A stretch of 64,000 nt of DNA from a virus (IMGVR_UViG_2903468256_000002:16676-80675); one strand, 5' to 3'. Shown: positions 1 to 64,000, counted from the first letter of the stretch. The notes: generated from the sequence alone by a model not told the origin. Program-made: numbers and translations.

Positions 1-438
1 CTGCTCGACCGCCTTGCGGTAGCGGGCGGTCGGCCTGCCGCCATCGTGGATGGTTCCGCCCGAGACCTTGCGGAGCGTGGCCGCGATGTTCGCGGAGGTC
101 GTGATGCGCTCGGCCCTCGGGACCTTGGCGTACCGGCGCATGACGCACCAGAAGCTGATTTTGGCGTCGTCCCACTGCAAGGCATAGATCTTGGGGAAGA
201 ACTTGGAGCTGATCTCCTTGTCGAGCAGCTGCTGAGCGAAGAACGGGAAGCCATCGGCGAGGCCTATGCGCCCGTTGTAGTGCTTGCCGACCTTCACGAC
301 GACGTCAGGGGCGTCGGGATGGACGAAGGCCGTGGAGAAGGCTCCGCGGCCGATCTGGCGATATCCTGCCTTGCGTAGTGCGGACGCGCTGAAGCAGGCG
401 TGGCGGCGGGCGTGGTTGATCTGGGCTTTGATGTGCAT
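1..438 (-). CDS. T7 gp0.7-like Ser/Thr protein kinase, truncated at window edge
   Basis: Not in the ORF track; translated by hand from ATG at 438 (GGAGAG SD): MHIKAQ...GYRQIGRGAFSTAFVHPDAPDVVVKVG...FPKIYAL. Gly-rich loop plus VKV lysine resemble the T7 kinase N-lobe ([23 protein letters not shown]). The catalytic loop lies outside the window. Confidence 0.65.
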   Translation of the reverse strand, partial: MHIKAQINHARRHACFSASALRKAGYRQIGRGAFSTAFVHPDAPDVVVKVGKHYNGRIGLADGFPFFAQQLLDKEISSKFFPKIYALQWDDAKISFWCVMRRYAKVPRAERITTSANIAATLRKVSGGTIHDGGRPTARYRKAVEQ

Positions 439-454
439 CGGTGCTCTCCGGGGC

Positions 455-487
455 AAACAAAAAGGGCGTCCCGTTGGGGACGCCCTT
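455..487 (-). terminator. Rho-independent terminator
   Basis: 11-bp stem AAGGGCGTCCC/GGGACGCCCTT (462-487) followed on the minus strand by TTTTGTTTG. Confidence 0.75.
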
Positions 488-826
488 GGTTGCTCCTCTT
501 CTCGCGGGAGCAGTTCGGATCTCAGGCTCACGTGGAGATCGGTGCGCAAGTTAAGGTCATTGCAGACCCGCGTTCAGCGAGAGTTGTGGACCCCACTGCG
601 GATTGGCTTGGCCACAAGCAGTCGATTGGTTCCACGATGTCGTGATGTAACATATGAAGTCCGGTGTGCCGTAGGCGGCCCGGATTGGGCGCAGGTATTG
701 GATGTGGGCACTATGTGCTAGTCCGGCTGGTCTGCGGGGTGAGGTTACAACTTCATGATAGCCTCCTATGTTGGCTGATCGATGATCGCCACCCTCATGC
801 TGGGGTGCGCGCATCGGTTTCCCCGA

Positions 827-1066
827 TCAGCTTTGGGGTGTTGCGGCCGGAGCCGAACCTTCGTGCTGGGACATCTTGGCCTCCAGCATGTTGCGCGCAG
901 CCTGATAGAGCGCAGCCTTGTGGCTACGGGCCGGTGCATAGTTGAACTCGAAGCTCATATTGGAGAACGCCTTCTTCAGGGTGTGGTAGTCCTCCACGGC
1001 GACGAGCTCGGCGAACCGGGTGATGCAGTCCACGAGGACTGCGGCCTTGGCGTTGATGTCAGCCAT
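827..1066 (-). CDS. Hypothetical early protein
   Basis: 79 aa ORF, GGAGGG SD, GC3-rich codons. Confidence 0.7.
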   Translation of the reverse strand: MADINAKAAVLVDCITRFAELVAVEDYHTLKKAFSNMSFEFNYAPARSHKAALYQAARNMLEAKMSQHEGSAPAATPQS

Positions 1067-1379
1067 TGCTGGTTTCCCTCCAGATGTGAGCCACCATCTT
1101 GGCGGCGTTGGTGTCCTGGAGATCGCTGAACGCGCACCAGTAGTCGGCGCCGACCTTGAGGTAGGTGGCGGAAATGTCGTCGGTCAGGCGCTCCCACATC
1201 CTGAAGCCGCCCGGGCAATAGATGGGTGGCAGCAGGTTGAGGAACTCCTCGTAGATAGGGAGATCGATCTGCCAGAACTTTCCCAGCATCCAGCGCGCGG
1301 GCTGGCCCTCACGTGTCCACCGATTGAGGTTCACGAAGTGGAGCGTGCGGTCGCCTTTGGCTGAGGGGAGTTGCAGCAT
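1059..1379 (-). CDS. Hypothetical protein, DUF1419-like
   Basis: Pattern YEEFLNLLPP...F.M.E.LT..I...Y.....Y.....DL recalls DUF1419 proteins (from memory). Confidence 0.5.
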   Translation of the reverse strand: MLQLPSAKGDRTLHFVNLNRWTREGQPARWMLGKFWQIDLPIYEEFLNLLPPIYCPGGFRMWERLTDDISATYLKVGADYWCAFSDLQDTNAAKMVAHIWRETSNG

Positions 1380-1491
1380 ATGTTGACCCTTTCACGATTT
1401 TCGAGAAACCAGACGCAGGCCCGGAGGTTGTTGTCGACGAAGTCCCGGTCGCTCTCCAGATAGTCACCCACGCCATAGAGCCGGCGCTTCT

Positions 1492-1704
1492 TCACCTTGG
1501 GGATACGCATGGCTGATCCCAGGAGAGGTCGAAGACGGAGACGTAATACTCGCTGCCGGGTTGGCCATCCGACCAACTGACGTAGACGCGGTTCCTGCCG
1601 GTCTTGTCCCAGCCGGTCACCGTGGCGGCTTCGCCGCGGAAGGAGGTCACGGGGTCGCCCACTTTCACCGGGCGACCATCAGGGTGGAAAAGGTGACGGT
1701 TCAT
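1492..1704 (-). CDS. Hypothetical small beta-rich (SH3-like) protein
   Basis: 70 aa, VKVGDPVTSFRGEAATVTG pattern, GGAGG SD. Confidence 0.65.
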   Translation of the reverse strand: MNRHLFHPDGRPVKVGDPVTSFRGEAATVTGWDKTGRNRVYVSWSDGQPGSEYYVSVFDLSWDQPCVSPR

Positions 1705-1706
1705 GG

Positions 1707-1922
1707 TTAGGCCTCCGGCGGATCATAGATTTCGAAGGGGTTGCCCTCGGCGAGGTGACCGAAGGGTGTCATCAGATATTCGTCGTCCTGGTAGCTCATC
1801 ACGGTGAGCACATAGCGCGGCTCGCCCGTCTTGGAGTCCGTGCATTCGAGCAGGGCAAGCTGTCCGTCCTGGGCGGCGCGCAGGAGCGTGTCGAAGTTCT
1901 TGCGGTGGTGTTCGGGGATCAT
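1707..1922 (-). CDS. DUF6117-like protein
   Basis: Start reassigned to MIPEHH (AGGAG SD). NFDTLLRAAQDGQLALLECTD..TGEPRYV...TPFGHL..GNP matches the recalled DUF6117 pattern. Confidence 0.6.
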   Translation of the reverse strand: MIPEHHRKNFDTLLRAAQDGQLALLECTDSKTGEPRYVLTVMSYQDDEYLMTPFGHLAEGNPFEIYDPPEA

Positions 1923-2067
1923 GGACGTGCTCCTGTGTTGGTGGCGGCCACGCGAGGGTGATAAGGCCTCAGTCCGGAGGTCATGGGACATGGCGTGGCC
2001 GCCTGCGCCTCGCCCTGACTGGAGGGAGGGCGAGTTGCAGTTGCTGTTGCTGTTGGTCGGGGTAGGC

Positions 2068-2511
2068 CTAGGAGGTGGAGGTGGCGCGGGCGATGATCTC
2101 GGCCCGGACGTGCTCGGGGAAGATGTCCAGATCCTCGACCGTGATCTCTTGCGAGACCAGCAGTGGGACGTGCTCTTCGATGTCGATCAGCTCGCGATCG
2201 GTGAAGTCACCAGTGTCAATACGTGGGTCGCGCCATTGTGGCGGCGGGAGATCGTCATATTTGAAGGACTTCTCCACGACCACTCGCCAGTGGTGGGGCT
2301 CGATGCAGCGGGGCTCTAGGCAGGTGGGCCGGATCGATATACGTGGCTGATCCACGAGGTTCAGCAGCACACGGGCCGGGTTGCCGAAGTCACGCATGAC
2401 TGGGTGACGGCCACGCATGGGGCCGTCCCAGATCAGGTGGTTACCTTCGAGGTGTGAGAGCCGAGCCACGCGGTCGGCCAGTGATGTCTTGGGGCGTGCC
2501 ATGGTGCTCAT
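2068..2511 (-). CDS. Degenerate HNH/zinc-loop endonuclease-like protein
   Basis: IWDG...CLEPRCIEPHH resembles the C-x4-C-x2-P-x-H loop of phage HNH nucleases; the first His appears to be lost. Confidence 0.45.
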   Translation of the reverse strand: MSTMARPKTSLADRVARLSHLEGNHLIWDGPMRGRHPVMRDFGNPARVLLNLVDQPRISIRPTCLEPRCIEPHHWRVVVEKSFKYDDLPPPQWRDPRIDTGDFTDRELIDIEEHVPLLVSQEITVEDLDIFPEHVRAEIIARATSTS

Positions 2512-2700
2512 ATGGGTGGGAGAGAGTTAACCGAACAGTCCGGACCCCCAACTCAGTATGTCAATTTTAATATTGTACTCTGAGTACGGATTTTTTCCGC
2601 GGTCCCTAAGAGTAACTACATACTGTTCTGTTTATTCTCTCCGCATTGGGGAAAAAGGAGAGAGAAAAAAGTACTTTCTTATATGGGGAAAAGTGAATGA

Positions 2701-2727
2701 TTAGAAAGGCTTACGAAGCCTTTCTAA
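2701..2727. terminator. Perfect 12-bp hairpin, probable terminator or regulatory stem
   Basis: TTAGAAAGGCTT-ACG-AAGCCTTTCTAA immediately after the stop of the 2740-2889 ORF. Confidence 0.6.
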
Positions 2728-2739
2728 CCCAATTTCTGA

Positions 2740-2889
2740 TCAGTGCTGGGTCTCGATTGCTTCAAGCACCCTACCGGTCAGCCGGCGATCCCTGACCTCT
2801 TCGAGATAGCGAATGGCCTCAAGCCGGTTCCTCTCGATGGCCTCAAGCCGCTGCTCGACCTTGGCCGAGACATAATAGGGGTGTTGCAT
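2740..2889 (-). CDS. Small hypothetical protein (49 aa)
   Basis: Start MQHPYY with GGAG SD; internal RLEAI repeat (ATGGCCTCAAGCCG twice on the + strand). Confidence 0.55.
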   Translation of the reverse strand: MQHPYYVSAKVEQRLEAIERNRLEAIRYLEEVRDRRLTGRVLEAIETQH

Positions 2890-2951
2890 CTGATTTCTCC
2901 GTGAAAGTGGTTGCGAAATGCAACCGGAAAATTCATGCGAACGCACACTAC

Positions 2952-2986
2952 AAAAAGTTGGCGCGGCCCTGAATTGGCCCGCGCCA
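2952..2986 (-). terminator. Terminator-like hairpin
   Basis: TGGCGCGG/CCGCGCCA stem (2959-2986) followed on the minus strand by ACTTTTTG. Confidence 0.55.
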
Positions 2987-3197
2987 CCGCCTGCGCCACA
3001 CCCAGGTCATGACTAGGCCCTGATTTATGCAACCAAAGGCAGCAGCAAACTCAGCAGCACGTCAGATTGGTTGTGGCGCAGGCGTTGGAAGTGGTCGTCG
3101 TCCCTCCGTCCGTGTTGATCCGTCGCTCACACTGCGCGCCCTCCCGGGCTTCCGGCACGTCCCGCTCCTCCACACGACCGTGGAGCGGCCTAAATCG

Positions 3198-3407
3198 TTA
3201 TCGAACCTGCACGCAGCGGATCTCGCGCCAGCCCTTGGGCACATGCGCGCCCTGCCAGGCGGCCACGCAGTCCGACCCGGCGCCAGCCACGTACAGCTGG
3301 TCGTCGTAGGTCGTGACCTGCAGCTCGTAGTGCTCGGGCGCCGGCGGCGCAGAGAGCCAGCTGGTGAGCCAGGCGAGCGCCGAGGCGGCGATGGCGATGC
3401 GGATCAT
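3198..3407 (-). CDS. Small secreted or membrane-anchored protein
   Basis: Hydrophobic N-terminus MIRIAIAASALAWLTSWLSA, two Cys. Confidence 0.65.
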   Translation of the reverse strand: MIRIAIAASALAWLTSWLSAPPAPEHYELQVTTYDDQLYVAGAGSDCVAAWQGAHVPKGWREIRCVQVR

Positions 3408-3823
3408 GACAATTCTCCCTCGAATACGACCTTGAGATCAGAGAGCTCGAACCCTTGGCTGCGGGCGAGCTTCTCGGCTTCCACTTCACAATGCAGAGCG
3501 CCGCCCTTCACCCGCGCCAGCGCATGGCCTTCTTGGCGATCCATGATCACGAAGACTGTCTCCACCCCACGCTGATCCTGCGGCGTGTACAGCCGGCGGG
3601 CGTTTCGGGTGATCGGGGCCTGGCGCTGGCGCGACGGCCGAGCGCTAGGCTCGGGCACCGGTTCATGGGTGTGGACGCGCTCCTTCGAGAGCTTGTTCCA
3701 GACGCGATGCACCGGCTCGGCAAAAGAGTGCGATTGCACGAAGCCGTCCTCGCGCACCAGCACGGTCGTGGCCAGTCGGCGGCCAAGGCGGGGTTTTTGC
3801 GTCAAGTCCGGAAGGACGCGCAT
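3404..3823 (-). CDS. Hypothetical early protein
   Basis: ORF with AGGAG SD, ATGA overlap with the next gene. Confidence 0.65.
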   Translation of the reverse strand: MRVLPDLTQKPRLGRRLATTVLVREDGFVQSHSFAEPVHRVWNKLSKERVHTHEPVPEPSARPSRQRQAPITRNARRLYTPQDQRGVETVFVIMDRQEGHALARVKGGALHCEVEAEKLARSQGFELSDLKVVFEGELS

Positions 3824-3951
3824 TCGCACTCTCCTGAAAAGTTTTGGGCTGTAGTGAGCGCGCTAAAGGTTGAGCTTCGCGCACCCTATGACGCACACGC
3901 ATGAGCGTGCGCAGGAGACCCGCCCCCGAGGGGGCGGGGTAGGAGGGTGGC

Positions 3952-4581
3952 TTACGCCACCTTCCTCTGGGCTTCGGCCTGTGCCCGCTGGATGTGCTCA
4001 TTCAGCCATCCGGCGAACTCCATCGCCTGCTCCAGCGTCAAGGCGCTGGCAGCGTGCTTCAGCCCGACCATCGGGTCGACCGGGTTGAGTTCGGCCTCAC
4101 GCTTGGCCTTTTCTTCGGCCTCCGCCTTGGCCTCTTCCTCCGCCTTGGCCTTGGCCTCCGCTTCGGGGTCCGGTTCGGCCTCCGCCTTTGGCGGCATGGT
4201 TTCGACGCTGGCGTATTTGCAGACGTCCTCATAATCCTTCATGTTCGTGACCTTGAGCGCGGTCTTGTGCGCCTCCAGCGCCTTGACCGCGAAGTCGATT
4301 GCCTCATCCAAGGCAAGCTCGACGACGGCCTTGCGGTGCTCCGCCGGGAAGCCTTCGGAGAAGGCCTTTTCCGCGATGCGCCATGCGTTGCGGAATGTGG
4401 AAGTCTCCTTGGCCTCCTTGGCCGTGCCGAAGACCTTGTCAGCAAGGCGCTTTTTCGCACCCTTGCCGCTATCGCGGCACATCGCCAGCCAGCACACGCC
4501 GACATAGTAGGCACCATTCGTCTTGTTCTCGAGGTCGCGGATGCGTCCTGCAACGCCCGCCAGTGTGTAACCCGTTGCCAT
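3952..4581 (-). CDS. Hypothetical protein with Glu/Ala/Lys-rich linker
   Basis: Start reassigned to MATGYT (GGAGAG SD); strong GC3 bias; EAEAKAKAEEEAKAEAEEKAKRE segment. Confidence 0.75.
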   Translation of the reverse strand: MATGYTLAGVAGRIRDLENKTNGAYYVGVCWLAMCRDSGKGAKKRLADKVFGTAKEAKETSTFRNAWRIAEKAFSEGFPAEHRKAVVELALDEAIDFAVKALEAHKTALKVTNMKDYEDVCKYASVETMPPKAEAEPDPEAEAKAKAEEEAKAEAEEKAKREAELNPVDPMVGLKHAASALTLEQAMEFAGWLNEHIQRAQAEAQRKVA

Positions 4582-4595
4582 TTCACTCTCCGTTT

Positions 4596-4677
4596 TGCTC
4601 AATCGAGCAGGTTGCCGATCAGGCGCACCCCTCCCGTCCTCGCCCCCCCTTCGGGCTTGGCGCTGCTCATTTGAGCA
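4596..4677. promoter_or_regulatory. Pair of palindromic operator-like sites TGCTC-N4-GAGCA
   Basis: TGCTC-AATC-GAGCA at 4596-4609 and TGCTC-ATTT-GAGCA at 4664-4677, just upstream of the 4581 start. Confidence 0.45.
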
Positions 4678-4905
4678 ACTTCCGGTCCGGGCATGGCTCC
4701 GCCACTCCCCTCGCGAGAGGGGTTGTTGGTGGGGGAGACCCCGCCACCGGCCTAACCGGCCGATAACCAAAGATAACCCATGGGATCGCAGGAACAAGCA
4801 AAGGAGTACACCATTTTTCCAGTATTTCCAAGTGTTAGCGGCGGGAATAGTGCCACATATACTATACAAAAATTTTTGGAAATTGGACCAATATTACTCC
4901 TGAAC

Positions 4906-4937
4906 GAAAAAGGGCGCCCCGAAGAGCGCCCTTTCTT
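4906..4937. terminator. Probable bidirectional terminator ending the primase operon
   Basis: AAAGGGCGC/GCGCCCTTT stem with A-run on the left and T-rich tail on the right. Confidence 0.7.
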
Positions 4938-4988
4938 CCGCGTCTCTTGACCAAATCCCTAGTCCCAACCCGGGAGATGGTCAAACGC

Positions 4989-4999
4989 GATACTATAGG
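4989..4999 (-). promoter_or_regulatory. Motif A site (CCTATAGTATC)
   Basis: Context GCACTAAAATCACTCTTCCTATAGTATCG, near-identical to the site at 40522. Confidence 0.55.
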
Positions 5000-5009
5000 A
5001 AGAGTGATT

Positions 5010-5237
5010 TTAGTGCTTTCCCTCCGGAATTTCAGGCATTCGCGCAGCCAGATCGGCGCAGGTGTCCCGCATTGCAGCCAGTGCCTGATCCACCGGCATC
5101 CTGGAAACCAGGAACTGAGCGACCGCCTGCATGGTGCAGGCGCAAATCTCCAGGTCGGGACACCCCGCCTGAGACGCGATGTCCATGTGGTCACTCACTG
5201 CATCCATCAGCAAATCGAGATCTGCCTGTTCACTCAT
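5010..5237 (-). CDS. Hypothetical protein
   Basis: 75 aa helical ORF downstream of primase. Confidence 0.6.
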   Translation of the reverse strand: MSEQADLDLLMDAVSDHMDIASQAGCPDLEICACTMQAVAQFLVSRMPVDQALAAMRDTCADLAARMPEIPEGKH

Positions 5238-5285
5238 AGCTGATCCACTTCTCGTACTCCCACCACTCGTCAGCATCGACAGTTA

Positions 5286-7721
5286 TCACTTCATCGCCCC
5301 CACAACTGTGACGAAGTTGTACACGATGTCGGTGCCCCCGTTCCGGATCTCGCGCAGCTGTTCGAACCTGAAGGCGCCGGCCAGCTCCTTCATCAATGCA
5401 TGAAATCGCATCCGTGGCACACGCGCGACACCCCCCGCCATCGTGCAGAAAGCCCAGTATTCGTCGAAAAGGTGATCCCCCATAGTGCGGGTCTTGGAAG
5501 TGCCCTCGTGCTCGCGCTTTCCGACTCTGAGACGAGGGCTCTGTGACAAAAAATATCGCACCGAGTTGTTCTGGTTGGCCATGTCGTCGATCGCAGTCAT
5601 GTGGCTGGTCGGCAACGTGTAGTCCTTGTTGACCTTCAACCGTGACAGGCCCAGGAGCGCCCAGGCGACGATCTGCTCACGCTCGGAGGCGAGAATGATC
5701 TGATCGATGTCGATGATCTTCTTCTCGTCCGAGATCCGCCGCGGGAACTCCAGGAACAACCAGCGGCGATTGAAACCATCGGAGGTATCCTTGGTGCGGG
5801 GAGTGTGGTTCGAAGCGAACCACTGCGCCGCCCTCGGCCGGAACCTGAAGATCGGCTGGTTCTTCATCTGTGCCTCGATCTCGGCGCCCTCGATCACTTG
5901 CTTGAAGACCTCGCCGGAGATGTCGCGCTTTTCCGAGATCTCACCCGCGAAGTTGACCAGCTTGTCGGCCATCTGGGCCGGCATAAACTTGTCACCCCAA
6001 TCGGTCGGCGGAACAGCCGAGTGACACCCGTCCGGCATCAGGCCCTTCAGGATCTCCAGAATTCTCGACTTGCCGCTGTGCGCTTGGCCGATCAGGCAGA
6101 AGGCTCGCTGGTATTTGGGGGCAACACCCATGAGCGTTACCGCAAGAGCCTCCTGCAAAGCCATCACCTTGTCGCCATAGTCGGCGTCTTCTCCCCAGCA
6201 ATCGTCCAGCATCTGGAGGAAAAGCGGGCAGCGGCTGTCTTCCTGGTACCGATAGGGCAGCACGTAGGTGCAGCCGAACTCCGGCGAATGCTTGCGGAGC
6301 TCCAGGTCCTCGGTCAGGAAGCCGTTGGCGAAGTTCACGCCGGTCAGGGAGACAGTCTGGAGGGTCTCGGAGATCAGGCCGGCCATCAGCTTCACGATCT
6401 GCGAGATGTCGGAGTAGCGCCGGCACACGGGCAGGTGGCCATACTCCTCCGACAGGTGCTTGATGAAGTCGTTCTGGTCGACCGTCTGCCAGGACGCGCC
6501 CTTCCACTGCCAGAACTGGCCCTGATGGTGCTTCAGCTTGCCGAACTCCTCCATGTCCTTGATCAGGGCGCGCGCGACCTCGGAGTGGTCGGTGCCCGTG
6601 ATGTCGCCGGCGCGGAGCTTCAGGAGCTCCTTGCGCAGCGTGGTCACGCTGTAGGAGCCCTTCGATGCCGAGACGATGAACTTCAGGATGCGCTCTTCGT
6701 CGAGCGCGCCGATCTCGGAGTTGCGCGCCAAGCGATCGAGCGCCACTTCCACGGCGCGAGTCCAGCCGGCAGTGTCCGGCGTAACGTGACGCTCGAACTC
6801 ACTGACGAGGTGGGCAACGATCTTCTCCGGCTCCCACTGCTCATTCTCGTCGCTGATGACGAGGCCGAGCTTGGTCTTGTCTTCCTCGGTCAACCCGTCG
6901 TCCCAGCCGGTCGGCAGGGCCTTGCGCTTGTCGCCGAGCACGTCGCGCATGAGGAAGTCGACAACCTTGGTCTGCGCCTTCTCGACGGAGACAGGATCAC
7001 CCGCCACCTTCTCGACATAGCCCTCGACCCAGGCCTTCATCTCACCCATGGCCTCGATCAGCGTGCGCTCGCCGCGCGTGACAGCCCGGGCCAGCAGGCC
7101 GGCATTGTAGACCAGCGCGTTGTCGCGCGCACCAGCTGGCACGAACGACGTGATCTTGGTGTTGCCCGAGCTCGAGAGCTCGAAGCCCTCGGCCTTCAGC
7201 GCCTCGCGGAGCAGGCCTTCGACACCCTTCGGGAGCGCCGGGAGCGCGCCGATGACGTCGATCAGCTCGACGTTGGAGCTGTAGGGCTTGCCCGTGTCCG
7301 GGTGGATTGACGGAGGGAGCACGATCTGGGTGCCCTTGGACAGGCATTCCAGCAGCATTTCACCCTTCGAGTCCTTGACGCGGAAAGTGCGCTCGCCCTC
7401 GAAGCGATAGGCGTAGACCGCACCCTTGCGGCCGACACGCCGCCACGGCGAGGCCGGCAGGAGCTGCTCTATGATGCGCTGGACACGCGGGTCGTCGCTG
7501 TCGACGTCGATCGCCACCACGCCGGACGCGGCGCCCATGGGCAGACCGATGTTGCCGTCACCCTTCTGGCCCAGCCACTCACGCTGTTCGCGCTCGGTGG
7601 GCATACGGTCGGCGAAAACCTGCCACGCATCGATCCAGGGGCGCTTGAAACCGACCCGCAACGGGATCGCAGGCTTGCCGAGGGCCCAATATTTCGGTGC
7701 TTCAGAGGCAAAAATACCCAT
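5286..7721 (-). CDS. Bifunctional primase-polymerase / SF3 (D5-like) helicase
   Basis: N-terminal Prim-Pol motifs (IPL...KRP, GNIGLPMG, VAIDVD); Walker A GQAHSGKS; FASNH motif C. Confidence 0.9.
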   Translation of the reverse strand: MGIFASEAPKYWALGKPAIPLRVGFKRPWIDAWQVFADRMPTEREQREWLGQKGDGNIGLPMGAASGVVAIDVDSDDPRVQRIIEQLLPASPWRRVGRKGAVYAYRFEGERTFRVKDSKGEMLLECLSKGTQIVLPPSIHPDTGKPYSSNVELIDVIGALPALPKGVEGLLREALKAEGFELSSSGNTKITSFVPAGARDNALVYNAGLLARAVTRGERTLIEAMGEMKAWVEGYVEKVAGDPVSVEKAQTKVVDFLMRDVLGDKRKALPTGWDDGLTEEDKTKLGLVISDENEQWEPEKIVAHLVSEFERHVTPDTAGWTRAVEVALDRLARNSEIGALDEERILKFIVSASKGSYSVTTLRKELLKLRAGDITGTDHSEVARALIKDMEEFGKLKHHQGQFWQWKGASWQTVDQNDFIKHLSEEYGHLPVCRRYSDISQIVKLMAGLISETLQTVSLTGVNFANGFLTEDLELRKHSPEFGCTYVLPYRYQEDSRCPLFLQMLDDCWGEDADYGDKVMALQEALAVTLMGVAPKYQRAFCLIGQAHSGKSRILEILKGLMPDGCHSAVPPTDWGDKFMPAQMADKLVNFAGEISEKRDISGEVFKQVIEGAEIEAQMKNQPIFRFRPRAAQWFASNHTPRTKDTSDGFNRRWLFLEFPRRISDEKKIIDIDQIILASEREQIVAWALLGLSRLKVNKDYTLPTSHMTAIDDMANQNNSVRYFLSQSPRLRVGKREHEGTSKTRTMGDHLFDEYWAFCTMAGGVARVPRMRFHALMKELAGAFRFEQLREIRNGGTDIVYNFVTVVGAMK

Positions 7722-8179
7722 TATCCGGCCTCCTTCACGCGCTCTTTGAGGGCCTGGACCTGGTCCGCATCGCAGACTTCGGTCAGAAAACCCATGATTT
7801 TGGCCTGAAAATCGGCCATTTCGCGCATCGTCCAGACCTTTTCGCGGGCGGCGACCAGCTTCTCGATCAGGCCGGCGCGGGCCTTGGCCACCTGTAGCTT
7901 TTCGGAATGGTCGGCGTTGCCCAGGCTGGCGACGAGCGTCTTCAGGTCGGCCAGGACGGTGGTGATCTCCTGCTCGACGTAGTCAAGACGATCGGTCTCG
8001 CCTTCGAAGGTCACCGCGGCCGACTGAACAGTGCGGCCATTGAGCTCTTTCAGGAAGTCGCGCATTTCGGAAGGATAGGGGGACTGATCCAGATAGTCAG
8101 GCTGCTCGCGCAGCTGGTTCAGCACCACCCTTAGCTGGAGGACAACAGCCTCCGGCAAGGTCGGATAGAAGTTCGACAT
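7721..8179 (-). CDS. Helical hypothetical protein (candidate terminase small subunit)
   Basis: Start reassigned to MSNFYP; coiled-coil-like; divergent from TerL; function not shown. Confidence 0.6.
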   Translation of the reverse strand: MSNFYPTLPEAVVLQLRVVLNQLREQPDYLDQSPYPSEMRDFLKELNGRTVQSAAVTFEGETDRLDYVEQEITTVLADLKTLVASLGNADHSEKLQVAKARAGLIEKLVAAREKVWTMREMADFQAKIMGFLTEVCDADQVQALKERVKEAG

Positions 8180-8235
8180 GAGGTACTCCGGGTTGGGGTA
8201 CCTGATGTGGGCACGAATTTCAAAAATGCTCGGCA

Positions 8236-8246
8236 GATACTCTAGG
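8236..8246 (-). promoter_or_regulatory. Motif A site (CCTAGAGTATC)
   Basis: In the divergent intergenic region, 57 nt upstream of the 8179 start. Confidence 0.55.
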
Positions 8247-8298
8247 GGGAACGGAAACAAAATTCGAAATTCTGGAGAACAGCGCCCACGTCGGGCGC

Positions 8299-8862
8299 AT
8301 GAAAACAAAGGATGAAATTTCCGCCAGGAGGAAGGCCTATCGTGAACGTACTCGCGAAAGGGCAGCTGCCTATACGAAGGTGTATCGGGACAGGCACAAA
8401 GAGAGAGTTAACGATCAACGAAGAGATCACTACGCCAACAATAAGTCCTCTATTCGTGAGAAAGGCAGAGAGCGACAACGTTCGAGGTCCATCAAGCAGA
8501 GGTTTCTTGATGGAGTCAAAGCCCTCATCTACCAACAAAATCGCAGGCAAACGGACCCAAATTTCAAGATCGCCCACCGGTTACGCGTCCGCATCAATAG
8601 AGTGTTAGGTGATCAGTACACAAACGGCTCTGCGGTTTCGGATTTAGGTTGTTCAATTCCGGAGTTCAAAGCCTACATTGAAAGCAAGTTCCTCCCAGGC
8701 ATGTCATGGGAGAACTGGGCGTTCGACACCTGGCACCTTGATCACATCAAGCCCTTGGCGTCGTTCGATCTAACCGATCAGGCGCAGTTCCTACAGGCGT
8801 GCCACTACACAAACATGCAGCCCCTGTGGGCGTTGGACAACATGAAGAAGGGCGCCCGTTGA
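8299..8862 (+). CDS. HNH homing endonuclease
   Basis: WHLDHIKPLASFDL...CHYTNMQPLWALDNMKKG; basic N-terminus; lower GC than flanks. Confidence 0.85.
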   Translation: MKTKDEISARRKAYRERTRERAAAYTKVYRDRHKERVNDQRRDHYANNKSSIREKGRERQRSRSIKQRFLDGVKALIYQQNRRQTDPNFKIAHRLRVRINRVLGDQYTNGSAVSDLGCSIPEFKAYIESKFLPGMSWENWAFDTWHLDHIKPLASFDLTDQAQFLQACHYTNMQPLWALDNMKKGAR

Positions 8863-10601
8863 GCCTGTACGCCGATTTCCTCACCCGGCTCCAACAAAAA
8901 TTCCCCGAGGACGGGGCAGAGATGTCTATGTCGGACTTCATCTGCGCGAACACCAGCCTCCGGAAGAAGCAGTTCTCGTTCAAGGGTTATGAGTTCCAGC
9001 GTCAGATAGTGGACGACCTACACCTCAACCTGTCGGTCATCAAGTGTTCGCAGGTGGGTCTGACCGAGGTCCAGATCCGAAAGTTCCTCAGCTTCCTCAA
9101 GCGCACCAACGGCATCAACGGCATCTTCTCTCTGCCGAACGATGACATGTACAAGCGCGTCTCAAAAACGCGCATCAAGCCGCTCGTCGATGACGAGCTT
9201 GTGTTCAACCAACACGATGCGTCGAAGAAACCAGCCCGGTCGATGGACCTATACCAGATCGATGACAGCTTCGGTTTCATCACCGGCGGCAAGGAAGGTG
9301 ACGCCACCTCGATCAACGCTGACATCATGTTCAACGACGAGGTCGATTTAACCGACCAGGAGATCCTTGCGCTCTACGGCTCCCGCTTGCAGGGCTCCGA
9401 CATCAAGATGCGTCAGGGCTTCTCGACTCCGACCTTTGAGGGCTACGGCATCGACAGCATGTACAAGGCGTCGGACCAGCACGAATTCCTGTGCCGGTGC
9501 GGCTGCGGCCACTGGAACCTGCCGGTCTTCAGCCCGCGTTTCGTCAGGATCCCTGGTCTCTCTGCGGATCTGAACGATCTCTCCGAAATCGACAACGATA
9601 TGGCCGCGAAGTTCGATTTCGATGACGCGTACATGATGTGCGAGCACTGTGGCCGGCGCCTCGATCTCGGTGACCCCGATCGGCGCGAGTGGGTGCCTCG
9701 ACACCCCGGCCGGCTCGGCCGCGGCTACTGGGTTCGACCCTTCGCCACACCCCGCCTGAGCGTCCGATACATCGTCGAGCAGCTGCTCGACTACAAGCGC
9801 AAGAACTCAATCCGCCGCTGGTACAACACTGTGCTCGGCGAACCCTACAACGACGCGAATGCCCGCCTCTCCATCCCGGAGATCGAGGCCGTCATGAAAG
9901 GCGAGGGAGCCGTAGATGTACCCGATGGATCTCCAGTGGCTGTGGGTGTGGACGTCGGTCAGACCTGTCATGTTGTCGTGGCTCATCTGGGACTATCGGT
10001 ACCGGTTGTTTTTGAATGGCTGCAAGTTCCCTCCGACCAACTGAAAGAGAAGCTGGCCGAGCTGCGCACGCGATACCACGTCGTCGCCGGGGGCATGGAT
10101 CTTAACCCCTACGCCCCGCTCGCCAGGGAGATCCGAGACGACTCCAAGGGCATCATCATGCCCATTGAATATTCGACGAGCCTCAAGGCGGCGGCAGTGA
10201 CCCTCGTCAAGGACGAGATGGACAACATCACCCATGCTTCGTCTAACCGCACCGGCATCATCGACAAGATCGTAGGTGAGATCCGCGCCCGCCGCCTGGC
10301 GTTCGCCGGGTATGGCAACAAGAAGCTGATCATCCAGACGCACCTTCAAGACATGGTGCGCGTCGAGCTGCCCGAACAGCCCGCGAAATGGGTCAAGCTG
10401 ACCGGCGACGACCACTTCTTCCACGCGCTCGGCTATCTTCTGCACTCGCTGCGGGTCCACGACTATATCGCCAGCCAGGACGAACAAGAGGAACGCCAAA
10501 TGGCTATGCTCTTCGGTTTGAGCCCAACTGTGCAGCAGAATGAGGCATCACTTAATTACAGAACAAGGATCAAGACCCCATCTGTCCTGGGACTTGCATA
10601 A
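8859..10601 (+). CDS. Terminase large subunit, lambda GpA-like
   Basis: KCSQVGLTE, FNDEVD, STPT, Cys cluster CRCGCG...CEHCG, YNTVLGEPY, nuclease GVDVG; TTG start overlaps the HNH stop. Confidence 0.9.
   Translation: MSLYADFLTRLQQKFPEDGAEMSMSDFICANTSLRKKQFSFKGYEFQRQIVDDLHLNLSVIKCSQVGLTEVQIRKFLSFLKRTNGINGIFSLPNDDMYKRVSKTRIKPLVDDELVFNQHDASKKPARSMDLYQIDDSFGFITGGKEGDATSINADIMFNDEVDLTDQEILALYGSRLQGSDIKMRQGFSTPTFEGYGIDSMYKASDQHEFLCRCGCGHWNLPVFSPRFVRIPGLSADLNDLSEIDNDMAAKFDFDDAYMMCEHCGRRLDLGDPDRREWVPRHPGRLGRGYWVRPFATPRLSVRYIVEQLLDYKRKNSIRRWYNTVLGEPYNDANARLSIPEIEAVMKGEGAVDVPDGSPVAVGVDVGQTCHVVVAHLGLSVPVVFEWLQVPSDQLKEKLAELRTRYHVVAGGMDLNPYAPLAREIRDDSKGIIMPIEYSTSLKAAAVTLVKDEMDNITHASSNRTGIIDKIVGEIRARRLAFAGYGNKKLIIQTHLQDMVRVELPEQPAKWVKLTGDDHFFHALGYLLHSLRVHDYIASQDEQEERQMAMLFGLSPTVQQNEASLNYRTRIKTPSVLGLA
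10528..10537 (-). promoter_or_regulatory. Motif B site (TGCTGCACAG) upstream of portal
   Basis: CTGTGCAGCA on the + strand in the 3-prime end of TerL, ~75 nt before the portal start. Confidence 0.45.
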
Positions 10602-10610
10602 GGACACGCT

Positions 10611-12056
10611 GTGGCGGCTTTTGATTTTCTCAGCGCAATCATCCCTGCGAAAAAGAAGGCCAAAGTTGGTGGCACCGCTTCCACGCCTACTTTCAACCCG
10701 CAGCAGGTAGACCGCGTCCTCACGGTCCCGCAGTACCGGGATCACCTGACGGATCTGTTCACCTCCAGGCAGTCGGATGATAGCCGGACCCTTCTGCAAT
10801 CCCTGTTCAAGTTCGATCCGGACGTCTCGGCCGCGCTGAACGCCTATCTCACGATGGCGAACACCGACTGGATCATGCTTGCGCGCGATCTTGAGGGCAA
10901 CATCGACCGGGATGCGACCAAGAGCCTGATGCTGGCGATCGAGAAGATCGGCCGGCCCACCGATTACACGCTCGGCTTCCAGCTGAAGAAGAGCATGCGC
11001 TCGATCGCCGAGGAGCTGCGCTACATGTGCCTGCTCCGCGGCGGCATCGCCGCCGAGCTGATCGTCGACAAGCAGATGCTGCCCGACCGCATTCGCAACG
11101 TCGATCTGGCCACCATCCAGTGGTACGAAAAGAAGGCGGGCGATTACAAGCCGATCCAGAAGATCACGGGCTCGAACGACGAGATCAACCTCGACATCCC
11201 CACCTTCTTCGTATCACACTACCGCAAGGACCCGACCTCGATCTACGGCACCTCGACGTTCGTGTCGTCGATCAACACGATCGCTGCCCGTCAGCAGGTG
11301 ATCAACGACCTCTACCGCATCATGCGCCTCACGGGCTTCCCCCGGATGGCTGTCGAGGTGGTCGAGGAAGTCCTGACCAAGAACGCACCCGAGAGCATCC
11401 GCTCGGACGACGTCAAGCTGCGTGAGTGGAAGGCCAATCGGCTGGGCGAAATTCGTTCGGTGATCGAGGGGCTCCGCTCCGATCAGCCGCTGATCCACTT
11501 CGACAGCGTGCAGCCGTCGATCATGAACGATACCAAGCCTGGCGCCGGCGTCGACATCACGGCGGTGATCGAGACGCTCAACGCCCAGAACCAGGCTGCG
11601 TTGAAGACCATGGCGACCGTCATCGGCCGCGGTGCCTCGGGCGTCAACACGGGCTCCGTCGAGGCGCGCATCGCTGCCATGAACGCCGACGAGCTCAACG
11701 AGCCGATCGCCGAGCTCCTGCAGAACATTTTCTCCTTCATCCTGCATCAGACCGGCTTTCAGGGCTTCGTCGAAGTGCAGTTCCGCAAGGCCGAGCTGCG
11801 TCCCGATACGGAACTCGAGCCGCAGCTCATGCTCAAATCCAGCCGTCTGCGCCAGGATCTGTCGGACGGTCTCATCACCGACGACGAATATCACCTGTGG
11901 ATGTACGGACGACTCCGGCCCGACACCTCCCCCGAGGTAAGCGGCACCGGCTTCATGACCCCTGTCAAAACCAAGGCCGAGGAGGTCAGCCCCAACTCCG
12001 ACCCCCTCGGCCGCTCCCTCGCGCCAGAGGGCGGCAAAGCGGCGAGGAGCAACTAG
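10611..12056 (+). CDS. Portal protein
   Basis: 481 aa directly after TerL, mostly helical, size and synteny. Confidence 0.8.
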   Translation: MAAFDFLSAIIPAKKKAKVGGTASTPTFNPQQVDRVLTVPQYRDHLTDLFTSRQSDDSRTLLQSLFKFDPDVSAALNAYLTMANTDWIMLARDLEGNIDRDATKSLMLAIEKIGRPTDYTLGFQLKKSMRSIAEELRYMCLLRGGIAAELIVDKQMLPDRIRNVDLATIQWYEKKAGDYKPIQKITGSNDEINLDIPTFFVSHYRKDPTSIYGTSTFVSSINTIAARQQVINDLYRIMRLTGFPRMAVEVVEEVLTKNAPESIRSDDVKLREWKANRLGEIRSVIEGLRSDQPLIHFDSVQPSIMNDTKPGAGVDITAVIETLNAQNQAALKTMATVIGRGASGVNTGSVEARIAAMNADELNEPIAELLQNIFSFILHQTGFQGFVEVQFRKAELRPDTELEPQLMLKSSRLRQDLSDGLITDDEYHLWMYGRLRPDTSPEVSGTGFMTPVKTKAEEVSPNSDPLGRSLAPEGGKAARSN

Positions 12057-12058
12057 CC

Positions 12059-12403
12059 ATGGCCCAGAACTTCCGCGGCAAGATCATTGAGGCCGGCTAT
12101 CCCTGGAGCATCCGGATCCAATTCACCAACTCGATAAATTTCCCAGTTGAGGCCACCTTCACCTCGCAGGTGCGTGAGAAACCAGAGTCGGCCCTGCCGA
12201 TCATCGAGTTGACCACTGCCAACGGTGGCGTCGTCCGGCTTGATAGCGTGACGCTGGAGATACACATCCCGGAGACAAGCCCAGGTATCTGGCCGGTCGG
12301 GAAGACCGTCGTGCTCGACGTCATACGCACCGATGGCACGCAGAACGAACATCTCGGGATCCTTCTGCAGGTCCCAGTCCGAAATCCCGTGACTAGGCTG
12401 TAA
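12059..12403 (+). CDS. Small beta-rich virion adaptor protein (BppU N-domain-like)
   Basis: Start MAQNFR just after the portal stop; FTSQVREKPES...IELTTANGGV pattern typical of fibre-anchoring proteins. Confidence 0.55.
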   Translation: MAQNFRGKIIEAGYPWSIRIQFTNSINFPVEATFTSQVREKPESALPIIELTTANGGVVRLDSVTLEIHIPETSPGIWPVGKTVVLDVIRTDGTQNEHLGILLQVPVRNPVTRL

Positions 12404-12404
12404 C

Positions 12405-14654
12405 ATGGTAGACATGATCACAATCGAAGACGCAAGTGACGAATTGCTCCTCTTCGGCGGTCAACTTGGTGACAACATCCTCAAGATTGAGGCTATTGGC
12501 CCCAAGGGCGACGATGGCGACAAGGGCGACAAGGGCGACACCGGTAAGCAGTTGATATATGTAACTGGAGCCCCGGCGACCAACGTTGGTAATGTCGGCG
12601 ACTTTGCCATCAGAAACACCGGGGATGTCTACGAAAAAACGGCGGCAAATGTCTGGACGCTGCGCTTCAATATAAAGGGTCCGCAGGGCGACCAAGGCAT
12701 CCCTGGCCCTGGGGACATGAACGCAGCTGAATACGACAGCAACAACGACGGCAAGGTCAACGCGGCGGATGTCGCTGATAGCGCGCCGTGGGACGGTATC
12801 ACGGACAAGCCGGCAGCGTTCCCGCCGGAGACCCACATCCACGCTGACGCGACCGAGACCGACCCCGGCTTCATGTCGGCCGCCGACAAGACAAAGCTCG
12901 ACGGCGTCAGTGCTGGCGCCACGGCAAACGCGACCGATGCCGAGCTGCGCGACCGCTCGACGCACACGGGCACCCAGAGCGCGGATACCCTGACCGATGG
13001 CGCCACCAACAAGGCATTCTTGGCCGCCGAGCGCACGAAGCTGGCAGGTATCGCCGCCGGTGCAACGGCCAATCAGACCGACGCCTATCTGCTTTCGCGC
13101 GCCAATCATACGGGAACGCAGGGGCAGAACACCGTAACCAATCTCACGACCGATCTCGCCGCCAGGCAGCTGACCTCCGAAAAGGGCCAGGCCGGCGGTT
13201 ATGCCGGTCTCGACGGCACCGGCAAGGTTCCGGCCGCGCAGATGCCGTCCTATGTCGACGATGTGCTTGAATACGCAAACCTTGCTGCCTTCCCTGGCAC
13301 TGGCGAAGCGGCCAAGATCTATGTGGCGCTCGACACCAATAAGACCCATCGCTGGTCGGGATCGGCCTATGTCGAGATCTCCGCATCGCCCGGTTCCACG
13401 GACGCGGTGACGGAAGGCGCTACCAATCTGTATTTCACGGCGGCCCGTGTTCGCTCTACGCTGCTGACCAGCCTCTCGCTGCTGACGAGCACCGCGGTCA
13501 TCGCCACCGACACGGTGCTCGATGCGATTGGCAAGCTTCAGGCTCAGATCACCGGCCTGGTGGCCTCTGCTATTGGCTTCACGCCGGCAAATGGAATTGG
13601 TTCGACCAATGTGCAGGCCGCCATCGCCGAGATCGCACGCAATAACCGCAACTATCTGATCAACAGCAACGGTGCGATCAACCAGCGCGGTGTTATATCG
13701 GCGAACGATGATACCTACGCCTGGGACCGGCATTACGTTCTGACCCAAACGGGAGCGGTTGGAACTGGCTTTATAGTCGATCCGACCCCTGGCGTTCTGT
13801 GCATGATGCGCCAAACACAAGCACAGGTAGCCGCGCAACGCATGGGCATTGCCCAGATTGTCGAAAGCATCAATTGCCGAGATCTGCAAAGCAGCGTCGT
13901 CACGCTGCTGGGCAAGCTGCGTTGTTCCTCGTCGCAGGCAATTCGATATGCGGTCCTTGAATGGACCGGAGCTCGTGACGTTGTGACCTCCGATGTCGTG
14001 AATTCCTGGACAAACGGCACCTTCACCGCCGGTCAGTTCTTCACCTCGACCACGCTCAACGTGCTTGCAGTTGGCTCGACTACGCCTACCGTGGCGACCG
14101 TTACGGACTTCGCTCTTCAGGCGACTGTTGGAGCGTCCGCCAACAACCTGATCGTGATGATCTGGACCGAAGGCACGGCAGCGCAGGGCGTAACGCTCGA
14201 CGTAGCCTGGGAGCTGGTCGACGGCACTCGGGATGCTTCTGCCTATCCGCTTGATCAGCGAACCATCCAAGACGAAGTAACGCTCTGTCAGCGTTACTAT
14301 TGCAAAAGTTTTCCCCTTAATACAGCTCCAGTCGAAGGAGTTGCCTCATCGTGGATCGCAGGATTTGCGTGGTCAGCAGCAGCCATCGGGACGCAGACAA
14401 TTAGTTTTCCTGTATCGATGATCGGCATTCCGACAATAACCTTTTTTAAGCCAGCTCAGATCACCGGAACAAACAGCAAGTGGCAATGGTTCGATAGCGG
14501 ACTGGGCAGCTACCAAGACAGTTCCGCGACGATTGTTTCCAGTGGCGCAATACAAAGTAACGCCAGCTTTTCTGCCAACCTTACGGTGGCGGGTGCGACG
14601 GCGAAAGGCGGCTACATTGTGCAAGGCAATTGGACTGCGGAGGCCGAACTGTGA
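12405..14654 (+). CDS. Long fibre protein with collagen-like segments
   Basis: GPKGDDGDKGDKGDTG and GPQGDQGIPGPG triplets; GATAN.TDA.L..R..HTGTQ repeat twice; TDAVTEGATNLYFT; C-terminal RNYLINSNGAINQRG and LCQRYY fibre motifs. Confidence 0.8.
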   Translation: MVDMITIEDASDELLLFGGQLGDNILKIEAIGPKGDDGDKGDKGDTGKQLIYVTGAPATNVGNVGDFAIRNTGDVYEKTAANVWTLRFNIKGPQGDQGIPGPGDMNAAEYDSNNDGKVNAADVADSAPWDGITDKPAAFPPETHIHADATETDPGFMSAADKTKLDGVSAGATANATDAELRDRSTHTGTQSADTLTDGATNKAFLAAERTKLAGIAAGATANQTDAYLLSRANHTGTQGQNTVTNLTTDLAARQLTSEKGQAGGYAGLDGTGKVPAAQMPSYVDDVLEYANLAAFPGTGEAAKIYVALDTNKTHRWSGSAYVEISASPGSTDAVTEGATNLYFTAARVRSTLLTSLSLLTSTAVIATDTVLDAIGKLQAQITGLVASAIGFTPANGIGSTNVQAAIAEIARNNRNYLINSNGAINQRGVISANDDTYAWDRHYVLTQTGAVGTGFIVDPTPGVLCMMRQTQAQVAAQRMGIAQIVESINCRDLQSSVVTLLGKLRCSSSQAIRYAVLEWTGARDVVTSDVVNSWTNGTFTAGQFFTSTTLNVLAVGSTTPTVATVTDFALQATVGASANNLIVMIWTEGTAAQGVTLDVAWELVDGTRDASAYPLDQRTIQDEVTLCQRYYCKSFPLNTAPVEGVASSWIAGFAWSAAAIGTQTISFPVSMIGIPTITFFKPAQITGTNSKWQWFDSGLGSYQDSSATIVSSGAIQSNASFSANLTVAGATAKGGYIVQGNWTAEAEL

Positions 14655-15079
14655 TTATCACGTCAGCAAAATATGTGGGTAGCGCGATGATCGTTGCCGT
14701 TATCGACGGTCAGGAGAAGAACGTTCCCGACGATCTTAGAAACATGCATCGTCAAGCAATCGAAGCCTGGGTCGCGGCTGGCGGCGAGATCGCGCCCTAT
14801 GTGGCGCCACCGCCGTCGATGGATGACTATTCGATCGCGATACAGCTTCATCTCGACGCTACGGCGGCAACCCGCCAATATGACAGCATTCAGACGGCTG
14901 TCACCTATCGCGGTGACAGCAACCCGGTCTTTGCTGCCGAAGCTGACGCGCTGTTCGCCTGGCGGTCCAGCGTCTGGACATATGCAACTGAGGAACTCGC
15001 CAGGGTCATGGCCGGCGAGCGGACACAGCCTACAGTGGTGGCGTTCATCGCCGAGCTTCCCGAGATGGTTTGGCCCTGA
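14651..15079 (+). CDS. Fibre assembly chaperone-like protein
   Basis: GTGA overlap with the fibre; IQLHLDATAATRQYDSIQTAVTY...FAAEADALFAWRSSVWTY pattern seen after phage fibres. Confidence 0.65.
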   Translation: MIITSAKYVGSAMIVAVIDGQEKNVPDDLRNMHRQAIEAWVAAGGEIAPYVAPPPSMDDYSIAIQLHLDATAATRQYDSIQTAVTYRGDSNPVFAAEADALFAWRSSVWTYATEELARVMAGERTQPTVVAFIAELPEMVWP

Positions 15080-15085
15080 TCATCA

Positions 15086-15108
15086 CTGTGCATCATACTG
15101 CTGCACAG
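15086..15108. promoter_or_regulatory. Motif B inverted pair upstream of the head operon
   Basis: CTGTGCATCA-TAC-TGCTGCACAG: two half-sites in inverted orientation. Confidence 0.55.
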
Positions 15109-15166
15109 CAGGTTTGCGCCCTGACCAACAAATCACGACATGCCCCCCAGCAACGTAGGGCATATT

Positions 15167-16291
15167 GTGAAACAAATTTCGAAGACACCGGAGATCATCG
15201 CTCGCCTGAGACAGGCGATCGGGTCATCCGCGTCGGTCGAGAACCTTGCCGTCTTCGAAGCCATTGCCCTCAACAATCTCCCGCTGCGTAAGCGTCACCC
15301 GCTCTACAACGGTGCGGTCGCGCAACGCTCACTTCTCCTGGAAATGGCCCTGGCGCTCGAAGCTGAGAGCCGGCCTGTCCAGATCATGCACGAAGGCAGT
15401 CTGCTGCCGATCGGCCGCGTCTTTCATGGCCGGGTGATCGACGGTGTCGACACCGAGCTCCGCGTCCTTTTCTGGATCGACAAGGAGCACGAGGACAAGA
15501 TCCGTCAGATCGACAACGGGACCATCGATCAAGTCTCGGTCGGGATCATGCCGAAGCAGATGATCTGCTCGGCAGACGGTTTCGATTTCCTCGGCCCCGA
15601 AGCCGGCCTTGAACACCTATTCACCGGCACTACGCCCGATGGCAACACGGTCGGTGAGAACGGCGTCTACTGCAAGATGGTGGGACTCGAAGCATTCTTC
15701 GAGATCTCCCTCGTCGGACAAGGCGGCGCCCAAAACGCGCGCATCGTGAACAACGATCAAAGTCATTTCTCGCCTCACATCAAGGCACTGGCTGCGAACG
15801 TCACGCTCGATCGTCTCGCACTCACCGCAACTGCAACCACCAGGGAAAAGCCCATCATGGACGTCAAGGAACTCCTCGCCGAACTGCGCTCCACCGAGAA
15901 GGAGAGCATGAAGGTCACCATCGAAAACGAGGCGCTGAAGGCGACGAACCTCACCCTCACCAGCGAGCGCGATGCTCTCAAGACCCAGCTCGCCGCCGCC
16001 AGCCAGACCGAGCCGGCGGTCAAGACCGAACTGGACGAGCTGAAGACCAAGCATACGGCCACGGAAGCCAGCCTCACGGCGGCCGACACGGCTCTCCGCG
16101 ACATCTGCAAGAAGGTCCTGACGGCATCCGGCCAGGTCGCCGCTGAAGTCCCGGAGAAGCTCGAAGACGTCGTCGCCAAGATCGCCGAAACCAAGATCAA
16201 CCTGGTCGCCGGTGGGACTTCCCAGGGCGCCGAGAGTGATCTCGCAGCCTCGGTGGCGCCAGCGGTCACTTCCTTCCGCACCCGCCGCTAA
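15167..16291 (+). CDS. Prohead protease / scaffold fusion
   Basis: N-terminal domain with H...LPIGRV, VSVG and FEISLVGQGG protease-like motifs; C-terminal coiled coil; precedes capsid. Confidence 0.75.
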   Translation: MKQISKTPEIIARLRQAIGSSASVENLAVFEAIALNNLPLRKRHPLYNGAVAQRSLLLEMALALEAESRPVQIMHEGSLLPIGRVFHGRVIDGVDTELRVLFWIDKEHEDKIRQIDNGTIDQVSVGIMPKQMICSADGFDFLGPEAGLEHLFTGTTPDGNTVGENGVYCKMVGLEAFFEISLVGQGGAQNARIVNNDQSHFSPHIKALAANVTLDRLALTATATTREKPIMDVKELLAELRSTEKESMKVTIENEALKATNLTLTSERDALKTQLAAASQTEPAVKTELDELKTKHTATEASLTAADTALRDICKKVLTASGQVAAEVPEKLEDVVAKIAETKINLVAGGTSQGAESDLAASVAPAVTSFRTRR

Positions 16292-16321
16292 ACCGCAACA
16301 GGAACACAGGGAAACACATCC

Positions 16322-16759
16322 ATGCCCACCTATTCTCACCAGAACGTCACGCTGCGCGGGTTCCACTGGGAAACCTCGTCGCTCACCGGCAACCTCGCCA
16401 CTGGTATCACCGCAAACGACGTCGGCAAGGCCGTCTCGGTGGACCCCTCCGGCGCGAACAAGTTCAAGCTGTCGGGCGATGGCGACGTCATCGTCGGCCG
16501 TCTCGCTTCGGTCGAGGACCGCAGCGTCGAAGGCTCGCTGATCGGCGCGATCGAGTTCCAGTTCGCCAACATGCTTCCGATCAAGGCTGGCCTCGCGGCC
16601 GGTGAGATCGTGGCTATCGGGTCCACGGTCATTGGCGCCGGGAACGGTGAAGTCAAGGCCCTTACGACCGGCAGCGGTCCCACCGTCGCCGCCCCGAACC
16701 ACAACATCAACTTCGTCGCTGAAATCATCGGCACGAACGCGGTGGTCGTGAAGATCTAA
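16322..16759 (+). CDS. Head decoration protein
   Basis: 145 aa Gly/Ala/Val-rich beta protein between scaffold and capsid. Confidence 0.65.
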   Translation: MPTYSHQNVTLRGFHWETSSLTGNLATGITANDVGKAVSVDPSGANKFKLSGDGDVIVGRLASVEDRSVEGSLIGAIEFQFANMLPIKAGLAAGEIVAIGSTVIGAGNGEVKALTTGSGPTVAAPNHNINFVAEIIGTNAVVVKI

Positions 16760-16791
16760 TCGAACCCCGAACGAAACGAGGAATACCGACA

Positions 16792-17991
16792 ATGCAATAC
16801 AAGCCTCTCTCTCAGGTCAAGCGTCGGGGTGTCGAAGCTCTCGCCGCCCTGCGCTCCGAAGACGCCCAGGCGTCGAAGGGTGCCGGCCAGAAGATCCTTG
16901 CCGAAGCCAAGTCCTTTGGCCTCGGCATGCGCGACTACCTCAACCTCGCGATCGACGTGCGCGGTTCCGAGGAAGCTGACAAGCGCTACCGCGACGACCG
17001 CGGATATCTCTCGGGCTACGAGGCCTCGCTGGCCTTCCTGAACCTGCCGATCCAGAACGACTTCGAGCGCGGCATCGTGCTGGAAGCTGCGTCGGACACG
17101 TTCCAGACGTTCCCCGGCGTCCGCGCCATCTTCCCGGAAGTCGTCGATGACGTCGTCCGCTGGAAGTTCCGCCAGGACAACCTGGAGACGACCTCGGCAC
17201 TCGTTGGTTCGAGCCGTACCATGTCGGGCGTCGAGCTGATCTCGACGGTCGTGGATGACAAAGCTGACGACTACCAGGTCGTGTCGGCCGTGGCCGAGCT
17301 CGGTCGCTTCCCGGTCAAGACGATCCGTCTGTCCGAGCAGTCGGTCAAGTTCTACAAGCACGGCGGTGGCTACCGCTTCTCGTACGAGTTCGACCGTCGC
17401 GCCAGCATCGAGACGCTGGTGCCCTACGTCAACCGTATGGACCGTGAGAAGGAAATGTCGAAGGTCCGCGCGGCCACGCACATCCTGATCAACGGTGACG
17501 GCGTGAACCCGGCCGCTCCGGTCGTTGGCCAGAAGGACTTCGTGTCCACCGCCACCGACAAGAAGCTGAACTACGAAGCGCTGCTTCGCTGGTTCGTGGC
17601 CCGTGCCCAGGCTGGTATCCCGATCGACACCGTTGTCGGCAACTGGGACACCTACATCGACTGGCTGCTCCTGTTCGCCATCCCGGTGTCGAACAACAGC
17701 CGCACCGATGCGGAGAACCTGGCGGCTTCGGGCTATCAGATCGGCGGCGTGCCGATCCTGAAGGGCACCGTGAACTTCGCCCTGTCGTCCGCTGCCCCGG
17801 CCAAGCAGCTTGTCGGTATGTCGCGCGGCGACACGCTGGAAGAGCTGAACGAGGGCGGTTCGCAGATCGAGGAGACCGAGCGCGCGATCACCAACCAGTC
17901 GATTACGTTCACGAAGTCCGAGAACACCGGATACAAGCTGGCCTTCAGCGACACCCGGTCGATCTACGACTACGACAGCACGGACGACTAA
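16792..17991 (+). CDS. Major capsid protein
   Basis: 399 aa, very strong codon bias, AELG.FP...I..S...VKFYKHGGG pattern (HK97-fold P-domain-like), followed by a strong hairpin. Confidence 0.85.
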   Translation: MQYKPLSQVKRRGVEALAALRSEDAQASKGAGQKILAEAKSFGLGMRDYLNLAIDVRGSEEADKRYRDDRGYLSGYEASLAFLNLPIQNDFERGIVLEAASDTFQTFPGVRAIFPEVVDDVVRWKFRQDNLETTSALVGSSRTMSGVELISTVVDDKADDYQVVSAVAELGRFPVKTIRLSEQSVKFYKHGGGYRFSYEFDRRASIETLVPYVNRMDREKEMSKVRAATHILINGDGVNPAAPVVGQKDFVSTATDKKLNYEALLRWFVARAQAGIPIDTVVGNWDTYIDWLLLFAIPVSNNSRTDAENLAASGYQIGGVPILKGTVNFALSSAAPAKQLVGMSRGDTLEELNEGGSQIEETERAITNQSITFTKSENTGYKLAFSDTRSIYDYDSTDD

Positions 17992-17999
17992 GAGCCCCG

Positions 18000-18030
18000 A
18001 AGGCCTGTCACCGGACGGTGACAGGCCTTT
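18000..18030 (+). terminator. Terminator after capsid gene
   Basis: 13-bp perfect stem AAGGCCTGTCACC-GGAC-GGTGACAGGCCTT. Confidence 0.75.
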
Positions 18031-18049
18031 CCCGCGTTGAGGAAACACC

Positions 18050-18391
18050 ATGATCAAACTGCTTGCGGAAACCAAGGGCTCCTTCCAGCTCCACGACCTG
18101 GCCCACAAGGGTCAGCGAATTCACGCTCGTCGACCGAGCGTCATCGAAAACTCGCACTTCATCCAGGATCGCATCGGCCGCGGCCAGGTGCGGATCATCT
18201 CCGAGCTCAAGCCGGAGGCGGCCGACGCTGACTTCGTCGCCTACATGAAGGAGAGCGAAGGTGATGAACAGCTGGCGATCGACGCCTTCCTGGCGGAATT
18301 CGGCGGGGAAGCCGTCGAACAGCCGATCAAGAAGAAGCGCGGCGCCAACAAGCCGAAATCCGACGAGATGCCCAACCTGGAAGACGCCTGA
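18050..18391 (+). CDS. Hypothetical head-module protein
   Basis: 113 aa, GAGGA SD, synteny. Confidence 0.7.
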   Translation: MIKLLAETKGSFQLHDLAHKGQRIHARRPSVIENSHFIQDRIGRGQVRIISELKPEAADADFVAYMKESEGDEQLAIDAFLAEFGGEAVEQPIKKKRGANKPKSDEMPNLEDA

Positions 18392-19101
18392 TGCGTACCT
18401 TTGAGGCCGGCCGGGACGTCACTCTCCCGGTCAACCTTTTCTACAACGGCCAGCCTGCCGTCCCGGATGCCGGGACGGCAGTTCTGTCTGTGGCCGACCC
18501 CGGCGGCGCGGTGATCTACACCGAGGATCTGGTGACTGGTCCGACCGACGTCGTGATCCTCGTGACGATCCCTGCCGAACACAACCAGATCTCCACGTCC
18601 TTCGCCCGTCGCATCGTGAGAATTTCTGCGGCGCGCTCCGGCGTCCCCTTTGACTCCATCACCGCGTACCGGCTTGTGCCGACCATCCTCTACACCGTCC
18701 AACCCAAAGACGTTCGGTCTTTTCTGGGTGTCAACGAGAGTGAGCTGCCGGACGAGGACGTGGATCTCTCGGGCGCCCTTCTGAACCTTGAATTCTCGGT
18801 CTCGCGCACGACCCTGGCCGCCGCCCTGACATCTGGTGAAGAGGCCGAGCTGCGGGCCAACGAGGCGATCCTGTATCGTACCGTCCTGGACATCATCCCA
18901 TCACTCGCCAACCGAGTGGCCATGGAAGAGACGGACGGCGCACTCAGCTTCCGCCGGAACGCCCGCAAGGACTTCTCTGAGCTGAAGGCCGCTGCGGAGA
19001 GCCGGCTGTCGGCCGCCATGGCTGTCATCAGCCCCACGATCGACCCGGGTTACGCGATCCTGATCACGACGGCCGACGCCGACCCGATCACGGGTGCATA
19101 A
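18391..19101 (+). CDS. Head-tail adaptor
   Basis: DVRSFLGVNESELPDEDV pattern; position after capsid. Confidence 0.65.
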   Translation: MRTFEAGRDVTLPVNLFYNGQPAVPDAGTAVLSVADPGGAVIYTEDLVTGPTDVVILVTIPAEHNQISTSFARRIVRISAARSGVPFDSITAYRLVPTILYTVQPKDVRSFLGVNESELPDEDVDLSGALLNLEFSVSRTTLAAALTSGEEAELRANEAILYRTVLDIIPSLANRVAMEETDGALSFRRNARKDFSELKAAAESRLSAAMAVISPTIDPGYAILITTADADPITGA

Positions 19102-19637
19102 TGGCCAGCCTTCACACCGCCGCCCGCCGGTTCCAGACGCTGATCTACAAGGAGAATGGCCAGCCCTTCAACGGCACCATCATGCCGGTCGACGACGGCA
19201 AGGTGCCGACCTACGACTTCTCGTCGCCCCGCCTGCTGCTTCGTACAATCGTTGATGGTGTGGTCAAGCCGCGCGACGTCATCCTGGACAGCCTGGGTCG
19301 TCGCTTCATCGTCGCCAACAATGGCTATTCGACCTACGGCGACCAGTTCAGCTGGCGCCTATTCCAGGTACTGGCCGACCTGGCCTGGAAACGAAAGGCC
19401 GGCGCGACGGACACGCTGACGGGCCTGAAGCGCGCACAGCCGTCCCAGGACCTCGGCATGATCCCTTGCACGGTCGAGATGACCGGCCGCGAGTATCCCG
19501 AGCCGGCCACCAATCTGTCGGAAGAGACCCGCCGGATCGTCACCTCGGTTCAGCTGCAGCTCGGCGATCAGGTCGACGACGCCGTCGTGCGCCGGATCGA
19601 CACGGCGCTCGGGGTTACCTATGCCGAGATCCGCTAA
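19101..19637 (+). CDS. Head closure / stopper protein
   Basis: Beta-rich 178 aa, synteny. Confidence 0.55.
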   Translation: MASLHTAARRFQTLIYKENGQPFNGTIMPVDDGKVPTYDFSSPRLLLRTIVDGVVKPRDVILDSLGRRFIVANNGYSTYGDQFSWRLFQVLADLAWKRKAGATDTLTGLKRAQPSQDLGMIPCTVEMTGREYPEPATNLSEETRRIVTSVQLQLGDQVDDAVVRRIDTALGVTYAEIR

Positions 19638-20601
19638 GGCCAAAATCACAGCTACCCTCACGAAGCATGGGTCGTCGGTCCCAGGCGGCACCGCCTCAGC
19701 CTCGGTCGGCCGGTCGGTGAACCAGTTCGTGACCTCCGACATGGGCAAGCTCCCCAGCATCGTCGCTGCCAATCTAGCCAGGACGATCGAGCGGTCGAAC
19801 CGCACGAATTTCTTTGCCACCAAGGCCGAGACGCTGGCGAAGCGGATCTCGGACGGCATCGACGCAGAGCTCCGCAAGATCGGCCAGTTCATTAGTTCCG
19901 AGCTGATCGGCATCCATTCGGAGACTGAGTACGGCGGCAAGACGTCACTCGAAATTGATGAGTTCGACGAGGCTGGCATCATGGTGGACTGGCGCAATCT
20001 GGCCAACATCACCCGGCGCAAGAAGACCGCCAACAAGGACAAGTTCTTCCTGCACACCTCGGCGCTTCGCTCCGAGATCCGAGCAAAGGCCGGTCCTGGG
20101 CTGGTCAACCTGAACTCCGGTTTCAAGTCCCGAGGAGGGAGCGGAGTGGTCAGCTACGGGTGCGTGACGATCCGTCCTTCCTACTACACTGACGACACAG
20201 GCAAGCGCGTCTACAAGATCGCCGACATCTCCATCAATCTCCTGGCCGGCGCCCCCGCCAGCGCAGCGCGCGCCGTGTTGACCCAGCAAGTGTTCAACCA
20301 GAGCCATAGCGCCGCCGGCAACATGCCGGTGTTGGCCCGCCTGATGGGTCTAAGCGAGAGCGCGATCAAGAAACTGGAGGGTGGAGTGATCGACCGCAAC
20401 CGCATCAAGCGGAGAAACCGGAGTGGCTTCAAGATCGGGTCAGTGGAGAACACATTCACCGGCGATCGCATGAACTTCTACAGGCCGATGCTCGAGCCGT
20501 CCCTTGCATACTTTTTCCAGAAAAGAGTCCCAGCCGCGGTTGAGAAAGCCCTGAACCGCTATTCGATCGGCAAGATCCGTCAGTACGGAGGTAACTCGTG
20601 A
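19621..20601 (+). CDS. Neck / tail completion protein
   Basis: Basic 326 aa ending FYRPMLEPSL (HK97 gp10-like ending); synteny. Confidence 0.5.
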   Translation: MPRSAKAKITATLTKHGSSVPGGTASASVGRSVNQFVTSDMGKLPSIVAANLARTIERSNRTNFFATKAETLAKRISDGIDAELRKIGQFISSELIGIHSETEYGGKTSLEIDEFDEAGIMVDWRNLANITRRKKTANKDKFFLHTSALRSEIRAKAGPGLVNLNSGFKSRGGSGVVSYGCVTIRPSYYTDDTGKRVYKIADISINLLAGAPASAARAVLTQQVFNQSHSAAGNMPVLARLMGLSESAIKKLEGGVIDRNRIKRRNRSGFKIGSVENTFTGDRMNFYRPMLEPSLAYFFQKRVPAAVEKALNRYSIGKIRQYGGNS

Positions 20602-21047
20602 GCTACATGAATGTCTGGACGTCCCTGGCGGCGTACGTGAACCAGCAGATCCAGATGATCGCCGCCAACGGCATCACGCCGGCCGAGAGTATGCTGATGT
20701 TCGATTGGGAGGATCACGCCAACATCGAAGAGGCACCGGCGAAGCACCTGATCGGTCCCGCCTCACTCGCGCTCGACGAGATCTCCAACGGGATATACAG
20801 CGCTACGTTCGTGATCGGCGTCGGCTCCTTCAGCGACGACGGTCTCTTCGTCCACCGCCGGATGGTGGACTTTCTCTTCAAGTCATTGATGTCAGGAACG
20901 CGGCTGTCGGTCTTCGACAGCCAAACTGAGCAGGCCTACAGCTGGCTCAAGATCGTAGACGGGACGTCGGTCGCCCCGATGACCAAGGCTAACACCAGAG
21001 CCTTGCAGTTCATTCAAGCCGAGGCGTTGGTCGACCCTATGGTATAG
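20598..21047 (+). CDS. Tail terminator protein
   Basis: 149 aa immediately before tail tube; synteny. Confidence 0.55.
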   Translation: MSYMNVWTSLAAYVNQQIQMIAANGITPAESMLMFDWEDHANIEEAPAKHLIGPASLALDEISNGIYSATFVIGVGSFSDDGLFVHRRMVDFLFKSLMSGTRLSVFDSQTEQAYSWLKIVDGTSVAPMTKANTRALQFIQAEALVDPMV

Positions 21048-21205
21048 TGGGCCTGCAAGATGGCCCGGTTGGTCTCGTCTTCTTGAGCGAGAGCCGTCTC
21101 AATAAGCGTGACGATTTCAGCGGACAAGGATCGACGGAGAAAGGTTGAACGGCGCTCCAGGAGCTCCTTCAACTCGTCGTCCACGTTTACAGTAATGCGC
21201 TTCAT
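21014..21205 (-). CDS. Ribbon-helix-helix (Arc/CopG-like) DNA-binding protein, antisense within the tail operon
   Basis: MKRITVNVDDELKELLERRSTFLRRSLSAEIVTLIETAL: alternating beta strand plus two helices. Confidence 0.75.
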   Translation of the reverse strand: MKRITVNVDDELKELLERRSTFLRRSLSAEIVTLIETALAQEDETNRAILQAHYTIGSTNASA

Positions 21206-21215
21206 TTTACACCAT

Positions 21216-21227
21216 TGTGCTGCACAG
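21216..21227. promoter_or_regulatory. Motif B site / palindrome TGTGC-T-GCACA
   Basis: 11 nt upstream of the RHH start and upstream of the tail tube gene. Confidence 0.55.
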
Positions 21228-21311
21228 GTTCGTTGCTCATGTAGGTGGTGGTGCCCACCTAACAAGCGCGATTGAAAGATCATTCTGCGCCGATTTCAAA
21301 AGGAGCACTCC

Positions 21312-22109
21312 ATGGCCGGTAACGCCAAAACGAATAAGTTTATGCTTTCGACGGCGACCGTCATGCTTGGCGCCCTCGCTGACCTTCACAAGCTGAACCC
21401 GATGGAACATTCGATCGGCCTCGTGAAGAACTTCCAGCTGACCGGCGAAGCCGCGTACACCGAGCTGACCCAGGGCATCCGCAACGCGGTCGTCATGTCT
21501 GTCCGCACGGGCGAAGGTCTCAAGACCTCGTGCGAGGTCTACGAGTTCACGGCGAAGAACCTCGCCTACGCCGCCGGCCTCGACGCGTCGGGCGCCACTT
21601 ACGAGACCGTGGATGAACTGTCGGCTCTCAAGACCGCGACCGACGCTGATGGCGACACGCTGGTTCTGGCCACCGCGCCGACCACGCCGCTCGTCGCCGG
21701 CGACTACATCTTCGTCCAGAAGGGCCAGGACGACTATGTCCACGTCGCCAAGGTCGCTTCGTATGTCTCGACCGTCGACCCGACGATCACGCTGGCCGAG
21801 GGCTTCGAAGTCCCGACCGGCATGACCTTCCCGGTCGGTGCCCGTATCGGCCGTCTGATGCGTGTCGACATCGGCCAGAACGTGACCCAGCCGGACCTGG
21901 CCTGCAAGGTCACCGGCATTCTGCCGAAGGACAACACACCCTTCACCATCCTTCTGCCGAAGGTGAAGGTTACCCGCGGTCTCGGCATCTCCTTCGCGTC
22001 GGACAACTTTTCGAACATGCCGTTCGAAATGCAGCCCTACGAGATGGTCACGACCGATCCCTTCTACGGGGAATACGGTCAGGGCCAGGCGGTTCTTCTG
22101 GCCCGCTAA
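21312..22109 (+). CDS. Major tail tube protein
   Basis: 265 aa, strong codon bias, AGGAG SD, followed by terminator and chaperones; no sheath gene present. Confidence 0.8.
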   Translation: MAGNAKTNKFMLSTATVMLGALADLHKLNPMEHSIGLVKNFQLTGEAAYTELTQGIRNAVVMSVRTGEGLKTSCEVYEFTAKNLAYAAGLDASGATYETVDELSALKTATDADGDTLVLATAPTTPLVAGDYIFVQKGQDDYVHVAKVASYVSTVDPTITLAEGFEVPTGMTFPVGARIGRLMRVDIGQNVTQPDLACKVTGILPKDNTPFTILLPKVKVTRGLGISFASDNFSNMPFEMQPYEMVTTDPFYGEYGQGQAVLLAR

Positions 22110-22132
22110 TTTCCAAAACTGCGTAGAACAAG

Positions 22133-22172
22133 ACCTCGCCCGTGACTACATCACGGGCGAGGTTTTTCTTTT
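22133..22172 (+). terminator. Rho-independent terminator after tail tube
   Basis: 13-bp stem ACCTCGCCCGTGA/TCACGGGCGAGGT plus TTTTCTTTT. Confidence 0.85.
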
Positions 22173-22185
22173 CTAGGAGCACTGA

Positions 22186-22599
22186 ATGTCCGACGTACAG
22201 GACCGTATCGAGATCACACAAGACGGCGAAACACGCGAGATCTTCATGTCCTTCGGGCTGCTGAACGAGGTCACCACGTTGATGGGTGAACCGGCAACTG
22301 CTGCCAGTGTTTATTTCGCCCCCAAGCTTCGTGAGCAGGTGCTCCTTGCAGCGCTCCACAAGCGTACCAAGACGGGCAAAGTCGAGGCGCCGATTGGATC
22401 GCTCGACGATGTCGAGATCTCGATGTCTGACATGGAAGCCCTCCTGGCATGGGAGGTCGATCACGCCATCGGTTTTTTCACAAGATCTATGGATCGGGTG
22501 GTGAAGTTGAAGGGGGACCTCGAAAGTCTCAATCAGGGCGCGTCTTCACTGAATGGGTCTCCAGTCTCTCCTTCGAAGAAGCAATCATCTGGACGCTGA
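22186..22599 (+). CDS. Tail assembly chaperone (G-like)
   Basis: Between tail tube and tape measure; contains in-frame slippery site GGT TTT TTC. Confidence 0.75.
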   Translation: MSDVQDRIEITQDGETREIFMSFGLLNEVTTLMGEPATAASVYFAPKLREQVLLAALHKRTKTGKVEAPIGSLDDVEISMSDMEALLAWEVDHAIGFFTRSMDRVVKLKGDLESLNQGASSLNGSPVSPSKKQSSGR

Positions 22600-22850
22600 A
22601 GGTGAAGCCAAGCGATCTGCGCGAGGTCTACTGGGATCACACCTACAAGGACCTCGTCACGATCGTCCGGCTGAACACGGAAGGGAAGGTAGCGGAACTC
22701 GGTCAGCACTTTGACAACCTGGCAACGGTGGTGTCGAAGGCTCTCGGTGGCTCCGACGATGACGATGCCGATGAAGACGTCACAGTGATCGAAAGCTGGG
22801 ACGACCTCGCGGCAGCATTTAGAACGCTAGGGGGTCAAGTTGGCGCTTGA
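22473..22850 (+). CDS. Tail assembly chaperone GT extension reached by -1 frameshift
   Basis: T TTT TTC heptamer at 22473-22479 in X XXY YYZ phase; -1 frame open to 22850 (FFHKIYG...). Confidence 0.7.
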   Translation, partial: FFHKIYGSGGEVEGGPRKSQSGRVFTEWVSSLSFEEAIIWTLKVKPSDLREVYWDHTYKDLVTIVRLNTEGKVAELGQHFDNLATVVSKALGGSDDDDADEDVTVIESWDDLAAAFRTLGGQVGA

Positions 22851-25800
22851 GCAGAACGATATCCGGTACGGCGTCGACATCGACCTGCAGGATAGTCTTC
22901 AAGCAATCGACAAATTCCAGGGTAAGCTGCGATCCTTCGGCGACGACCTGGCCGTCAGCGCCACCCAGGTCCAGCAGCAGATGCGCAAGGCGGCGCAGGA
23001 ATACGTCTCCTACATCCGCAAGCTGGAAAGCGAGATCAACTCCCTGAAAAAGCAGGGGCAGGACACCTCCGCGCACGATGCGCGCCTGTCCCAGATCCGC
23101 AACCGTCAGCGCTCGGCGCCGGCCGCCGTAGCCGGCGACTACGCGAGAGGCTCGGAACAGTCCCAGGCTAACCGCGCTGTCTTCCAGCGCGAGATCAACG
23201 AGATGAAGTCCACCACCAACCAGTTGGTGGGCAAATACTTCGACGAGTTGAACGCCACCTACCTCAAGTCCGTCAAGCGCTCGCTCACCAATCTGCAAAG
23301 TGAGGAGACACTTCTCCGCAGTCGGATGAACGACCGCAACTCGCGCGCGACCATGGGTGACGCCGCCTACGGCTTCATGAAGCAAGGCGAGCGCCGGAAC
23401 CTCAACGGCGGCGCCAACCAGTTCCTGTCCCAGGCCGGCATCCTGAACAACTACGCCCTGGTCGGTGGTGCCTACAGCGCCGCCTTCAGCCTTGGCAACT
23501 TCATCACCAAGCTGGACGAGCAGTTCAAGCAGTTCCAGGCGATCACCGCCTCGACCAACAGCGAAATGGGGCTGATGGAAGACCGGCTCCTCTCGGTGTC
23601 GGAGAAGACCAAATTCACAGCCAACGAGATCGCCGAAGCCGCGACCCTGATGGGTCAGGCCGGTCTGTCGGCCGGCGAGGTCTCCGCATCGATCGAGCCA
23701 GTCGCCAAGCTGGCGACCGCCGCCGGCACCGAGCTGAAGGACGCCGTCGATCTCGTCACCACCTCCCTGAACGTCTTCGGACTTCAGGCGGGCGAAGCCG
23801 GTCACCTGGCTGATGTCTACACCGCGGCCCTGAACGAGTCCAAGCTGACGCTCGACCAGCTGTCGGCCGCCATGCAGTACGCCGGCAACACGGCTGCAAC
23901 CGTTGGGGTCAGCTACAACGAACTGACCGCTGCGGTTGGTGCGCTCGCCAACGCCGGCATCCGCTCCGGCTCGACCATCGGCACCGGCCTTCGCCAGCTC
24001 CTGGTGGATCTGATCACGCCGTCCAAGAACCTGAAGGCCGAGCTTTCCCGCCTTGGCCTGTCGCTGGAAGACATCGACGTCAAGTCGCATGGCCTCTCGG
24101 GCGTCATGGAGAACCTCAAGAATGCGGGCTTCGACACCTCCAGCGCCTTCAGCGGCCTCGAGGTTCGCGCCGCCGCTGCCTACACAGCGCTCTCGAACAA
24201 TCTGGACACCATGTCGGAGCTCCGGCAGTCCTTCCTTCTGACGAACGCTGCCGCCGAGGCGAACGCGACCCAGATGGAGTCGCTCACCAACACCGCCAAG
24301 AACTTCGGCTCGAACCTCGGCGCCTTGGTCTACACGGCCTTCCAGCCTTTCATCCGCACCCTCCAGAACACGGTCTCCGCCGGGGCATCGGTGCTCGCCT
24401 GGCTGCGTGAGCTTCAGCCACTGGTCCAGATCGTGGGCACGACCTTCGCCACGCTGGTTTCAGCTTCGCTCCTGGTCAAGCTGGGCAGGCTGGTCGCCGG
24501 TCTAATCGGTATCGGCACGGCGGCGACCGGCGCGGCCGGCGCCATGGCGGCGCTCCGCGCGGCCACGTTGGGTAATCCGATCTTCCTCGGCGCCACTGCC
24601 TTGATTGTAGGTCTCCAGCTCCTGTCGACCTACGGGGACACCGTCGGACACGTGGCTTCGTCTCTCGACAAGCTCAAGACCGAGCAGAACGAATATCAGG
24701 CGTCAATCGACCAGACCAACGACCGGCTCACGAGCCTGTCCACGACCATGGACGACCTGGCCCTGAAGCAGAAGAACCTCGACAACGGCAGCGAGGTCCT
24801 GCGCAAGACCAAGATCATGGAGGTGCTGTCCACCTTCCAGGAACTGACCGGCAGTATCGACGCTTCGTCGGCCTCGGTCGCGGACCTGATCAAGGCCATG
24901 CAGACCCTCAAGGCCGAGATGATCAAGGGTCTGCCCGGACAGTTTGGCCTGCTGGTCGACAAGATTGATGAGAAGACCGGGCTGCTTCGCGAGGCCGCCT
25001 CCGATCAGGCGCGGGGCGACAGCTACTGGACGACCTCTCTCGGCGCTTCTCGGCGCTTCGGCGTCGGCGGCGCGGTCGAGACCCGAGACATCCCCTCCTA
25101 CAACGACAAGGTTGCCCAGGAGTTCGGCAAGGACATCGCTGAAGCCTTCCAGATGTCGACCAACCAGACGGATCTGGACAAGGTCGATGGACAGCGCGCC
25201 CAAGCCTTGGCGGTCATGCTTGAGCGGCTGATCCTCGGCACCGAGCGGAAGATCAAGCCTCTCGACGCGCGCAGCGGTTTCCTCGGCGTCGGCGGCGACC
25301 TGTCTGAAGACGAAAGCACACAGCTCTCCACCCTCAAGAAGAACCTCGACTTTCTGCAGTCGCTCAAGAAGGGCTTCGAGCCGATCTCCAACTACCTGGT
25401 GCAGATCCAGGCGGAGAAGGCCGATCGCTCCGTCCAGGTTTCCAAGCAGTCCGCTGCCTCGCTCCAGAACACCGCTGGCTATCAGGCGGGCGACCGGGCG
25501 AAGACCGAGACCAAGCAGTACCTGCAGAACCAGCTCGGTGAGATCATCAGCGCCGACCTTCCGATCGAGCAGACGAAGGCCGCTTACGACGACCTGGAGA
25601 CCGAGCTCAACAAGCGCATCGAGAAGATCAATGCCGATCTGAAGTCCGCGGCCGATGAGATGCGCAAGTCCGGAGAATTCAGCGAGAAGGAGATCGCGGA
25701 CGCGGTTAACGGCAGCGAGCTGAAGACCGACATCGCCGGCTTGCAGGGGGCGTTCAAGAAGGGCGCCGAGGGCTCGGTCAAGGCCTTCAAGAAGTTCCAG

Positions 25801-28278
25801 GCTTACATGATCGAGGAGGAACAGAAGAACGTCGAGAAGCAGGTCGCCGCGACAAAGAAGCAGCTCGGTGACGCTCAGAACGAACGCCAGGTCGATCTCC
25901 TGGAGAACCAGCTCTACGGCCTCGACACCAAGCTGGCAAAGCTGGAGCAGGATGCCTTTGACGCTGATCCCGACAAGGACGTCGGTACCAATGATGCCGA
26001 TCTGGAGCTGGCCAAGCGCAAGATCCGTGACGAGCAGAAGACCCGCCGTGATGACCTCGTCCAGTCGGTGATCGAGAAGCGCGCCGACCTGGCGAAAGCG
26101 GCCAACGAGACTTTCGACGACAACCTCAATGACCAGCTGAAGCGTGTTCAGGACGAGATGAAAAATCTCGCCCAGTCGATCGATAACAACTCGACCGAGG
26201 AATACATCAAGACGGTCAGGGACAAGCTGAACGAGCTCAACGAGAAGGCCAAGGCACTTGCCGGCCAGATCGCTGGTATCAACGTCGGTCAGGACTTCGG
26301 ATCGTTTGCTGTGGGTGGCTTGCCGACCGCGGGCGCCACCGACATCCAGCGCCAGATTATCGAGGCGGCCAACAAGGCCGGCATTCCCCCACAGATCGCG
26401 CTCGCTATCTCGTCCTTTGAGACGGGCGGTACCTTCGATCCGTCGTCGAAGAACCCGAACTCGTCTGCCGCCGGCCTGTTCCAGAACACGGACGACAACT
26501 GGGCGAGCCATGGGCTGCAGGCTGGTGATCGCAGCAGCATCTCCATGCAGATCTTCGCCGGTATTCAGGACATGCTGCGCACCCAAAAGGAGCTCGGGTC
26601 CACCCAGCTTTCCTTCAAGGATTACTACGGCTCGCACCTGCTCGGCCAGGGTGGCTACGGGAAGGTGTTGGCGAACCCGAACGCCAACGCAGTCGGCCTT
26701 CTTGGATCCGAGGCCGTCGCCGCCAACGGGGGCAACATCCAGCAGACCGCGTCCGAGTTCCTGGACATGGTCTACAAGAAGGCCGCGGTCCACCTCGAAA
26801 AGGTGAAAGGCATGGTCCAGAAGCCAATGGACGCTGCCGACGACGCCCTGACCACGCAGACCGACAATCTCACCGAGGGCGCGCGTGACGCCGTGCGCTC
26901 GGCCGGCGAGAAGATCCAGAAGAACCAGATCAAGACGGCCACCAAGCTGCTCGACAGCCAGGCCAAGGCGATCGAGGCCCAGATCAACACCCTGATGGTC
27001 CAGTCCTCCAAGGCTCAGGACCCACAGGCCCTCCAGTCGATCATCGATCAGGTGAAGGCGAAGTGGGCCGACATGACCGAGAAGGAGGTCGCCTCGTTCA
27101 CCAAGGCCAACAAGGGCACCGATGGTTTCGATGAGCGCCTCGCTGGTCTGAAGGATCAGCTGGAAAGCGGCCTGGGTGGCAAGATCGTCACGCTGCTCGA
27201 TCGCTACCAGCAGTCGATCGAGAACATGGAGTTCAAGCCGCTTGAGGACGCCCAGGCGAAGCTCCAGGCCGCGCAGAACCCACTGTATGCGAACAAGTTC
27301 TCCGACGTCCAGGTCCAGGGCATGCAGCATGACGTCCAGCTCCAGGAGCAGGCCGCCCAGCAGGAGCGCCTGAACCAGCTTGAGCAGCTCCACGCCTACA
27401 TCCTCCAGCAGGTGTCCGCGGCCGAGCAGCAGTACGGCGCCAACAGCCAGATGGTCCAGGCCCTCAAGGAGCGCCAGTACTCGGTCGAGCAGAGCCTGAC
27501 TGGCGTGCGCCGGCAGGCCACGGCTGACACCGAAGCAGCTGCCCAGGGCGAGATGACCTTGAGCCAGGCGATCGAGGCCGCCAACCGCGCCTGGATGCAG
27601 CGCAACGGCCTGATGGACGCCAATGGCAACTTCATCTCGTACGCGCAAAGGGCCGGTGAGGCTTGGGGCCAGGTGCTCGACGGTCTGACGAGCTCTATGT
27701 CCACGCTGTTCACGGATCTGGCGTCCGGCTCGATGTCGGCCGGCGAGGCCTTCAAGAAGTTCGGCCTGTCCGTCGTCCAGATGCTCATGCAGATGATCGC
27801 CAAGGCGCTCGTCTTCAACATGCTGCAAAATCTCATGGGTGGTGCAGATAGTGGCGGCGGTGGCGGCTTCCTCGGCATGTTGTTCGGTGGCGGGAACGCA
27901 ACCGGCCAGTACATCGCCGGCGTCAAGCGGGCCGCCAATGGCGAGATGATCACGGGCGCGAGCACGCCGTTCCGCGATAGCCAGCTCCGCATGGTCCAGC
28001 CTGGTGAGATGATCCTGCGCACCTCCGCCGTGAACCAGATCGGCCGGGACGCCCTGGAAAAGGTCAACGCGCTCGGCAACCGCCGGATGTCCGCTGGCAT
28101 GCCAACCTTGCCCGCCCAGCCCCCGGTCGATCAGCGCCCTATCAACGTCTGGGCGGTCCTGCCGGAAGAGAAGCCGCAGCTCGGGCCAGACGACGTGGTG
28201 GCCTACATCGGCGACGACATCCGCCGACGTGGCGTAACGCGCAAACTTATCCAGTCGATTGCTTCAGGGAAGATGTGA
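22840..28278 (+). CDS. Tape measure protein with lytic transglycosylase-like domain
   Basis: 1812 aa Ala-rich helical; TP901-type core (FTANEIAEAATLMGQAG...NAGIRSGSTIGTGLRQ); SLT-like IALAISSFETGG...SAAGLFQ near 26340-26800. Confidence 0.9.
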   Translation: MALEQNDIRYGVDIDLQDSLQAIDKFQGKLRSFGDDLAVSATQVQQQMRKAAQEYVSYIRKLESEINSLKKQGQDTSAHDARLSQIRNRQRSAPAAVAGDYARGSEQSQANRAVFQREINEMKSTTNQLVGKYFDELNATYLKSVKRSLTNLQSEETLLRSRMNDRNSRATMGDAAYGFMKQGERRNLNGGANQFLSQAGILNNYALVGGAYSAAFSLGNFITKLDEQFKQFQAITASTNSEMGLMEDRLLSVSEKTKFTANEIAEAATLMGQAGLSAGEVSASIEPVAKLATAAGTELKDAVDLVTTSLNVFGLQAGEAGHLADVYTAALNESKLTLDQLSAAMQYAGNTAATVGVSYNELTAAVGALANAGIRSGSTIGTGLRQLLVDLITPSKNLKAELSRLGLSLEDIDVKSHGLSGVMENLKNAGFDTSSAFSGLEVRAAAAYTALSNNLDTMSELRQSFLLTNAAAEANATQMESLTNTAKNFGSNLGALVYTAFQPFIRTLQNTVSAGASVLAWLRELQPLVQIVGTTFATLVSASLLVKLGRLVAGLIGIGTAATGAAGAMAALRAATLGNPIFLGATALIVGLQLLSTYGDTVGHVASSLDKLKTEQNEYQASIDQTNDRLTSLSTTMDDLALKQKNLDNGSEVLRKTKIMEVLSTFQELTGSIDASSASVADLIKAMQTLKAEMIKGLPGQFGLLVDKIDEKTGLLREAASDQARGDSYWTTSLGASRRFGVGGAVETRDIPSYNDKVAQEFGKDIAEAFQMSTNQTDLDKVDGQRAQALAVMLERLILGTERKIKPLDARSGFLGVGGDLSEDESTQLSTLKKNLDFLQSLKKGFEPISNYLVQIQAEKADRSVQVSKQSAASLQNTAGYQAGDRAKTETKQYLQNQLGEIISADLPIEQTKAAYDDLETELNKRIEKINADLKSAADEMRKSGEFSEKEIADAVNGSELKTDIAGLQGAFKKGAEGSVKAFKKFQAYMIEEEQKNVEKQVAATKKQLGDAQNERQVDLLENQLYGLDTKLAKLEQDAFDADPDKDVGTNDADLELAKRKIRDEQKTRRDDLVQSVIEKRADLAKAANETFDDNLNDQLKRVQDEMKNLAQSIDNNSTEEYIKTVRDKLNELNEKAKALAGQIAGINVGQDFGSFAVGGLPTAGATDIQRQIIEAANKAGIPPQIALAISSFETGGTFDPSSKNPNSSAAGLFQNTDDNWASHGLQAGDRSSISMQIFAGIQDMLRTQKELGSTQLSFKDYYGSHLLGQGGYGKVLANPNANAVGLLGSEAVAANGGNIQQTASEFLDMVYKKAAVHLEKVKGMVQKPMDAADDALTTQTDNLTEGARDAVRSAGEKIQKNQIKTATKLLDSQAKAIEAQINTLMVQSSKAQDPQALQSIIDQVKAKWADMTEKEVASFTKANKGTDGFDERLAGLKDQLESGLGGKIVTLLDRYQQSIENMEFKPLEDAQAKLQAAQNPLYANKFSDVQVQGMQHDVQLQEQAAQQERLNQLEQLHAYILQQVSAAEQQYGANSQMVQALKERQYSVEQSLTGVRRQATADTEAAAQGEMTLSQAIEAANRAWMQRNGLMDANGNFISYAQRAGEAWGQVLDGLTSSMSTLFTDLASGSMSAGEAFKKFGLSVVQMLMQMIAKALVFNMLQNLMGGADSGGGGGFLGMLFGGGNATGQYIAGVKRAANGEMITGASTPFRDSQLRMVQPGEMILRTSAVNQIGRDALEKVNALGNRRMSAGMPTLPAQPPVDQRPINVWAVLPEEKPQLGPDDVVAYIGDDIRRRGVTRKLIQSIASGKM

Positions 28279-28661
28279 TGCAGACGTTCGACTTTCCCTT
28301 CCACCTTGTCGAGGATCAATACCCGTCGAGCTCGACCGTGATGCAGTTCGGCGGTGGCTACCAGTTCGCCACCAAGCCGAATGGTCCGGACCAGATCACT
28401 TTCAAGCTGTCCTTCAAGGCCATGTGGTTCTTCGAGCGCAGCCCTGGCGTCGTGGACCGCGATCGTGACCCGCAGATCAACATGCAGTGCATGCAGGACT
28501 TCTACGAGAACCACCGGCTCTACGAGCCCTTCTATTACTCGCACCCACGCCGTGGCCTTCTCAAGGTCCGCTTCTCGAAACCCCTCCAGATCCCCAAGGG
28601 CGTCGAGAAGGGCAACGGCCAAACCGAACAAGTCAACGTCGAATTGATCCTTCAGCCATGA
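28278..28661 (+). CDS. Distal tail protein (lambda gpM-like)
   Basis: QFGGGYQ...GP...F.LSF and FY..H...EPFYY..P motifs. Confidence 0.75.
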   Translation: MQTFDFPFHLVEDQYPSSSTVMQFGGGYQFATKPNGPDQITFKLSFKAMWFFERSPGVVDRDRDPQINMQCMQDFYENHRLYEPFYYSHPRRGLLKVRFSKPLQIPKGVEKGNGQTEQVNVELILQP

Positions 28662-29152
28662 CAGCAAACAAACCCATCGAGCATATGGCCGACTCCCAGA
28701 AGCTGACGGCTGACGGGAAGGTTAACCTCTACGAAATCCAGCTGAAGACCGAGCCAGTCATCCTGCGCCTGAGCGACACCGTGACCCGCACCTGGCAGGG
28801 CCAGGTCTGGGAGATGTTCGGCGTCCAGCTGTCAGGTGAGAAGCGATCGGCTGATGATGAGGAGACCCGGCCATCGCTGCAGCTCATCAACCCCGAAGGC
28901 GTCTTCAGCACGCTCGTCCGTCAGCGTCTGCTCGACCGCGCCACCGTGATCCGCTACCGGCTCCTGCGCGAGCACTATGAAGGCGACGTGCAGATCTTCC
29001 AGCGGCGCATTTGGTACATCTCCCGTATCGCCGACGTCACTGCCGGCCAGTCGATCACCGCCGAGCTGCGCGTGATGACGGAAGGACCCAACAGCCGCAT
29101 CCCGGCCCGTCAATTCATCCCACCGGAATTCCCCATGGTGAGGCTAGCCTGA
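28658..29152 (+). CDS. Minor tail protein (lambda gpL-like)
   Basis: V.LYEI.L...WQGQVWE.FGVQLSG...RP.L; C-terminal IPARQ. Confidence 0.75.
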   Translation: MTANKPIEHMADSQKLTADGKVNLYEIQLKTEPVILRLSDTVTRTWQGQVWEMFGVQLSGEKRSADDEETRPSLQLINPEGVFSTLVRQRLLDRATVIRYRLLREHYEGDVQIFQRRIWYISRIADVTAGQSITAELRVMTEGPNSRIPARQFIPPEFPMVRLA

Positions 29153-29667
29153 TGAACTATCAGCACCTTCTGGGCCGTCCATTCGTCTGGGGATCTCAGG
29201 ACTGCTTTGGTCTCCTGCGCGACTTCTACCACGACATCTTCGGCATCGATCTACCCAACTTAGCCCGTCCGGAAGACTTCTACCAACGAGGTCTAAACCT
29301 GTTCGGAGAGAACTACAGGAGCATGGGCTTCAAGGAAATTCAGGTGCATCCGTCCGAGATCAAATTCGGCGATGTGGCTGTTGCTGCGATAGGCTCCACT
29401 TTTGGAAATCACTGCGGCACATTCGTTGAAAACGGGCGCATTATCCACCACCTCTACGGTGGCCTGTCACAGGTTTCACCGTTCCGGGGAATGATGAGGA
29501 ACAACTGCATCGGCGTCTATCGCCATCAGGATGTTCCCAGTGGTTTCGTCACTGCGACGGAGACACGCGATCTTCGGGACTTCCTTTCGCCGAGCAAGCA
29601 AAAGCTGTTGGATGAACTTCGAGCTGCCCATTCAGGAACTCAAGACGAAGCTGACAGACGGCCCTGA
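29152..29667 (+). CDS. NlpC/P60 tail-associated peptidase (gpK C-half-like)
   Basis: GRPFVWGSQDCFGLLRDFY catalytic Cys; NHCGTF..NG.IIHH. Confidence 0.85.
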   Translation: MNYQHLLGRPFVWGSQDCFGLLRDFYHDIFGIDLPNLARPEDFYQRGLNLFGENYRSMGFKEIQVHPSEIKFGDVAVAAIGSTFGNHCGTFVENGRIIHHLYGGLSQVSPFRGMMRNNCIGVYRHQDVPSGFVTATETRDLRDFLSPSKQKLLDELRAAHSGTQDEADRRP

Positions 29668-29962
29668 GCGCGTCGGCTTCGTCCTGGTGACCGGCGAGGT
29701 CGTCGAGGTTCAAAACATCTGCGTCCATTCGGACAACGGCTTTGAGGTCTCGGGCACAGACCTGGTCCAGTACCACGATCAGGTGTTCGCCTCCTGGCAC
29801 ACCCACCCGGAACAGAACTCCAACCTGTCGACCAACGACTGGTACGGCTTCCGCAATTATCCAGACTGGTTGCACCTCATCATCGGGACGGACGGCGTGA
29901 GCTCGTACCGGGTCGATAAGGGTCGCGTCCTCGCCGATCAGAAATGGGAAAATGAAGGTTAA
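29612..29962 (+). CDS. JAB/MPN-domain tail protein (gpK N-half-like)
   Basis: ERVGFV...WHTHP...LS.ND JAMM motif. Confidence 0.8.
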   Translation: MNFELPIQELKTKLTDGPERVGFVLVTGEVVEVQNICVHSDNGFEVSGTDLVQYHDQVFASWHTHPEQNSNLSTNDWYGFRNYPDWLHLIIGTDGVSSYRVDKGRVLADQKWENEG

Positions 29963-30479
29963 GGTATTCCTCCACGGATACTTCTCAAAGTTCCATGAAG
30001 GCCCGATCGAGGTCGAAGCCAGCACTGTCTCCGAAGCCGTCTCCCTTCTAACCCGTCAGCTCCCGGGCTTCCGTCCCAACGCCGTCCGTGGCCGGCACCG
30101 TATCTCCGTCGTGGGCTGTGACAAGGTGGAAGATCTCTACCGGCCGGCCAAGGATGGTGAGATCCACCTGATCCCCCAATTCGCCGGCGGTAAGAAGGGT
30201 GGCTTCCTCCAGATCCTTCTCGGTGTCGCGCTCGTCGCGGTTGGCTGGTTTGCCGGCGTTGGCTGGCTCCTCCAGGCCGGCGCGCTGGTCTTCCTTGGTG
30301 GTGTCGCCCAGTTGCTGATGCCCACGCCTGATAGCGAGGACAATCAGAAGAAGTCCCGCTACCTCGGCGCCTCACAAAACACGGTCCAGATCGGAACACG
30401 TATCCCCATCCTGTACGGCGAAGACCTCGTCGGCGGGCATTACCTCTCGTTCGACACCGACGCAATCGTAACAGGATAA
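29952..30479 (+). CDS. Tail assembly protein (lambda gpI-like)
   Basis: Ubiquitin-like N-terminus, IHLIPQFAGG, hydrophobic hairpin, NTVQIGTRIPILYGE. Confidence 0.85.
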   Translation: MKVKVFLHGYFSKFHEGPIEVEASTVSEAVSLLTRQLPGFRPNAVRGRHRISVVGCDKVEDLYRPAKDGEIHLIPQFAGGKKGGFLQILLGVALVAVGWFAGVGWLLQAGALVFLGGVAQLLMPTPDSEDNQKKSRYLGASQNTVQIGTRIPILYGEDLVGGHYLSFDTDAIVTG

Positions 30480-30485
30480 CCACGC

Positions 30486-31514
30486 ATGCGACCAAACCAA
30501 GAGAAGATGATCGAAGCGTTCAGCAAGGCAGGCGGGTTCCGTCCAGCCGAGCGAATGCTGCGCAGCATGGGCTTCGACATCTCCGAGCGGACGCTACGGC
30601 GCGCGCTGGCCAACATGCCTTCAGCGACCGACGAGCCCTTCACGGTTGACGACGGCCCCGAGATCGACATCCAGGAACTGCTGGAGCGCCGGATAAAGGT
30701 CTTCGAGAAGAAGAACAAGCAGCGCGAGCACGACAAGCTGATCCCGGTCAGGATCAACATCGACGGCCCGGTCGGTCTCGGCTTCATGGGTGACCCACAC
30801 ATCGACAGCGACGGCTGCAACATCAAGCTGCTGCTCGAACACACCGAGATCTTCGACGGTCGCAACGAGGGCATGTTCGGCGCCTGTCTGGGCGACATGT
30901 GGAACAACTGGTCCGGCCGCCTCGCGCGCCTGTGGTCTGAGCAAACCACCGATGGCTCCGAAGCCCGCGCGCTGGTCGAATATTTCCTGAGCCGCGTTAA
31001 CTGGATGTTCGTGATCTATGGCAACCACGACCTGTGGTCTGGTCACTCGAAGATCCTCGACCAGATGCTGGCCGGCAACGCGGGCGCTGCCCGTGACTGG
31101 CGCGCACGCGTTGGCCTCCGGTTCCCCAATGGCCGCACGGCGAAGATATACGGCGCGCACGGCTTCCCCGGCAATTCGATGTACCTGAAGAACTTCGGCG
31201 CCGTGAAAAAGGCTCTCTTCGACGGCCAGCACGACATCTACGTCTCAGGCCACATCCATTCGGCCGGCTACACGCTTGGCGCGCACCCGGGCGCCGAACG
31301 CGCCTTCCACGCGGTCCAGGTCGGCACCTACAAGGAGATCGACAGCTTCGGCGATGCGATCGGTGCGGAGAACCTCAATCTCTACACCTGTCCGGTCGCG
31401 CTGATCGACCCGTATGCCACGTCGCCCCTCAATTTCATCCGCTGGGAGTTCGATCCCGAGCAGGCAGTCGATCGTCTCGCGTGGATGCGGAAGCGTTGGT
31501 CTGAGGCTCGGTAA
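30486..31514 (+). CDS. Calcineurin-like metallophosphoesterase with N-terminal HTH-like segment
   Basis: GDPH, GD.WNN, GNHD, H, GHIH metal motifs; N-terminal SERTLRRAL. Confidence 0.8.
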   Translation: MRPNQEKMIEAFSKAGGFRPAERMLRSMGFDISERTLRRALANMPSATDEPFTVDDGPEIDIQELLERRIKVFEKKNKQREHDKLIPVRINIDGPVGLGFMGDPHIDSDGCNIKLLLEHTEIFDGRNEGMFGACLGDMWNNWSGRLARLWSEQTTDGSEARALVEYFLSRVNWMFVIYGNHDLWSGHSKILDQMLAGNAGAARDWRARVGLRFPNGRTAKIYGAHGFPGNSMYLKNFGAVKKALFDGQHDIYVSGHIHSAGYTLGAHPGAERAFHAVQVGTYKEIDSFGDAIGAENLNLYTCPVALIDPYATSPLNFIRWEFDPEQAVDRLAWMRKRWSEAR

Positions 31515-34500
31515 TGCAGAAGTTCGCCGGTAGTGGTTTCGGTAGCAGCGGGGGCAGCAATGACCCCGACAGCTATTTCAGCGATGATATCGTTGAATTG
31601 GTGCTGGCCATCTCTGAGGGTCAGATCAAGGGGCTGAAGGACGGCACGGCCAAGAACTTCTACATCGGCGAAACTCCTCTTCTCAACGCCAACGGGGTGT
31701 CGAACTTTTCGGATTTCGAGCTCGACGTAAACGTGGGTTCGCCCCAGGGTGAGCTCATCGTCTTGTCCCTGGGTGGTCAGGCCACCAGCACGACCGTCAG
31801 CAGCTCCCTGGCCCAATTCGTACCGGTCGTGCGTCAGGGCTCCCAAGTCGACATCGACTGGCTCGAGTTGCGTCTGGTCATCAATCAGCTCCTCCGCACG
31901 AATGATGATGGCGTTCGGGCGCGCGAACTTGATCTGCAGATCGAGATCAAGCCCTCCGACAGCAACACCTGGATCAGCCCTGTCCTTTATGCCGAGGTTG
32001 GAACGACGGTCGAGGCGTACGAGAACAGCCTCAAAGTTGTCCATCGCAACGACATCCAATCAGCCGCGATCGCCGGTCGGACGCAGGTCGTGTATAACCA
32101 GGAGGCCGAACCGAACCCGACCTCCGTCGAGCGCGGCCTCGGCGCGGCTTACGGCAATCGCGTGTGGTGGATCGACACCGCCGGCGGTCAGTTCAATCCG
32201 AAGTTCTACTCGGACCAGGAGTTCTTCCTTCCTGACGGTCTTGTGCTGGACACCACGCCAGGCAAGCAGGTAGCCACGTTTGAGGACGCGAACTACATCG
32301 CGCTGGTCGACCCCTACCGGTCGGATATCACGCGCAAGATCTATTTCTGGGCGTCCGGCACGCCTGGCACCGCCCGTTTGGGCGATCTCTGGTACACTCC
32401 GGCCTCCGGTCGCCTCCTGTGGTTCAACGGCGCCGCCTGGGTCGCTACGCTGGCCCCGCAAGGGACGTACGACCCCACCGCTGGCAACAACGTCATCTCC
32501 ACGAACGGCCAGCTCCACATCTTTGAGAAGATCACCTCCAACGCTGTGAAGGAAGTGCGGATCAAGGTCGATCGGATCGGCGTTCCCTACGACATACGGA
32601 TTACCAAGCAGACGACGGACAGCAGCGACCTCGAAGACGATCGCACCGACGTCTCCTGGGAGAGTTTCCAGGAGGTGAAGGCCGAGCCGATGCTGTTCCC
32701 CAATCTGGCGACCGTTCGCCTGAAGGGCCGTGCCAGCGATCAGTTCTCCAGCCTGCCGGAATTCCAGGGTGTCTACGAGGGCCGTCTGATCAAGGTCCCC
32801 TCGAACTACGACCCCGTGACCCGCACCTTCGCCGGCCTTTGGGACGGCACCTGGAAGGTCGCCTACAGCAACAACCCGGCCTTCATCGGTTACGACCTGG
32901 TCGAGAACGACCGGTACGGCATGAGCGCTACCTATCCTGTCACGCTGGAGCCGTTCGACGTCTACGAGGCGGGGGTGTGGTGCGACCGCCGGCTCCCCAC
33001 TGGCAAACCCCAGTTCACCTTCAACAGCCTCATCAAGGAGGCCCAGTCGCCGCGGGAGCTGGCGACCTACGTCTTCGGCGTGTTCGGCGGCCGGTTCTTC
33101 GACGACGGCAATGGCTATGGGCGCCTGCGCATCGACAATGACGCTCCTGCTGTCCACCTGTTCACCAAGGAGAACGTCAAGAGCGGCACCTTCAAATACT
33201 CCTATACGGAGATTGAGAGCCGCATCAACGACTACACGGTCTCCTTCAAGAACCCCGCGCTGTTTTATGCAGAAGACCGGCGCAGGGTTTACGACCAGCC
33301 GGCGATTGACACCTATGGCCGCGCGCCGGATGACTTTGTCGCCGTGGGTTGCAACAGCGCTGACGAGGCGGTCTATCGAGCCACCGTCAAGCTGCTGACC
33401 GACCAGACCGAGGTGGAAACAGTCACCTTCGAAACCGCCCGCGAAGGTCTCTATCTCGAGCCCTACGAAATCATCCTGGTCGCCGACGACACGATGGACG
33501 AGATCATCACCGGCCGTATCGCCGGTACCGATGGTCCCCGCCTCATCTATCTGCGCGACAACGTCTACCTGGAAGACGGTTTCGACTATGAGATCGTCAT
33601 CAACCTGAACCAATTCGAGCTCGCCACGCTCTCGATCGACGTGATGTCCGTTGGCAGGGCCACGAAGATCCTCCAACTGGCCGAGGATCTTCCGCAGGGC
33701 ATCCCGGATCAGGCCGTCTTCTCGATTGGCTCGAACGCCAAACCGTATCGCGTGCTCGCCATTGGAGAGGGCAGCGATGGTGAGGACGGCGAGAACGTCA
33801 CCATCAGTGCGCTTGAGGTGAACCGGACGAAATATGCCGACGCCGCCGATGCCCCTGGAACGGTCGTCATCGACGTTCCGCAATTCCCTACTGACCTCTC
33901 CGCGGTCTCCAACGCGCGCATCACTCCTTGGACCGAGGTCCGCAATGGTCGCCCGGTCCAGAACCTGCGTGTTGAGTGGGACCCCCATCCGAACAAATGG
34001 GTGCGGACATATTCGATCAACTCCCGCTTCAATGACGACCAGTGGCAGTTCAACGGCGAGGTGAAGAACCCACGTTTCGAACTCTTCGACGTCAAGCAGG
34101 GGCGCTACATCTTCTCGATCCAGGCACTCGCCATGACAGGGCAGAAGTCTGTGGTCGCCTACGCAGACATCGACCTGAGCGGCGAGGTCCGCACGGTCGC
34201 CCCAGTCAAGAACCTGACCCTGGTCAACGAGACGGGCGTCGATGGGGCCCTGCATCTCTTCGACGACGTGCATGCCGATCTGCAATGGGAGCCGGGAGAG
34301 AGTGATCCTGCACTCGCCACCTATGGCGTGAAGCTGTTCAGCGACAGCGAGGAGCTTTTGCGATCAGCATCCGTTGGCGTGCCGGAGTTCACCTACACCA
34401 CCGCGATGATGCGGAACGACGGTGGCCACCGTCAGGTGCGGGTGGAGATCACAGCCTACGATTTGTTTGGCAACCACTCGGTGCCCGTCTCGATGCTGAT

Positions 34501-36451
34501 CAAGAACCCAGCCCCGGCGGCGCCCCTGGTCGCGGCCGACCGCGGCTTCGGTTCGGTTTCCTTCTCGTGGCCGATCTCTGGTCTCATTGACTATGTCGGC
34601 GCTCTGGTTTGGATCTCCGACCAGCCTGGGATAGTCCCTACCGCGCTCCCGCCCGACATGGATATCAACAGCAACACAGTGTCGGTGGCCGTAGAGAGCC
34701 AGGGCGTCTGCTACGCGGTGATCGCGCTCTACGACACGATGGGCAAGACCGAGCTGAATTACAGCCAGGAGGTCTTCGCCCAGTCCTACCAGACCGTGGA
34801 TACGGAGCCGCCGGAAACCCCGACAGGGCTTGGACTGTCCTCGCGGATCGAGACGGTCGATGGCGTTGTGCAACGGATGATCCTGACGGCAGGCCTGGGC
34901 GCGGCGGTCGATGATGACTTTGCCTATTTCGATTTCGAGCTCAAGCAGAACAACGGCAACTGGGTCAGCTTCACCTCCAGCACGCCGACGTTCGAATGGA
35001 CCGTGCTCCCCCTGCAAACCTACACGGTTCGTGCCTCGTCGGTCGACCAGTTCGGCAACCGCTCTGGTCATACTGCCGACCAGGCTTTGCTGACGCCTGA
35101 GTGCCCTGAGCTCGCCGACCTGATTAATTCCGGCTTGGGCGAGATCGAGGCGAACAAGATCCGGGTCTTCGGCGACACTATGGTGTCTGACTGGCGCAAC
35201 CCTGGCGATCTGACCACGATCAACGGCGGGGCGGTGGGCACCGGCACGCTCACGGCCGACAAGGGCATCTTCGGCCAGCGCGGACTCCAGGTCGAGGACA
35301 TCATCTTCGATTACAACAGCCCGAGCATCAACAAGGTCTCTTGGACTGCCGGCGTCGTGCGCTACACGGGCGACGACGGGAACACGGCCACGCGCAACAT
35401 CGCAGCCGGCAGTGCCACCTGGACGACCGGCACGCTCTTCATCTGCTACACGAAGGACGCCACGGAGCTCACCGCCACCACCAACCCGCTGGCGGCCTTC
35501 GATCACGACGCAATCGTCGTGGCGACCTACAAGGGCGACAAGGCCCTGGACGGAAGCTATGGGCGCACGATCATCGACGGCGGGCAGCTGAAGACCGGGA
35601 CGGTCATTGCCGACCAGGCACGGCTCAACTCGATCGACAGCGATGCCATCCAGTCGGACGCTGTGAAAGCTCGGCACATCGCCGCGGGCGAGATCACGGC
35701 CGATCACATCCAGGTCGGCACCGGCGGCAACTGGCTCGACAACGCCGATCTTAGCGCCGGTGTGACCAACTGGGTCCTGACTCGCACCGACACAGGCGTA
35801 ACGGGTGCCATTCGCACCGATAGCCTTGCGCCAATCGGTGGCGCTCTGCAGATATACACCGGCGCCGCCGCCGGCGCGGCCGACTATGGATATTACATGG
35901 CGACCGGTGCATCCGGGGCGCTTAGATACTTTCCGGTCATCGCTGGCCAGAAGTATCAGTTCTCGGTCTACACCTACTCTCTCCGAACCCAGAACTTCGG
36001 GATGATCCGCTTCTTAAATGCGGCTGGTGCTGCCCTCTTGGACAGTCCTCTGCCCAAGTTTGGTCCTGATGTTCTGGATCCCGGCTTCAACCTTGGCAAC
36101 TATCATCGTCCGTTTGTCATCGCCACCGCTCCTGCCGGCGCGGTCAAGGCGGTGATAATTATGGGATCGGATCCCAGAAGCTCCGGCACCGACTGCTATT
36201 GCTGGTTCGCGCGCCCGTTCTTTGGCGAGGCCCTTCCCCACCAGACCCAACCGTCGCCATGGAGCGTCGGCGGTGCGACCAAGATCGGCCCCGGCACGAT
36301 CGAGACGGTCTCGCTGGCGGCAATCTCCGCGGTTCTTGGATCTGTCGACATCAGTGACGCCAATATTGGCACACTGCAGGTGGGTAGCGCCAACATCGCC
36401 AATCTCGCCGTCACCTCGACGAAGACGCAGTCCCTCGAGGTGACCAGATGA
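31514..36451 (+). CDS. Central tail / host-specificity protein (lambda gpJ-like)
   Basis: LAISEGQIKGL, YPNLA-like FPNLA, G..IKVPSNYDPVTRT..G.WDGTWK.AYSNNPA, FN3-like repeats, C-terminal I.A..I beta-helix repeats. Confidence 0.9.
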   Translation: MQKFAGSGFGSSGGSNDPDSYFSDDIVELVLAISEGQIKGLKDGTAKNFYIGETPLLNANGVSNFSDFELDVNVGSPQGELIVLSLGGQATSTTVSSSLAQFVPVVRQGSQVDIDWLELRLVINQLLRTNDDGVRARELDLQIEIKPSDSNTWISPVLYAEVGTTVEAYENSLKVVHRNDIQSAAIAGRTQVVYNQEAEPNPTSVERGLGAAYGNRVWWIDTAGGQFNPKFYSDQEFFLPDGLVLDTTPGKQVATFEDANYIALVDPYRSDITRKIYFWASGTPGTARLGDLWYTPASGRLLWFNGAAWVATLAPQGTYDPTAGNNVISTNGQLHIFEKITSNAVKEVRIKVDRIGVPYDIRITKQTTDSSDLEDDRTDVSWESFQEVKAEPMLFPNLATVRLKGRASDQFSSLPEFQGVYEGRLIKVPSNYDPVTRTFAGLWDGTWKVAYSNNPAFIGYDLVENDRYGMSATYPVTLEPFDVYEAGVWCDRRLPTGKPQFTFNSLIKEAQSPRELATYVFGVFGGRFFDDGNGYGRLRIDNDAPAVHLFTKENVKSGTFKYSYTEIESRINDYTVSFKNPALFYAEDRRRVYDQPAIDTYGRAPDDFVAVGCNSADEAVYRATVKLLTDQTEVETVTFETAREGLYLEPYEIILVADDTMDEIITGRIAGTDGPRLIYLRDNVYLEDGFDYEIVINLNQFELATLSIDVMSVGRATKILQLAEDLPQGIPDQAVFSIGSNAKPYRVLAIGEGSDGEDGENVTISALEVNRTKYADAADAPGTVVIDVPQFPTDLSAVSNARITPWTEVRNGRPVQNLRVEWDPHPNKWVRTYSINSRFNDDQWQFNGEVKNPRFELFDVKQGRYIFSIQALAMTGQKSVVAYADIDLSGEVRTVAPVKNLTLVNETGVDGALHLFDDVHADLQWEPGESDPALATYGVKLFSDSEELLRSASVGVPEFTYTTAMMRNDGGHRQVRVEITAYDLFGNHSVPVSMLIKNPAPAAPLVAADRGFGSVSFSWPISGLIDYVGALVWISDQPGIVPTALPPDMDINSNTVSVAVESQGVCYAVIALYDTMGKTELNYSQEVFAQSYQTVDTEPPETPTGLGLSSRIETVDGVVQRMILTAGLGAAVDDDFAYFDFELKQNNGNWVSFTSSTPTFEWTVLPLQTYTVRASSVDQFGNRSGHTADQALLTPECPELADLINSGLGEIEANKIRVFGDTMVSDWRNPGDLTTINGGAVGTGTLTADKGIFGQRGLQVEDIIFDYNSPSINKVSWTAGVVRYTGDDGNTATRNIAAGSATWTTGTLFICYTKDATELTATTNPLAAFDHDAIVVATYKGDKALDGSYGRTIIDGGQLKTGTVIADQARLNSIDSDAIQSDAVKARHIAAGEITADHIQVGTGGNWLDNADLSAGVTNWVLTRTDTGVTGAIRTDSLAPIGGALQIYTGAAAGAADYGYYMATGASGALRYFPVIAGQKYQFSVYTYSLRTQNFGMIRFLNAAGAALLDSPLPKFGPDVLDPGFNLGNYHRPFVIATAPAGAVKAVIIMGSDPRSSGTDCYCWFARPFFGEALPHQTQPSPWSVGGATKIGPGTIETVSLAAISAVLGSVDISDANIGTLQVGSANIANLAVTSTKTQSLEVTR

Positions 36452-37395
36452 CGGCGATCAACGTCTTGGTCGGCTACAGCGAGACGCACCTGTTCGCCGA
36501 CACCGGCCATTATAACCAAGCGACGAAGAAGCTCGACCACCTGGCGCCGAAGGTTTTTCCGCTCCCGAACCATCAAGCCTTGCTGGCATGGTCCGGGCCG
36601 TCCGCGTTCGGGCCTGTGCTGGCGGAACTGTGCCGGGGCTCGCCCGAACCACTCATGATTGCCTTGCCGCGGATGATCGCCGGCCTCGGCATCCTGGCCA
36701 AATTCTCCGCCATCGTGGTCGGCGCCGGCTGGGGCATCGCGGTCGAGGAAGGCGGCAAGGTCCATCACCTTGCTCCTGGTTCCGTGGTCCGATCGATCAC
36801 GGCCGAAAACCAACTCGATCCCAGTGACCTGCGGGGATCTGGCGTCCGCCTCATGGAGGAGCAGCGCCAATCATCGGGCGTGGTGTTCGGCGAGTGTCAA
36901 TACTGGCACCTCACGTCCCAGCAATGCACGATGCAAGTCCTGCATGACTGGCGCGATCGGCCATCGCTAATCAGGGGAGCTTTGTCGACCGCGGCCAAAA
37001 TTGCCAATCTTACGGTAGACAAGCTCAATGTCGCACCCAATGCCGTCACCAAGATTGCCACAGGCACGACAACGATCACCTCGGGCGGTGACGGCAGTTA
37101 CCCCAACATCATCTGGATCATAATCAACTGCGTGTATCACGGCACGCGGGTCGACTCCTCCGGAGTGCTCAATGTTTTCACCAAACGTTCGCCCAGCAAT
37201 GAAGTAGTTGGCGGTAGCTCAAAGGGCTTTAGTGGTAATGGAGATCAGCCGGCGATCGTCAAAGTAAATGCGGTCGATGTAGGTATGGCGGCAAACCAGC
37301 AGTATTCGATTTCTACAAACTTTAACTTTTCCGGATCGAATGCCACTTGCACGATCAACTCGATCACCACCGAACTGTTTTACACGGTGAAGTGA
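36448..37395 (+). CDS. Chimeric tip protein: Ntn-hydrolase-like N-domain plus AKIANL fibre-tip domain
   Basis: MTAI...ADT...KV...A.SG N-terminus; from residue ~183 AKIANLTVDKLNVAPNAVT followed by a beta-rich domain. Confidence 0.6.
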   Translation: MTAINVLVGYSETHLFADTGHYNQATKKLDHLAPKVFPLPNHQALLAWSGPSAFGPVLAELCRGSPEPLMIALPRMIAGLGILAKFSAIVVGAGWGIAVEEGGKVHHLAPGSVVRSITAENQLDPSDLRGSGVRLMEEQRQSSGVVFGECQYWHLTSQQCTMQVLHDWRDRPSLIRGALSTAAKIANLTVDKLNVAPNAVTKIATGTTTITSGGDGSYPNIIWIIINCVYHGTRVDSSGVLNVFTKRSPSNEVVGGSSKGFSGNGDQPAIVKVNAVDVGMAANQQYSISTNFNFSGSNATCTINSITTELFYTVK

Positions 37396-37396
37396 G

Positions 37397-37831
37397 ATGG
37401 CGAAGATCGCAAACCTCGATGTCGATACCATCAAGATCGGCAATGCCGCGCTGACTGGTGCTGGCCAGTCGAGTTTTTCCTATTTCCCGTCGACCGTGAA
37501 TGCATCTATTCCGATATCGAACCCGAGTGGCAACCCGATAACCCTCTATTGGAACGCCAATGGGACATGCGCCAGTGGTGCGTCTTCCAGCCGAGACCGC
37601 ACGGCATCGGTGACTTTTTCCGTCATGCGTGGCGCTACGACGTTCTATAGCAATAGCGTAGTAAGAACGGCCATCGGGGATACTGGTGTGCAGCTGGCAT
37701 GGAGTGGCGCGGTCTACGATCCCACCCCCGGAACATCTCCTGTCTACTCCACAACAGGTGCGGCCGGTTCGACCTCTCCGGGTGTCGCGACTCTGACCGG
37801 AATGCTCATGGCCGTGTATTTCAAGAAGTAG
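37397..37831 (+). CDS. Tail-tip cassette protein B
   Basis: Starts MAKIANLDVDTIKIGNAALT; Ser/Thr/Gly-rich beta domain. Confidence 0.7.
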   Translation: MAKIANLDVDTIKIGNAALTGAGQSSFSYFPSTVNASIPISNPSGNPITLYWNANGTCASGASSSRDRTASVTFSVMRGATTFYSNSVVRTAIGDTGVQLAWSGAVYDPTPGTSPVYSTTGAAGSTSPGVATLTGMLMAVYFKK

Positions 37832-37837
37832 GGGACC

Positions 37838-38173
37838 ATGGCCAAGATCGCCGATCTGAACGTCACCACAATCACCATCAAGGATGGTTCGATCACGCAG
37901 TTCTGCGCGCCCTATAGCGGCGCCCTGGGCACTAACCGCTATATCAACGTGGTCTTCGACGCCTATTCCACGCCAGCGCTGATCTTCGCCAGGACGACGG
38001 CAGGAACAGCAAATCTCTACTACGATCTTGGTGGACCCAACCAGGAGCTGATTTTCTCATTCGTCGACAACAAATGCGGCGTGGTGGGAGACTCCCGTCC
38101 AGCCGGGACGGCGGTCTACGCGCTATCTGGCGGTACGGGGACGATCACTGGTGCGCTCATGAGGTATCGATGA
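37838..38173 (+). CDS. Tail-tip cassette protein C
   Basis: Starts MAKIADLNVTTITIKDGSIT. Confidence 0.7.
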   Translation: MAKIADLNVTTITIKDGSITQFCAPYSGALGTNRYINVVFDAYSTPALIFARTTAGTANLYYDLGGPNQELIFSFVDNKCGVVGDSRPAGTAVYALSGGTGTITGALMRYR

Positions 38174-38430
38174 TGACCTATCGGATCACTTATACAAGCG
38201 GCATCGAAGTCGATGTCGAGGCGTCTCGCATCGAGGACGACGGCATCTCAACCAAACTGTTTCGCGATGACGGCTCGGTGGCGCTTTGGGTCACCGATTG
38301 CGAAATAGTTTGCTGCGCGCCGGTCGGTGATTTTGCACCTGATGTATTCGACGTTGGGGAGACGCAGCAAGGCGTCGTCCTGTTGAACGAAGCCGGTGAG
38401 GTGCTCGCCGCTTACCGAAATTATCAATGA
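38170..38430 (+). CDS. Small acidic protein after tip cassettes (possible chaperone)
   Basis: ATGA overlap, start MMTYRI. Confidence 0.55.
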   Translation: MMTYRITYTSGIEVDVEASRIEDDGISTKLFRDDGSVALWVTDCEIVCCAPVGDFAPDVFDVGETQQGVVLLNEAGEVLAAYRNYQ

Positions 38431-38495
38431 AGAGGAGTTCAAAATGAGCACGATTGCCCTGCAACCTTTGACCCCATTTTTATGTTTCCTTCGAC

Positions 38496-38672
38496 ATGAA
38501 ACGTAACAAGGGTATCATCGCCTACGGCACCGACGAGGACCGCGCCAAGCTCGCGGTTCTCTCCAGCCTGTCAGGCAAAACAGCCTCCGACTGGATTGTC
38601 CAGGAGGTCCGGAAACAATACGCCGCGGCTTTCGGCGAGACACCTCCTGAGCGCATCATAGCGCAGCAGTAG
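38496..38672 (+). CDS. Second RHH-like small DNA-binding protein (58 aa)
   Basis: Not in the ORF track; MKRNKGIIAYGTDEDRAKLAVLSSLSGKTASDWIVQEVRKQY (strand-helix-helix). Confidence 0.6.
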   Translation: MKRNKGIIAYGTDEDRAKLAVLSSLSGKTASDWIVQEVRKQYAAAFGETPPERIIAQQ

Positions 38673-38724
38673 CACCGAACAAAACCTTGCGTCCGGCCTT
38701 ATATTGGCTGGAGGTTTTCAGGGT

Positions 38725-39075
38725 ATGTTCATGTCTTCAGAAGAGCTCAAAGGTGTTGTCGTCAACGGCAAGGTCATCTCGGCCATTGTCGGCTGCATCA
38801 GTATCATCGGTGTGCTCTTCAGCTCGGTCGGCTATGTGACCTATCAAGGCTTCGAGCTCACCCAGGCCAAGGAAGACCTTGCCAAACTGGAGACGAAAGT
38901 CGACACCCAGGTGGCCAAGCTTCAGGCCCAACTCGAGGCCTCAAATCAACAGAGCCGTCAGGACTTCAAGCAGATCCTGGACCAGGTTCAAAACCTGACC
39001 GGTGAGGTCACCAAGCTGACGATCGCGGTGGGCAACGTCCAATACAAACAGGACAACACCCCTCCCAAGCAGTGA
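38725..39075 (+). CDS. Single-TM coiled-coil lysis-region protein (holin/antiholin candidate)
   Basis: TM VISAIVGCISIIGVLFSSVGYVTY then heptad-rich C-terminus; GGAGG SD. Confidence 0.6.
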   Translation: MFMSSEELKGVVVNGKVISAIVGCISIIGVLFSSVGYVTYQGFELTQAKEDLAKLETKVDTQVAKLQAQLEASNQQSRQDFKQILDQVQNLTGEVTKLTIAVGNVQYKQDNTPPKQ

Positions 39076-39092
39076 TGCACAGCGCAGCACAG
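39073..39092 (+). promoter_or_regulatory. Motif B site upstream of holin
   Basis: TGATGCACAG followed directly by the variant CGCAGCACAG. Confidence 0.45.
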
Positions 39093-39132
39093 CTGGCCAA
39101 ACACCAGCTGGCTCCGGCCCCATATAGGGGCC

Positions 39133-39363
39133 ATGAAGACGCGACTACACCCTGACTGGAAGAAGAAGCTGCGACACGCCTGGAGCGTGCGCTTCATCGC
39201 GCTCGCTGCCGTCCTGGCGGGCATGGAGGCGATGCTCCCGTATCTGCCGGCCTTCCTGACGCTCTCACCACAGGTGATGGGCGTCCTCACGGGTCTGGTC
39301 GTGGCCGGGGCCTTCATCAGCAACGTCTTCGTCAGCCAAAAGGTTTTCCGGGATGCCGATTAA
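39133..39363 (+). CDS. Holin
   Basis: WKKKLRHAWSVRFIALAA pattern, two TM segments, directly before endolysin. Confidence 0.75.
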   Translation: MKTRLHPDWKKKLRHAWSVRFIALAAVLAGMEAMLPYLPAFLTLSPQVMGVLTGLVVAGAFISNVFVSQKVFRDAD

Positions 39364-39970
39364 CAAGATCAAATCGTCCGGCCGCGCCAAGGCCGCCATC
39401 GCAGCTGTGTTGGCGATCTCCACCATGGCCAGCGGGGTCCTGATGGCCAAGAAGCCCGGTGAGGAGCCCATGCCGGCTGCCGTCACCCTGGCGGTGGACA
39501 ATGCCATCATGCCGTGGGAGGGCCTGGTGCTTGCCTCGCACTGGGACAAGTTTTCGAAGCGGTATGACATCTGCCACGGTGATACGCTGATCAACGGCAA
39601 GCCCGTGGTCCCTGGTATGCGTTTTACCAAGGAAGAATGCTACGAGATCCTGCTCCGGCGCGTCTACAACGACTATTACAAGCCGCTGACGAAGTGCATC
39701 GCTGACTTCGACAAGAAGCCGATCACGCTCCAGGCGATGCTGATCTCCGGCGCCTACAATTTCGGCCCGAACGGCACCGCCAAGAAGCCTGGTGTCTGTC
39801 AGTCGACGGCTGCCCGATTGACCCGCCAGGGCGACTACCACGCTGCCTGTCTGGCGATGACCGTCTACAACAAGGCCGGCGGCAAGGTCGTTAAGGGCCT
39901 CGTCAACCGCCGCGAGATGGGCGATGCCCAGCGCATAGGTGAGGCTGAACTCTGCGTGTCGGGGCTCTGA
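39353..39970 (+). CDS. SAR endolysin, GH24 lysozyme
   Basis: N-terminal Ala-rich SAR; EG..........DICHGDT catalytic region; AYNFG; GLVNRRE. Confidence 0.85.
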   Translation: MPINKIKSSGRAKAAIAAVLAISTMASGVLMAKKPGEEPMPAAVTLAVDNAIMPWEGLVLASHWDKFSKRYDICHGDTLINGKPVVPGMRFTKEECYEILLRRVYNDYYKPLTKCIADFDKKPITLQAMLISGAYNFGPNGTAKKPGVCQSTAARLTRQGDYHAACLAMTVYNKAGGKVVKGLVNRREMGDAQRIGEAELCVSGL

Positions 39971-40284
39971 TGCCGACCTGGTTGTCACTCCTGCTGCTCC
40001 GCGCCGCCGTCTGTGTTGGCATCTTCCTGGTCGGCGTCGGCTACGGCTGGACGAAATTCGAGAAGGCGGCCGAGATCGCCGGACTTAAAACCCAGATCAC
40101 GCAGCTGCAAACCAACATCGCGATCCTTGAGGCCGACTCCAGCCAGGCTGTGGTCGATGCCGAGAAGCTCGCCCAATACGACAAGAACACAAAGGAGCAG
40201 CGTGATGCAATCACGCCTAAGCCGCGCACTACCTGTTTTGATGGTGATGCTGCTGACCGGCTGCGCAACCTCTGGAAAGGTTGA
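39970..40284 (+). CDS. i-spanin (Rz-like)
   Basis: N-terminal TM plus coiled coil, C-terminal Cys. Confidence 0.7.
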   Translation: MPTWLSLLLLRAAVCVGIFLVGVGYGWTKFEKAAEIAGLKTQITQLQTNIAILEADSSQAVVDAEKLAQYDKNTKEQRDAITPKPRTTCFDGDAADRLRNLWKG

Positions 40285-40516
40285 GCTGCCCAACGTCCCC
40301 GAGGACATTCGTCACTGCTTCGACAAGGAGGTCGGGCCGTTCCCGGCCGGCGTGTCGATCGACGACCTGATGGTCTTCGACAAGATCGACGAGTTCATCC
40401 GCTCGGACAAGACCAAGTCGGCCTGCGGGAAGCGCCTGATCGCGATCGTGGATGCGGCCCACGATCCGAAGATCCTGGCCAAGCTGTTGCGCGAGACTCC
40501 GCCACGCACTAAATAG
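40205..40516 (+). CDS. o-spanin (Rz1-like lipoprotein)
   Basis: Overlaps i-spanin in another frame; lipobox LLTG-C; LPNVPEDIRHC. Confidence 0.75.
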   Translation: MQSRLSRALPVLMVMLLTGCATSGKVELPNVPEDIRHCFDKEVGPFPAGVSIDDLMVFDKIDEFIRSDKTKSACGKRLIAIVDAAHDPKILAKLLRETPPRTK

Positions 40517-40521
40517 GTCTT

Positions 40522-40532
40522 CCTATAGTATC
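40522..40532 (+). promoter_or_regulatory. Motif A site (CCTATAGTATC)
   Basis: GCACTAAATAGGTCTTCCTATAGTATCG, 9 nt before ATG 40542. Confidence 0.55.
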
Positions 40533-40541
40533 GGGGGGCCC

Positions 40542-40835
40542 ATGAAGAAGCTTATCGTCGCAGTCGCCATTCTCGCCGCGGGCACGGGCCTCGCGTTCGC
40601 CGTCAAAGGATCTGGGCCGACCCAGCAGCAGATCGAGGATGGTATAGCCGGCACCTGGAACGTCCAGCAGGTGGCCTCGTCCTCCTGGGACGATGACAAG
40701 CTGATGGTCCTGGTCTCCTGGAAGGATCTCACGAAGGGCAACTCGGCTGCGGACCAGCTCTGCCAGACCTTCCCCGTCAGCTCGATCGTCTGGGACGACA
40801 AGCTGGGCGAGCCTCACTCACACCACTGCAAGTGA
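40542..40835 (+). CDS. Small secreted/periplasmic protein
   Basis: Signal peptide MKKLIVAVAILAAGTGLAFA, two Cys. Confidence 0.7.
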   Translation: MKKLIVAVAILAAGTGLAFAVKGSGPTQQQIEDGIAGTWNVQQVASSSWDDDKLMVLVSWKDLTKGNSAADQLCQTFPVSSIVWDDKLGEPHSHHCK

Positions 40836-40845
40836 AAAGGGCTGA

Positions 40846-41112
40846 TCAGAGAAGACTTAGCTCTGGGTCGCTCATCGTTCTACTATCAACCACTAAAACA
40901 ATGGCGGGGGTTCCCCCGATTGGATCGGCAGGCCTGAAGTAACGCTTCTTCACTGAGTGCATTTTCTGACCGGTCGAGTAGGGCGGAAGCATAATTACAT
41001 CACCGATGTTGGGGATGTCTCCGAAATCGGATGCTAGATGACTTTCACTGTAATGGAGATGGCCGTGCTCATCCTCAGTGAAAAAAGCTAGGGTGACGGG
41101 TTTGTTGGGCAT
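40846..41112 (-). CDS. AT-richer accessory hypothetical protein
   Basis: Start MPNKPV; IPNIGDVI...V.KRYF pattern; atypical codons. Confidence 0.55.
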   Translation of the reverse strand: MPNKPVTLAFFTEDEHGHLHYSESHLASDFGDIPNIGDVIMLPPYSTGQKMHSVKKRYFRPADPIGGTPAIVLVVDSRTMSDPELSLL

Positions 41113-41170
41113 TTCTATCTGTTGCCTGTTTAGGGATTGTTTCGAGCCATACCTGCTAAACCCCCAATTG

Positions 41171-41194
41171 AAAAGGGCCGCTGACGCGGCCCTT
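41171..41194 (-). terminator. Terminator after RNR
   Basis: AAGGGCCGC-TGAC-GCGGCCCTT with A-run on the left. Confidence 0.7.
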
Positions 41195-41201
41195 CCATTT
41201 C

Positions 41202-43613
41202 TCACTTGTTGAAGTCGACGGGACACGCCCCGCCGGCGCAGTCGATGTGGACCTTGTCTACGTCCTCGGCCATCTGCTCGTTGATGGACGCCACGATCGC
41301 CTCGTAGCGCGCCTTGGTGAGCGGCTCCTCCGGCTGGTACTCGTAGGACAGGGTGTCGACCTGGGGCAGGACCGACACGGCGCGCACCAGATCGATGTTG
41401 CGGTCCATGACCTTCGAGTATTCCTTGAAGCTGACCTTCTTGGGATCGTATTTGAGGGTGTAGGAGACCTGGTTGCCGCCCTCGCGGCCGATCCAGAACG
41501 TCTCAAGCAGGCGGAGCCAGCGGAACTGCTCCTCCATCGTGGCCTCGCCGGCCGTGGTGACCTCTGGCATACCCATGCTGCAGATGACCGGCGCCGTGGG
41601 GAAGCCGATGATCGTCGTACCCTTGTAGCTCTGGAGCTCGCGGGTGGGGTATCCCTTGGCGGCGTACTCGGCCACCAGCGGGTCGTCAGAGCGGAACTGC
41701 ACCCAGCGGAGGTATTCCCGCAGCGGAGGCAGGTGAGCGCCCTCGGTGAGGCCAAACAGCTTGCTGGTCGTGCCGGCGGGCTTGATGGTCCTGCGCGTGT
41801 GGGGGAACGCCACGCCGAGATCCGCGCAATAGGTGCCGGCCTCTTCGTCGACGATGTTGGCCAGCTCCTTCATGCGGAGCCAAAACGGCATCGAGCGGAT
41901 GCTGGGCGCCGTCATTTGGTTGCCGTTGGCATCCTGGATCTGGATGCCGTCACCATCCATGGCGATCAGATCCTTGAAGGTCAGCCCGTACCGCTTCCAG
42001 GCCCACTCCAGGATGCCCGTCAACGAGACACCGATGCGGTTCGTGCGCGTGACCTCCTGCTGGTAGATGGAGGGCATCAGGTTGGTTCGGATAAGGGCGC
42101 GGGAGATATGGCGCACCGCCTGTTCTTCCTCCCGGCTGTCGCCGGCATGGAAGAGGGCCAGGTCGCCGATCACGCAGAAGCCGCCCAGGATGAAGAGGAC
42201 GATCTCACCGCAGGGGTTAACGATGAACTGATAGGGGTGATCGATGATGAGCTCGGCCAGGGCGAGCTGCATCTCGCGCATGACGTCGCCACCGAACTTG
42301 GCGAATGGGTAGACCAGATAGCGGTCGATGTCGGCCTTGTTGGCAGTGAGCTTCGAGACGTTGAGGAAGCCGGTCTCGCCAGTCTTGTCGTGGTACTGGC
42401 GGCGCTGCATCTGGGCGTTGAGGATGTAGGCCTTCTGCTCGAGCCCGGTCAGGGCAATGCCGTTACGCAGCATGTGCCTGGCCCTGCGGAGGCACTCGTA
42501 GAACTCGTCGTCGACCGCCACGGAGTTGTTGGAGGACCAGAGGAACGAGCCGTATTGCGGGAGGCCCGCCATAGCGTCGACCTCGTCCCAGCTCCGGCCA
42601 AGGAACTCGATCGGCCGCTTCAGGTCGATGAACTCGAGGATGTCCTTGTCTTTCCAGAACTTGGTCGCTATGCGCGCAGCACGGCGGGCGCCGCCGACGA
42701 GAACGCATTCGGCCAGATAGTGGTCGGCGAACATCGCAGCCTTCCAGCTGGCTATGTTCAGGCCACGCAGGCGAGCCACATTGGCGATGGCACCCATGAG
42801 CGGGCCCGGGCCGGAGGCCGGCCGGTTCTGCATGCCCTTGATCGGCTCACCGAAGCCGCGAACCTCGGTGAAGTCGAGGATGAGGACGTGCTCGGTCAGG
42901 CCCTTGTAGGTGGCGACCTCGATCTCCTCGACGGACTTCGCCCAACCCTCACGGCTGTCGCCGACCATGTGGTAGATCGTCTTCTCGCCGGCATAGAGGT
43001 GCATGGCCTCGCGCGGGGTCATGTAGCCGGTGATCCGGCCAGAGAGGACGTCGGGGTGGGTGTTGTCGATCACGCAGACCACGCGGGGCTGCTTGGTCCA
43101 ATCGACCAGCATCAGGGCGTCGTCGTAGCTCGATCCCACGCCGGAGCCCGAGAGCAGCAGCTGGAAGGTCATGGCGCGGAACATCGCGGTGGAGCAGTTG
43201 GTGAAGACCTCCATCGGGCGGTCCTTCTGCCGGATGTCGCCGTGCTGGAGATGCCGGCCGGACATCAGGATTGTTCCCTGCGCGATATGGTAGTTGAGCG
43301 GATCCAGGTCGTAGCAGTGTGGGTCGAGTGAGGCGTTGCCCTCGGCCACGCGTAGGGCGACGTCAGCCCAGGTCTCGCGCCGGGTGTCCGGCTTGCAGCC
43401 CATAAATGGTGCTTTGGGATCGTCGACGATCTTAATCAGGGGGAAGGTAAGGCTCAACGCAGACCACCAGGCTTTGTAGTCGGGGTCTTGTGGGTTGAGG
43501 TGGGAGCTCTTCCGATCGGCAAGGCGGGCCTTGGCTTCGTCGGTGAGAATGAGACGGGCGACAGTGCGTTCTGCCACACCCTGGCCCATTCCTGGCAAGA
43601 AATCTCGGGACAT
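41202..43613 (-). CDS. nrdJ: Class II (B12-dependent) ribonucleotide reductase
   Basis: FTNCS active-site Cys, NPCGEI finger loop, TIKPAGTTS, C-terminal CAGGAC; no NrdB small subunit seen. Confidence 0.85.
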   Translation of the reverse strand: MSRDFLPGMGQGVAERTVARLILTDEAKARLADRKSSHLNPQDPDYKAWWSALSLTFPLIKIVDDPKAPFMGCKPDTRRETWADVALRVAEGNASLDPHCYDLDPLNYHIAQGTILMSGRHLQHGDIRQKDRPMEVFTNCSTAMFRAMTFQLLLSGSGVGSSYDDALMLVDWTKQPRVVCVIDNTHPDVLSGRITGYMTPREAMHLYAGEKTIYHMVGDSREGWAKSVEEIEVATYKGLTEHVLILDFTEVRGFGEPIKGMQNRPASGPGPLMGAIANVARLRGLNIASWKAAMFADHYLAECVLVGGARRAARIATKFWKDKDILEFIDLKRPIEFLGRSWDEVDAMAGLPQYGSFLWSSNNSVAVDDEFYECLRRARHMLRNGIALTGLEQKAYILNAQMQRRQYHDKTGETGFLNVSKLTANKADIDRYLVYPFAKFGGDVMREMQLALAELIIDHPYQFIVNPCGEIVLFILGGFCVIGDLALFHAGDSREEEQAVRHISRALIRTNLMPSIYQQEVTRTNRIGVSLTGILEWAWKRYGLTFKDLIAMDGDGIQIQDANGNQMTAPSIRSMPFWLRMKELANIVDEEAGTYCADLGVAFPHTRRTIKPAGTTSKLFGLTEGAHLPPLREYLRWVQFRSDDPLVAEYAAKGYPTRELQSYKGTTIIGFPTAPVICSMGMPEVTTAGEATMEEQFRWLRLLETFWIGREGGNQVSYTLKYDPKKVSFKEYSKVMDRNIDLVRAVSVLPQVDTLSYEYQPEEPLTKARYEAIVASINEQMAEDVDKVHIDCAGGACPVDFNK

Positions 43614-43689
43614 AAAAAACCTCTCAGTTCGGTAGGAACTGAGAGGTAGGAAATCAAAATCTTGTATGTGAGTGATGCGTTTTGCTCAC

Positions 43690-43700
43690 CCTATAGTATC
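43690..43700 (+). promoter_or_regulatory. Motif A site (CCTATAGTATC), antisense to local genes
   Basis: CTCACCCTATAGTATC, 77 nt upstream of the nrdJ start. Confidence 0.5.
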
Positions 43701-44268
43701 AGAACTTTTTGCCGTGGATGCCCTTGCGGTGTTCGACGGTGTGGTCCTTCCTGACCTTGTTGAAGGCCGTCTTCTCATGATAGGCGCCGTTCAGGTCGTA
43801 GTTCCATTTGCGAGCGTACTCCTGGATGCGCTCCAGCGTGTTGTAGAGCTGCTCGCCAATCGCCTTCTTGATCTCGGGGAAATAATCGCCGTCGTTCGCG
43901 CAGAAATCCCCCAGCTCCGCGACCATCTTCGAGATATCGAAGAGAGCTGCACCCTTGTTGTCAGACAACGGGTAGTCGGGGTCGTTGTTGCCCTGCCGGA
44001 TGTCGTAGCCATACGCGCCGGCGAAGTCACCCAGCCGGATGACGGCGTCGACCAGCTCGACCTCGGCCGCGGGGCGATGAGGCAGCTTGTCGTCCATCAG
44101 GTTCTTGCGCTCGCCTTCCATCGCCTCGGCGATCTCGGAAACGACGAGCATCAGCAGCTCGTCCTTTTCGCGGTCAAGGCGCGCGCCGGTCTCCAGATCG
44201 TGCCACCATTTGGCGTTGTTCTGGTGGCATTCGTAGGCGAGTTGGTTGTAAGAAAGTCCGTTGATCAT
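43699..44268 (-). CDS. MazG-like (all-alpha) NTP pyrophosphohydrolase
   Basis: LMLVVSEIAEAMEG.RK...EVELVDAVIR; C-terminal EKTAFN..R.DH; start reassigned to MINGLS. Confidence 0.8.
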   Translation of the reverse strand: MINGLSYNQLAYECHQNNAKWWHDLETGARLDREKDELLMLVVSEIAEAMEGERKNLMDDKLPHRPAAEVELVDAVIRLGDFAGAYGYDIRQGNNDPDYPLSDNKGAALFDISKMVAELGDFCANDGDYFPEIKKAIGEQLYNTLERIQEYARKWNYDLNGAYHEKTAFNKVRKDHTVEHRKGIHGKKF

Positions 44269-44462
44269 TCGAAGCCTCGTTTGATAAGCGCTGCCACCAC
44301 AATGCCTGTCCAGGCACCGGCGGCGAGCGCGGGGTTCTGCATGTCGAAGGGGGAGGGAAAGGTGAGCCACAGGCCGTACGCGATGACGCCGGCCAGTGGG
44401 GGCACCACGATCATGGCGATGAGCGCCGTAATCGTGGTGAAGATCTCAACGACCTTGTTCAC
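44265..44462 (-). CDS. Small two-TM membrane protein
   Basis: Two hydrophobic helices; coupled overlaps on both sides. Confidence 0.65.
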   Translation of the reverse strand: MNKVVEIFTTITALIAMIVVPPLAGVIAYGLWLTFPSPFDMQNPALAAGAWTGIVVAALIKRGFE

Positions 44463-45052
44463 AGCGGCGGATTGTACGGCCAGGGTGGGAAGCTGCCGTC
44501 CATCGCGACGAAGCCGTCGAAGGCGACCGAGCCCTCCACGATGGGGATCTCCGTGCCGATCGGCGCGTCGTTGACGGGCGGTTCGCCCATCAGGTTCCGC
44601 ACGGTCTCTTCCGAGATCTCATCCAAGGCGATTGTGACCTTGAGCTCGTCCTGCTGGCGCTGACGGAGACGCTCCTTGTGGACCGCCTTCAGGCGCTCGA
44701 CCCATTCCTCTCCCTGGTGCAGGAGATCGGCCTCGACCGGCGAGTGCCGGCGGTTGTCGATCAGCGTGCCGTGGGCCGCTGCGTCGATCAGGATCGTGCA
44801 GCACGCCATGACGGCGCCCAGGTTCTTGACCAGGGTGTCGCGGGTCAGTTCCTCGCCGACCTTGTAGAGCTCCAGATGCCTGAGCGCTGCCTCGACATAG
44901 GTCATTGCCTCGACCTGGGTGTCGCGCCAGTTGTGGGGGTCGTACTTCAGGAGACCGTCGTAGAGGGCCTCCATGCAGGCGAGCTTGGCCGAGAGCGGGA
45001 AGTAGCCGAGCGGTGGCTTCTTGTCGCCGAAGGCTTGCTTGGGATTAGACAT
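44459..45052 (-). CDS. dATP/dGTP diphosphohydrolase-domain protein (DUF5664-like)
   Basis: NPK..FGDKKPPL...G..KY..HNWR...Y..AALRHL...E....D...NLG..MAC. Confidence 0.75.
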   Translation of the reverse strand: MSNPKQAFGDKKPPLGYFPLSAKLACMEALYDGLLKYDPHNWRDTQVEAMTYVEAALRHLELYKVGEELTRDTLVKNLGAVMACCTILIDAAAHGTLIDNRRHSPVEADLLHQGEEWVERLKAVHKERLRQRQQDELKVTIALDEISEETVRNLMGEPPVNDAPIGTEIPIVEGSVAFDGFVAMDGSFPPWPYNPPL

Positions 45053-45648
45053 CAGAGCACCTCCGCCAGAGTGTCGATCCAGGTGACCATGTCGTCCCCG
45101 ATCTCGTGGGGGTTCACGACGAATGCCCTGTGGGCCCCGATCTCGTGCTTCCTGTTGTGGGGCCGTCGCAAGATGAACGTCTTGTGACCAGCGGCTTGAC
45201 CGATGAGGGCGTTCTTGTAGTTGTCCTCGATCCAGATGCCAGGGCGCAGAACCTCAAGCCACTGGGACTTGGACTGGCCGAGAGGCAGGCAGATCACACG
45301 CGGAAAGACATCGCCGAAGCAGTCCCTGAGGTTCTTGACCCGGAGATCAACAATGTTTGGATCGTCCGAGCAGCTGGTGAGGACCGTCAGGGTGTGTCCC
45401 TCGTCCTTCAGTTGCCTGACCATTTCCAGAGCGTCATCGTACGGCTTCAGCTGACCGAAGGCCGGGGACGAGTTGAAGACCTCGATCAAGCGGAGCGTTG
45501 CCGCGTCTTCGATACCAATCCACTCAGCCATGGACCAATCACGCGGCCTTGGCTCGGCAGGTGCATGTCCAATCCCCACGAGGAAATCGCGGAAACCCCC
45601 GACCCAGTCGAGCAGTACGTCGTCGCAATCAAAGATGAAGTGCTTCAT
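45052..45648 (-). CDS. HAD-family deoxyribonucleotidase
   Basis: FDCDDVLLDW motif I, LTS motif II, WIEDNYKN motif IV. Confidence 0.8.
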   Translation of the reverse strand: MKHFIFDCDDVLLDWVGGFRDFLVGIGHAPAEPRPRDWSMAEWIGIEDAATLRLIEVFNSSPAFGQLKPYDDALEMVRQLKDEGHTLTVLTSCSDDPNIVDLRVKNLRDCFGDVFPRVICLPLGQSKSQWLEVLRPGIWIEDNYKNALIGQAAGHKTFILRRPHNRKHEIGAHRAFVVNPHEIGDDMVTWIDTLAEVL

Positions 45649-45652
45649 GGCA

Positions 45653-46045
45653 TTAGCTCCCATGGAAGAACCTCCGCGGCGCGGTGGGTCGACGGCGGGG
45701 GATCAGGTACTGGACGACCCAGCCCTGGTCGATCGACTGGCACATCTCGTGGGTGCCCTGATCGAACTTGTGACGGGCGTCCTTCAACACCTCGTCGAAC
45801 TCTGCTGTCCATTCGGTGCCGCAACGCTTGATCGCGACAACGTACTGGCGTGCATGGGGCCGGCCGAGCTCCTTGATGTCGTCCGGGCGCGGGCATGCAG
45901 GCGGGAGGGTGGAGATTGCTGTTGGGCCGTAGCGGGCCACCAGCGAGTGGTACGGGAGACCCAGACGACGGGCGACCATCGATAGATTGCCGCCCGTCTT
46001 CCGGATCTCCTCTTCAACTAGTCCGTCAATTAATGTTCTTTTCAT
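45653..46045 (-). CDS. Fis-like HTH protein
   Basis: GGNLSMVARRLGLPYHSL. Confidence 0.65.
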   Translation of the reverse strand: MKRTLIDGLVEEEIRKTGGNLSMVARRLGLPYHSLVARYGPTAISTLPPACPRPDDIKELGRPHARQYVVAIKRCGTEWTAEFDEVLKDARHKFDQGTHEMCQSIDQGWVVQYLIPRRRPTAPRRFFHGS

Positions 46046-48020
46046 TTGCCTCAAGCTCAATGTAGTAATCGGCTTGAGGGTATTTGTGACTGACCAGCAA
46101 GATCTGCGAGATGCGACTTGCGAGGTACTCTAGGGTAAGAGCAGTATTGTGTGCGCGATCGGCGTCCATTGATGCGTCGATCTCGTCGCCCAGGAAGACC
46201 GAGAACACATTGTTGGTCAGAACCTGGCCGAGGCCAAGGCGGAGCGACAGGTTTGCAACCGCCTTGCCCGATCCCGAGAGTGTATTGATCGGTTGTCCGT
46301 CAACGGTGATCTCGAAATCCTCGTCCACCTCGATCACATTGCGCTGCCCGCCGGTCATCTTGGAGATGTAGTGGCTGGCGACCTTGTTCAGCGAAGGGAT
46401 CAGGTGTTGTTTGACGAGCCGTCGCAGGATGGTCAACGCCTCACGTCCTTTCCGGTAGCCTTGCTCCTGCTCCTTCCTGGCTTTGATCTCCTTCTGGCGA
46501 TCCTGGTAGATCTTGAGGTCGCGCTTATAGGTCGCGAGGCGGTCCTCGTAGATCTTGGCCTGCTCGTAGACCTTCTCCAGGGCCGTCAGCTGGGCTGGCA
46601 CCTCGGTCAGCTCCGCCTCGCGGACCTTGTCCTTGACGAACAGGAGGTCCTGGGCCTCCCATTCGCCCATGCGAGCCTCGTAGGTGGTAAGCTCGTGCTC
46701 GTAGGCCAAGCGGTCTCGCCAGAGGGCGTTGAGCGTCTTGCTGTCAGCCGAGACCGGCTCCACGGCCTCGAGCTCTGCACGGCGTCCCTGGGCCTCCTTG
46801 GCGGCCTGGAACTGCGCCACCTGCTGGCGCGTGTGGACGGGCTGGGGCGTGTCCTTGACGCGTTCCCAATCTTCCCTGACCTTGTCGAACGCCTGCAGCT
46901 GGCGACGGGCCACATCGACGTTGACCATGTCGGGCTTGCCGGGGCGCTCCAGGCCCTCCAGGAGCTCTTCTGCAACGGCCAGCTTCTCGGCCACCGCGTT
47001 GACCCGTTCGGCCTCCATTGGCCACTCGAACGAGCATGACGGGCAAGTATGCATGCCGACAGCACGAAGATCCTCGTACTGCTTCCGCAGGTGATCCCGT
47101 TTCTCGAACTGGCGAACCAGCTCGGCGTCAGCGTCGGCCTTGGCGATCTGCTCGGCTGTCATCATCGTCGGATAGCCCCGGCGGATCTTCTCGCGCAGCT
47201 CCCAGTCGTCGATACCTTCCTCGGAGAACTCCGGAGGCGGCGCGGGCAACCGCTTGAGTTCGGCCTGGGCCTGCTCGTAGGCGCAGGCCATATCCAGCTC
47301 CTGCTCGATCTCGCCGGCAGACTGGTTGCAGGGTGCAATCGGTTCGACAGGCTTGGCCATCCGGGTCTGCTTGAGCCGGCCCCGGACCTGGTTCAGCTCG
47401 TCGTTCAGGGCACGCAGCTCGCCCAGGTCGATCTTGGAGCTCTCGATGTAGCTCTCGGGCTGCTCCGGCTTGGCGGGCTTCACCAGACCGTCTTCCATAC
47501 CGGAAACCACCGAGGCCAGACTGTTGGCCTCCTGGCCGCACCACTTGGCCAGCTCGTCGATCACGGACAGGCCGATGACGGAGTCGACGGCACGTTTTCT
47601 TTCGGCCGGGGTCATGGCGCCGAGTTTCTCGATGTCACCCTGTGTAGACGCACAAGCGGTGTCGAAGATATCGAGGCCGAAGCCCAGGACTTGAGCAACC
47701 TTGCTGTTCACCGCCTTTTGGCCGTTGGCGATCTCGGTATCCCCGCGGAACATCCGAGCAGTGGTGATCGTCCGCTTCGTCGTGTAGGTCTCGCCCTTGG
47801 CCGCAAAGGTCAAGGTAGCCTTGAGGCTCTTGTAGTCTTCAGCCTTGCCACGTAGGGCGGAGGTGCCGAAGAGGGAGTAACGGATCATCTCCAGGATGAA
47901 TGATTTGCCGCTTTCGTTTTTCCCAACGATCGCGCCGAACCCCGACTGGAAGTTTATGTCGTTGGCCAGAGTGCGGCCTGTGGATGGAAACTGCACCGAA
48001 TATTCAAGCGAATTAAGCAT
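46026..48020 (-). CDS. Rad50/SbcC-like ATPase (T4 gp46-like)
   Basis: Walker A GKNESGKS, Q-loop STQG, zinc hook CPSC, signature LSGSGK, Walker B/D-loop LGDEIDASMD. Confidence 0.9.
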   Translation of the reverse strand: MLNSLEYSVQFPSTGRTLANDINFQSGFGAIVGKNESGKSFILEMIRYSLFGTSALRGKAEDYKSLKATLTFAAKGETYTTKRTITTARMFRGDTEIANGQKAVNSKVAQVLGFGLDIFDTACASTQGDIEKLGAMTPAERKRAVDSVIGLSVIDELAKWCGQEANSLASVVSGMEDGLVKPAKPEQPESYIESSKIDLGELRALNDELNQVRGRLKQTRMAKPVEPIAPCNQSAGEIEQELDMACAYEQAQAELKRLPAPPPEFSEEGIDDWELREKIRRGYPTMMTAEQIAKADADAELVRQFEKRDHLRKQYEDLRAVGMHTCPSCSFEWPMEAERVNAVAEKLAVAEELLEGLERPGKPDMVNVDVARRQLQAFDKVREDWERVKDTPQPVHTRQQVAQFQAAKEAQGRRAELEAVEPVSADSKTLNALWRDRLAYEHELTTYEARMGEWEAQDLLFVKDKVREAELTEVPAQLTALEKVYEQAKIYEDRLATYKRDLKIYQDRQKEIKARKEQEQGYRKGREALTILRRLVKQHLIPSLNKVASHYISKMTGGQRNVIEVDEDFEITVDGQPINTLSGSGKAVANLSLRLGLGQVLTNNVFSVFLGDEIDASMDADRAHNTALTLEYLASRISQILLVSHKYPQADYYIELEANEKNIN
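46124..46134 (-). promoter_or_regulatory. Motif A site (CCTAGAGTACC)
   Basis: CTTACCCTAGAGTACC inside the 3-prime end of the Rad50-like gene, 79 nt upstream of the HTH gene. Confidence 0.45.
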
Positions 48021-48568
48021 ATCTTGCAAATTCTCCGAAGTGAGTGTTCGCCGCCTGGCAGTAGGCAGCATGAGCTTGCTCGGGAGTATCAAAAACCCCC
48101 AAGTGTATATGTTTTGACCTAGCCTTTATCCTAGCTACGTATCGGCCTTTTGGTGTCACGGTGACGCCCTTGAAGCCAGAAGTATTGTTAGCTTTGTCGT
48201 GGCGAGTTGGCTTGATTGTTGGTTCCGGTTGCATCGCGCAGATTGCTCCACCGATTGTTGGCCTTGTTGAGGTTCCAATGATCAACATCCCCAACCGGAT
48301 CCTCGCCGGTTACAAGCTTCCAGATTACCCGGTGTGCTAGGTGGTGATTGGACTTTCCGCCCCACGTTAAGGTCCCATACCGGTAGCCCTTCTTATGTGG
48401 AGCGTTGAATGCACCCTTGCCCGACCACCGGGCGTTCCAGGTGGCCCAGGCCTTCTTGTTAGGAAAATGCTCCGGTGGACGGACCTTCCACCGGAGCTCA
48501 CCAGTTGTTGGGTTGTAGTCGAGACACTCCCGAAGAAATTCTGTGGGGGGAAGAGTCTTGATCCTCAC
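48013..48568 (-). pseudogene. HNH-AP2 homing endonuclease split by a 1-nt frameshift
   Basis: HNH part (48568-48188: LAHRVIW...VDH.N.NKANNRWSNLR) stops at CAA AGC TAA; AP2 part (NNTSGFKGV...YVARI...HLGVFDTPEQAHAAY) continues in the +1 frame. Confidence 0.75.
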
Positions 48569-48792
48569 GCCGGCCAGTCCCTGCACTTGCCCTGGGCGCG
48601 CGCCTTGGCGACGGCGCTCTCTACGATGTCGGGCATGGCCTCCGCGAAGAGGTTCGCCGCGGCTTGGAATGCGAATTCTCCCACCCCACCGGCGCGCTTG
48701 AGTTCGTCGATCATTCCGACCTCGGCTGGATGAAGGCCCTCCGTGGAGAGCCACTCGTCCATGGCCTTGACGATCTGCTCTTTACTCGGCAA
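48565..48792 (-). CDS. Hypothetical protein
   Basis: 75 aa, coupled overlaps, GC3 bias. Confidence 0.65.
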   Translation of the reverse strand: MPSKEQIVKAMDEWLSTEGLHPAEVGMIDELKRAGGVGEFAFQAAANLFAEAMPDIVESAVAKARAQGKCRDWPA

Positions 48793-49753
48793 CGCGCGCC
48801 TCCTCGAACCGGGTCAGGATCTGACCGCGGACCTCGGTCGGCACGCCGGCCTCCTCGAACGCCTGGCCGAAGAGGGCCATCAGATCGAAGTCGCCCATGG
48901 TGACCTCTTCCGTCTCTTCCTCATTGGCGCCGACGCGCTGGACTGTGAGCTGCAGGCAGTCCACTTCCACATCCAGGCGCTCGCCGGGGGCGAGGAGGAC
49001 ACGGATGCACTTGTCGCGGAGGTCTTTGCCCTCCAGCTCGTCGAGCGCGAGCGTGACGTACATCTCGCCATTATCCTCGCCGTGGGCGTAGGGTTGCATC
49101 GAGCCGACCTGGACGACTTTGACGTCGTCGCGGGTGAACTCGTCCGGCAGATGGACGTGACCGGTGTAGGCGACCTCGCAACCCATCTCGGCCAACTTCT
49201 TGGTGGGGATCAGGTTGCTGTCGCCGAAGATCGTGTCCCAGTGGCCGAAGGCGATGTCGACCTTCTCGGTCACCAGCTCGGCCGCAGGTTTGGTCGGGTG
49301 GAAGGGGAAGAAACCACACATTTTCCCCCCGATCCTCAACTGGAAGGAATTCATGGAGTGCTCAACCACAAAGATGTTCTTCTGGCTTCGAACGATCAGG
49401 TGGAAGAGATCAAGCGCACCCTTCTTCTCCAGATCCCTGGAGATGTCGTGGTTGCCGGCGATCACGATATACTCGGTTCGTGGGTTGGCGCTTGCTGCGT
49501 TGAGGAACGCCAACGCGGCCTGGAACACGACGCCATAGGACACAGCCCATTTGTCGAACAAGTCGCCCATGCAGATGAAGACGTCGTACTGGCCCGAGCC
49601 GGCGAGGCGCTGCTGGAAGTCCTCCATCACCATCTTCTCGCGGAGACCACGCTTTTCAAGCGAGACCCCGCGCACAAACGCGCGGCCTAGATGGGGGTCA
49701 CCCAGGATGCCAACACTCACGGTGCCGATCTCAATCTCGGTTATGCGGTTCAT
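48782..49753 (-). CDS. Mre11/SbcD-like nuclease (T4 gp47-like)
   Basis: GDPH, GDLFD, GNHD, GHW, GHVH, GS motifs; near the Rad50-like gene. Confidence 0.85.
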   Translation of the reverse strand: MNRITEIEIGTVSVGILGDPHLGRAFVRGVSLEKRGLREKMVMEDFQQRLAGSGQYDVFICMGDLFDKWAVSYGVVFQAALAFLNAASANPRTEYIVIAGNHDISRDLEKKGALDLFHLIVRSQKNIFVVEHSMNSFQLRIGGKMCGFFPFHPTKPAAELVTEKVDIAFGHWDTIFGDSNLIPTKKLAEMGCEVAYTGHVHLPDEFTRDDVKVVQVGSMQPYAHGEDNGEMYVTLALDELEGKDLRDKCIRVLLAPGERLDVEVDCLQLTVQRVGANEEETEEVTMGDFDLMALFGQAFEEAGVPTEVRGQILTRFEEARVAE

Positions 49754-50319
49754 GCAGGTTGAGCCTCCTGTTTGGCGACGAAGATGCACTTGATCTGGTG
49801 GAGTACGTCGTGCAACGCATTGTGCAGATCACCGCTGAACGGGACATGCTTCATTTCCGGGTGGTCGGGGTTACCCAGCATGCCCGCGATGTAGCTGTTC
49901 ATGTCGCGGGCGTAGCGGTAGTGGAACGGCAGGTGCAGGTTGAACTGCCGGAAGTAGGACTGGACGAACGAGTAGTCGAAGCTCGTCGGCTTGCCCCAGA
50001 AACGGAGCGGTGCATCCGATGGCGCACGACCCTTGTTGGCCCATTCCTGGAACGCCTTCAGGACGAGGAACGGGTCCTCCATGCGGGCGCAGATCTGCCG
50101 GTAGACATTCTGGTTCTTGCCCTGCCAGAATGCGCGGGTAGACTCCTCCCAGAAGCGGCCGGGTGCGATGGACAGACAGCGGTCGAACATGTCGGAAGCG
50201 TCCACCGTCATGGTCTGGGCGTTGAAGCGCACCGCAGCGAGCTGGATCATTCCATTGTGCTCGGGGTGCGTGCCGGTCGTTTCGATGTCGACCATCACGT
50301 CGAGGTTGCGAGTTTCCAT
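49750..50319 (-). CDS. DEDDh 3-prime-5-prime exonuclease
   Basis: VDIETTG, SFDY, HNALHD. Confidence 0.85.
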   Translation of the reverse strand: METRNLDVMVDIETTGTHPEHNGMIQLAAVRFNAQTMTVDASDMFDRCLSIAPGRFWEESTRAFWQGKNQNVYRQICARMEDPFLVLKAFQEWANKGRAPSDAPLRFWGKPTSFDYSFVQSYFRQFNLHLPFHYRYARDMNSYIAGMLGNPDHPEMKHVPFSGDLHNALHDVLHQIKCIFVAKQEAQPA

Positions 50320-50717
50320 TTGTGTCCTTCGAGTTCTTTCCAGGTGAGTGAGCGTGCCGAATGGTCCCGGATCATCTGGTACGGGATGCAGAACCACTCG
50401 TCGGTGAGGATCCGGTGGATGTAGACGAGGTAGTCGCCTCCAGCCGACAGGATCATGGCGGCCATCGCAGACGGTTTCGGACGAAGCAGGGAGAAGCGGA
50501 ACGCGGTGTCGTCGAGTGTCGATTTGACCTCGGCGAAGTGAGCACCATTTCGGACGACCACATAGTCGCTGGGCGCCGGCCTTGTAGTGCCGATGTTGCC
50601 CGTGCGGCCTCTAACTTCGGCCGCGTCTGGTACTCGCCAGACCCAAGCGGATTTCCCCAGCTTGAGCCATGTGCGTTCGAATGCTTGTTCGGAAGGTTTG
50701 CCGGTGTTCTTTGCCAT
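50295..50717 (-). CDS. Holliday junction resolvase (RecU-like PD-(D/E)xK)
   Basis: EQAFE...PSDYVVV...FAEVKST. Confidence 0.7.
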   Translation of the reverse strand: MAKNTGKPSEQAFERTWLKLGKSAWVWRVPDAAEVRGRTGNIGTTRPAPSDYVVVRNGAHFAEVKSTLDDTAFRFSLLRPKPSAMAAMILSAGGDYLVYIHRILTDEWFCIPYQMIRDHSARSLTWKELEGHKWKLATST

Positions 50718-50756
50718 CAAGGGCGCATATGGGCGCCCTTGATGTGGTCGAAAATG

Positions 50757-50981
50757 TCAGATCTTGTCCGTACTATAGGACAAGCTTAGTTTTACTCGTG
50801 GATACTCTTCACTGAGCTTCCGCAGGAAGTCACCCAGCTCCGGCGACCAGTCGGTGATTACAATGCCAGCACCAATGCGGTTCAACGCCTTCACTGCGTA
50901 CTCGACCCAATGCTGGGCCTCAGCTTGGCTGTCGCTTTCGTAGCGTCGGCCGTCCTCGGTGACGACATAGAACTTGCCCAC
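50757..50981 (-). CDS. Hypothetical protein
   Basis: 74 aa, AGGAG SD before GTG. Confidence 0.55.
   Translation of the reverse strand: MGKFYVVTEDGRRYESDSQAEAQHWVEYAVKALNRIGAGIVITDWSPELGDFLRKLSEEYPRVKLSLSYSTDKI
50769..50779 (-). promoter_or_regulatory. Motif A site (CCTATAGTACG) inside a 7-bp inverted repeat
   Basis: CTTGTCC-GTACTATA-GGACAAG at 50763-50784. Confidence 0.5.
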
Positions 50982-50990
50982 GTCCTGCTC

Positions 50991-51797
50991 CTAAATCGCA
51001 ATTGGCGCCGGGATGCTAGCGTCAGCGACGTAGTTGTCCAGCCGGAAATCCTCAAATTTGAAAGAGAATATGTCCGTGACGGCCGGATTGATCCACATCG
51101 TCGGCAACGGCTTCGGCGCGCGCCGGAGCTGCTCATGAACCTGGGAGAAGTGGTTCAGGTAGATGTGTGCGTCACCCAGCGTGTGGATGAACTCTCCCGG
51201 CTGGAGCCCGGTCACCTGCGCCACCATCATGGTCAGCAGCGCGTAGGAGGCGATGTTGAACGGCACGCCGAGGAAGATGTCGCCGGAACGCTGGTAAAGC
51301 TGGCAGGAAAGCCGGCCTTCCGAGACGTAGAACTGGAACAGGCAGTGACATGGTGGCAGGGCCATGTACCCGATCTCGGCCGGGTTCCAGGTCGTGACGA
51401 TGTGCCGGCGGCCTTCTGGGTTGCGGATCAGATCGTGGATGACGTCTGTGATCTGGTCGATGGTCTGCCAGCCTCTGTGATTGTCGTACCATTCCCAGCT
51501 GCGCCACTGCTCGCCGTAGACCGGGCCGAGATTACCGTGCTTGTCGGCCCACTCGTTCCAGATCGTGACGCCGTGGTCGTTCAGGTATTTGACGTTGGTG
51601 TCGCCGGCCAGGAACCAGAGCAGTTCGTGGATGATTGACTTGAGGTGGAGCTTCTTCGTCGTCAGCAGCGGGAAGCCCTGGGCGAGATCGAAGCGCATCT
51701 GGTAGCCGAACACAGATCTAGTGCCGGTTCCAGTGCGGTCTCCGCGGTCAACGCCGTTGGTGAGGACGTGGCGGAGGATGTCGTGATATTGTTTCAT
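50991..51797 (-). CDS. thyA: Thymidylate synthase
   Basis: [36 protein letters not shown]...GVPFNIASY. Confidence 0.97.
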
Positions 51798-52060
51798 GCT
51801 TGTTCCTGCGGATAATCGAGAGGGCGGAAAAATGGGCGGGTCCAATCGCGCTCGGTCTGTACGGTGGTGTATCCCCGCTCGATCAGGAGCCCCTGGATAT
51901 ACCCAAGCCAACGGTTCAGCTTGCAGATCGGCAGTCCCACCTGGCACCCCACCAGAAATTCGGCGTTGAACTTCCAGAGAGCGTTGTCCTTGTCGGTGGA
52001 CAGCATCTCTCGGTATCGCTCCCCACACGCGTGGAGAGCCTGGTGATAGGGAGTTTTCAA
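51794..52060 (-). CDS. Conserved phage hypothetical protein
   Basis: [11 protein letters not shown]...ERD.TRP pattern. Confidence 0.65.
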
Positions 52061-52347
52061 ACAAGCACCTCCACCGGCTGGCTAGGGAACGTGCCGCCGT
52101 AGTCGATCAGCATCATCCTGACCGACTCCGAGGAACCGACAAGCGTCGGGTAGAAGGCCTCGCCGGTCCCCACGGCCACGAAGATCTTGCCGCCGTTGTG
52201 GTTGATCACGGCGACTTCCTCGGGGGTGAGCTGCCAGGCGCTGACGACGAAGCGCCTGTTGGTGAAGAAGTGGCCCGGGAGGATGTCGTCCCGGCCCTCT
52301 GGTGCTGCGATCGGCCGAGAGCCGACGAATGGTGCGGGGAAGCCCAT
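52057..52347 (-). CDS. Hypothetical protein
   Basis: 96 aa, coupled overlaps. Confidence 0.65.
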
Positions 52348-52523
52348 TAGCGTTTCCTCATCATCTTGTTGAGCTCGGCCTGCATCTGCCGGCGTTGCTT
52401 GCGGTTGCCCTGGCCGCTTGTGGCGGCCTTGGAGAACTGGCGCATCTCCTCCAGCTCGAACGAGCGTCTGTTGTAGTCGCGCAAGGCCTCATATTTGGCC
52501 CGCTGTTCGGGGGTGTCTTCCAT
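52347..52523 (-). CDS. Small basic hypothetical protein (58 aa)
   Basis: Not in the ORF track; MEDTPEQRAKYEAL...GNRKQRRQMQAEL; TAATG overlaps on both sides. Confidence 0.55.
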   Translation of the reverse strand: MEDTPEQRAKYEALRDYNRRSFELEEMRQFSKAATSGQGNRKQRRQMQAELNKMMRKR

Positions 52524-53590
52524 TACAGGCGCGCTCCTTCATGAAACTTGATGGCAACCGGGAACCGCGGGATGCCGTCGCCGGTCGGGGTGAAAAACTT
52601 AATCGTCGCCTGGCGGCCGACCCACTCGGTGGCCTCCTCCAATAGCTTACGGCAGAAGTCCTGCGTGCCGGCGATGCCAGCGCCGAAGGTGCGCCCGTCC
52701 GGCAGCTCGACGGTGAGACGCTTGGCGTAGCCAGACCAGTTGCCCTGGCCCTCGCACACCTCGACGATCTTGAACTCGGCGTCCTGGAACTCCTTGCGTT
52801 TCAGGAGGTGGGCCGAGCGCTTGCCGATCTCGTAGATGGCATCGAGCCGCCCCATCTGGCCTTCCCAGCCGCCCTCCAGGAACTCCTCGTAGTCCTTGTC
52901 GAACATGGCCTGGTTGAAGGCGATGCGGGTCTCGACCGGAAAGACGTGCGTGTACCCCTGCAGCATTGCGTTGTAGACCGGGGCGCGCTGGAAGAACGTG
53001 CCTTCGAACGACGGGATGTCGTAGACGTGGTACTGGACCACGCCGGCGGTCGCCGGGTTCGGTTCCTGCTTGCGGACCAGCGAGACGATCTGCTCGAAGT
53101 CGGCCTTCAGATCGTGGTTGTAGAGCTCACCGTCGAGCACCAGGTCAGGGTCGGCGACGAAGAGCGGCGCCAACTCGGCCTCAATGTGCGGGACGGAGAC
53201 GATCGGTTTGCCTTGGCGGCTGAACAGGCCCTCGGCGCGGGCGATGCACCGGATGCCGTCGAGCTTCGGCTGACTGGCGATCGGGAACTGGACCTTGCCC
53301 TTGTAGCTCTTGGCGAGCATCGGCTCGAAGAAGTTCGGCGTGGCGCACGCCTCGGGCGTCCGGTGATATTGGCGCTCGAGCTTCTTGCGCTCCTCGGCGT
53401 CGGCCTCGAACCGGGCCTGGGCCTCGTTGGTCTCCTGGCTCTTGGCAAAGCAGACCGTCCAGTCGGTGGGCGTCTGAGCGCCGTCGACCAGGCCGGAGAT
53501 CGAGCGCCACCGGTTGCTGTCGACCTCGTATCGCCAGCTGCGGAGACGGCCCTGGGTGTCGAGCTTGTAGATGGGATTGGATGAAATCAC
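52523..53590 (-). CDS. ATP-dependent DNA ligase
   Basis: Motif I PKLDG, LDGEL, EGQM, LLKRK, C-terminal GIPRFP; start reassigned to GTG (VISSNP). Confidence 0.92.
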   Translation of the reverse strand: MISSNPIYKLDTQGRLRSWRYEVDSNRWRSISGLVDGAQTPTDWTVCFAKSQETNEAQARFEADAEERKKLERQYHRTPEACATPNFFEPMLAKSYKGKVQFPIASQPKLDGIRCIARAEGLFSRQGKPIVSVPHIEAELAPLFVADPDLVLDGELYNHDLKADFEQIVSLVRKQEPNPATAGVVQYHVYDIPSFEGTFFQRAPVYNAMLQGYTHVFPVETRIAFNQAMFDKDYEEFLEGGWEGQMGRLDAIYEIGKRSAHLLKRKEFQDAEFKIVEVCEGQGNWSGYAKRLTVELPDGRTFGAGIAGTQDFCRKLLEEATEWVGRQATIKFFTPTGDGIPRFPVAIKFHEGARL

Positions 53591-53886
53591 TGGATGGCGG
53601 CCTTTCTGGTGGGGTATTTGTCGTTGAGGGTTTCGGAGACGCGGCCGATCGACACGTTGTGGTGGGTGGCGATCTCGTGGAACGTGGCGTCGGGGTTCTC
53701 GTGGGCGTAGCGCTTGATGCGCCGGCGCATGCCCTCGGTGAGGCTGGTCGACTTGCTGCGAGCCTTCCGGATGGGCGGCGCCCGGAACATTTCCTGCTCC
53801 ACGATATCGATGATCTCGACGCCGAGTTCGGTGGGTGCGCGATCGGCAATCGCCAGGAGCTTCGCCCTGGCGGTGATGATGCTCAT
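53587..53886 (-). CDS. HTH DNA-binding protein
   Basis: NPDATFHEIATHHNVSIGRVSETL. Confidence 0.7.
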   Translation of the reverse strand: MSIITARAKLLAIADRAPTELGVEIIDIVEQEMFRAPPIRKARSKSTSLTEGMRRRIKRYAHENPDATFHEIATHHNVSIGRVSETLNDKYPTRKAAIQ

Positions 53887-54065
53887 CTGTAAGCCTCCTC
53901 AGTGGGCTGGATGGAAAAGCGCCAGTTCGAGCCCTCGGCTCGATTGGCTTTGATCTCCTCTTCCATTCGGGAGAGGAGGGTTTGGACGTCGGCATCGGGA
54001 TCGATGTCCTCGATCTCGTAGTCTTGGTCGTCACGGATATGACGAGCGATCAGCCGCAGCTTCAT
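53883..54065 (-). CDS. Small hypothetical protein
   Basis: 60 aa, coupled overlaps. Confidence 0.55.
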   Translation of the reverse strand: MKLRLIARHIRDDQDYEIEDIDPDADVQTLLSRMEEEIKANRAEGSNWRFSIQPTEEAYR

Positions 54066-54532
54066 GCGAGTATCTTCTCCAGTTTCGTTCTTGCTCGATG
54101 AACCTGGCTCTTGATCGTGCCGGTGGGCACACCAAGGATCTCTCCGGCCTCGTCGTATTCGTGGCCCAACATTCCCACCAGGTAGAGGGATTGCTGCATC
54201 TTGTGCGGGAGGGAGCGAAATGCGGAGCAGAAGTCCCTGAACTCCTCCCGGTGTTCTTGTGGCGCCTCGATCGCCATCGCGTTGGCATGGAAGTCACCCG
54301 GGTCGTCGATAATCCGGCCTTCACGGCGCGCTCCCGAGAAGAAGTGGTTCCGCAGAATGGTGAAGGTCCAAGCCCCAAGGCTTGTACCGGGCTGGAACTT
54401 GTCCTTGTTGGTGAGAGCCCTCACCATGGTGTCCTGCACAAGATCCTCGGCCCCTTCGATGGTCCGGGCGAGCTTCATTGCCTGCCGGAAGAGGTGGGGC
54501 CGTAGCCCCACCAGTTCCTCCTCAAATGTCAT
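54062..54532 (-). CDS. ECF sigma factor, EcfG (ECF15)-like
   Basis: AEDLVQDTMVRA, FQPGTSLGAWTFTILRN, YDEAGEILGVPTGTIKSQVHRAR; 156 aa from ATG 54532. Confidence 0.88.
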   Translation of the reverse strand: MTFEEELVGLRPHLFRQAMKLARTIEGAEDLVQDTMVRALTNKDKFQPGTSLGAWTFTILRNHFFSGARREGRIIDDPGDFHANAMAIEAPQEHREEFRDFCSAFRSLPHKMQQSLYLVGMLGHEYDEAGEILGVPTGTIKSQVHRARTKLEKILA

Positions 54533-57243
54533 GCGGCTTCCTTGATGAGTTTGCGTTTCTGGAACATCAGGTAGTCGACGACGGCCAAGACCTGGTCGTC
54601 GTTCAGGCGGTTGCCCTCGGTGTCCTCGGGCAGGACGCCGGGGAGCTTCGGCGCCTCGTAGAGCTCGATCTGGCCGCCCGGTGCCTTCTTCGCGTCGTAG
54701 GGCTCGAAGGTGACACCCAGGGCCGGTGAGCTGTCGAGCTTGCAGGCCTTGAAGATGTCCGGGTGGTTGTTCATGCACTCGCCGAGCATCTGGATGCCGT
54801 CGAGCACATGCTTGTGGTGGATCGAGAACACGAGCTCGTCGTGGATCGGGACCATGAGCCGCATGATGCGGAAGTCCCAACCCATCTCCTTCATCCTCGC
54901 CATGACGCGAAGCGCAGTGCGCTTGGCGATCGTGGCGCAGGTGCCCTGGACGACCGAGTTGACACCCTGGTTATGGGCTCGCTTCTGGATCTTCTTCGCG
55001 ATCCAGTGGACGAGCGCGTTGTAGCTCGCCAGCTCGGCGCCGTTGCCCATGTCGAACTTCTGCTTGAACGACATCATCCACTGGTTGGTGGCCTCCCACC
55101 GAACACGGCGGTGGCTGTCCGGCAGGTGGACGACGCCTTCACGGGCGATCTGTTCGATCAAACCGGTGCGCCATCCCTCGGCGACCGAGAAGCGATCCCG
55201 ATAACGCTCGGTAGCCATCTTGGTCTTTTCCTGGGACCAGCCCATCCGCTCACCGATGGTCGCCAGCCAGCCCGAGAACCAGTAGTTGAAGTTCGAGTTC
55301 TTGCCGGCCTCAGTACGCCAGTATTTGTAGGCCTTCGCCGGCTCGAGCGGCTCACCCTTGAGGTTGGTGAACATCCGATCGTGGTTAGTGAAGGTGTGGC
55401 CGAACTGCTCCAGGAACTCGTCCACGTTGCTGAACTTGGCCAGCGCCTTGAAGACGCCCTCGGTCAGACCTTCGCAGTCGGCCGCCAACACCGCAGTCGC
55501 CGAGCCCAGATGCAGATCCTTGTGCGGGACCTGGCAGTAGGCGTCGATGAACACCGGGTCTTGGCTCAACTCGCCGATGATGACGAGCTCGACGGCCGAC
55601 CAGTCGCGGGAGAGGACGAGGTGGTTCTCGTTGTCGCCCTCGAAGAAGCCGCGGACGTAGGTGCTCTCGCCACGCTTGGCGAGCTGCATTGCGTTCGGGT
55701 CTTCACAGGCCATGCGCCGGGATGCCAGCATGGAGGTGACGGTCGGATACATCCGGCCGGTCTCCGGGTCGGTGAGCTGGCTGTAGGGCGTCAGGTAGAG
55801 CTTCATGCGCTGCTCGATGCTGGCGAGCTCACCCATCGACACGAGGAGGTTCTTGGCCATCTCGTGGCCGTCCTCCTTGAACCGGTCGATCAGCTTACCG
55901 CGCGCCTCGGCGTCGGACTGCGTCTTGTTCTGGCTGACGATCACCTTGGTGCCGGTCAGGTCATAGAAGATCGTCCGCATGGGCATGTAGTGCGAGAGGT
56001 TGACCCCCTTCGGTTCAGGGTAGCCCCGCTCGGACGCCCAGGCATTCGACACGGCGCCGCGAACCTGCAAGCACTGCTTGAAGGCGTCTGCCTCGTCCGG
56101 CAGCTTGGACCAGTCCTCGACCTGCTTGCGATATTTGTCGGCGCTCTTCTGATACCAGCTGTCCCGCTTCTCCAGCCCGGGGTGGCGCTCTTCGGGGAAC
56201 GGCAGCAGTGCTTTCACGCTCGTCTTGGTCCGGCGAAGGACCTCGGCGGTGTTCTCCCGTTCCTCGGCTCGGCGAGCCAGAATGTTGTCGAAGTTGACCT
56301 TCATGCCCACCTGGCGCATCTGCGCGAAGAGGTGGACCATCGGGTTTTCCTGGTTGAAGAACGTCTGGGTGACGTCGCGGTTGGTGTCGACCATGTACTG
56401 GAGCAGTCGACGGAAGAGGCGCAGTGCCCAGTAGGCGTCGTCGGCGCCGTAGTCGGCGACCTCTTCGCCGGTGAGCTCACCCATGTGAGCCTTGTCGCCC
56501 AACACCTGCTCGAAGGTCGTCATGTTGTGGCCGAACCACGATTTGACTGCCTTCTTCAGGCCGTAGCCGTAGGCCAGATCGTTGACGTAACCGTTGTAGC
56601 TGTGCGCCGCCTTCGACTGCTTGCCGATGATCGAATAGACGATCTCGGCCAGGCGGCTGTCGTTGAAGTCTCCCTTCTCGACGTCGAAGCCACCCTGCGA
56701 GCAGAGTTGCATCATCTGCGGGATCAGGGGAGCGAAGGCGCCGCGGCCGGCGTAGCGGAAATTGTTGATGTCATATTCGTCGGGACCGTAGGCCGACACA
56801 CACATCTGCAGAGTGCAGATGATCTCCGGCAGGTCGAAGTCGAAACAAGACTTGAATGCGCTCAACTCGTAGGGCGCGTTGTGCGCGATCCAGAACGCAT
56901 CGGCCGCCTTGGCGTCGAGCACGGCCTTGGCAGCTTCCCACGGGATGCGGTTCTCCACGTCGGCGTGCGCCAGGTTCAGGTAGTAGGCCGTGTCGGATGT
57001 CTCGGGATAGATCGAGAAGCCGGTCATGACCGTCCGGCGCATGTCGAACACCAGCTTCTTGGCCTTGGACTTTTTCCGGCTCGCCGGATCGACGCTCATG
57101 AACTGGTTCAGGCCGTCGTGGCGCGCATCGTCCTGCGTTTCGCAGTCCAGGCCGTTGAAGGGGTTAGCCTTCACCTGGGTGACGATGTGGGGGATCAACT
57201 GGTCGACGTTGCGGGCGTCGACCAGCACGGTCTTGATCGTCAT
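54529..57243 (-). CDS. DNA polymerase, family A, with 3-prime-5-prime exonuclease
   Basis: GLDCET exo I, AHNAPYE, YGADDA; motif A RDWSAVEL, motif B GKNSNFNYWF, motif C PIHDEL; start reassigned to MTIKTV. Confidence 0.93.
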   Translation of the reverse strand: MTIKTVLVDARNVDQLIPHIVTQVKANPFNGLDCETQDDARHDGLNQFMSVDPASRKKSKAKKLVFDMRRTVMTGFSIYPETSDTAYYLNLAHADVENRIPWEAAKAVLDAKAADAFWIAHNAPYELSAFKSCFDFDLPEIICTLQMCVSAYGPDEYDINNFRYAGRGAFAPLIPQMMQLCSQGGFDVEKGDFNDSRLAEIVYSIIGKQSKAAHSYNGYVNDLAYGYGLKKAVKSWFGHNMTTFEQVLGDKAHMGELTGEEVADYGADDAYWALRLFRRLLQYMVDTNRDVTQTFFNQENPMVHLFAQMRQVGMKVNFDNILARRAEERENTAEVLRRTKTSVKALLPFPEERHPGLEKRDSWYQKSADKYRKQVEDWSKLPDEADAFKQCLQVRGAVSNAWASERGYPEPKGVNLSHYMPMRTIFYDLTGTKVIVSQNKTQSDAEARGKLIDRFKEDGHEMAKNLLVSMGELASIEQRMKLYLTPYSQLTDPETGRMYPTVTSMLASRRMACEDPNAMQLAKRGESTYVRGFFEGDNENHLVLSRDWSAVELVIIGELSQDPVFIDAYCQVPHKDLHLGSATAVLAADCEGLTEGVFKALAKFSNVDEFLEQFGHTFTNHDRMFTNLKGEPLEPAKAYKYWRTEAGKNSNFNYWFSGWLATIGERMGWSQEKTKMATERYRDRFSVAEGWRTGLIEQIAREGVVHLPDSHRRVRWEATNQWMMSFKQKFDMGNGAELASYNALVHWIAKKIQKRAHNQGVNSVVQGTCATIAKRTALRVMARMKEMGWDFRIMRLMVPIHDELVFSIHHKHVLDGIQMLGECMNNHPDIFKACKLDSSPALGVTFEPYDAKKAPGGQIELYEAPKLPGVLPEDTEGNRLNDDQVLAVVDYLMFQKRKLIKEAA

Positions 57244-58010
57244 TGCATGAACTCCTTCAGTGAGGCATCGGCCTTCGCGTAGTCGGGCTGACCGATCATC
57301 GTGTGCTCGGTGACGAGCTCCTCCGGGACGTCGAGGAAACCGACGATGTCCCAGTAGATTTTCAGCTGCTCGGGGTTCTGCTCGATCCAGGCGAGCATCT
57401 TCGGCTGGAGCTTCACGCCGGCTTGCCAGCCATCCTGGCCGGCGAAGATCTTGTCGGTGGCGCGCTGGAGGCGATCGGGGCCGTTCTCCAACCAGAGGCT
57501 CTCGCCGAAGCGCGGGACGCCGGGGATCTTGTCCGACGAGTCCCCGCACCAGGTCTTGAAAAGCCGGGTGTGTTTGGGCGCGACACCCTTGATCGGGTTG
57601 GCACCACACACAACGTTCTTCGGGAATTCCCCGACGAGCTGCCACATGTCCTTGTCGTTGGAGTAGATCGCAACGAGGTGGCCCCTGGCGGCGTAGCGGC
57701 GGGCGAGGAGGGCCAGCACGTCGTCGGCCTCGTAGCCGGGGACCTTGATCTGAACCGCCTTCGAGTGCTCCAGGGCTTTTTGGGTGAGGTGGAAGCCGTT
57801 GTAGATGCCGGAGTCCGGTGCCTTACGGCCGACCTTGTATCCCGGAAAAATATCGCGGCGGGTCTGGCTTCCCTTTGGACCGTCCCAAACACAGATCACT
57901 GGGTCGGGACAGGCGAACACGTCCTGCATGAAGTTGCGTGGCGCCAAGCCGGAGACGTCAGTCTCCAGCTCGACGCGCAGGTACGAGTTCATGTCGTACA
58001 GGCGGATCAC
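57240..58010 (-). CDS. 5-prime-3-prime exonuclease / flap endonuclease
   Basis: LYD.N, WDG...RR.IFPGYK..R, GYEADD, SNDKD, GDSSDKIPGV. Confidence 0.9.
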   Translation of the reverse strand: MIRLYDMNSYLRVELETDVSGLAPRNFMQDVFACPDPVICVWDGPKGSQTRRDIFPGYKVGRKAPDSGIYNGFHLTQKALEHSKAVQIKVPGYEADDVLALLARRYAARGHLVAIYSNDKDMWQLVGEFPKNVVCGANPIKGVAPKHTRLFKTWCGDSSDKIPGVPRFGESLWLENGPDRLQRATDKIFAGQDGWQAGVKLQPKMLAWIEQNPEQLKIYWDIVGFLDVPEELVTEHTMIGQPDYAKADASLKEFMQ

Positions 58011-58243
58011 CCGAAGAACTCCAGGTGACCCTTGGTGAGGTTGATATCCATGCCGGGGGCGTGGAGCACGCCGGCATGGATCGTGCCGATCTGCAAATCG
58101 CGTAGCAACACCGTCTTGACGGAGGTGTCGTCGGCGGCGCTCGAAACCAGGGGCTTAGCCGCCGGTTTGGCGACGGATGCCGCCGCCGCCGGCAAGACGG
58201 CGGCGAGCCCCAACGCCTTGAGGAAGGAACGGCGCTCCATCAC
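58007..58243 (-). CDS. Small protein with twin-arginine (Tat) signal
   Basis: [24 protein letters not shown]. Confidence 0.65.
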
Positions 58244-58509
58244 TCGGCCTCGGCCGTCGCCATGCCGAGCGCTTCCTCGTACAGTTCGAGGATGCTGTCC
58301 TCTTCTTGGCGCTCCGCCGCGTCGAGCTTGCGACGGGCGATGATCTTGCGCATCGCCTTGGTGTCGAAGCCGGTGCCCTTGGCCTCGGCGAAGACTTCCT
58401 TGATGTCGTCGCTGATCGTGGATTTCTCTTCCTCGAGCCGCTCGATGCGTTCGATGAAAGCACGCAGTTGTCCAGCAGCCACGACTTGGCTGTTTTCATT
58501 CTCGTCCAT
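58240..58509 (-). CDS. gapR: GapR (DUF2312/UPF0335) nucleoid-associated protein homolog
   Basis: [56 protein letters not shown]. Confidence 0.93.
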
Positions 58510-58531
58510 GATGTTCTCCGGGAGTTGAAAC

Positions 58532-58562
58532 AAAAAATCGGGCGGGAGTTACCCCGCCCGAT
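58532..58562 (-). terminator. Terminator upstream of gapR
   Basis: ATCGGGCGGG/CCCGCCCGAT stem with TTTTT tail on the minus strand. Confidence 0.75.
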
Positions 58563-58609
58563 CACTAAGCCGGGGAGCTTGGATCAGAGGCCGACCCCGG
58601 CTGGAGGGG

Positions 58610-59281
58610 TCAGCCCACGACCTTGTAGTCGCGGAAGTCGAGGATGCCCCAGGTGTTGCCGTTGGAAGCCTGCTCCAAGTAGCCCACCGTGACCTCGATC
58701 GTGTCGCCGGCCGGGTCAGCACCGTCCTTGGTCATCTGCTTCACGAGCTTCGCAAAGCTCTTGAAGCCGGTCGTCGAGAACGAGTGACCGAGGATGGTGC
58801 CGGCCGAAACCGTCTCGTCCTTCAGCTTGATGTCGTCCAGGATTTCCATCTGGATGTCAGCGGACTTGTACGGGCGGGCCTTCGGGTCCACCGCACGGGC
58901 TTCCGACAGGGCCCGGGCCCAGGTCGCGCCGTCCGTGGTCATCACGCGGTCGTAGGTCTTCCGGTAGGTGGCCGGGTTGCCGTACTTGACCGACTCGCTG
59001 TAGCCGACGTCGGACAGGTCGATCCGCGCCCTGAACTCTTCCAGAAGCGGCTTCTTGGCGCCGATCTGCAGGCCGTGTTCGTTCACCTTCAGCCATTCAT
59101 CGACCACGACGGCACCCGCCATTGCGTCGTCCAGTCCCATCGGGCGTCCGGCAGTGGCGACAGCACCCTGGTTCTGCGAAGCGGCAGCGACGGCGGTGCC
59201 GACGTTGTTGTTCGCATTTTCCTGGGGGATGTTGGCGGCGGCGGCGGTGGCCTGGCTGATGGCAGCGTCGATATTGTTCAT
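58610..59281 (-). CDS. Highly expressed replication-cluster protein (possible SSB/recombination factor)
   Basis: Strong codon bias, own terminators, aromatic-rich beta core; function inferred from context only. Confidence 0.45.
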   Translation of the reverse strand: MNNIDAAISQATAAAANIPQENANNNVGTAVAAASQNQGAVATAGRPMGLDDAMAGAVVVDEWLKVNEHGLQIGAKKPLLEEFRARIDLSDVGYSESVKYGNPATYRKTYDRVMTTDGATWARALSEARAVDPKARPYKSADIQMEILDDIKLKDETVSAGTILGHSFSTTGFKSFAKLVKQMTKDGADPAGDTIEVTVGYLEQASNGNTWGILDFRDYKVVG

Positions 59282-59340
59282 TCACAGTTTCCTTCGTTTT
59301 GCGTTTTCATCACCGCGGCGTGCGGTAGGCTTGAAATAAG

Positions 59341-59370
59341 AAAGGCCCGCCGAATTGCGACGGGCCTTTT
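59341..59370. terminator. Terminator after helicase
   Basis: AAAGGCCCG/CGGGCCTTT stem with T-rich tails on both strands. Confidence 0.7.
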
Positions 59371-59378
59371 GTTCTTGT

Positions 59379-59389
59379 CCTAGAGTACC
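59379..59389 (+). promoter_or_regulatory. Motif A site (CCTAGAGTACC), antisense to helicase
   Basis: CTTGTCCTAGAGTACC. Confidence 0.5.
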
Positions 59390-59398
59390 GCGTTCTTT

Positions 59399-61024
59399 TT
59401 ATGCGGCCTCTTTCAGCTCTTGTTCTCCTTCTATGTTGTGCTCGTAGAGCTTCAGCACCTCGTGCGTCGGGTCCACCTTGTGAGCGTCCAAGCTCTTCTG
59501 GTAGATGATGAACGTGATGCGGTTATCTAGGCTGTCCTCGTAGAGCAGGACCGTGATGCGCAGCGGAGAGCCACGCTTGCCACGGATCGCCCGCCGGTAG
59601 GCTTGCAGAACCGTCGTGTCGAGGAAGTCCAGCGAGGCGAAGATCATGTGATCGACCTCCTGGTCACCGCAGAACTGCCAGTTGAAGCCCACGTCGGCCA
59701 CGGCCGGCGAGGCGATGATGCAGTTCAGGCGGCCCTCACGGAACGCCAAGTCGATTTCGCCTCGTTGCTTAGGCGAGACGTCACCATTCAGGATGTCAGC
59801 CTTCAGCCCGTAGGCACGGGCCATTTCCAGGATCCGGTACTGCTGGGGCTTGAGCGCGGCGTAGACGATCAGCGGCTTGCCGGTGCGGGCGTGGTCCTCG
59901 AAGTGGATGTCGAGGCGTTCCTCCTTTCCGCAGCGGGAGCCCTTCATGATGTCGATGGTGTTCCCGCTCTCCGGGTCGGACAGATCCGGGAACACGTTCG
60001 GATGCTCCATGATCTGGCGAGCGCGGATGAAGCCCACACCTGGCTGGGTGCCGTCGAGGTAGAACTTTTCCAACTCGACGAAGGCTTCGTCCTTGAACTT
60101 GTTGTAGATCTCGCGCTGCTTCTCGGACATCTCCACCCACTCGGGGATGATGACCTTGGCCTCCTTGCCGTAAACCATCTCGAAGGTCCGGCGGATGCCG
60201 TGCTTGCCGAAGATGGCCGACAGCTTCTCGTGGTTGCGCCACGCCTTGAGCTTCCCGGTGATCGGGTCCTCGATCGAGTGGTAGTAGTAGAAACCCTTGT
60301 AGGAGGGGTAGTAGCGCGGCTCGATCACGCGGATCGCGGGGTAGGCGCTGTCCAGGCGGCCGGAGACCAGCGTGCCCGTCATCCCGCCGAAATACTCCAT
60401 CGGACCCCTGAAGAAGGAGTCGTAAAAGCCCTGCGTGCGCTGCGAAGCATCGCCCTTGTAGCCCTTGTGGATCTCGTCGACCTGGACCGCCTTGACGAAC
60501 CGCGGCAGTGCTTCCCAGTGGGTCGAGAAGGCATCGAACCCCATCAGGAACACCTTGGTGTTGCCGGGGTTGGCGAGCTCGTACGGCAGCTTGGTCCTGG
60601 CCGTGAGCATCCGCCGGTCGATGGTCATGTCCTTGCGGGCCACGCCGGCGGTAAGGAGTGCCTTGAAGGTGACCTTCTGCGAGCCGAACAGCTCGTACTT
60701 GCGTCGGGTGTGGTCCCACTCGAGCAACGTCTCTGCGAGCTTCTGTTGGGCGGGTGACAGCGGCCGAAGGCCCGTGACGATCGTCACTTCATCGGGTTTG
60801 AAATTCGTGAAGCGGAGGATCTCGTCCCGGTTCTTCTTGAGCAGGGAAAGGGGCATGACGAACGCAGAACCGACGCCATGCTCCTTCCACAGCCACCACT
60901 GATATACGCACACCGAAGGGGTCTTACCCGTGCCCGGGTCGGACAGGTTCAGCCACTTCGGGTTGCGGATATAGTAGGCGAGGTCGGCGATCTGGTAATC
61001 GCGGAGCGAGACGCCGTCATCCAT
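59399..61024 (-). CDS. SF2 (SNF2-like) DNA helicase
   Basis: LRDYQ, DPGTGKT, DEIH, MTGT, GFNWQ, QAYRRAIR. Confidence 0.9.
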   Translation of the reverse strand: MDDGVSLRDYQIADLAYYIRNPKWLNLSDPGTGKTPSVCVYQWWLWKEHGVGSAFVMPLSLLKKNRDEILRFTNFKPDEVTIVTGLRPLSPAQQKLAETLLEWDHTRRKYELFGSQKVTFKALLTAGVARKDMTIDRRMLTARTKLPYELANPGNTKVFLMGFDAFSTHWEALPRFVKAVQVDEIHKGYKGDASQRTQGFYDSFFRGPMEYFGGMTGTLVSGRLDSAYPAIRVIEPRYYPSYKGFYYYHSIEDPITGKLKAWRNHEKLSAIFGKHGIRRTFEMVYGKEAKVIIPEWVEMSEKQREIYNKFKDEAFVELEKFYLDGTQPGVGFIRARQIMEHPNVFPDLSDPESGNTIDIMKGSRCGKEERLDIHFEDHARTGKPLIVYAALKPQQYRILEMARAYGLKADILNGDVSPKQRGEIDLAFREGRLNCIIASPAVADVGFNWQFCGDQEVDHMIFASLDFLDTTVLQAYRRAIRGKRGSPLRITVLLYEDSLDNRITFIIYQKSLDAHKVDPTHEVLKLYEHNIEGEQELKEAA

Positions 61025-61466
61025 CGGTCACCTCGTGCAAAGCCTCCAGAGCCGCGGCCATGCGAGACATCGCGGTGCGCGCCGCCTGGACTGCGAAGCC
61101 CAAAGCGTCTTCAGGGTTCTCAGCGGCTTCGATGATCTGGATGACATGGTCGGCGATCACGACACCTGGCTGGATCCATGCCGAATACGAGCGGACGGGA
61201 TAGCCGGCTTGGGGGTCGAACGGCGCGTTGCGGTCCTCGTTGACGTGGATCGTCACGTGGCCTTTTTCCACCGTGTAGTGCCAGCCAAGGTTCTCCCAGA
61301 TCTTGACCTGCCAGCCGTCGCCCATCCGGGCGGCAAGAGCCTCGGCGTTGCGCTTGGCCGCCACATACCATTCATGGCGACAGAACTTGCCACCACCACA
61401 CCGGGGCGAGCAGTAGAAGGGGCCGTTTCGTACGGGCACCCAGGCTTTGTCGTTGGTGCTACCCAT
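61017..61466 (-). CDS. Hypothetical protein
   Basis: YCSPRCGGG; WENLGWHY. Confidence 0.6.
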   Translation of the reverse strand: MGSTNDKAWVPVRNGPFYCSPRCGGGKFCRHEWYVAAKRNAEALAARMGDGWQVKIWENLGWHYTVEKGHVTIHVNEDRNAPFDPQAGYPVRSYSAWIQPGVVIADHVIQIIEAAENPEDALGFAVQAARTAMSRMAAALEALHEVTDG

Positions 61467-61821
61467 TGAAGAATTTCTCCGCTGCTGTGAGCACAGCCAC
61501 GGCGTGCTCAAGATAGATTTTCAGGTGCTGGACTTGCCGGCGCTTGCGGATCAGGAAGGACTCGCGGGCGAGCTCGATGGTCGGGTAGGCCCAGCGCTTG
61601 TTGGCGTCCTTCAGGACGAACCGTTCCCGGCTCCAGTCGTCCAGCCAAACGCCCTTCGGCGTCTCGCGGAGCACCCGGAACCGGCGCAGGTGGATGGAGG
61701 GCGTGGACGACGAGCTGTCCTCATAGCGATACCATCCATCCTCGACCAAGCCGGGGCTCTCGTAGAGTTGGATTTCGTCGGCGTTCTTGACTGCCTGCTC
61801 GAAGAAGAGGAGGTCAGCCAT
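61459..61821 (-). CDS. Conserved phage hypothetical protein
   Basis: FRVLRETPKGVWLD...RFVLKDANKRWAYPTIELARESF. Confidence 0.7.
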   Translation of the reverse strand: MADLLFFEQAVKNADEIQLYESPGLVEDGWYRYEDSSSSTPSIHLRRFRVLRETPKGVWLDDWSRERFVLKDANKRWAYPTIELARESFLIRKRRQVQHLKIYLEHAVAVLTAAEKFFNG

Positions 61822-62095
61822 ACTTCTTGTCGAGCTCCATGAGCTGTTTGGCGGCGAAATCTTTGAACTCCCAGATGATGTCCTTCATCCGGCTCTGGCT
61901 GAGTTCGCCCAACAACTCCATGAGCTCTTTGTAGCCGGTGCAGCATGACGCTATGTGCCCACTGAAGACCGGCTTGATGTCGTTGCCCTTCTCGTGTTCG
62001 TCCAGCCAATGGAGTGCCTTGTGGAGCTGCTCGTAGCGGGCAGAGGCCTTGGAGATGGCTTCAGCCTTGTGGCTGAACTCCCGAATGGTCATCAT
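61814..62095 (-). CDS. Hypothetical protein
   Basis: Start MMTIREF; coupled overlap. Confidence 0.55.
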   Translation of the reverse strand: MMTIREFSHKAEAISKASARYEQLHKALHWLDEHEKGNDIKPVFSGHIASCCTGYKELMELLGELSQSRMKDIIWEFKDFAAKQLMELDKKYG

Positions 62096-62096
62096 G

Positions 62097-62411
62097 TCAG
62101 TACCCTCGTGCAGGATTGTCGCAGTAGCCCGTGCGATCGCGGTGCTCGTGGAAGCGGTACCAGCCGTCACGGCTGGCGTTTCGGACGCGCCGGAGCTGGC
62201 CTTCGAAGCTCTCCAGCTTGCCGGGGATCTCGATGCCCTCGGCGCGCAGATAGGCCCAGCCCTTGTCGGTGAGTATCGGCGCCATGCCCCGGGTGACGTA
62301 GCCGGAGCCCTGCAGATAGCCGAGTGAGGCGCCGACAGCGGCGCCCCATCCGTCGATCGCGTCAGGGTCGCCTGCGATGGACCGCAGGACTTTCAGGTCG
62401 TGGTCGATCAT
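62097..62411 (-). CDS. Winged-helix-like hypothetical protein
   Basis: LGYLQGSGYV.....LTDKGWAYL. Confidence 0.55.
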   Translation of the reverse strand: MIDHDLKVLRSIAGDPDAIDGWGAAVGASLGYLQGSGYVTRGMAPILTDKGWAYLRAEGIEIPGKLESFEGQLRRVRNASRDGWYRFHEHRDRTGYCDNPARGY

Positions 62412-62677
62412 GAGTTGATCCCCAGGGTGTTTTGGATTTCACGGAGCTTGGCGCGCTGGCCGAGTTCGTAGGCCTGGCGCAAAAGGGAGACGAGACTCTG
62501 GATCTGGTACTCAGAGTTGGGGTCTCGCTTGAAACGCTGCTCGCCGTAGGGGGAGTAGGTGCTCAGTGGCCCTACCACGCACTCGTCCCAGTCCTCGTCC
62601 TTGGAGGAGGAACTGAGAAAACCATCTCCGTTCCTCTTCCAGTACCTGATCCGGCAGAAGCGATGGTGATCGCTCAT
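62408..62677 (-). CDS. Hypothetical protein
   Basis: 89 aa, coupled overlaps. Confidence 0.6.
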   Translation of the reverse strand: MSDHHRFCRIRYWKRNGDGFLSSSSKDEDWDECVVGPLSTYSPYGEQRFKRDPNSEYQIQSLVSLLRQAYELGQRAKLREIQNTLGINS

Positions 62678-63054
62678 GCCACCAACGTGTCCAGCTCGTT
62701 GACCAGCTGCCTGACGGTCGGGTCGACCGCGGCGAGCTGCTTGAAGAACTGGAGCTTCGAGTACTCCTTGGCGCGTTTGTCGAGCGCGGCCTCGATCTCG
62801 GCGATGCGCTGCTCGCGCTGGGCCGCCGCCTTGTAATCGGTGTCGTCGACCACCTGGATGACGCGCTTGGTCGCCTTGACCGAGCCGTTCGGGAGGATGT
62901 CGACGACCTTGACGCAGGTGTAGCCGCCATACGGGCTGTCGACGATGACGTGGTCGTTCACGGCGACTGGGTACGGGCAGAAATAGTGGTACTTCTTCGA
63001 GCGATTGTACTCGGAGGTGTGGAAGACGGCGGCGATGACGTTTGACTGTTTCAT
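62674..63054 (-). CDS. Hypothetical protein (beta domain plus coiled coil)
   Basis: Start MKQSNV; YHYF...VNDHVIVDSPYG. Confidence 0.7.
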   Translation of the reverse strand: MKQSNVIAAVFHTSEYNRSKKYHYFCPYPVAVNDHVIVDSPYGGYTCVKVVDILPNGSVKATKRVIQVVDDTDYKAAAQREQRIAEIEAALDKRAKEYSKLQFFKQLAAVDPTVRQLVNELDTLVA

Positions 63055-63056
63055 GT

Positions 63057-63659
63057 TCAGTGTCCTTTTGAAAGCATGTGCTGTTTGAGCAAATGGGCGC
63101 CGTACGCCTCCCAAGGTAGGGACACGAGGTCGGCGATATTCACTTGCCCTAGAGTACTGATTGTTCGTCTCGCCTCCGGCCGGAGGACGAGGGTGGGTTC
63201 GCCCTGCAAGACAAGCCGGCGGGGCAGGTAAGGAGCGGCCTCCAGGACCTGATCAACGAACCGCTTGTCCTTGGCCCGCACGCCGGTCAGGACGAGAGGC
63301 TGGACATTGGTGTATCCGAGGGATCTGATGATCTTGTCGGGTCGAAAGCTCCAGAACGGAGCGATCGGGAGCCGCGTTGGGCCCGACATCCTGGCGAGTG
63401 TCGCGAGGACGATGGAGAGGTCTTGTTGCGAGGTGAACACCGCCTGGTCCCCCATGTTTTGGGGAACGGGTGACATGGCGTCTACCAGCGGGTCGGCGGG
63501 AAAGCGGGAGGGATCGACTTCAGCTCTGAGATCGATGCGATGATCGCAGGGGTTCTTGCTCGGCTCGAACGGACTTGGGATCTCAAAATTGAAGGCGGTT
63601 GTTATCCTCTCGCCTTGCAGGAGAAAGGCGATGTCGCCCTCCCAGTGTATGCCGTTCAC
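63057..63659 (-). CDS. Hypothetical protein
   Basis: 200 aa, GTG start overlapping the upstream stop. Confidence 0.6.
   Translation of the reverse strand: MNGIHWEGDIAFLLQGERITTAFNFEIPSPFEPSKNPCDHRIDLRAEVDPSRFPADPLVDAMSPVPQNMGDQAVFTSQQDLSIVLATLARMSGPTRLPIAPFWSFRPDKIIRSLGYTNVQPLVLTGVRAKDKRFVDQVLEAAPYLPRRLVLQGEPTLVLRPEARRTISTLGQVNIADLVSLPWEAYGAHLLKQHMLSKGH
63148..63158 (+). promoter_or_regulatory. Motif A site (CCTAGAGTACT), antisense within CDS
   Basis: CTTGCCCTAGAGTACT; on the coding strand it is spelled with atypical codons AGT ACT CTA. Confidence 0.4.
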
Positions 63660-64000
63660 GCTGCCTTCTTGACCTCCTCTGCGAGCTGGACTTCGACCTT
63701 CGCCTTCGACGCCCTTGTATAGGTGGTCTCGGTCTTGAGAATTCCAAGCTCGAACAGCTTGGCTTTCAGTTTTCGGTCGGCCGTCTCGAGTTTGACGGGG
63801 TCGATCACGATCTCCGAGCCCTTAACCCGGCGCTCAACCGCGGCCGAGACGATGACCTTGCCCTTGCCGGGGATGTCGTAGGTGTCGGCGCCGGCGGGGC
63901 GGATGAGCTCCTTGAGCTGCTCGTATCGAGCCTCCAGCGGCTCGATCTTAGCCTTCAGCGACAGCAGTTCGTCGATGGTTGGTTTCAGGTTGTCGTTCAT
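63656..64000 (-). CDS. Hypothetical coiled-coil protein (start at window edge)
   Basis: 114 aa; true start may lie outside the window. Confidence 0.6.
   Translation of the reverse strand: MNDNLKPTIDELLSLKAKIEPLEARYEQLKELIRPAGADTYDIPGKGKVIVSAAVERRVKGSEIVIDPVKLETADRKLKAKLFELGILKTETTYTRASKAKVEVQLAEEVKKAA

Follow-up and report, generated by a model that had tools for sequence, protein, structure and literature searches.

Why does a phage tail protein end on a short peptide motif from which the next three genes each start again? The question arises from a locus in a 64,000-nucleotide stretch of viral DNA (the window), in which all genes and domains described here lie on the plus strand. The source is a Mesorhizobium-type prophage. 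The original prediction reported four in-phase 17-nt direct repeats, linking the central tail fibre gene J with the downstream genes A, B and C, and offered two explanations: (a) stored alternative tips that are recombined into J, or (b) separate chains extending the J fibre.

We confirmed the four repeats at 36389-36405 (copy 1, in J, encoding ANIANL), 36994-37010 (copy 2, in the linker of A), 37400-37416 (copy 3, in B) and 37841-37857 (copy 4, in C); the predicted peptides ANIANLAVT, AKIANLTVD, MAKIANLDVD and MAKIADLNVT were all present at these places. The degenerate pattern GCSAAVATYGCMRAYCT, which was derived from the same four sites that it matches, occurred exactly four times in the 64 kb, each time at a repeat, and was absent from 100 shuffled sequences. 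In the six-frame translation, the peptide expression A[KN]I..L.[VI] was likewise restricted to the four repeat sites. The copies were identical at 12-15 of 17 positions, the longest stretches of exact identity being 4-8 nt, and the identity was found mainly at codon positions 1 and 2, indicating that the repeats reflect a conserved peptide and not conserved DNA. A', which is the distal domain of A, B and C each open with a related strand motif, AKIxxLxVxxhxh.

J (31514..36451, 1645 aa) was identified as the central tail fibre and hub protein by its matches to phrog_31 (E 3.4e-124) and to the Pfam families FNIII-A_GpJ and Phage-tail_3. It stops 11 residues after ANIANLAVT, not about 20 as had been predicted. 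A gpJ-type C-terminal receptor-binding domain is indeed missing, as predicted, but the end of J is not bare: a segment of about 220 aa lies about 60 aa upstream of it, for which a weak CBM_4_9-like feature match (score 0.87) was the sole lead. We designated the last 22 codons of J (GSANIANLAVTSTKTQSLEVTR, 36383..36448) as the J-tail and propose that they encode docking strands. The same tail, with the consensus LQVG.A.IAN.AITS.K...L.V, closes nine otherwise different tip proteins. The tip proteins upstream of the module range from 645 to 2050 aa and differ in architecture, while sharing this C-terminal tail.

The J-tail is also the left edge of a horizontally exchanged block. A blastn comparison with Mesorhizobium sp. 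B2-4-11 (locus L002) gave one block at 36383-38424, with 83.7% identity and no similarity outside it, which covers the J-tail and genes A, B, C and D. With the contig of a third strain (X3), similarity was limited to 36448-38424. The mobile unit is thus the four-gene module A-D together with the last 22 codons of J, and it is found behind unrelated tip proteins. The original prediction had suggested comparing the number and order of the cassettes among relatives. Both proved invariant: all 11 complete loci had the order tip protein, Ntn domain (fused or separate), A', B, C and D, and two partial loci agreed over the parts that they hold. The order was kept even where identities fell to about 25-30%, and a tree showed A', B and C persisting as separate lineages from locus to locus. 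In one locus (L016), A' and B clustered together (support 95/80), a grouping for which a recent duplication or gene conversion, instead of strict orthology, could be responsible. A distant relative (L018) had a single gene encoding an Ntn domain, the motif and a beta domain, followed by a tail-fibre chaperone-like gene. In every complete locus the module stood behind J or tail-tip genes, and in several of them lysis genes were located downstream.

The genes of the module are tightly packed. The ATG of A overlaps the stop codon of J (ATGA), and D overlaps its preceding stop in the same way; the start of B is separated from the preceding stop by 1 nt and that of C by 6 nt, and the junctions of L016 are TGATG overlaps. 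Every module gene has its own ATG, GTG or TTG start, close to or overlapping the stop before it.

Gene A (36448..37395, 315 aa) fuses an Ntn domain to A', the first of the putative head paralogues; the two halves are separate genes in L016, in L017 and in a contig of P0028. The N-terminal domain (residues 1-176, 36448..36975) was modelled by AF2 with a pLDDT of mostly 80-94 and is predicted to adopt a proteasome beta-subunit-like Ntn-hydrolase fold. A Foldseek search of the PDB with this model returned at least 500 matches at E <= 0.001 (best E 1.3e-7, TMt up to 0.72), and among the matches listed, all 44 were 20S proteasome entries. Removal of the initiator Met leaves Thr2 as the N-terminus. 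Of the 38 family members, 30 have T and 8 have S at position 2, and D18 (38/38), K35 (37/38) and G50 (38/38) are conserved; in proteasome numbering, these are the equivalents of Thr/Ser1, Asp17, Lys33 and Gly47 (PMC8665760). The best PDB sequence match was HslV, in register from residue 1, at E 1.1. Neither A nor the 38 family members matched any Pfam family, Proteasome (PF00227) included, which is consistent with a very divergent proteasome-like branch. This Thr1 hydrolase domain is probably active. The linker and AKI motif that follow (residues 177-200, AAKIANLTVDKLNVAPNAVTK, 36976..37047) hold repeat copy 2; they had a pLDDT below 50 in the monomer model, and K184, I185, L188 and V190 of the motif are invariant. 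The A' domain (residues 201-315, 37048..37392) was modelled as all-beta with a pLDDT of 78-94.

The published RPC/PPH group of proteasome homologues (Fuchs et al. 2021, Bioinformatics, PMC8665760) lacks a propeptide, and its proteasome-like domain is compact and contains Thr/Ser1, Asp17, Lys33 and Gly47. The domain of A is likewise compact, with equivalents of all four residues and without a propeptide, and on the basis of architecture and taxon fit it probably belongs to this group. RPC occurs in Proteobacteria and carries a C-terminal extension of unknown fold that matches no known structure, and no tail-tip context was given for it; PPH is found in phages, and its bacterial copies are surrounded by phage genes, Mesorhizobium and Pseudoalteromonas being the exceptions (PMC8665760). 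The published RPC cluster representative is WP_140207863 (PMC8665760), and the relatives of A include WP_140686269, WP_140525694 and WP_224556711. In contrast to RPC as described, the extension in A consists of the strand motif and a beta domain paralogous to B, which has a TNF-like model, and the gene directly follows J.

B (37397..37831, 144 aa) holds repeat copy 3 in its MAKI motif, which is followed by a domain whose model is a TNF/C1q-like jelly roll resembling the receptor-binding domain of lambda gpJ. The monomer model had an AF2 pLDDT of 85.2, falling to 52-68 in the motif segment. Foldseek matched it to the lambda central tail fibre (8xck_F, E 1.3e-4, TMq 0.63) and to the A8 gpJ (9wca_F, E 2.4e-5). 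In VIA comparisons it aligned with lymphotoxin-alpha (Z 9.0, rmsd 2.4 A, 106 residues), TNF (Z 8.8) and gpJ residues 980-1125 (Z 7.9, 133 residues), although Z values of 8-9 are just modestly over background for common beta sandwiches. The last alignment pairs residues 2-144 of the B model with the final prism strands plus the receptor-binding domain of gpJ, according to the domain order given in PMC11101478. C1q and BC2L-C-type lectins were also among the fold matches, as were TNF-family and C1q heterotrimers (4mxw, 6z6v). Both the gpJ and the jelly-roll comparisons were made with the predicted model of B. When profiles of B, C, A' and the J-tail were compared with lambda J 960-1132 by hhalign, using a single-sequence template, the probabilities were <=1%; the sequence similarity to the lambda J C-terminus being not significant, the link to gpJ is one of fold.

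C (37838..38173, 111 aa) holds repeat copy 4 in its MAKI motif and has a smaller beta domain; its orthologues formed a single clade in 10/10 (support 99/99). The original prediction had taken the three downstream beta domains to be different from each other, and the profile comparisons contradicted this. With hhalign, A' and B matched at 99.5% with the motif and still at 97.9-99.4% when the motif was trimmed, whereas B and C matched at 98.4% with it and at 54-86% without it; A' against C, motif trimmed, was not significant. At the sequence level A' and B are clearly paralogues, and C is probably a more distant one. D (38170..38430, 86 aa) is a small acidic protein, always the last of the module, and is possibly an assembly factor; all complete loci encode it, with a length of 53-88 aa. 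None of A, B, C and D had a match in Pfam, PHROGs or NCBIfam.

We favour an explanation in which the central tail fibre is split, the head that J lacks being supplied in trans by the A-D module as an A/B/C heterotrimer on the J-tail, and we give it a probability of roughly 0.6. J would form the hub and the fibre shaft, with two short beta strands, which make up the 22-residue J-tail, at its end. The module, exchanged between phages together with the J-tail, would provide the distal head. A', B and C would each contribute a strand motif and a jelly-roll domain, and the three chains would most likely form a 1:1:1 head with pseudo-threefold symmetry. Their N-terminal strands would extend the beta-prism begun by three J-tails, and attachment would therefore be by non-covalent stacking of strand on strand. 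The Ntn (Thr1) domain of A would be placed at the junction of J and head, where it is probably active, either on a component of the host surface or in maturation of the tip, and D would probably act as an assembly factor. On this reading the module proteins would bind J and be present in virions. Option (b) fits these data well, given the co-travelling J-tail, the gpJ-type fold predicted for B and the disordered motif in the monomer models; strands that need an oligomer in order to fold would be expected to give such low-confidence motif segments.

The alternative that A', B and C are each homotrimeric, making three receptor-binding knobs on J or at other tail sites, is considered unlikely. 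Homotrimers are usual for TNF-like and gpJ receptor-binding domains, the distant relative L018 has one such gene followed by the chaperone-like gene, and in the F-type pyocin trimeric side fibres can be attached to the central fibre shaft (PMC13455828). Phages, however, usually exchange independent receptor-binding proteins more freely than most other genes, whereas the three lineages were each represented exactly once, and always in the same order, in the 11 complete loci, where none had been gained, lost or shuffled. Equimolar co-assembly is further favoured by the tight gene junctions and by the agreement between three chains and a fibre of threefold symmetry. If homotrimers were nevertheless formed, with one knob per J-tail for example, the phage would have several specificities simultaneously. 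A further proposal concerns ligation at the protein level. Connectase, itself a proteasome homologue, joins proteins at a recognition motif that they have in common (PMC8665760). The Thr1 domain of A might be a connectase-like transpeptidase, which would cleave the J-tail and link J covalently to its own Thr1 or to free N-terminal AKI motifs, namely those of B and C and, where A is split, that of A'. It would then be clear why J closes with the motif that opens the downstream chains, and a heteromeric fibre tip would be constructed post-translationally; we regard this as improbable. Slightly less credible still is the view that A-D are moron-like cargo behind J, with a role in the lysogen (such as at the cell surface), and not parts of the virion. 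The position after J is a known moron site, occupied by lom in lambda, and the failure of A-D to match the family databases would suit such cargo. Against it stand the co-transfer of the last 22 codons of J, the overlap of the A start with the J stop, the fibre-tip fold predicted for B, and the constant location behind J or tail-tip genes, with lysis genes following in several loci.

Option (a), in which B, C and the distal part of A are stored tips that fuse in frame to J through the 17-nt repeats and switch the host range, was not supported by the analysis, and we consider it hardly credible. Four in-phase direct repeats do exist, and deletion between them would preserve the reading frame. 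Alternative fibre ends beside a constant part are known from the Gin inversion of Mu, the Cin inversion of P1, shufflons and diversity-generating retroelements. Such DNA-level switches depend on a recombinase or a reverse transcriptase, on long crossover sites that are identical and on cassettes without promoters or starts, and none of these applies here. The long, near-identical crossover repeats of a recombinational tail-fibre switch were absent (12-15/17, longest run 8 nt), and so were a variable cassette order or number and start-less silent cassettes, in 11 complete and two partial loci. Each paralogue keeps its own orthologous lineage, and fusion at the motif of A would remove the conserved enzyme domain. 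A search of longer proteins revealed neither J-B nor J-C fusions, although this is weak evidence. The arrangement was intact, without deletion junctions, in three assemblies, two from the strain and one from a relative, but contigs cannot reveal rare variants.

The split fibre that we favour can be compared with several known tail tips. In T5, the separately encoded receptor-binding protein pb5 sits on the C-terminal end of the trimeric central fibre pb4; pb5 differs in fold and is present as one monomer, whereas three paralogous chains are encoded here. Lambda gpJ (PDB 8XCK, 8XCJ; PMC11101478) similarly combines a J-type hub with a trimeric fibre, which has a CSF beta-prism and a C-terminal receptor-binding domain. 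In lambda this domain is the C-terminus of J itself and is therefore homotrimeric, whereas here J stops short, three separate genes would encode the head, an Ntn domain is added, and the sequences have no significant similarity. Three adjacent related genes, with a 1:1:1 receptor-binding trimer proposed or shown, are found in the virophage DSLV2 (PMC12724248) and in Mycobacterium phage Jabs (ORF60-62; bioRxiv 10.64898/2026.07.24.740622). Unlike the module described here, these have a gp37-like needle and a lactococcal phage 1358-like sandwich and are attached to the capsid and to the Dit periphery, respectively; in addition, both lack a motif shared with the C-terminus of a carrier protein and an enzyme domain, while the heterotrimer at our locus is a proposal.

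The locus would thus represent a lambda-like tail tip whose receptor-binding head is detached from J, with three diverged head genes that move between phages as a block with a 22-residue adaptor of J. The tail tip would give a concrete biological setting to the RPC/PPH branch, whose function and C-terminal extension were previously unexplained, and the enzyme fixed at the junction of J and head may degrade a surface, act as a maturation protease or be a ligase. Since the hosts are plant-symbiotic Mesorhizobium, ordinary induction, proteomics and adsorption tests are feasible. The boundary between J-tail and module would be a natural plug-and-socket site for the exchange of host range, possibly carrying an asymmetric head on a threefold fibre.

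The tail-tip hub/central fibre gene J (31514-36451, 1645 aa) heads a run of five closely packed genes on the + strand. The ATG of A (36448-37395, 315 aa) overlaps the J stop codon (ATGA), 1 nt separates the A stop from B (37397-37831, 144 aa), 6 nt separate the B stop from C (37838-38173, 111 aa), and D (38170-38430, 86 aa) shows an ATGA overlap with the preceding gene. J matched phrog_31 (E 3.4e-124) and the Pfam families FNIII-A_GpJ and Phage-tail_3, identifying it by sequence as an authentic central tail fibre/hub protein. The four 17-nt repeats reported in the original prediction were all located exactly at 36389-36405, 36994-37010, 37400-37416 and 37841-37857; J extends 11 residues beyond ANIANLAVT, whereas about 20 had been stated. 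The degenerate repeat pattern occurred at four sites in the window and at none in 100 shuffles, and the peptide motif appeared in the six-frame translation of the window at these four places only. The copies were identical at 12-15 of 17 positions, with exact runs of 4-8 nt, and agreed mostly at codon positions 1 and 2, indicating that the DNA repeat is a shadow of a conserved peptide.

The window belongs to an IMG/VR provirus record, and the named relatives came from Mesorhizobium genomes. A large protein index contained only two relatives of B and 11 of A, and a profile search of 1.84 billion representatives retrieved 610 proteins in three classes: full-length A-like (~315-332 aa), N-domain-only (~160-240 aa) and B-like with a MAKI start (133-151 aa). 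Scanning metagenomes with the A profile gave one new locus (L013) and a viral scan gave another (L012), while the A-profile scan of species genomes gave no confirmed relative. No match was found for A, B, C or D in Pfam, PHROGs and NCBIfam, or for A and a B-like protein in a tblastn search of 50,697 phage records. We compared 11 complete loci: the window, L002 (Mesorhizobium sp. B2-4-11), L004 (Mesorhizobium sp. B2-1-2), L005, L006, L007, L009, L012, L013, L016/L017 and the P0028 contig (gene table only). Two partial loci (L020 and L021) and a contig of a third strain (X3) were also used. The order tip protein, proteasome-like (Ntn) domain, A' (the C-terminal beta half of A), B, C, D was found in 11/11 complete loci, and the partial loci agreed with it over the parts present. 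C in L004 (8438-8776) and B in L005 (7954-8379) were absent from public gene calls; both ORFs are intact with a MAKI start. Automated annotation under-reports this family.

The AF2 model of A (pLDDT 82.7) contained two confident domains, linked by residues 177-198, which carry the AKI motif, at pLDDT <50. Foldseek aligned the N-terminal domain to at least 500 PDB chains (E <= 0.001); each of the 44 matches listed was a 20S proteasome entry (best E 1.3e-7, TMt to 0.72). Pfam did not detect this domain, searching PDB by sequence returned no significant match for A, B or the C-terminus of J, and the best PDB sequence match of the family profile, HslV, was in register from residue 1 but at E 1.1. 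Thr1, Asp17, Lys33 and Gly47 have been named as proteasome residues (PMC8665760). Their equivalents in 38 A-family members are position 2 (Thr in 30, Ser in 8), D18 and G50 (both invariant) and K35 (37/38). This conserved catalytic set argues for a putatively active Ntn domain, and by architecture and taxon A fits as a candidate member of RPC, one of the published proteasome-homologue groups. Connectase-like ligation at the shared motif appears very doubtful. A fusion of J to A by readthrough or frameshifting was rejected, because the N-terminal Thr of A has to be free and the loci examined retain the ATGA overlap.

The Ntn domain is encoded by its own gene in L016/L017 and in the P0028 contig, indicating that A is a fusion whose 'internal' motif marks where two domains meet. 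The separate Ntn gene of L016 is followed by three consecutive genes starting MAKIGNLEIDTGK..., MAKIGNLEIDTGK... and MAKVGNLEVTSGK..., with TGATG overlaps between them. A distant variant, L018 (964-2561), has a single 379-aa gene in which an Ntn domain is combined with a GALSVKSLSIGDNAITV motif and a beta domain, then a Phage_tail_APC-like gene (weak Pfam match) and terminase; it has one chain rather than three, at another genome position.

Profile comparison with hhalign gave 99.5% (E 1.8e-22) for A' versus B with the motif and 97.9-99.4% with the motif trimmed, so that by sequence the two are clear paralogues. B versus C gave 98.4% with the motif and 54-86% without it; A' versus C gave 96.3% with the motif and was not significant once it was trimmed. 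C is probably a smaller, more diverged member of the group. In a tree of 30 sequences, all 10 C proteins formed one clade (99/99), and six A' (99/98) and six B (96/91) proteins fell in their own supported clades; the most distant loci were unresolved, and the L016 A' grouped with B. These data point to an ancient triplication with each lineage retained in every locus.

The AF2 model of B (pLDDT 85.2) had low confidence at the N-terminus and was all-beta from residue 20 onward. Its Foldseek matches included Bdellovibrio Bd1399 (E 5.5e-6), TNF-like lectins and the gpJ central fibres of phages A8 (9wca_F, E 2.4e-5) and lambda (8xck_F, E 1.3e-4, TMq 0.63). In an exhaustive structural alignment the model matched lymphotoxin-alpha (Z 9.0, rmsd 2.4 A, 106 residues), TNF (Z 8.8) and C1q domains, and by the same method gpJ residues 980-1125 aligned at Z 7.9, covering model residues 2-144. 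The same fold occurs among viral predicted structures, for example in C1q-like heads of collagen-like proteins and in a 'J central straight fiber' protein; similarity to the lambda J C-terminus was not significant at the sequence level in hhalign. The domain order of gpJ is hub domains, FNIII, helical shaft, beta-sheet prism (CSF, 808-998) and receptor-binding domain (PMC11101478, PMC13455828), suggesting that B is the counterpart of the final prism strands together with the receptor-binding domain.

Several neighbouring features were also recorded. D occurs in short (~53-64 aa) and long (83-88 aa) forms, the latter resembling an internal duplication, and L012 carries two tandem short D-like genes (5705-6027); D may be an assembly factor. 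The sole sigma-70-like promoter match in 29.5-40.5 kb lies just past D (38491-38518) and overlaps the start of a 58-aa ORF (38496-38672, +); the tail operon probably ends here. Tail assembly gene I (29952-30479, phrog_32) is separated from J by a 342-aa calcineurin-like phosphoesterase (30486-31514, +; phrog_7339 'DNA repair exonuclease', E 1.6e-30; weak Metallophos matches), for which a tail-gene position is unusual. Near the J end, just before the tail strands, a ~220-aa segment (residues ~1365-1590, window ~35606-36283) had as its sole lead a weak language-model match (score 0.87) to CBM_4_9-type carbohydrate-binding clusters; if real, J would keep its own lateral lectin-like domain.

All tip proteins ahead of the module share ~20 terminal residues (consensus LQVG.A.IAN.AITS.K...L.V), whether 1645 aa and J-like (window), 848 aa (Phage_Tail_Tip match), 645 aa (fn3 domains) or others of 873-2050 aa. 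DNA similarity to Mesorhizobium sp. B2-4-11 was confined to one block, 36383-38424 (83.7% identity), which consists precisely of the 22 terminal J codons and genes A-D. The X3 contig was similar only over 36448-38424, and its dissimilar sequence just before still encodes ...HKTQRLEVVQ. In L004 (9021-12749) GTA-like tail genes (Phage_BR0599, Phage-tail_3) follow the module, which lies behind the 645-aa fn3 fibre protein rather than the hub protein, indicating that the adaptor tail can sit on a protein other than J.

The most economical reading places one A'/B/C heterotrimer on the axis of the fibre: the fibre is threefold and the paralogous chains number three, every complete locus has each lineage once, and such closely spaced genes would suit synthesis in equal amounts. 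J would provide the hub and shaft, stopping on two strands; A', B and C would add the distal prism strands and a jelly-roll head; and the Ntn domain would hang from A where J meets the head. Related known kinds are gpJ-type receptor-binding domains, heterotrimeric receptor-binding proteins and the RPC/PPH proteasome homologues. Heterotrimers are known in the TNF/C1q fold class, and LT-alpha1-beta2 and C1q are among the structural matches of B. Phage receptor-binding heterotrimers from three consecutive genes have been reported (PMC12724248; Jabs preprint). Three separate homotrimers of A', B and C seem unlikely. The proposal of separate chains continuing the J fibre, possibly as a heterotrimer, is largely supported, while we infer the binding and stoichiometry, as well as the virion presence and catalysis, of the module proteins.

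That A-D are cargo genes unrelated to the virion is highly improbable given the co-transfer of the J tail and the fibre-tip fold. Least probable of all is the other proposal, that stored tips fuse to J by recombination at the repeats: it fails because the repeats share only short exact runs, gene order does not vary, each gene has its own start and the orthologous lineages are maintained. No longer proteins with a fused B-like domain were found, which is weak evidence. In assembled contigs of three DNA runs from one study the arrangement was intact and a diverged relative was seen, but rare deletion junctions would escape detection in contigs. Rearrangement within a single phage does not take place at the shared motif; the co-transferred tail block indicates that at the J end the motif is a junction for whole-module exchange between phages.
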